Virus record (IMG/VR): IMGVR_UViG_3300020041_000070
Span: 1 to 6,147 of that record
Source of the DNA: a virus
Strand: one strand, 5' to 3'
Length of the DNA stretch: 6,147 nucleotides
Shown here: positions 1-6,147 of the stretch, piece by piece
How positions within the stretch are numbered: the first letter of the stretch is position 1
Layout: the number at the start of each line of letters is the position of its first letter
Translations under genes and position numbers: made by a program
The notes under the pieces: generated by a model
Told to the model about the DNA's origin: nothing
The model's database searches: none
Seen by the model: the letters and a program-made list of their open reading frames with translations, nothing else

Positions 1-53
1 ATTTCCAAGTATATGCTGTTCAGAACTTGGATAGAAATGGTTTACCTTATTAA
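1..53 (+). CDS. VP1: 3' end of the major capsid protein VP1 (partial; duplicate of 6027-6079)
   Basis: Reads ...FQVYAVQNLDRNGLPY then stop TAA at 51-53. Identical to the end of the 4346-6079 ORF. Confidence 0.9.
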   Translation, partial: FQVYAVQNLDRNGLPY

Positions 54-121
54 TTTGTGCTGTTATGAGAAATTTTGCCTATAAGAACCCCGATTATATT
101 AAAAATGAGGTTGTTCCCGAG
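1..121. repeat. Terminal redundancy: exact copy of 6027-6147. This is the signature of a circular genome linearised with overlap; unit length 6026 nt.
   Basis: Base-by-base comparison shows the first 121 nt are identical to the last 121 nt. The repeat carries the VP1 3' end, its stop codon and the start of the next gene, so it is not a biological LTR. Confidence 0.97.
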
Positions 122-508
122 TTGGTTGAGGAACATCCGTGCTATCAACAGTCTGTATACGATACTGTTATGTATGATACGTCTTCTGACGGTGATTTGA
201 TTCAAAATGATATGACGCAGATTCTCCTTAATCAGGAAAAATATCGTCGTCTTCTTGGTGACATGAATGTTCAGAATATTCTTTCCCAGATGCATCCTAC
301 TCAGTCTACCGTTATGGACGGTATGACTGATGAGCAGCGCTTTGATTGTGTTATCTCCCGGCATTGTCAGACTATGTCGGAGCGACAGGCTGTTTTACAG
401 CATCTGGCTATTGAAAAGTCTGAGCTTACTAAGTATGCCCAGGAAATGTTGGCAGAGCAGCAGTCAGCGCCCGATAAATCGCCCGCCCCTGACGCCGGTG
501 CTCAATGA
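65..508 (+). CDS. Hypothetical 147-aa protein between VP1 and VP2; possibly an internal scaffolding (VP3-like) protein
   Basis: The ORF shows the same T3 codon bias as the capsid genes. It starts 11 nt after the VP1 stop, and its stop overlaps the VP2 start (ATGA at 505-508). The product is acidic with a Pro/Ala-rich tail (SAPDKSPAPDAGAQ). Size and position resemble gokushovirus VP3, but I recognise no diagnostic motif. Confidence 0.75.
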   Translation: MRNFAYKNPDYIKNEVVPELVEEHPCYQQSVYDTVMYDTSSDGDLIQNDMTQILLNQEKYRRLLGDMNVQNILSQMHPTQSTVMDGMTDEQRFDCVISRHCQTMSERQAVLQHLAIEKSELTKYAQEMLAEQQSAPDKSPAPDAGAQ

Positions 509-1620
509 GATTCTATGAGATTGGAGAAAGCCCCTTAATGGGGCACTCCGAAAAACATATTGCTCCGCTTGTTCTTGGCGGTATTATTGCCGCCGGTGCT
601 TCACTTGCCGGTAATGCCATTGGTGCTTCTTCGCAGAATAAGACCAATCAGACTAGCGTTGATATTAATCGTGAGAATAACGCGTTTAATGCCCATCAAG
701 CACAGATTCAGCGTGATTGGCAGGAAAAGATGTGGGGAATGAACAATTCTTACAATTCCCCCAATGCCATGATTTCTCGTGGCTTGAATCCGTTTGTTCA
801 AGGTTCTGCTGCCATGGCTGGTTCTAGATCCCCTGCTTCTGGTGGTTCATCTGCTTCAGCTTCTTCCGCTCCTAGCTTGCAGGCTTTCCGTCCCGATTTC
901 TCTGATGTCGGTTCTGCTCTTGCTTCTATGGCCCAGGCTCGTGCTGCTATGCTTGATGCTGAACAGAACGCTGCTCTTACGCCATATAAGATTGACCAGA
1001 TTCGTGGTGCTACTGATTACCGTAACATTGGTATTGGTGAGTCCGGTTACTGGAATGCTTCTTCTGGTAGACGTTCTGCTCTGTTGGACCAATCCAAGGA
1101 GTACCAGGAGCTTAAGAATATGGAGTTTGCCGGTCGTCTTACGTCTGCACAGGAATCACAGATTTTGCTTGATTCTCAAGCACAGCAGATATTGAATAAG
1201 TATCTTGATGAGCAGCAGCAGGCTGACCTGTTTATTAAAGGCCAGACTTTGGCTAATTTGTATGCCCAAGGTGCTCTTTCTGAAGCTCAATATAAAAACC
1301 AGATGGCCCAGGCTGTTAAGACTTCCGCTGAAACGAACGGTATTCGCATTAGTAATAAGATTGCTCAGCAGACCGCTGATTCACTGATTTATGCTAACAT
1401 TCAGGCTAATCGTGCCCGTGGTTTGTCTTCTCTATGGGATTCTAAGAATACCAATGTTCTTAAGAACATAGAATACTCTAAGGATAAGGCCTTACGTGAT
1501 TATTATAAATGGTCTTCTAAACAGAAACAGAAGGATGTCAATTCTTATGAGCTGCGTAATGCCATTGATTATGGCACCCGTATATTCCAAGGTGTCGGTA
1601 ATTCTGTTGGCCGTAAGTGA
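505..1620 (+). CDS. VP2: Minor capsid / DNA pilot protein VP2 (phiX174 H-like), 371 aa
   Basis: An N-terminal Gly/Ala-rich hydrophobic segment (IAPLVLGGIIAAGASLAGNAIGAS) is followed by the block NAFNAHQAQIQRDWQEKMWGMNNSYNSPNAMISRGLNPF, which is typical of microvirus pilot proteins. Next come a Ser/Ala-rich linker and a long Gln/Ala-rich, probably coiled-coil, C-terminal half. The start could alternatively be the ATG at 538. Confidence 0.85.
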   Translation: MRFYEIGESPLMGHSEKHIAPLVLGGIIAAGASLAGNAIGASSQNKTNQTSVDINRENNAFNAHQAQIQRDWQEKMWGMNNSYNSPNAMISRGLNPFVQGSAAMAGSRSPASGGSSASASSAPSLQAFRPDFSDVGSALASMAQARAAMLDAEQNAALTPYKIDQIRGATDYRNIGIGESGYWNASSGRRSALLDQSKEYQELKNMEFAGRLTSAQESQILLDSQAQQILNKYLDEQQQADLFIKGQTLANLYAQGALSEAQYKNQMAQAVKTSAETNGIRISNKIAQQTADSLIYANIQANRARGLSSLWDSKNTNVLKNIEYSKDKALRDYYKWSSKQKQKDVNSYELRNAIDYGTRIFQGVGNSVGRK

Positions 1621-1679
1621 ATCTATTCTCTTTCCTCCCCTCGAAGCGGTGGAAAATTTTTTGTACTTCAGGACTAGAA

Positions 1680-1726
1680 GCCCATCGCGGCGTTTGAGCG
1701 ATATACACCCGCCGCCCGCGTAGGGC
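1680..1726 (+). other. Imperfect GC-rich stem-loop (GCCC/GGGC plus CGCGG/CCGCG arms)
   Basis: GCCC (1680-1683) pairs with GGGC (1723-1726) and CGCGG (1686-1690) pairs with CCGCG (1716-1720), separated by a 2x2 internal loop. An alternative pairing is GCGGCG 1687-1692 with CGCCGC 1710-1715. Confidence 0.45.
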
Positions 1727-1739
1727 CTGGTCGAAAAAT

Positions 1740-1784
1740 GGAGCGGAGCGACTTCCTTATAGGAGCGCCCCGCTCCGGTATTTT
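1740..1784 (+). terminator. Long GC-rich hairpin (1740-1776) followed by GGTATTTT; candidate intrinsic terminator of the capsid transcript and/or an ssDNA structural element
   Basis: GGAGCGG (1740-1746) pairs with CCGCTCC (1770-1776), GCG (1748-1750) with CGC (1766-1768), and TCCT (1754-1757) with AGGA (1761-1764), leaving loop TAT. A T4 run sits at 1781-1784, but it is not immediately adjacent to the stem. Confidence 0.35.
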
Positions 1785-1801
1785 AGCACGGAGTGCGCAA
1801 A

Positions 1802-1824
1802 GGCAAGACAGTTTCTGCCTTGCC
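1802..1824 (+). other. Hairpin GGCAAGACAG-TTT-CTGCCTTGCC (10-bp stem with one mismatch)
   Basis: GGCAAG/CTTGCC and CAG/CTG pair, with a single A/C mismatch and a TTT loop. Confidence 0.6.
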
Positions 1825-1863
1825 GTGTCTATACACCTTTGTATACATTCACTTGTCAATTAA

Positions 1864-1889
1864 GCGAAGCCCCTAGTTGTGTGCGAAGC
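1864..1889 (+). repeat. Two copies of GCGAAGC (1864-1870 and 1883-1889), the stable DNA mini-hairpin heptamer
   Basis: Both are exact heptamers with starts 19 nt apart, in non-coding ssDNA-phage sequence. Confidence 0.7.
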
Positions 1890-1890
1890 A

Positions 1891-1913
1891 AATCCGAGTT
1901 ATCCTCTCGGATT
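1891..1913 (+). other. Perfect 8-bp hairpin AATCCGAG-TTATCCT-CTCGGATT
   Basis: The exact reverse complement arms are 1891-1898 and 1906-1913, with a 7-nt loop. No T-run follows (CTCCCCCTC instead). Confidence 0.65.
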
Positions 1914-1990
1914 CTCCCCCTCTTGTCTATAAACGCACAACTCACACTCCATCATAAATGGTCCTCTCCCCACAATTCCTGGAGGCAAAA

Positions 1991-2021
1991 TTTGGAAATA
2001 CGAAAAAAACTCATACCTTTG
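1991..2021 (+). promoter_or_regulatory. Bacteroidetes-type sigma-A promoter: -33 TTTG (1991-1994), 19-nt spacer, -7 TAccTTTG (2014-2021)
   Basis: It matches the two-part Bacteroides consensus TTTG ... TAnnTTTG. It lies about 50 nt upstream of the first gene of the 2072-4329 block, and an AT-rich leader follows. Confidence 0.5.
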
Positions 2022-2071
2022 CACCATGTAGAAGTTACAATTATTATTAATGTTTTAAAATTATTACCGTT

Positions 2072-2269
2072 ATGCAAAGATTTATTATTTCAGTTAAAGA
2101 CAGAAACACTGGTCATGATGTTTTTTCGCCTTATGTTGTTAATTCTCTCGATGGCCTTGGACGCTATTGTGAACGTTTTTGTCCATTGGGTTTTATCGTT
2201 GTTGTGGACTCGATTAAAGAGGAGAATGATTTTGTTGAACTTAAAAATCAAAGTGATAATGAAAAGTAA
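2072..2269 (+). CDS. Hypothetical 65-aa protein (orphan; first gene after the predicted promoter)
   Basis: Strong T3 codon bias (ttt att att ... gtt gtt aat tct ...) matches the confirmed genes. The product is acidic and has no motif I recognise. Confidence 0.7.
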   Translation: MQRFIISVKDRNTGHDVFSPYVVNSLDGLGRYCERFCPLGFIVVVDSIKEENDFVELKNQSDNEK

Positions 2270-2342
2270 TAATATTTGGAAAATTGTGATTGGAGCTGTT
2301 TCGGCAGCTCTTGGTTATATTCTTAATGCTATTGGATTATGA
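2259..2342 (+). CDS. 27-aa single-pass transmembrane micro-protein (MKSNNIWKIVIGAVSAALGYILNAIGL); candidate holin-like or membrane-active lysis partner
   Basis: The ATG at 2259 overlaps the last 11 nt of the upstream ORF, and the stop TGA (2340-2342) overlaps the peptidase ATG (2339) as ATGA. The 2270-2338 segment is closed in the upstream gene's frame. In this frame it shows the genome's T3 bias (agt aat aat att ... gct gtt ... gct ctt ggt tat att ctt aat gct att). Alternative in-frame starts exist at 2226 and 2115/2118. Confidence 0.55.
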   Translation: MKSNNIWKIVIGAVSAALGYILNAIGL

Positions 2343-2647
2343 ATAGTGCCCTTATGGATTTTCTTGAGCATCTGTTGTCTTTTAACTTGCATTTTACGAT
2401 AACAAGTGCTAAGCGCTCTATTGCTGAGAATAAGGCTGCCGGTGGTGTCCCTAATTCTCAGCATCTGTTTGGAGAGGCTATTGATATTAAGCCTTATGGC
2501 TCTACTACTTATAGTCGTTTGCTTGAGCATATCCATAGTTATTCGGATAATACTCATGTATTTGACCAATTGATATTGTATCCTACGTTTATCCATATTT
2601 CGTTTGGTGGCCGTAATCGTCATCAGGTGATTTATAAATGTAAATAA
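2339..2647 (+). CDS. Minimal peptidase M15-like (zinc D-Ala-D-Ala carboxypeptidase/endolysin fold) cell-wall hydrolase, 102 aa
   Basis: The motif ITSAKRSIAENKAAGGVPNSQHLFGEAIDI matches the M15 signature (SxxR...N...GG...SxH-x6-D). H42 is at 2462-2464 and D49 at 2483-2485. A third His lies in FIHISF (H86, 2594-2596), where the family usually has HVD. There is no N-terminal signal peptide. Confidence 0.8.
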   Translation: MNSALMDFLEHLLSFNLHFTITSAKRSIAENKAAGGVPNSQHLFGEAIDIKPYGSTTYSRLLEHIHSYSDNTHVFDQLILYPTFIHISFGGRNRHQVIYKCK

Positions 2648-2649
2648 TT

Positions 2650-4329
2650 ATGAAGTTTTCTCCTGATTTGTTTAAGGCTGTTGACCATTGTCAGCATCGT
2701 TCGTTTATTACGAACAAGTATACCGGTGCACGCATTGCCGTTGATTGTGGACAGTGTGATTACTGTATCCACAAGAAAGCTAAAAAGGCTTCTATGCGTG
2801 TAAAAACCGCTGGAAGTTCTTTTAAGTATTCTTATTTTGTAACTCTTACTTACGACAATGCGCATCTTCCTCTTATGAATTGTAGTGTTCTCCATAGTGA
2901 TTATGAGGATGCCTTAGGCATTTCAGGAGATATTCATTTTGGCAATGAACATCATCAGTATATCCCTGTTTCTGAATATCAATGTGGTGATAACTCCATG
3001 CTGCGTCATATATTCTTCGTTCAGGTACAAGGCACTGTGCCGTTTGACCGTGAAGTTAAGGAATATGTCCCTGTTAAGGATAATTGGTTTCTTAGTATGG
3101 ACGCTATTCGTAGTTTTATCAATAAGACGCAAGCTGTTGACAAAACGGATTATCCCGCTTCTGCACAATACGGTCGTGATAACCTTATTCCCTTCCTGAA
3201 TTATGTTGATGTTCAGAATTATATTAAACGCTTACGTAAACATTTGTCTTTGAAATTAGGTTCTTATGAAACGTTACATTTTTACGCTGTGGGTGAGTAC
3301 GGACCCGTGCATTTCCGCCCGCATTATCATCTCTTACTATTCACAAACTCGGACAAGGTCGCCGAGGTTCTACGATACTGTCACGATAAGAGTTGGAAAC
3401 TCGGTCGTTCAGATTTCCAACGTTCCGCTGGTGGAGCTGGCTCGTACGTTGCGAGTTACGTTAACAGCTTGTGCGCTTCTCCCCTCCTATATCGCTCATG
3501 CCGCGCGTTTAGACCCAGGTCGCGAGCATCTGTTGGATTCTTTGAAAAGGGCTGCGACTTTGTGGAAGATGAAGACCCTTATGCGCAAATTGAGCAAAAA
3601 ATCGATTCTGTCGTTAACGGAAGAGTCTATAACTTCAATGGCGTCAGTGTTCGGTCAACTCCGCCCATGTCGTATATCCGTACCTTATTGCCCCGATTCT
3701 CGTCTGCTCGCAATGACGATGTTGCTGCGATTGCTCGAATTCTTTGCGCTGTGCATCGGACGCCACAGAGAATTGCAAGGTTCGGATTCATTGATTACGG
3801 ACAAGGCTCAGTTTTAGCTCTTGTTCGTACTTATTATCAATATCTTAAGGTTAACTCTATTCTTACCGATGATGACAAGATTATATTACATGCCTCCCGG
3901 TGTCTTACCAGGTTTGTTAACTGTTCTAGTGATGTCGATACTGAATCTTTCATTAATAAACTGTATCGGCTGTTCCTATATGTCTATAAGTTCTTCCGTA
4001 ACTGGCATCTCCCTCTCTTTGGCTCTGATATTAGTGCTTACTCCGGACGTATTATGTTTATCATTAAAACGGGCATAGAGTATGAGAAGAAAGCGGATTA
4101 TGAAAGTTTACGAAATGCATATGACCTTCGTTCCCAATACTCAAACATATCGGATTGTATGTTTGCGTTGCCTCAGAACGGACAGGAGATTGATGTCCTG
4201 CAAGACGTTTCAAGTGAAACGCTTCAACTTCTTGAGCAACTCCGATACCGTAGTTCGACATTCTGTCGTGATATGATTAAGCATAAGCAGCTTAATGATG
4301 CTAACAATATATTCAATCGTATGGTTTAA
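2650..4329 (+). CDS. VP4: Replication initiator protein VP4 (HUH rolling-circle endonuclease, phiX174 A-like), 559 aa
   Basis: There is an N-terminal Cys cluster CGQCDYC (C33 at 2746, C39 at 2764). RCR motif 1 is FVTLTY (2836-2853). Motif 2 is HUH, H-Y-H in PHYHLLLF (3322-3330). Motif 3 is a double tyrosine, SYVASYVNS (Y266 at 3445-3447, Y270 at 3457-3459), closely resembling the phiX174 A-protein YVAKYVNK. Confidence 0.95.
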   Translation: MKFSPDLFKAVDHCQHRSFITNKYTGARIAVDCGQCDYCIHKKAKKASMRVKTAGSSFKYSYFVTLTYDNAHLPLMNCSVLHSDYEDALGISGDIHFGNEHHQYIPVSEYQCGDNSMLRHIFFVQVQGTVPFDREVKEYVPVKDNWFLSMDAIRSFINKTQAVDKTDYPASAQYGRDNLIPFLNYVDVQNYIKRLRKHLSLKLGSYETLHFYAVGEYGPVHFRPHYHLLLFTNSDKVAEVLRYCHDKSWKLGRSDFQRSAGGAGSYVASYVNSLCASPLLYRSCRAFRPRSRASVGFFEKGCDFVEDEDPYAQIEQKIDSVVNGRVYNFNGVSVRSTPPMSYIRTLLPRFSSARNDDVAAIARILCAVHRTPQRIARFGFIDYGQGSVLALVRTYYQYLKVNSILTDDDKIILHASRCLTRFVNCSSDVDTESFINKLYRLFLYVYKFFRNWHLPLFGSDISAYSGRIMFIIKTGIEYEKKADYESLRNAYDLRSQYSNISDCMFALPQNGQEIDVLQDVSSETLQLLEQLRYRSSTFCRDMIKHKQLNDANNIFNRMV

Positions 4330-4345
4330 TTTTAATTAATTAATT

Positions 4346-6079
4346 ATGAGTGATTTTAATCCTTTAGACCGAGCTAAAATTAATACCCATCGCTCGTCTT
4401 TCGACTTAAGTTCGAAAAAACTGTTTACCGCTAAAGTTGGAGAAATTCTTCCTTGTTATTGGCAGATTGCTATTCCTGGTAACAAGTATCGTATTTCTTC
4501 TGACTGGTTTACTCGTACTGTTCCTGTGAATACGGCTGCCTATACCCGTATCAAGGAATACTATGATTTCTATGCTGTGCCGTTGCGTTTGATTTCTCGT
4601 GCGCTTCCTCAGGCTTTTACTCAGATGACGGATTATATGACTAGTGCGTCTAGTTCTACAGAGAATTCATCTGCGCTTACTTCTGTTCCTACTGTTACCC
4701 AGAGCTTGTTTAGTCTGTTTCTTCAGACGGCTAATTCTCAGGACCAGCCTAATACTCGTGACGATGCAGGCCTTCCTGTTGTCTATGGTGCTTGTAAGTT
4801 GTTGGACATGCTTGGTTATGGTTCTATGATTTCATCTACTAATACAGGTAAGGCTGCTATCACTAAGTCATATCTGGGTGTTGATGGCCTCGGTGACTCT
4901 GATAATCCCTTGGTTTATCAGACATCTCAGACTGTCAGTGCTCTTCCGTTCCTTGCTTATCAGAAAATCTATTATGATTTCTTTAGTAACTCTCAATGGG
5001 AAAAGCATCGTGCTTATTCATATAATGTAGATTATTGGTCTGGTGTTGGTAATATTGGATTGGTTAGGTCTATGGTTGAGCTGCGCTATGCGAACTATCC
5101 TAAAGACTATTTTATGGGTATGCTGCCTTCTTCTCAATATGGTTCGGTAGCCGTTTTGCCCGGTATTTATAACCCCTTAGGATCTTCTAATTCTGTTGTT
5201 GCTGTTGCTGATTCTTCTGTGGATTATGTTGTTAATCCTTCTTCTTCTACTTCGGTTGTTGCTTCTGGTTCGTCTTCTTCTCAACGTGCTGTTTCTCTTA
5301 ATTCTGACCTTTCCGCGCTTTCAATTCGTGCCACAGAGTACTTGCAGCGATGGAAAGAGGTAGTACAGTTCTCTAGCAAGGACTATTCAGACCAGATGGC
5401 AGCCCAGTTTGGTGTTAAAGCTCCCGAATCCATGGGTAATCATGCTCATTATATTGGAGGTTGGTCTAGTGTAATCAATATCAATGAAGTGGTTAATACC
5501 AATCTTGATACCGATTCTTCACAGGCTTCTATTGCCGGTAAAGGTGTATCCAGTAACTCCGGCCATACTCTTACTTATGACTGTGGTGCTGAACATCAAG
5601 TTATTATGTGTGTCTATCATGCCGTACCTATGTTGGATTGGAATTTGACAGGCCAGGCTCCCCAATTGACTGTTACTGCTATATCTGACTTTCCGCAGCC
5701 CGCATTTGACCAGCTTGGTATGCAGTCTGTTCCTGCTCTTAATCTTCAGAATAACCCCGGTCGTAATGTTTCCGGTTCTTTAGGTTATAATCTGCGCTAC
5801 TGGCAGTGGAAATCTAACATTGATACCGTTCATGCCGGATTCCGTGCCGGTGCTGCTTATCAGTCATGGGTTGCGCCTCTTGATGGTTGGCAGGTATTGA
5901 CTTCCGCTGGTGCTTGGTCTTATCAGTCCATGAAGGTTCGTCCCCAACAGTTGAACTCTATTTTTGTTCCCCAGGTTGATTCTGACAATTGTTCGGTTGC
6001 ATTTGACCAGTTATTGTGTAATGTTAATTTCCAAGTATATGCTGTTCAGAACTTGGATAGAAATGGTTTACCTTATTAA
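4346..6079 (+). CDS. VP1: Major capsid protein VP1 (phiX174 F-like jelly-roll), 577 aa
   Basis: The N-terminal block RSSFDLSSKKLFTAKVGEILPCYWQIAIPGNKY is typical of the microvirus major capsid (FDLS...G.L.P...PG). Size fits, T3 bias is strong, and the C-terminus ends NLDRNGLPY. Confidence 0.95.
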   Translation: MSDFNPLDRAKINTHRSSFDLSSKKLFTAKVGEILPCYWQIAIPGNKYRISSDWFTRTVPVNTAAYTRIKEYYDFYAVPLRLISRALPQAFTQMTDYMTSASSSTENSSALTSVPTVTQSLFSLFLQTANSQDQPNTRDDAGLPVVYGACKLLDMLGYGSMISSTNTGKAAITKSYLGVDGLGDSDNPLVYQTSQTVSALPFLAYQKIYYDFFSNSQWEKHRAYSYNVDYWSGVGNIGLVRSMVELRYANYPKDYFMGMLPSSQYGSVAVLPGIYNPLGSSNSVVAVADSSVDYVVNPSSSTSVVASGSSSSQRAVSLNSDLSALSIRATEYLQRWKEVVQFSSKDYSDQMAAQFGVKAPESMGNHAHYIGGWSSVININEVVNTNLDTDSSQASIAGKGVSSNSGHTLTYDCGAEHQVIMCVYHAVPMLDWNLTGQAPQLTVTAISDFPQPAFDQLGMQSVPALNLQNNPGRNVSGSLGYNLRYWQWKSNIDTVHAGFRAGAAYQSWVAPLDGWQVLTSAGAWSYQSMKVRPQQLNSIFVPQVDSDNCSVAFDQLLCNVNFQVYAVQNLDRNGLPY

Positions 6080-6090
6080 TTTGTGCTGTT

Positions 6091-6147
6091 ATGAGAAATT
6101 TTGCCTATAAGAACCCCGATTATATTAAAAATGAGGTTGTTCCCGAG
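6091..6147 (+). CDS. 5' end (19 codons) of the 147-aa gene; duplicate of 65-121 caused by the terminal overlap
   Basis: Identical sequence to 65-121 (MRNFAYKNPDYIKNEVVPE). Confidence 0.75.
   Translation, partial: MRNFAYKNPDYIKNEVVPE

Follow-up and report, generated by a model that had tools for sequence, protein, structure and literature searches.

The genome and its non-coding tract

The window, by which we mean the whole 6,147-nt stretch of DNA that was analysed, covers a circular microvirus genome (6026 nt) in full, its ends being redundant over 121 nt. According to the ORF list, Pfam and the annotation of relatives, the coding strand of every gene is the + strand (Table 1). The position of the peptidase gene between VP2 and VP4 corresponds to a gene order reported for part of the Alpavirinae (PMC3394797). 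Neither a primase nor an RNA polymerase gene is present among the identified genes of this microvirus. The genome has a sole large non-coding tract; its predicted length of 451 nt is real, since the tract extends from the VP2 stop codon (1620) to the 65-aa ORF (2072). The tract includes a promoter which, on the basis of the consensus drawn from established Bacteroides promoter knowledge, we take to be of the Bacteroidota type. Its two boxes, TTTG and TACCTTTG, do not vary across 13 diverse relatives. We also considered whether GCAAAGG (1798-1804) might pair with CCTTTGC (2016-2022) of the promoter box, but dropped the idea, as relatives show no covariation.

The original prediction singled out a GC-rich, hairpin-dense block within this tract. 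Recounting of positions 1681-1830 gave the same 90 G+C among 150 bases (60%) as the count made by hand. Genome-wide, 150-nt windows have a mean G+C content of 42.3% (sd 6.1), and the most GC-rich of them begins at 1680 (60.7%). Compared with its shuffled versions, the 451-nt tract folds better both as DNA (z = -4.1) and as RNA (z = -3.4). Thus, judged by both composition and folding, the block is real and unusual. Its proposed boundaries turned out to be too narrow, as the conserved feature extends well past them, to about 1950. The block 1681-1830 lies within the 5' module of a two-part non-coding element (1663-1950), which is located between the pilot-protein gene and the Bacteroides-type promoter and occurs in 1 copy per genome.

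Table 1. Genes and features of the window, with coordinates given in window positions
Feature	Coordinates	Strand	Basis or remarks
147-aa ORF	65-508	+	ORF list
Pilot protein VP2	505-1620	+	ORF list, Pfam, relatives' annotation
Sole large non-coding tract	1621-2071	+	VP2 stop at 1620, next ORF at 2072
5' module, GC-rich hairpin block	1663-1837 (approx.)	+	conserved in >120 genomes; clade-specific, accessory
Hairpin P2, ATCGC/GCGAT, 9-nt loop	1684-1702 (1684-88/1698-1702)	+	covariation
Nearly invariant 30-nt block	1700-1729	+	interlocked 3-bp stems SA and SB
Stem SA	1710-1712/1718-1720	+	pair 1710-1720: C-G 119, T-A 7, G-C 6
Stem SB	1715-1717/1723-1725	+	pair 1715-1725: C-G 127, G-C 4, A-T 1
Mini-hairpin GCGGAGC	1743-1749	+	motif scan; within invariant GGAGCGGAGCGAC; stem invariant
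Terminator-like hairpin GGAGCG-CCC-CGCTCC, then invariant GGTAnTTTAGC	1762-1787	+	covariation
Hairpin GCAC-GGA-GTGC	1786-1796 (1786-89/1793-96)	+	covariation
10-pair hairpin, A1808·C1818 mismatch, TTT loop	1802-1824	+	inverted repeat, covariation
Variable joint between modules, insertion hot spot	1838-1853	+	relatives' variation
3' module, 93-nt core	1858-1950	+	also in distant clades
Mini-hairpin GCGAAGC, first of 3' module	1864-1870	+	motif scan
Helix H6, closing a three-way junction	1875-1882/1935-1942	+	compensatory changes in three pairs
Mini-hairpin GCGAAGC, second of 3' module	1883-1889	+	covariation
Hairpin H7, AATCCGAG/CTCGGATT, 7-nt loop	1891-1913	+	inverted repeat; compensatory changes in 7/8 pairs
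Unpaired pyrimidine-rich strand, conserved CTTGTC(Y)ATAAAC	1914-1934	+	invariant columns in alignment A2
Unpaired CACAC	1943-1947	+	directly after H6; invariant in the window clade
Bacteroidota-type promoter	1991-2021	+	TTTG 1991-1994, 19 nt, TACCTTTG 2014-2021
65-aa ORF	2072-2269	+	ORF list
M15 peptidase	2339-2647	+	ORF list, Pfam, relatives' annotation
Replication protein (Rep, VP4)	2650-4329	+	ORF list, Pfam, relatives' annotation
F-type capsid protein	4346-6079	+	ORF list, Pfam, relatives' annotation

The element is better conserved than the surrounding proteins

A blastn search of 50,697 phage records matched the non-coding tract in 34 of them, originating from lemur, dog and human samples. 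These are gut or faecal microviruses only (31 Dulem viruses and three others), with no G4-type phage among them. The conserved portion of the tract runs from 1663 to about 1950, and in some records, such as Dulem virus 243, megablast matches are confined to the element. A pattern describing the 30-nt block matched 98 IMG/VR contigs, nearly all of 5.4-6.6 kb, once per genome, and the addition of a second pattern brought the collection to 132 distinct elements from public microvirus genomes. Their median nucleotide identity to the window is 90%. The element is still 73-88% identical in genomes in which, at the protein level, Rep is 56-65% and VP2 about 50% identical. Element lengths among the 132 relatives are evenly spread over the three classes modulo 3 (45/45/42) and reading frames are not conserved; the element is therefore non-coding, and protein coding across it was rejected. 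In several public records a hypothetical protein is annotated over it.

Searches for related sequences elsewhere yielded nothing similar. The 30-nt core pattern had 0 matches among 185,579 species genomes, and blastn against 72,556 plasmids produced only chance matches at E = 3, so that homology to a plasmid single-strand origin was rejected. These results do not support the suggestion that the block is compositionally foreign in the sense of being host-derived. A small structured RNA of known type is disfavoured as well: at a permissive threshold, the best Rfam 15 hit, mir-383, reached 18 bits where the gathering score is 70 (E = 0.36), and a scan for tRNA and tmRNA found none. Hairpin-cluster origin signals in single-stranded phages are well known as a kind. 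For this particular element we found no Rfam family, no plasmid homologue and, in the literature searched, no earlier description.

Covariation supports eleven short helices

Structural conservation was evaluated using an alignment (A2) of 82 sequences with less than 95% identity; helix cells were also counted over all 132 sequences. The curated structure consists of 49 pairs in 11 helices. In the 82 sequences, 98.7% of its cells are paired, as opposed to 29-51% when the partners are slid. Compensatory changes were looked for among relatives and proved abundant: they are present in 19 of the 49 pairs, compared with 8.1 ± 1.3 in shuffles and at most 7 in slides, and the number of compensatory cells is 181 versus 43.8 ± 4.8 in shuffles.

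Within the 5' module, hairpin P2 covaries clearly, its pair 1687-1699 being G-C in 110, A-T in 15 and C-G in 5 of the 132 sequences. The next part, the 30-nt block, hardly varies at all, and stems SA and SB were discovered because all of its rare variants are compensatory. All cells of both stems are Watson-Crick, each departure from the consensus is compensatory (SB pair 1717-1723, for example, is C-G in 128 sequences and T-A in 4), and the connecting loops are just 2 nt long. On this pattern, SA and SB would either coexist as an H-type pseudoknot or form alternately, as hairpins that exclude each other. The single large stem-loop originally drawn over 1680-1726, which would enclose hairpin P2 together with SA and SB, did not survive this analysis. 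Its outer GCCC/GGGC helix has no compensatory change and is mismatched exactly where 1715-17/1723-25 covaries. Another outer helix considered, 1672-77/1727-32, was likewise rejected for lack of compensatory change; up to 53 of the 82 sequences are mismatched in these candidates.

Further downstream, the mini-hairpin at 1743-1749 reads GCGAAGC in a subgroup carrying G1746A. A longer stem-loop proposed for 1740-1776 can form, but only as an alternative, because covariation of the pair 1763-1775 (G-C 78, A-T 48 overall; G-C 50, A-T 27 in the 82-sequence set) favours hairpin 1762-1776 plus the separate mini-hairpin. RNAalifold also suggested a long-range pairing, 1740-49 with 1863-72; its columns are all invariant and it clashes with the mini-hairpin, so it was not adopted. 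One subgroup lacks the terminator-like hairpin, keeps GGTAnTTTAGC and has two GCGAAGC motifs in the hairpin's place. Both remaining hairpins of the original prediction hold up well. For the hairpin at 1786-1796, the 82-sequence set has A-T at pair 1788-1794 in 60 cases and G-C in 22 (A-T 103, G-C 29 of 132), without exception. For the hairpin at 1802-1824, two alternative stem versions both fold, and the pair 1803-1823 switches from G-C (130 of 132 sequences) to A-T (2).

The 3' module is shared by distant clades, and the 5' module is dispensable in at least two relatives

A covariance model (R1) built from window positions 1858-1950 found full-length matches in phiHBP1 and eight IMG/VR relatives, located on the coding strand shortly before the start of the Rep gene. 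Each genome has a single match, which scores 32-42 bits (E = 2e-7 to 3e-5) in the phiHBP1 clade and 27-30 bits (E = 3e-4 to 1e-3) in a third clade. Rep and capsid proteins of these distant clades are only about 30-35% identical to those of the window; phiHBP1, a cultured phage of Bacteroides fragilis, has a Rep about 30% identical. The common architecture consists of a mini-hairpin, a closing helix, GCGAAGC, AAA, a hairpin, a pyrimidine-rich strand containing CTTGT, the return strand of the helix and CACA, and the helices are maintained across clades via compensatory change. In phiHBP1, helix H6 is kept with a different sequence, and the place of the 3' module holds five mini-hairpin motifs in 130 nt.

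In the window clade, the three-way junction closed by H6 contains the mini-hairpin 1883-89 and hairpin 1891-98/1906-13. The terminal pair of the former, 1883-1889, gives the strongest covariation signal of all (G-C 77, C-G 45, A-T 9 of 132), and the variants CCGAAGG, ACGAAGT, GCGAAAGC and CCGGAGG are found there. The mini-hairpin at 1864-1870 has one compensatory variant, ACGAAGT. As to the unpaired regions, CTTGT of the 1914-1934 strand is kept across all three clades, and of CACAC the relatives in the phiHBP1 clade retain only CACA.

The 5' module behaves differently. The original prediction named two findings that would count against it, a lack of compensatory changes and absence of the block from close relatives without phenotype, and the outcome is mixed: compensatory changes abound, but the block is absent from two fairly close relatives, L151 and L159, in which Rep is 86% and 83% identical, respectively. 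Both have a terminator-like hairpin with a T-run there instead (L159 also has a further 150-nt insert), so that their 3' module sits between a canonical terminator and the promoter. In addition, the 5' module copy of L148 is mutated and that of L166 is partially duplicated in tandem. The joint between the modules also varies: depending on the relative, it is empty or occupied by a hairpin of 35 nt, by an insert of 150 nt or, in L063, by a threefold tandem repeat. Given its absence from L151 and L159, the block is accessory rather than part of the essential core, and a 5' module dispensable in at least two relatives cannot be an essential origin. The essential-looking part, the 3' module, falls outside the coordinates of the hairpin block. 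Accordingly, the 93-nt 3' module would be the ancient core, and the 5' module an auxiliary, clade-specific part.

Taken together, the element is a real, non-coding, single-copy, folded, strand-specific and modular unit, more conserved than the proteins encoded around it.

DNA or RNA?

Since the + strand DNA and the sense RNA are identical in sequence, covariation alone cannot tell them apart. Nor could the strand be chosen by G·T asymmetry, as G·T is almost absent; the loop motifs were used to assign it instead. The density of mini-hairpin motifs is 9.66 per kb in the element, 25 times the 0.39 per kb counted elsewhere in the same genomes; on the opposite strand within the element it is 0.91 per kb. 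Exactly three such motifs are present in 109 of 121 genomes, and the natural variants (CCGAAGG, GCGAAAGC, CCGGAGG, ACGAAGT) retain the motif. GNA triloops are also found in RNA. According to a review, d(GCGAAGC) melts at 76.5 °C and r(GCGAAAGC) at 39 °C, the motifs bind single-strand binding protein (SSB) poorly, and they are found in the complementary-strand origins of G4, St-1 and alpha3, in RSF1010 ssiA and in the N4 single-strand promoters (PMC13037366).

Base pair statistics point in the same direction. Watson-Crick pairs fill 5842 of the 5903 helix cells counted over the 132 sequences; G·T, with 15 cells, is as rare as A·C, with 17. In real RNA families G·U is common, far commoner than A·C. 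The scarcity of G·T could also stem from very strong selection on short RNA stems. Transcription signals are also informative. On the coding strand between 1500 and 2200 there is only one terminator-like site, hairpin 1762-1776 followed by GGTATTTTAG. As expected of an intrinsic terminator, it combines a GC-rich hairpin with a T-run, albeit a short one, on the sense strand after the last gene; it is a candidate for the terminator that the original prediction listed among possible roles. The conserved unit straddles this site, which places covarying hairpins behind the T-run. Within the element, the Bacteroidota -7 box TAnnTTTG is present in just 2 of the 132 sequences, and a sigma-70-type scan found no promoter inside 1663-1950. 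Thus, neither search revealed an internal promoter or promoter mimic, and there is no hairpin imitating promoter boxes of the kind that characterizes single-strand origins primed by RNA polymerase. Four observations, namely the strandedness of the motif, the rarity of G·T, the straddled terminator and the arrangement in L151 and L159, favour DNA. Both that the element acts as DNA and that it acts in priming are inferred.

Discussion

Our finding that a non-coding element is conserved above the surrounding genes raises the question of what it does. Among the roles originally proposed for the hairpin block, a G4-type complementary-strand origin or a related single-strand signal fits best and a terminator fits as well, in contrast to foreign DNA, an attP/dif-like site or a known RNA. 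Tentatively, we favour the interpretation that the element is a single-stranded-DNA replication signal or complementary-strand origin region, with hairpin 1762-1776 doubling as the transcript terminator. The packaged strand of microviruses has mRNA sense, and every microvirus infection begins with priming of the complementary strand. On this view, the packaged (+) single strand would adopt, within the element, roughly ten short hairpins, among them three d(GCGNAGC) mini-hairpins and the two interlocked, pseudoknot-like stems. Once the DNA has entered the cell, these structures, and the mini-hairpins in particular, would escape coating by SSB and would show a host enzyme (primase, primosome or RNA polymerase) where to prime the complementary strand. 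The 3' module would be the universal core read by a host factor, which would explain why it survives where Rep has diverged to 30%. Indeed, its retention in three clades despite Rep and capsid proteins of only about 30-35% identity argues, at the level of sequence comparison, for a host-facing partner. The 5' module would be auxiliary, and its hairpin 1762-1776 with the T-run probably also ends the genome-length transcript. A role in negative-strand priming has also been suggested for conserved intergenic hairpins of other microvirus clades, which likewise show compensatory changes (PMC9865509).

The closest parallel is with the complementary-strand origins (oric) of G4, St-1 and alpha3. At origins of this type, primase begins its primer at a set trinucleotide beside hairpin I on SSB-coated DNA. 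Like them, the element is a cluster of stable, conserved hairpins (11 helices, 98.7% paired) in the packaged strand of a microvirus intergenic region (1621-2071), and it too is conserved above the surrounding genes. It also has, three times per element, the poorly SSB-binding mini-hairpin defined as GCGNNAGC or GCGNAGC (PMC13037366). On the other hand, there is no recognisable sequence similarity, as judged from the blastn search of phage records; oric is about 140 nt long and the element about 290 nt and two-part; and the element has three mini-hairpins, the pseudoknot-like block and a Bacteroides host. Two other groups of single-strand origins, plasmid ssoA/ssoU and the minus origin of Ff, are folded, orientation-specific regions of 150-300 nt, better conserved than the genes of their replicons, exchangeable and dispensable at a cost. 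The Ff intergenic region also contains a terminator hairpin and the plus origin. The element resembles them in being a long, folded, orientation-specific non-coding module conserved above the genes; unlike them, it has no Bacteroides promoter box, whereas their promoter-like hairpin is read by RNA polymerase, and no plasmid homologue of it was found. RSF1010 ssiA/ssiB and the N4 promoter hairpins have in common with the element the heptamers CCGAAGG or GCGGAGC, read on single-stranded DNA (PMC13037366); these are present here at 1743, 1864, 1883 and in natural variants. However, these are single hairpins of about 40 nt served by a plasmid or phage enzyme, and this microvirus encodes none. Finally, the hairpins of reekeekee- and roodoodoo-microviruses were likewise found via intergenic nucleotide conservation and compensatory substitutions, and a role in negative-strand priming was proposed for them without proof (PMC9865509). 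They comprise one or two hairpins of 13-64 nt, as opposed to a multi-helix element of about 290 nt whose core spans clades, one of them with a cultured member.

Several other explanations have to be weighed against a complementary-strand origin. The block might be the 3' untranslated end of a genome-length mRNA, in which case it could serve as a hairpin-cluster terminator and stabiliser against 3' exonucleases, or give rise to a 3'-UTR-derived small RNA acting on phage or host transcripts. Its place directly 3' of the last gene, VP2, on the sense strand agrees with this, as do the region's sole terminator-like hairpin with a T-run inside the block, the plain terminator that takes the place of the 5' module in L151 and L159, and the RNA fold that beats shuffles (z = -3.4). 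Yet covarying hairpins 1786-1796 and 1802-1824 and the entire 3' module lie downstream of the T-run, no promoter was detected upstream of or within the element, no Rfam family matches, and G·U amounts to 0.25% of helix cells, no commoner than A·C. Besides, the subgroup that lost the terminator hairpin kept GGTAnTTTAGC, and long unpaired stretches are invariant, for which terminators have no need. The three 2-bp GNA mini-hairpins would, moreover, be unstable in RNA form (PMC13037366). Taking all this into account, we regard a structured RNA as unlikely. We place somewhat lower the probability of a plus-strand (rolling-circle) origin that Rep (VP4) would recognise and nick. The most plausible cut site would be CTTGTC, an unpaired stretch within the 3' module, presented by the hairpins, and both origins would then share the intergenic region, as they do in filamentous phages. 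Loops next to hairpins are where HUH nickases act in other single-stranded replicons, and a nick motif can be common to Reps that have diverged widely. No non-coding DNA of this genome other than the element is conserved, the element's unpaired CTTGT and CACA, which flank the junction, are invariant in all three clades, and the TATA(C/A)AC motif is present three times (1703, 1830 and 1928). The 5' module, however, is missing from genomes with Rep 83-86% identical and so cannot be their plus-strand origin. A phiX174-type origin lies within the Rep gene and does not need a hairpin. Our search for the 30-nt phiX174 origin (CAACTTGATATTAATAACACTATAGACCAC) gave at best 12 of its first 18 bases on the + strand, the same as in shuffled genomes, and a phiX174-like origin was rejected as matching no better than chance. 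In addition, enrichment of mini-hairpins is typical of priming sites, not of nick sites (PMC13037366).

The modularity of the element invites explanations of a different kind. We consider it rather improbable, to about the same degree as a plus-strand origin, that the 3' module alone is the replication signal and that the 5' module, outside the origin, is an exchangeable accessory weapon or regulator, such as a single-stranded DNA or RNA decoy for a host protein or defence sensor; its contents would be a compact pseudoknot, one mini-hairpin and three further hairpins. More improbable still is that the 5' module is one of several interchangeable inserts unrelated to replication, which would act as a DNA or RNA decoy or aptamer for a host defence or protein, or simply spread by recombination between co-infecting microviruses. 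That it is present, absent, duplicated or replaced in close relatives, that the same joint holds other inserts and that its composition is unlike the rest of the genome would all suit such a cassette, and the megablast match of Dulem virus 243, limited to the element, fits exchange by recombination. Against it, the module is always found in one copy, at one position and nowhere outside microviruses, and the combination of extreme purifying selection and compensatory change points to its being functional in every genome that has it; we know of no defence-related partner. As for an attP/dif-like integration site of a temperate microvirus, or a host-captured sequence, both are very hard to believe. 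Microvirus proviruses do exist in Bacteroidetes genomes (PMC3091885). However, the 185,579 species genomes, in searches that detect close relatives only, yielded neither the core pattern nor a relative of the capsid protein, phiHBP1 showed no lysogeny (PMC13064476), and ten covarying hairpins are unnecessary for a recombinase site.

Microviruses are among the commonest phages of the human gut, and, to our knowledge, no DNA replication start sites of microviruses are known outside phiX174 and G4. Across a large group of Bacteroides-type microviruses, no other stretch is conserved as well as the element described here, and its recognition as non-coding corrects database annotation in which hypothetical proteins are called over it. 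Its architecture is clear, and a cultured phage, phiHBP1, carries the core in Bacteroides fragilis, which makes its function testable. If the element is a complementary-strand origin, it would give a first point of entry into the priming of single-stranded DNA in Bacteroidota. It would also represent a case of natural DNA mini-hairpins, and possibly a DNA pseudoknot, maintained under selection, and would provide a portable single-strand origin for Bacteroides genetic tools.

Structural variants of the element among relatives

In the relative L166, the 5′ module of the folded element is partly duplicated in tandem within the non-coding tract between the pilot-protein gene (VP2) and the 3′ module, the duplication spanning from the loop of hairpin P2 (1684-1702) to the first arm of the module's last hairpin (1802-24). 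The same tract holds an additional ORF, MYYELRIK..., that encodes about 78 aa and occurs in L159 too. The phiHBP1 clade possesses a 5′ module of its own, kept across the clade and composed of G-runs and a hairpin. In the genome of phiHBP1 itself (L138), a cultured Bacteroides fragilis phage, the coding strand at about 3741-3790 features two seven-G runs with ACCCTCT between them, and a GGGAGC-AAG-GCTCCC hairpin adjoins these paired runs.

The joint of the 5′ and 3′ modules is a hot spot for insertions (L002, L013, L063, L148 and L159). One type of insert is a 35-nt hairpin, CCCTAGATCTA...TAGATCTAGG; the insert of L063 consists of three tandem copies of a unit of about 22 nt, and L148 and L159 have a 150-nt insert in common. 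In the third clade (L152-L154), the VP2 stop directly abuts the 3′ module, directly 3′ of which lies an inverted repeat that is long and imperfect (CATACCTAAATGTGCGT ... ACGCATTTTTAGGTATG).

A recurrent motif of the element, TATA(C/A)AC, could represent a protein-binding repeat. Hypothetical proteins are annotated over the folded, non-coding element in the public records PP511392, PP511485 and PP511799 (L004, L005 and L007) as well as in PV598014 (L138; record positions 2326-2736); these calls are probably spurious.

Features in and around the folded element (window coordinates)
Feature	Position	Sequence	Remark
TATA(C/A)AC, three copies	1703-1709, 1830-1836, 1928-1934	GATATACACC, CTATACACC, CTATAAACG	all at conserved unpaired positions
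Joint of 5′ and 3′ modules	1838-1853		
Bacteroidota-type promoter	1991-2033 region	TTTG, 19 nt, TACCTTTG	kept unchanged among relatives
Two-codon mini-ORF	2026-2031	ATG TAG	downstream of the promoter
Start of first real gene	2072		40 nt beyond the mini-ORF

Exchange of the adjacent pilot-protein gene

When relatives are compared with the window, identity of VP2 (505-1620) is bimodal, either about 50% or 80-97%, and independent of the identity of both capsid and Rep. This pattern suggests that the pilot-protein gene has been exchanged via recombination beside the conserved element.

Follow-up and report, generated by a model that had tools for sequence, protein, structure and literature searches.

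An M15 peptidase has already been proposed as a possible endolysin of microviruses, and an adjacent ORF listed as 'unknown' lies beside it in five of 11 cases (Roux et al., 2012; PMC3394797). A stretch of about 700 nt that contains the peptidase was exchanged between two microvirus families, according to an analysis that left out overprinted genes (Kirchberger et al., 2022). Both studies deal with the peptidase only, and neither describes a membrane partner or a partner of 27-30 residues. In addition, no lysis gene like E of phiX174 is known in microviruses outside the Bullavirinae (Kirchberger and Ochman, 2020). For host lysis by microviruses outside the phiX174 group, which lack an E-type gene, only a horizontally acquired peptidase had been noted before. 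We analyzed a 6,147-nt stretch of microvirus DNA (the window; IMG/VR record IMGVR_UViG_3300020041_000070). Its peptidase shares the family, the accessory-gene setting and the proposed lysis role of the M15 'possible endolysin' of Alpavirinae and Gokushovirinae, but the window locus also encodes a candidate membrane partner, which is not described for those viruses. A micro-ORF for such a peptide also abuts the peptidase in both genomes of the exchange reported by Kirchberger et al. (2022). Literature searches for a microvirus holin, a transmembrane (TM) partner, or a function of DUF6486 or 'smalltalk' found nothing relevant, and the peptide partner of the microvirus peptidase appears to have been undescribed until now.

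The micro-ORF occupies positions 2259..2342 of the plus strand. Read directly from the sequence, it starts with ATG at 2259-2261, stops with TGA at 2340-2342, and consists of 27 codons plus the stop codon, encoding the peptide MKSNNIWKIVIGAVSAALGYILNAIGL. Its first 11 nt lie inside the 3' end of a 65-aa ORF with no assigned function (2072..2269, plus strand), and at its own end it shares bases with the peptidase start codon (ATG, 2339-2341) in an ATGA overlap (2339..2342, plus strand), where the junction reads TTATGA. The sequence thus bears out the earlier note, which had placed a frame between ATG 2259 within the upstream gene and the ATGA overlap and had pointed to Gly residues at positions 12, 19, and 26 of MKSNNIWKIVIGAVSAALGYILNAIGL. 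In the list of ORFs the same frame is open upstream as far as 1839, but the in-frame ATG upstream of 2259 is not conserved; the conserved start is ATG 2259, replaced by GTG in two relatives. The codon usage fits a gene read in this frame. T occupies the third position in 17 of the 27 codons (63%), compared with 45-60% in the known genes. At least 16 T at the third position are reached by none of 3,092 off-frame 27-codon windows of the large genes and by 30% of the in-frame windows, in agreement with the earlier claim that the micro-ORF carries the T3 bias in its own frame.

The micro-ORF is a genuine protein-coding gene under strong purifying selection, so the nucleotides between the 65-aa ORF and the peptidase are indeed not idle, as the earlier note had supposed. 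Among 126 distinct relatives, 20 of 21 codons vary at the third position and two of 21 at the second. The dN/dS ratio, which the note had proposed to measure, is 0.06-0.08 in the frame of the micro-ORF, indicating strong constraint, and 1.2 and 9.2 in the two other frames. Ser is encoded across the relatives by both TCN and AGC codons. In the same 82 genomes, dN/dS is 0.06 for the micro-ORF versus 0.21 for the peptidase, and pN of the peptide (0.040) is below even that of the zinc-site window of the peptidase (0.096), with similar pS. The median identity to the window peptide, 93-96%, is the highest among all proteins of the genome. The micro-ORF is intact in all 39 relatives found via the genome or the peptidase and in 76 of 77 relatives found via VP4 alone, the latter sample being chosen without regard to the peptide sequence. 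Stop codons or frameshifts in peptidase-bearing relatives would have counted against the proposal of the earlier note; there are none in 39 and none in 66 such genomes, and the intact micro-ORF is thus present in 105 of 105. The junction reads ATGA in every relative with the peptidase, except for GTGA in two genomes. The 65-aa ORF has no Pfam or PHROG match and is conserved in all relatives, with or without the peptidase, at identities of 52-85%. The same overlap of the 65-aa ORF end with the peptide start recurs in the Dulem 257 clade, with '...DEK' and its stop codon over 'ATGAAAAGT'.

The usual annotation either overlooks the micro-ORF or fuses it off frame into the peptidase. One such case is the 124-aa peptidase of three GenBank relatives, whose extension results from reading the micro-ORF off frame, although these relatives have the true frame intact.

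The peptide is essentially one predicted TM helix, as claimed earlier. The polar, Lys-bearing N-terminus (M1-K8; 2259..2282, plus strand) contains the sole charged residues, K2 and K8, and is predicted to be cytoplasmic by the positive-inside rule. Among the relatives, positions 3-5 vary among polar residues, W7 is invariant, and position 8 is Lys or Arg. The remainder, I9-L27 (2283..2339, plus strand), is a 19-residue run of hydrophobic or small residues, predicted to be a single tail-anchored TM helix. By per-position counts and helical angles, one face of this helix, K8-G12-S15-A16-G19-N23-G26, is small or polar and invariant, and drift within the helix is limited to positions 10, 14, 21, and 24 on the opposite face. 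The invariant face is equally seen in the VP4-anchored sample. The peptide ends with the helix (...NAIGL and the stop codon), with no residue after it and no charged hydrophilic C-terminal domain, and no dual start in the micro-ORF is conserved among the relatives. The exact Gly heptad does not hold as a general pattern: in the Dulem 257 clade, these positions are occupied by Ala, Thr, and Ser. On conservation in related genomes, the micro-ORF and its ATGA/GTGA junction are therefore kept, while the exact Gly heptad is clade-specific.

The partner gene (2339..2647, plus strand) encodes a 102-aa zinc peptidase of the LAS fold, assigned to Peptidase_M15_3 by Pfam, PHROG, motif, and an AlphaFold model. 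It matches PF08291 with an E-value of 5.6e-10 and 39.8 bits (cut-off 23.2), starting at profile position 29 of 108, which indicates a shortened version of the peptidase, and it matches PHROG 894 'endolysin' with an E-value of 6.6e-16. The SxHxxGxAxD motif aligns with the zinc site of 1LBU, and the zinc ligands H42, D49, and H86 (HxxxxxxD...H pattern) are invariant. The AlphaFold model has a pLDDT of 83, and its best PDB matches are 1LBU, LysB4 endolysin, VanY, and LdcB, with 1LBU as the top fold match (probability 1.00, TM 0.57). The peptidase carries no N-terminal signal sequence or TM segment, and the earlier description of a signal-less peptidase stands, now with a LAS-type zinc peptidase model. 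A search with the peptidase gave 1,735 clusters at 90% identity, and the best 120 matches are microviral relatives alone.

A promoter-like motif (TTTG-N19-TAnnTTTG; 1991..2021, plus strand) lies about 50 nt upstream of the 65-aa ORF and follows a consensus that we take to be of the Bacteroides type. It is the single match on both strands of the window, where 0.19 are expected by chance, and 86 of 133 distinct relatives retain it with unchanged spacing to the 65-aa ORF, with a spacer of varying sequence. Transcription of the 65-aa ORF, the micro-ORF, the peptidase, and the replication initiator VP4 (2650..4329, plus strand), which forms the downstream context, is likely to start as one unit at this motif. 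An Rfam scan of the entire window produced no relevant match.

In at least six other microvirus lineages, M15 peptidases likewise have a tail-anchored peptide of 27-30 residues encoded directly beside them. The related micro-ORFs lie upstream or downstream of the peptidase, in differing gene orders, and stop and start codons often overlap. In the Dulem 257 clade, a 29-aa ORF lies 3 nt upstream of the peptidase and is conserved in seven genomes. In MG945328, MG945336, MG945875, MT135448, and MT135365, a 29-30-aa ORF overlaps the 3' end of a 131-aa peptidase, and within subtypes these ORFs differ by 5-7 synonymous and 0-1 nonsynonymous codons. MT135399 and Dulem 261 also carry similar micro-ORFs. 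In Dipodfec 535 and bajarodmic 145 the order is VP4, peptidase, micro-ORF, and the micro-ORF begins 4 nt ahead of where the peptidase gene is annotated to end. Matches come from ten further GenBank records of microviruses, and in six of these the match lies under the end of the peptidase annotation. Pairwise similarity of the peptides exceeds that of shuffled sequences with z of 2.6-5.6. Alignment of the window-clade profile with the related peptides by hhalign gives a probability of 86% and an E-value of 5.6e-6 over 23 columns, scores that short low-complexity helices can inflate. Judged by sequence, M15 peptidases of gut microviruses are accompanied by a wider set of peptides of 27-30 residues, which the window peptide resembles. 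Such a peptide is present in seven of 10 peptidase-bearing lineages versus none of six peptidase-less outgroup lineages (Fisher p = 0.01, for a small sample of non-independent lineages).

Searches beyond these genomes delimit the set. A 40-residue extended peptide query returned 156 clusters, each from a contig of about 6 kb and under a name that is 'hypothetical' or spurious, and a joined query of two related peptides gave no match in the protein database. No peptide of this kind was detected at 83 loci of dsDNA phages with M15 peptidases (best E-value 0.31), and for the peptidases of MG945328 and bajarodmic 145 the search of IMG/VR gave no relatives or distant dsDNA phages only. Small M15-bearing contigs from the Dulem 257 search are fragments of dsDNA phages with ordinary two- or three-TMD holins. 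A degenerate micro-ORF pattern found no prophage in representative bacterial genomes; its matches are unrelated C-terminal helices of Dehalococcoidia membrane proteins of about 430 aa and other chance matches. An 11.8-kb contig with the peptide is not a prophage either, consisting of two microvirus genomes joined end to end. A 31-aa ORF before VP4 in Dulem 216 (z 4.4) was rejected as a relative, being missed by the profile of the related peptides.

The peptide also occurs in genomes without the enzyme. Eleven of the 77 VP4-anchored close relatives, at least four of them complete circles, have no peptidase anywhere in the genome, and they are interspersed with peptidase-bearing genomes by VP4 similarity. 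In these genomes a T-rich spacer of 55 nt separates the micro-ORF from VP4. Ten of these 11 keep an intact peptide under equal constraint (dN/dS 0.07), which argues against the strict holin reading in which the peptide depends on the peptidase. The single decayed copy of the micro-ORF, which shows the changes G12D and G19D, belongs to L355, a genome that has lost the peptidase as well, and this joint loss favors a cassette of the two genes. Since L355 seemingly has neither gene, the cassette may be accessory to another lysis route. In canonical systems, a holin without its endolysin kills the cell, and no phage is released. Retention of the peptide without the peptidase means that the peptide must have some activity of its own, possibly killing or lysis by membrane damage or through host autolysins.

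These results lead to a proposal that we rate as evenly balanced between right and wrong, namely that peptide and peptidase form a two-gene lysis cassette, in which the peptide acts in the membrane. We infer the topology of the peptide, its self-association, the permeabilization of the membrane, and its role in lysis as follows. The micro-ORF would share its transcript, which probably starts at the Bacteroides-type promoter, with the 65-aa ORF, the peptidase, and VP4, and it would be translated directly ahead of the peptidase by translational coupling through the ATGA overlap; such coupled translation would yield peptide and peptidase in a fixed ratio. With its N-terminus facing the cytoplasm, the peptide would cross the inner membrane as a single helix that ends at the C-terminus. 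Copies of it would build up in the cytoplasmic membrane, associate via the invariant face (G12, S15, A16, G19, N23, G26), and permeabilize or depolarize the membrane, after which the signal-less 102-aa zinc peptidase could reach the peptidoglycan and cut its cross-links. A cytoplasmic peptidase needs a route across the inner membrane, which makes the peptide a concrete candidate for that route. The holin-endolysin cassette of the earlier note is favored by the recurrent coupling and the signal-less peptidase, but it fits less well with a peptide that is kept without the peptidase, lacks a charged tail, and has its Gly residues replaced in a sister clade. The proposal also leaves unexplained how 27-residue peptides could pass an 11.6-kDa folded enzyme, and it comes with no identified outer-membrane (spanin-like) function.

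The near-invariance of the peptide is unusual for holins, which are diverse, and would be at least as expected of a peptide that binds a specific target. A less probable explanation is that the peptide kills or lyses on its own, either by binding a conserved host membrane protein via its invariant face or by depolarizing the membrane and triggering autolysins, with the peptidase as an optional booster gained by horizontal transfer. Models for such action are phiX174 E on MraY, phage M Lys on MurJ, and the type I toxins TisB, DinQ, and TxpA, and in size and architecture the peptide resembles the single-TM lysis proteins and type I toxins described so far. The equal constraint in peptidase-less genomes, the interspersed position of these genomes with complete circles among them, and the stronger constraint on the peptide than on the peptidase all speak for this explanation. 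The contrast between a near-invariant helix face and a drifting opposite face suggests a specific partner, and the microviruses outside the Bullavirinae have no known phiX174 E-like gene (Kirchberger and Ochman, 2020). However, an independently acting peptide makes it hard to explain why coupling to M15 peptidases recurs in several gene orders and why the peptide is absent from six peptidase-less outgroup lineages. Moreover, the searches revealed no sequence similarity to any single-gene lysis protein or toxin family described so far, and the peptide is lost in L355.

It is rather doubtful that the peptide is a membrane micro-protein with a role outside lysis, such as superinfection exclusion, modulation of burst size in the manner of phiX174 K, or anchoring of replication or assembly, with its place beside the peptidase reflecting only a single slot for accessory genes. 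In most lineages the accessory genes are confined to the VP2-to-VP4 region, the peptide among them, and in sister clades the slot directly before VP4 holds other small membrane proteins or lipoproteins. Persistence of the peptide without the peptidase points the same way, and a precedent exists in phiX174 K, likewise a small membrane protein, whose role is unclear. A shared slot does not account for Dipodfec 535 and bajarodmic 145, where the peptidase gene and the micro-ORF overlap at the peptidase end in spite of the different gene order, nor for the maintained stop/start overlaps with the peptidase or the failure to detect the peptide in six peptidase-less outgroup genomes.

Very improbable is a detached N-terminal signal-anchor of the peptidase, joined to it by frameshifting or readthrough to give a membrane-tethered SAR-type endolysin. 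SAR domains are rich in Gly, Ala, and Ser, like the helix of the peptide, both ORFs of the Dulem 257 clade lie in one frame with only TAA or TAG plus GTC between them, and three GenBank records annotate a longer 'peptidase' over the micro-ORF region. In the window clade, however, the peptidase is in the -1 frame and that frame is stopped at 2324, there is no slippery heptamer at GGATTATGA, and helix and enzyme, which form one polypeptide in SAR endolysins, lie in separate frames at the window locus; in addition, the peptide lies downstream of the peptidase in other lineages and occurs without any peptidase. Least credible of all is a frame without a functional protein, be it a chance open frame or a leader uORF whose peptide sequence is irrelevant: the micro-ORF is very short, directly upstream of and coupled to another gene, and T-rich third positions give hydrophobic off-frame ORFs elsewhere in the genome, but constraint at the amino-acid level together with saturated synonymous change contradicts this, as do Ser residues from both codon types, an in-frame T3 bias beyond every off-frame window, and the invariance of one helix face.

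In this very abundant clade of gut microviruses, no product is better conserved than the peptide. More broadly, we tentatively raise the possibility that the 27-30-residue peptides are the smallest holin-like proteins known, that they and an endolysin of a minimal 102 aa make up a mobile lysis cassette of two genes, which ssDNA microviruses of Bacteroidota exchange between families, and that chromosomal smalltalk/DUF6486 relatives are membrane partners of wall hydrolases too. If true, this would account for lysis by a large part of the gut microviruses, a group in which no gene of the phiX174 E type is known, and set a new lower size limit for holin-like proteins. It would also explain a mobile lysis module of ssDNA phages and give the first functional lead for the smalltalk/DUF6486 micro-proteins of Bacteroidota.

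Among known families, the 'smalltalk protein' (NF033879) and DUF6486 (PF20096) come close in architecture, with about 29-31 residues, a Lys-rich start, and one helix rich in small residues, as in the window peptide. A 'smalltalk protein' is annotated in Bacteroides thetaiotaomicron (PMC10434189). The bajarodmic 145 micro-ORF scores above both curated cut-offs (NF033879, 29.8 versus 24.7 bits; DUF6486, 27.3 versus 22.7), the Dipodfec 535 micro-ORF lies just above that of DUF6486 (22.9 versus 22.7), and the Dulem 261 and MT135399 micro-ORFs match smalltalk/DUF6486 below the cut-off. The window peptide and 29 clade variants have no NF033879 match even at an E-value of 10, and the window peptide on its own has no DUF6486 match. 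Both families are functionally uncharacterized, and membership would therefore give no function.

Single-gene lysis proteins and toxins offer another comparison. Like phiX174 E, phage M Lys, and MS2 L, the window peptide is short, has a single TM segment, and comes from a phage with a very small genome; its constrained helix is compatible with binding to a host membrane target, and the peptide persists without a muralytic enzyme. Unlike them, it is overprinted by 11 nt only, has no soluble domain and no sequence similarity to them, and is usually paired with a peptidoglycan peptidase, which their phages do not have. With respect to the amurin feature of a genome without a muralytic enzyme, the window genome has the peptidase and 11 of 77 relatives are without it. 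TisB, DinQ, ShoB, and Hol-Tox are single-helix inner-membrane peptides of 19-50 residues that act by depolarization or pores; compared with these type I and holin-like toxins, the micro-ORF is phage-encoded and no family match was found.

With the holins, the comparison runs both ways. Searches of Pfam, PHROGs, and NCBIfam with the window peptide gave no holin family match up to an E-value of 10, and the Dipodfec 535 micro-ORF matches PHROG 4712 'holin' with an E-value of 0.003. At 27 residues, the window peptide is under half the size of the smallest characterized holins, and it lacks the charged C-terminal cytoplasmic tail and the dual start that are usual in holins. Holins are hypervariable, whereas the window peptide is near-invariant and retained in genomes without the hydrolase. 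On the other hand, a face of small residues (Gly, Ser, Ala) drives the oligomerization of pinholin helices, and the face of the peptide is alike. As in the systems of pinholin S21-68, T7 gp17.5, and PHROG 4712, the window locus encodes a small membrane protein beside, and coupled to, a signal-less wall hydrolase.

The 27-codon micro-ORF on the + strand runs from an ATG at 2259 to a TGA at 2340-2342, starts 11 nt inside the upstream 65-aa ORF (2072-2269, +), and shares an ATGA overlap with the 102-aa Peptidase_M15_3 gene (2339-2647, +; ATG at 2339), as the earlier note had described. Its product, the window peptide, is MKSNNIWKIVIGAVSAALGYILNAIGL; glycines occupy positions 12, 19, and 26. The proposed own-frame T3 bias is also present, with T at 17/27 third positions. 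Among 27-codon windows of the large genes, at least 16 T3 were found in 0/3092 off frame versus 30% in frame. Because its T3 count is unmatched off frame, the micro-ORF is not an off-frame hydrophobic artefact of the kind seen elsewhere in this T3-rich genome.

We examined conservation of the frame in 39 relatives anchored by whole genome or peptidase, a sample with no selection on the peptide. All 39 keep the frame open, with third positions variable at 20/21 codons (Trp excepted) and second positions at 2/21; Ser15, for example, is encoded by TCG, TCT, TCC, TCA, or AGC. The micro-ORF frame has a dN/dS of 0.08 across 126 distinct sequences; for the two alternative frames, the values are 1.2 and 9.2. 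In the same 82 genomes, pN and pS are 0.040 and 0.44 for the peptide and 0.152 and 0.50 for the peptidase, and even the peptidase zinc-site window (pN 0.096) lies above the peptide. The low pN beside a high pS in the peptide shows that the constraint is on amino acids, not nucleotides. The window peptide is the most conserved protein of the genome, with a median identity to the window of 93-96%, compared to 77-84% for VP4, ~80% for VP1, ~69% for the peptidase, and 51% for VP2. In the VP4-anchored sample, the micro-ORF is intact in 76/77 genomes. Gene predictors have called it repeatedly, in 156 clusters, every one on ~6 kb contigs and named hypothetical or spurious. We conclude with very high confidence that the micro-ORF is a gene. 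It is unannotated in the GenBank records of close relatives, and three of these fuse its off-frame reading into the peptidase. In these three (PP511489, 3936-4310; PP511322, 3998-4372; PP511323, 3985-4359), GenBank gives a 124-aa peptidase or hypothetical protein, whose first 21 residues are the micro-ORF read off frame; the conserved start lies further in, at MNV..., and the micro-ORF is unbroken in its proper frame.

The only charges of the window peptide are K2 and K8, and I9-L27 are hydrophobic or small up to the C-terminus, consistent with the proposed single TM helix. By the positive-inside rule, the peptide is likely N-in and tail-anchored, with no part exposed outside the membrane. On a helical wheel, K8, G12, S15, A16, G19, N23, and G26 fall at 180-280 degrees, and this face is invariant save for K8R (3/125) and N23S (8/125), while drift lies wholly on the opposite face (V/I at 10, 14, and 21; A/S/T at 24). 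Such a pairing of invariant and drifting faces is the signature expected when a helix packs specifically against another, whether of the same peptide or of a target. The noted glycine heptad (12/19/26) is present in the window peptide, but the exact heptad is clade-specific. In one ungapped by-eye pairing (automatic alignments pair the columns differently), the heptad residues in the peptide of another microvirus, Dulem 257, are Ala, Thr, and Ser, and Gln replaces N23; in other subfamilies, the glycines are replaced by Ser, Cys, or Ala. Dehalococcoidia membrane proteins of ~430 aa (records L159-L181) end in a helix with the identical string IGAVSAALGY, apparently reflecting convergent small-residue helices and not homology.

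The 102-aa partner scores above the Pfam M15_3 cut-off, covering only positions 29-107 of the 108-position profile, and matches PHROG 894 'endolysin'. Its SQHLFGEAID motif aligns to the zinc site of the Streptomyces DD-peptidase 1LBU, H42, D49, and H86 are invariant, and the structures nearest to its AlphaFold model (pLDDT 83) are 1LBU, the LysB4 endolysin, VanY, and LdcB. The N-terminus is a structured helix with acidic residues and no signal peptide, as had been claimed. Its dsDNA-phage relatives (125-170 aa) are longer at the N-terminus by a segment (…NFTLEEL…) absent from the 102-aa form, which is under purifying selection (dN/dS 0.21). The peptidase was reported in Alpavirinae and Gokushovirinae with a proposed lysis role (Roux et al. 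2012, PMC3394797), and M15 peptidases were described as accessory lysis genes (Kirchberger et al. 2022); neither paper mentions a membrane partner.

The ATGA overlap (GTGA twice) is found in all peptidase-bearing relatives, and a micro-ORF decayed by a stop or frameshift beside a retained peptidase was seen in 0/66 and 0/39 peptidase-bearing genomes. Similar peptides also adjoin M15 peptidases in other microvirus lineages. In the Dulem 257 clade (VP1 37% identical), MKSETKSKIWSAIIAAAVSLLTSIAQIFS lies 3 nt upstream of the peptidase, and its ORF likewise begins within a '...DEK*' gene end. In this clade (L182, 4246-4341; L188-L193), the micro-ORF and peptidase share a frame with only TAA or TAG plus GTC between them, and stop-codon readthrough would give a membrane-anchored peptidase. 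The peptide is MTKEQLNKISNALCALISAVCAALSYFFS in MG945328 and MT135448 and MLTKEKLTRISNGICALISAICAAISYFL[SN] in MG945336, MG945875, and MT135365; all five ORFs overlap a 131-aa peptidase gene at its 3' end, with 5-7 synonymous versus 0-1 nonsynonymous codon differences within these subtypes. A recombined region of ~700 nt holding the peptidase is common to MG945328 and MG945336, which are members of different families (Kirchberger et al. 2022). Further variants occur in MT135399 and Dulem 261. Dipodfec 535 and bajarodmic 145 have another gene order (VP4, peptidase, micro-ORF), with the peptide starting 4 nt before the annotated peptidase gene end; this type is matched in a further ten microvirus records of GenBank, 6/10 of them under the annotated peptidase end. 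In pairwise comparisons, z-scores exceed the composition expectation, with a maximum of 5.6 for the window peptide and 8-20 among the other groups, and hhalign gives a probability of 86% between the window-clade profile and related peptides. For such short helices, this similarity is suggestive of homology, not proof. A profile of the related peptides has 0 matches in 2029 short ORFs neighbouring dsDNA-phage M15 peptidases and 0 in six peptidase-less outgroup microviruses. By lineage, such a peptide occurs in 7/10 peptidase-bearing versus 0/6 peptidase-less (p = 0.01, from a small non-independent sample). Microvirus mar43 has a different 35-aa hydrophobic ORF, MEYFWTFLSLIIAVSILVGLAIFIYKCCKAIGGSK (L282, 1224-1331), with a basic C-terminus, between VP4 and the M15 peptidase and unrelated in sequence to the window peptide. 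Immediately ahead of VP4, sister clades carry a ~63-aa ORF (L184, 4658-4849; L270, upstream of VP4) with a signal-like helix ending in Cys (…AAVLTAQSC…, …AVWLCVSC…), probably a small lipoprotein. This suggests that the slot just before VP4 collects envelope-directed genes.

The window represents one circular microvirus genome (~6026 nt; terminal repeat 121 nt) with every gene on the + strand, including a 147-aa ORF (65-508), the VP2 pilot protein (505-1620), the VP4 replication initiator (2650-4329), and the VP1 capsid protein (4346-6079). The 450-nt non-coding stretch at 1621-2071 has a G+C above its surroundings (0.54 at 1601-1800), is still aligned by megablast in relatives whose genes no longer align, and contains a GC-rich hairpin (1740-1750 pairing with 1766-1776), with no Rfam match. 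It may serve as an origin, in complementary-strand priming, or in regulation. Also inside it lies the window's one TTTG-N19-TAnnTTTG motif (1991-2021), suitably placed and conserved, which we take to be a Bacteroides-type promoter motif. The gene starts are AT-rich and have no Shine-Dalgarno sequence. Gut microviruses of this type have been assigned to Bacteroides and Prevotella (Roux et al. 2012, PMC3394797; Kirchberger et al. 2022). Together, the starts, the motif, and the published assignments suggest a Bacteroidota host. The relatives in GenBank, sampled from dogs, lemurs, and humans, are classified only to Microviridae. VP2 has two very different allelic types (~88% and ~50% identical to the window) shuffled among genomes otherwise 80-90% identical, indicating modular recombination within the clade. 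An 11.8-kb metagenomic contig (L158, 1-11851) joins two different, related microvirus genomes head to tail, with one peptidase each, and is an assembly chimera or concatemer.

Nine relatives found by the micro-ORF pattern and 11/77 in the VP4 sample have no peptidase anywhere, and at least four peptidase-less relatives are closed circles. Because they are interspersed among peptidase-bearing genomes and include both VP2 types, they form a living, recombining lineage. The peptide, ending ...LSAIGV*, is kept in 10/11 of those in the VP4 sample, and a 55-nt T-rich spacer then leads to VP4. The nine copies, although ascertained via the peptide pattern, have a pS of 0.45 and a dN/dS of 0.07, and the VP4 sample gives the same picture. 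Since it is kept under constraint in peptidase-less genomes, the peptide has value without the enzyme. The sole decayed micro-ORF seen (IMGVR_UViG_3300045988_000119, ~1165-1245; ATG to GTG, G12D, A17V, G19D, and a frameshifting insertion) is in a genome that also lost the peptidase; neither half of the proposed cassette seems to be left in this genome.

The two-component lysis module of the earlier note therefore stands in part: the ATGA coupling, the recurrence beside M15 peptidases, and the signal-less peptidase fit it, but the peptide is kept without the peptidase and holin features are missing. From the observed coding, constraint, coupling, and recurrence and the partner's fold, we infer the functional steps of what we consider the best reading, with about an even chance of being correct, namely that the peptide and the M15 peptidase form a two-gene lysis cassette, of which the peptide supplies the membrane component. 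In the main rival reading, which is possible but clearly less probable, the peptide causes lysis or killing by itself and the peptidase boosts it; retention of the peptide in peptidase-less relatives favors this rival and counts against a strict holin. A role unrelated to lysis is more doubtful still. We regard recoding into a fusion protein, like a non-coding role, as very improbable.

We compared the peptides with named families. For both NCBIfam NF033879 'smalltalk protein' and Pfam DUF6486, the bajarodmic 145 peptide scores above the curated cut-off; Dipodfec 535 does so for DUF6486 and matches PHROG 4712 'holin' (E 0.003), and Dulem 261 and MT135399 match NF033879/DUF6486 below cut-off. 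The window peptide matches neither, none of 29 clade variants searched against NCBIfam matches NF033879, and no holin model in Pfam, PHROGs, or NCBIfam matches the window peptide. B. thetaiotaomicron has an annotated smalltalk protein (PMC10434189), and we found no functional study of NF033879 'smalltalk' or DUF6486 in the literature. At best, the window peptide may be a divergent relative of this uncharacterised family. A classical holin is expected to have no value without its enzyme, whereas the window-clade peptide is kept without the peptidase. In addition, the window peptide differs from holins in having neither a charged C-terminal tail nor a conserved dual start, and it is near-invariant, whereas holins are highly diverse.

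Follow-up and report, generated by a model that had tools for sequence, protein, structure and literature searches.

A conserved 27-residue membrane-peptide gene precedes a truncated M15A peptidase gene in a gut microvirus: a candidate two-gene lysis module

How an enzyme that is predicted to cut peptidoglycan, and that is made without a secretion signal, might reach the cell wall is the question raised by a 102-codon gene in the microvirus genome considered here. A first-pass annotation of this DNA (IMG/VR record IMGVR_UViG_3300020041_000070, positions 1 to 6,147; the whole 6,147-nucleotide stretch is referred to as the window) had recognised in the gene a minimal M15-type peptidase and had noted that its product would need a route across the inner membrane. 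In this study, we examined the peptidase and its surroundings, and we identified immediately 5' of it a conserved gene for a 27-residue hydrophobic peptide (the mini-ORF) that bears on the question of that route.

The window is a microvirus genome, with Pfam matches to the Phage_F capsid and REP_ORF2-G2P families, and it shares 85% nucleotide identity with Microviridae sp. MG945488; deposited relatives, that virus among them, are up to 86% identical. ORF65, the mini-ORF, the peptidase gene and rep follow one another 5' to 3' in a tightly packed string (Table 1), in which ORF65 comes first and overlaps the start of the mini-ORF by 11 nt with its 3' end. ORF65 is kept in 10 of 10 GenBank relatives and had no match in Pfam or PHROG profile searches. 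At the other end of the string, the peptidase stop lies 2 nt upstream of the rep (VP4) start at 2650, confirming the placement directly 5' of rep that had been read from the sequence; VP1 and VP2, which are structural genes, lie away from the peptidase gene, and in close GenBank microvirus relatives the peptidase gene likewise stands beside rep. No inverted repeats were found in the non-coding 1600-2100 stretch. An Alpavirinae-like gut microvirus with a Bacteroidales host is suggested. Genome contigs scanned for peptidase homologues yielded distant ones only (at most 41%), which were cellular or from dsDNA prophages and mostly from Bacteroidales, and no microvirus genes were found near them in that scan; the host is therefore no more than suggested.

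Table 1. Features of the peptidase locus, in window coordinates.
Feature	Position	Strand	Details
ORF65, annotated without a function	2072..2269	+	65 aa; 'hypothetical protein' in GenBank relatives
Mini-ORF, unannotated, candidate holin-like membrane partner	2259..2342	+	27 aa, 84 nt, 2.8 kDa; MKSNNIWKIVIGAVSAALGYILNAIGL
ATGA junction	2339..2342	+	TGA of the mini-ORF overlaps ATG of the peptidase; typical of translational coupling
M15-type zinc peptidase, putative endolysin	2339..2647	+	ATG start, TAA stop; 102 aa, 11.6 kDa
S23-A-K-R26 (S-x-x-R)	2405..2416	+	R26 matches the GGFRS arginine of 1lbu in the alignment
H42-x6-D49, first two predicted Zn ligands	2462..2485	+	From alignment to T5 endolysin and 1lbu
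H86-I-S88, H86 being the predicted third Zn ligand	2594..2602	+	From conservation

The 102-aa ORF encodes a genuine member of the M15/LAS-type zinc peptidases (Peptidase_M15_3 / MEROPS M15A). Its translation, MNSALMDFLEHLLSFNLHFTITSAKRSIAENKAAGGVPNSQHLFGEAIDIKPYGSTTYSRLLEHIHSYSDNTHVFDQLILYPTFIHISFGGRNRHQVIYKCK, scores 39.8 bits against Pfam PF08291 (Peptidase_M15_3; gathering threshold 23.2, E=5.6e-10) in an alignment spanning profile positions 29-107 of 108, matches the PHROG 894 endolysin family at E=6.6e-16 and has homologues in 1,736 protein clusters, and the ORF is therefore real, far above chance. Among the matches listed, all 120 homologues carried a precomputed PF08291 assignment. Because a sequence search of the PDB returned marginal matches only, structure prediction was required. 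The AF2 model (pLDDT 84.9, pTM 0.75) is a compact domain, and Foldseek placed 1lbu (probability 1.00), T5 endolysin, VldE and VanY at ranks 1 to 4 in the PDB, at low TM-scores of 0.37-0.48; in BFVD, 39 viral M15/cell-wall-hydrolase models were matched at E<=1e-3 with TM up to 0.82, four of them from other microviruses. The best structural neighbour, 1lbu, is the zinc D-Ala-D-Ala carboxypeptidase of Streptomyces albus G (M15A), with which the H-x6-D motif and the upstream Arg align, as they do residue by residue with the L-alanoyl-D-glutamate endolysin of T5 (2mxz, M15C). Identity to these two enzymes is about 18-24% and TM-scores are 0.43-0.47; at its N-terminus 1lbu carries a peptidoglycan-binding domain in addition. 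The profile search and the structure prediction that had been proposed as checks of the M15 assignment thus both bear it out, with Peptidase_M15_3 above threshold and LAS/M15 enzymes ranked first, and the residue numbering given earlier (S23, R26, H42, D49, H86) is right.

A peptidase of this kind is already known and is common in gut microviruses. Roux et al. 2012 (PMC3394797; PLoS One 7:e40418) described 11 M15_3 peptidases in Microviridae, six from Alpavirinae and five from Gokushovirinae, and proposed an endolysin role for them; the gene is also found in most Occultatumvirinae, cultured roseophages included (PMC11499846), as is the case for the isolate vB_RpoMi-Mini (PMC9865509). Among the microviruses in GenBank, about 85 records contain it, many annotated 'peptidase'. 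These reports, the cultured phages and the 1,736 clusters do not support the view that such genes occur only sporadically, in metagenome-assembled microviruses. The accompanying statement that the family lacks biochemical characterisation agrees with the literature searched, in which we found none for microvirus copies; within PF08291, muralytic activity in vitro has been shown for the endolysin of ST79 (PMC5025407). Membership in PF08291, the association with Bacteroidales and the endolysin proposal are all common to our peptidase and to those of Roux 2012 and GenBank (Dulem, bajarodmic and mar viruses). The presence of an M15 peptidase in a microvirus therefore repeats the 2012 result and the GenBank annotation, and adds little by itself.

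The predicted catalytic residues are strongly conserved among 122 diverse representatives of the peptidase homologues. H42 and D49 are each present in 122/122 and align with H66/D73 of T5 endolysin and H154/D161 of 1lbu; H86 is present in 117, and S23 and R26, whose S-x-x-R motif was also aligned to T5 endolysin, are kept in 120. All five are invariant in the close clade. An internal H64-x-H66 was considered as the 'HxH' of LAS enzymes and rejected, since its columns tolerate many residues (E, A, R, K and others) while H86 is conserved. The first-pass annotation had read SAKR in place of SGYR, and HIS in place of HVD, as deviations that might mark a divergent enzyme of altered specificity. The alanine and lysine are indeed minority states at their motif positions (A at the G position in 17/122, K at the Y/F position in 5/122), and loss of N-terminal sequence, described below, could shift substrate contacts. 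The residue two past the distal His, however, is Ser in 94 of the representatives and Gly in another 15, with Asp in just 2, and H-[IV]-S is found in annotated dsDNA-phage endolysins too (WTHVSF in Salva, WVHISF in Bm1), with SAFR as the S-x-x-R of Salva, so that SAKR and HIS are subfamily norms or tolerated positions. Position 25 is occupied by K, R, F or L within the clade while S23 and R26 are kept; being free to vary, it is no specificity determinant under constraint. We therefore do not regard these residues as deviations and consider altered specificity very unlikely.

What distinguishes this form is instead that about 35 aa are missing from its N-terminus, judged by alignment to its homologues. 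Only 18 residues precede query position 19, against a homologue median of 51, and the first ~28 positions of the PF08291 profile are absent, so the protein is a truncated member of the family, and still a member. Homologues are typically 125-155 aa long, and many other microvirus copies measure 143-158 aa, whereas proteins of this clade have about 100; the short form is present in several microvirus clades. The description of the enzyme as minimal was thus correct as to its shortness and overlooked truncation as the true reason for it. Because those domain positions are missing, full predicted activity is not guaranteed, and one could imagine that the protein, having lost a quarter of its domain, persists as a catalytically dead wall-binding or decoy protein, as the Pfam coverage beginning only at 29/108 and the short N-terminus might suggest. 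We find this extremely unlikely, given that hundreds of sequences keep every predicted metal- and substrate-binding residue unchanged, that the peptidase evolves at a dN/dS of ~0.31, that the AF2 fold is confident and compact, and that the short form persists in several clades.

Neither a signal peptide nor a SAR segment was found on the peptidase by hydropathy scan and by reading of the upstream frame; the lack of a signal peptide had been stated in the first-pass annotation. Kyte-Doolittle hydropathy over 19 aa reaches at most 0.87, D7 and E10 make the N-terminus acidic, and a longer N-terminus is excluded by a stop in the same frame 5 codons before the ATG. A transmembrane helix fused to the peptidase, whether as a SAR endolysin, through frameshifting or from a longer start, was ruled out by the difference in frame between the two ORFs, the upstream stop, the lack of a slippery site and a dN/dS of 7.7 in the peptidase frame over the mini-ORF stretch. 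It is in this same frame that the Dulem 226/238/243 records annotate the peptidase CDS with a 63-nt extension, and in these three GenBank species the CDS is mis-extended across the mini-ORF. Endolysins served by holins or pinholins similarly have no secretion signal, and an endolysin that is made in the cytoplasm and lacks such a signal needs some partner that breaches the membrane.

The mini-ORF exists as a gene and is under strong protein-level constraint in strict synteny with the peptidase. It is present in 87/89 related loci, again with the ATGA junction in 87/89. Entropy at its three codon positions (0.32/0.008/0.92) places the variation at the wobble position, and its dN/dS is 0.083, compared with 1.14 and 7.7 when the alternative frames are read; it is more constrained than the peptidase. 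The idea that a DNA or RNA element is what is conserved here was rejected on the grounds of this wobble-concentrated variation and the lack of an Rfam match. The mini-ORF occurs in 35 phage records, all from microviruses, always 5' of the peptidase and never without it. In the reciprocal test, a scan with a degenerate DNA pattern for the mini-ORF, the peptidase followed in 80/81 occurrences; one partial, adapter-contaminated contig kept the mini-ORF and had no peptidase. A divergent clade, in which the peptidase is ~45% identical, has an apparently homologous 29-aa peptide in the matching place with an altered junction. No obvious equivalent was seen with the long-form microvirus peptidases (bajarodmic, Dipodfec) or in mar63, a screen blurred, and made uninformative for these other lineages, by the small hydrophobic ORFs that T-rich genomes produce by chance. 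The GenBank records we fetched do not annotate the mini-ORF, and it is not mentioned in the papers found; the 'unknown ORF' adjacent to the peptidase in Roux 2012 (PMC3394797) is a different, larger gene (153 codons in one example).

By hydropathy, the peptide consists of a short basic N-terminus and one 19-aa hydrophobic helix (Kyte-Doolittle 2.01 over 19 aa), and a helical wheel gathers G12/G19/G26 with S15/A16/N23 on one face. With two basic residues only and 19 consecutive hydrophobic ones, a DNA-binding peptide like J of phiX174 was ruled out. Several attributes of a holin are found: at least one transmembrane domain (predicted by hydropathy), small size and a gene that adjoins an endolysin gene. 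As with lambda S105 and phage 21 S68, the gene of a small membrane protein lies directly 5' of that of the endolysin and overlaps it, and holins and pinholins share with the peptide a helix face of small residues (Gly/Ala/Ser) of the helix-packing type. Unlike holins, the peptide has 27 aa, one helix, no hydrophilic tail and no consistent dual-start motif. A charged hydrophilic C-terminal domain is absent because the terminus (...LNAIGL) falls inside the hydrophobic helix, and no holin family was matched, the best PHROG hit (E=0.47) being to a family of unknown function. To our knowledge, known holins are much longer than 27 aa. Hydrophobicity alone carries no weight, as 4/12 small + strand ORFs in this T-rich genome reach the hydropathy of the mini-ORF; such ORFs arise easily here, and only constraint and synteny therefore count. 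On these, the mini-ORF may act as a holin-like release partner that lets the enzyme out of the cell.

Among dsDNA phages, the homologues closest to the peptidase are annotated endolysins in lysis cassettes, namely the 'peptidase M15A' of Burkholderia phage ST79 (149 aa), gp29 of Stenotrophomonas phage Salva and the endolysin of Burkholderia phage Bm1, which are 40-46% identical to it over the core, have S-x-x-R, SQH-x-x-G-x-A-x-D, FDQ and H-[IV]-S in common with it, and carry ~35-40 more N-terminal residues (an 'HFTLxEF...' segment). Like our peptidase, they are single-domain globular proteins that lack a signal peptide, and their genes adjoin those of membrane proteins. The Salva cassette comprises endolysin, holin/antiholin, holin, i-spanin and o-spanin, and that of Bm1 a holin, a hypothetical ORF and the endolysin; one Bacteroidales copy of the peptidase adjoins a multi-TM protein. 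In the window, the only such neighbour is the mini-ORF, with its putative membrane function. Whereas the holins of dsDNA-phage cassettes belong to classes I-IV, measure 100+ aa and are accompanied by spanins, here there is a 27-aa peptide, and no spanin-like outer-membrane component was identified in the genome.

These homologues also bear on the idea that the peptidase is a virion-associated enzyme that opens the wall locally during DNA delivery. M15A domains do occur in large tail and baseplate proteins of tailed phages (the BFVD matches include gp5-OB-fold fusions as well as proteins 800-1,200 aa long), and the fold therefore serves entry as well as exit. The nearest homologues, however, are free-standing endolysins of ~140 aa in lysis cassettes, and the gene, which sits beside rep and away from VP1/VP2, is paired with one for a membrane peptide. 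The T=1 capsids of microviruses deliver their DNA via a pilot protein, and we know of no packaged enzyme in them. We thus consider an entry role highly unlikely.

We propose, with a probability of roughly 0.55, that positions 2259-2647 form a minimal two-gene lysis module composed of a holin-like peptide and a cytoplasmic M15A endolysin. Since the mini-ORF stop overlaps the peptidase start, synthesis of both proteins would probably be linked, at a constant ratio. The peptidase would remain in the cytoplasm, while the peptide would enter the inner membrane, its basic N-terminus on the inner side, and self-associate via its glycine-zipper/Asn face. Past sufficient accumulation, it would permeabilise or depolarise the membrane as a holin equivalent, giving the peptidase access to the cell wall. 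There, late in infection, the enzyme, with Zn bound through H42, D49 and H86 as predicted and the stem peptide of peptidoglycan positioned by R26/S23, would cut the peptide part of murein and weaken the sacculus. We infer the enzymatic activity, the bond that is cut, the topology and oligomerisation of the peptide, and its release of the enzyme; it is questionable whether a peptide this short could make holes wide enough for a folded 11.6-kDa enzyme, which counts against the module.

It could also be that the peptidase is an endolysin and the peptide something other than its release factor: an independent single-gene lysis protein, which like an amurin would block a membrane-bound stage of cell-wall synthesis (compare MraY inhibition by phiX174 E), or a protein with another membrane role, such as superinfection exclusion or the anchoring of replication or assembly. 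In that case, the peptidase would get to the wall only after the membrane had failed from another cause. The active part of phiX174 E is a single N-terminal transmembrane helix. Lysis by a protein with one such segment is the strategy established for microviruses (phiX174 E; discussed in Roux 2012, PMC3394797), and a dN/dS as low as 0.08, compared with ~0.31 for the peptidase, would suit a specific protein target. The lack of similarity to known holins, the missing charged tail, the contig that keeps the mini-ORF without the peptidase and the other microvirus peptidase lineages that seemingly do without the mini-ORF agree with such a role. Against it, the two genes are held in strict synteny with overlapping start and stop (87/89; 80/81), this synteny survives remodelling of the junction in the divergent clade, no phage record has the mini-ORF without the peptidase, and the endolysin would still need its membrane-breaching partner. 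E itself, at 91 aa, is overprinted in gene D and inhibits MraY without the help of a muralytic enzyme, whereas the mini-ORF has its own stretch of genome (overlaps of 11 and 4 nt only), is coupled to a peptidase and has no sequence similarity to E. On balance, we regard a role other than release as unlikely, though deserving of serious consideration.

Altogether, the mini-ORF is what is new here: an overlooked, conserved membrane-peptide gene before the endolysin, a real gene that routine annotation misses because 27 aa falls below the usual 90-nt minimum of gene callers. For lysis by microviruses other than phiX174, the mini-ORF is a concrete candidate for the step that exports a signal-less endolysin. 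It is possible, at slightly less than even odds, that an abundant clade of gut microviruses lyses Bacteroidales with a 27-aa single-helix peptide translationally coupled to a truncated M15A endolysin, an enzyme that at 102 aa would, if active, be near the small end of its family. If the module is real, some ssDNA phages would own a miniature holin-like partner in addition to an endolysin borrowed from tailed phages, a strategy unlike that of phiX174 E, and similar missed mini-ORFs may precede endolysins elsewhere.

We propose that the 102-aa peptidase and the 27-aa ORF directly 5' of it (the mini-ORF) form a two-gene lysis module, a reading to which we assign a probability of about 0.55. By its capsid, replication-initiator and pilot genes, identified in Pfam and PHROG searches, the window is a microvirus genome, with 85% nucleotide identity to Microviridae sp. 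MG945488 from dog faeces. The termini carry a 121-nt direct repeat (1-121 and 6027-6147), indicating a circular genome of ~6,026 nt assembled with overlap; ORF147 (65-508) therefore lies directly 3' of VP1.

Features of the window around the proposed lysis module
Feature	Coordinates	Strand	Remarks
DNA pilot protein	505-1620		
ORF65	2072-2269	+	65 aa, MQRFIISVKDRNTGHDV...IVVVDSIKEENDFVELK...
Mini-ORF	2259-2342	+	27 aa, MKSNNIWKIVIGAVSAALGYILNAIGL; other frame than peptidase
Peptidase	2339-2647	+	102 aa; stop 2 nt 5' of rep
REP_ORF2-G2P replication initiator (rep)	2650-4329		
Phage_F capsid protein	4346-6079		

Between the pilot gene and ORF65 lie ~450 nt (1621-2071) without a convincing conserved ORF, although small hypothetical ORFs are annotated there in some relatives. 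Searches of this stretch against Rfam and for inverted repeats of >=10 nt were negative; its GC is higher at the 5' end, and it could hold the origin or promoters. ORF65 is kept in 10/10 GenBank relatives, always as a 'hypothetical protein', and has no Pfam match, PHROG match or hydrophobic segment; it shares its last 11 nt with the mini-ORF start and may be part of the proposed lysis module.

Membership of the peptidase in the M15A/LAS family is secure, since profile, active-site and structural comparisons all point to it. Pfam PF08291 (Peptidase_M15_3) matched above its curated cut-off of 23.2 (39.8 bits, E=5.6e-10), over profile positions 29-107 of 108 only; PHROG 894 'endolysin' matched at 6.6e-16. 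PDB sequence searches were marginal (1lbu, E=0.06; T5 endolysin, E=1e-3 with a profile). H42 and D49 align on the Zn ligands of the T5 endolysin (H66/D73) and the Streptomyces albus enzyme (H154/D161), and R26 on the Arg of the latter's GGFRS motif. AlphaFold2, given 33 homologues, produced a confident model (pLDDT 84.9, pTM 0.75), and Foldseek ranked 1lbu first in the PDB (probability 1.00), then T5 endolysin, VldE and VanY, with Sonic hedgehog and LdcB lower; all are LAS/M15 folds, yet TM-scores were just 0.37-0.48. Among predicted viral structures there were 39 matches at E<=1e-3 (TM up to 0.82), the named ones all cell-wall hydrolases, mostly M15/M15A peptidases, including Microvirus mar50, mar52, mar54 and mar59. 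These comparisons bear out the M15-type assignment of the first-pass annotation, which had also placed the ORF correctly beside rep and numbered its residues correctly (S23-A-K-R26, H42-x6-D49, H86-I-S88).

An exhaustive HMMER search (588 clusters at 50% identity, E<=1e-3) provided 122 diverse representatives for alignment. H42 and D49 are kept in all 122, S23 and R26 in 120 each and H86 in 117; an inactive peptidase carries the least weight among the alternatives we considered, and the protein is very probably a muralytic endolysin. In purified form, a PF08291 endolysin of Burkholderia phage ST79 is muralytic (PMC5025407). A further conserved pair, D76-Q77 (99/122 and 112/122), may contribute to catalysis, and the internal H64/H66 pair shows no conservation in this alignment. 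The first-pass annotation had taken HIS and SAKR as deviant motifs and suggested altered specificity, the second alternative by weight. However, the residue two after H86 is Ser in 94 representatives, Gly in 15 and Asp in only 2; at A24 (the G of SGYR) 89 have Gly and 17 Ala, and at K25 (the Y) 73 have Tyr, 30 Phe and 5 Lys. Annotated dsDNA-phage endolysins read similarly (Salva SAFRS...WTHVSF; Bm1 SGYRS...WVHISF), and within the window's clade position 25 drifts among K, R, F and L. HIS is therefore the subfamily norm and SAKR a tolerated variant, and neither supports altered specificity. What distinguishes the peptidase is rather its length: homologues usually have 125-155 aa, with ~35 more N-terminal residues (an 'HFTLxEF...' segment), and full-length short forms (~100 aa) make up just ~10 clusters at the 50% level. 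By alignment, then, it is an N-terminally truncated family member.

An M15 peptidase in a microvirus is already known. M15_3 peptidases were described in 11 Microviridae, six Alpavirinae and five Gokushovirinae, with horizontal acquisition from host-associated phages inferred, the Alpavirinae copies tied to Bacteroidetes and an endolysin role proposed (Roux et al. 2012, PMC3394797). Most Occultatumvirinae, cultured roseophages included, have one (PMC11499846), as does isolate vB_RpoMi-Mini (PMC9865509). The peptidase matches 133 GenBank phage records, ~85 of them microviruses and many annotated 'peptidase', and 1,736 clusters of a large protein collection, of which the best 120 have 82-97% identity and come in many cases from ~6 kb contigs; IMG/VR holds copies with 99% identity. 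The view that such genes are sporadic or novel therefore fails, whereas the claim that no microvirus copy has been characterised biochemically agrees with the searched literature, where we found no such study.

Among dsDNA phages, the nearest relatives share 40-46% identity with the peptidase; they are ~140-aa endolysins encoded in canonical lysis cassettes, namely those of Stenotrophomonas phage Salva (endolysin, holin/antiholin, holin, i-spanin, o-spanin) and Burkholderia phage Bm1 (holin, hypothetical ORF, endolysin). In bacterial genomes sampled one per species, the best matches reach <=41% identity, ~25/31 are from Bacteroidales and none has microvirus genes nearby. In a Paludibacteraceae MAG (L183, 3750-5945), a long-form M15_3 peptidase of ~150 aa (...YDQLILYPTFVHIS...) has a 170-aa multi-TM protein on one side and, on the other, a 198-aa protein anchored at its N-terminus. 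This locus resembles a dsDNA-prophage lysis cassette and is a plausible donor type for the microvirus gene. The bacterial matches agree with the acquisition scenario of Roux et al. and with a Bacteroidales host, without proving the host.

The mini-ORF is a real gene under strong constraint, although it is annotated in 0/10 GenBank relatives examined. Its TGA overlaps the peptidase ATG (ATGA); it is found in 87/89 related loci, with ATGA at 87/89 peptidase starts. The core NIWKI[VI]IGA[VI]SAALGY[IV]LN[AS]IGL is near-invariant while peptidase identity drops to 65% or lower, and entropy by codon position across the hydrophobic core is 0.32/0.008/0.92. Nei-Gojobori dN/dS is 0.083 (pS 0.45), against 1.14 and 7.7 for the other two frames of the same nucleotides; that of the peptidase is ~0.31, probably slightly inflated by ungapped comparison and a short insertion in a few sequences. 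In a divergent clade (L008 ~4247-4336; L099-L104) whose short-form peptidase is ~45% identical, a 29-aa peptide, MKSETKSKIWSAIIAAAVSLLTSIAQIFS, occupies the same place and looks homologous; there the junction is stop, 3 nt, ATG in one frame with the peptidase, with no ATGA overlap.

Start sites vary in annotation and sequence. In Dulem viruses 226, 238 and 243 (L005 3935-4309, L006 3985-4359, L007 3998-4372) the peptidase CDS runs 63 nt upstream across the mini-ORF, in the frame with dN/dS ~7.7, which most relatives interrupt with stops; the start codon was probably misannotated, hiding the mini-ORF. An upstream in-frame ATG in the window (2226-2258) and ~40% of relatives would lengthen the mini-ORF to 37-38 aa (MILLNLKIKVIMKSNN...), but the extension overlaps ORF65 and is unconserved elsewhere, so that conservation holds for the 27-aa form. 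The start reads MMK or MMMK in a few relatives.

The strongest alternative is that the mini-ORF peptide acts on its own, for instance as a single-gene lysis protein. By tblastn it occurs in 35 phage records, all microviruses, with the peptidase always immediately 3'; its back-translated DNA pattern matched 116 viral contigs, and in the 80 retrieved the peptidase follows in 80/81 occurrences. One contig (L280 3111-3251, IMGVR_UViG_3300045988_000047) has an intact mini-ORF, MKRNNIWKIVIGAVSAALGYILNAIGV, ~60 nt from VP4 and no peptidase. Its start is Nextera adapter sequence, GTCTCGTGGGCTCGGAGATG, and VP1 residues 152-294 are missing, which marks the contig as partial or chimeric.

In the mini-ORF peptide, a stretch of 19 hydrophobic residues (KD 2.01) comes after two lysines, and a helical-wheel projection places G12, G19 and G26 on one face together with S15, A16 and N23. 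A glycine zipper combined with Asn in this way is typical of helices that self-associate or line pores. In this T-rich genome, 4/12 small ORFs equal its hydropathy; hydrophobic mini-ORFs can thus arise by chance, and only constraint and synteny count as evidence. A PHROG search matched it to no known family and, unlike holins, it has no charged C-terminal tail. We saw no clear equivalent at Microvirus mar63 or beside long-form microvirus peptidases. At mar63 (L093 1028-1204) a 101-aa short-form peptidase, which the annotated rep CDS overlaps by ~120 nt, follows a non-hydrophobic 58-aa ORF with ATGA overlap.

The peptidase itself has no export signal, as the first-pass annotation held: hydropathy over 19 aa peaks at 0.87, the N-terminus is acidic and there is an in-frame stop five codons upstream. 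That it works at entry ranks third among the alternatives. In the proposed lysis module, the mini-ORF peptide, with an even chance of being the release factor, would build up in the inner membrane, oligomerise and permeabilise it; the cytoplasmic M15A peptidase, translated along with the peptide, would thereby be freed to cleave murein in its peptide moiety, possibly, by analogy with M15A, at a D-Ala-linked cross-bridge. We found no outer-membrane component.

Altogether, the earlier interpretation stands for family and missing signal peptide and falls for deviant motifs and rarity. The new part is the truncated peptidase form together with a hidden, strongly constrained membrane mini-gene, which resembles a holin-endolysin-like cassette in an ssDNA phage and merits a simple experiment.
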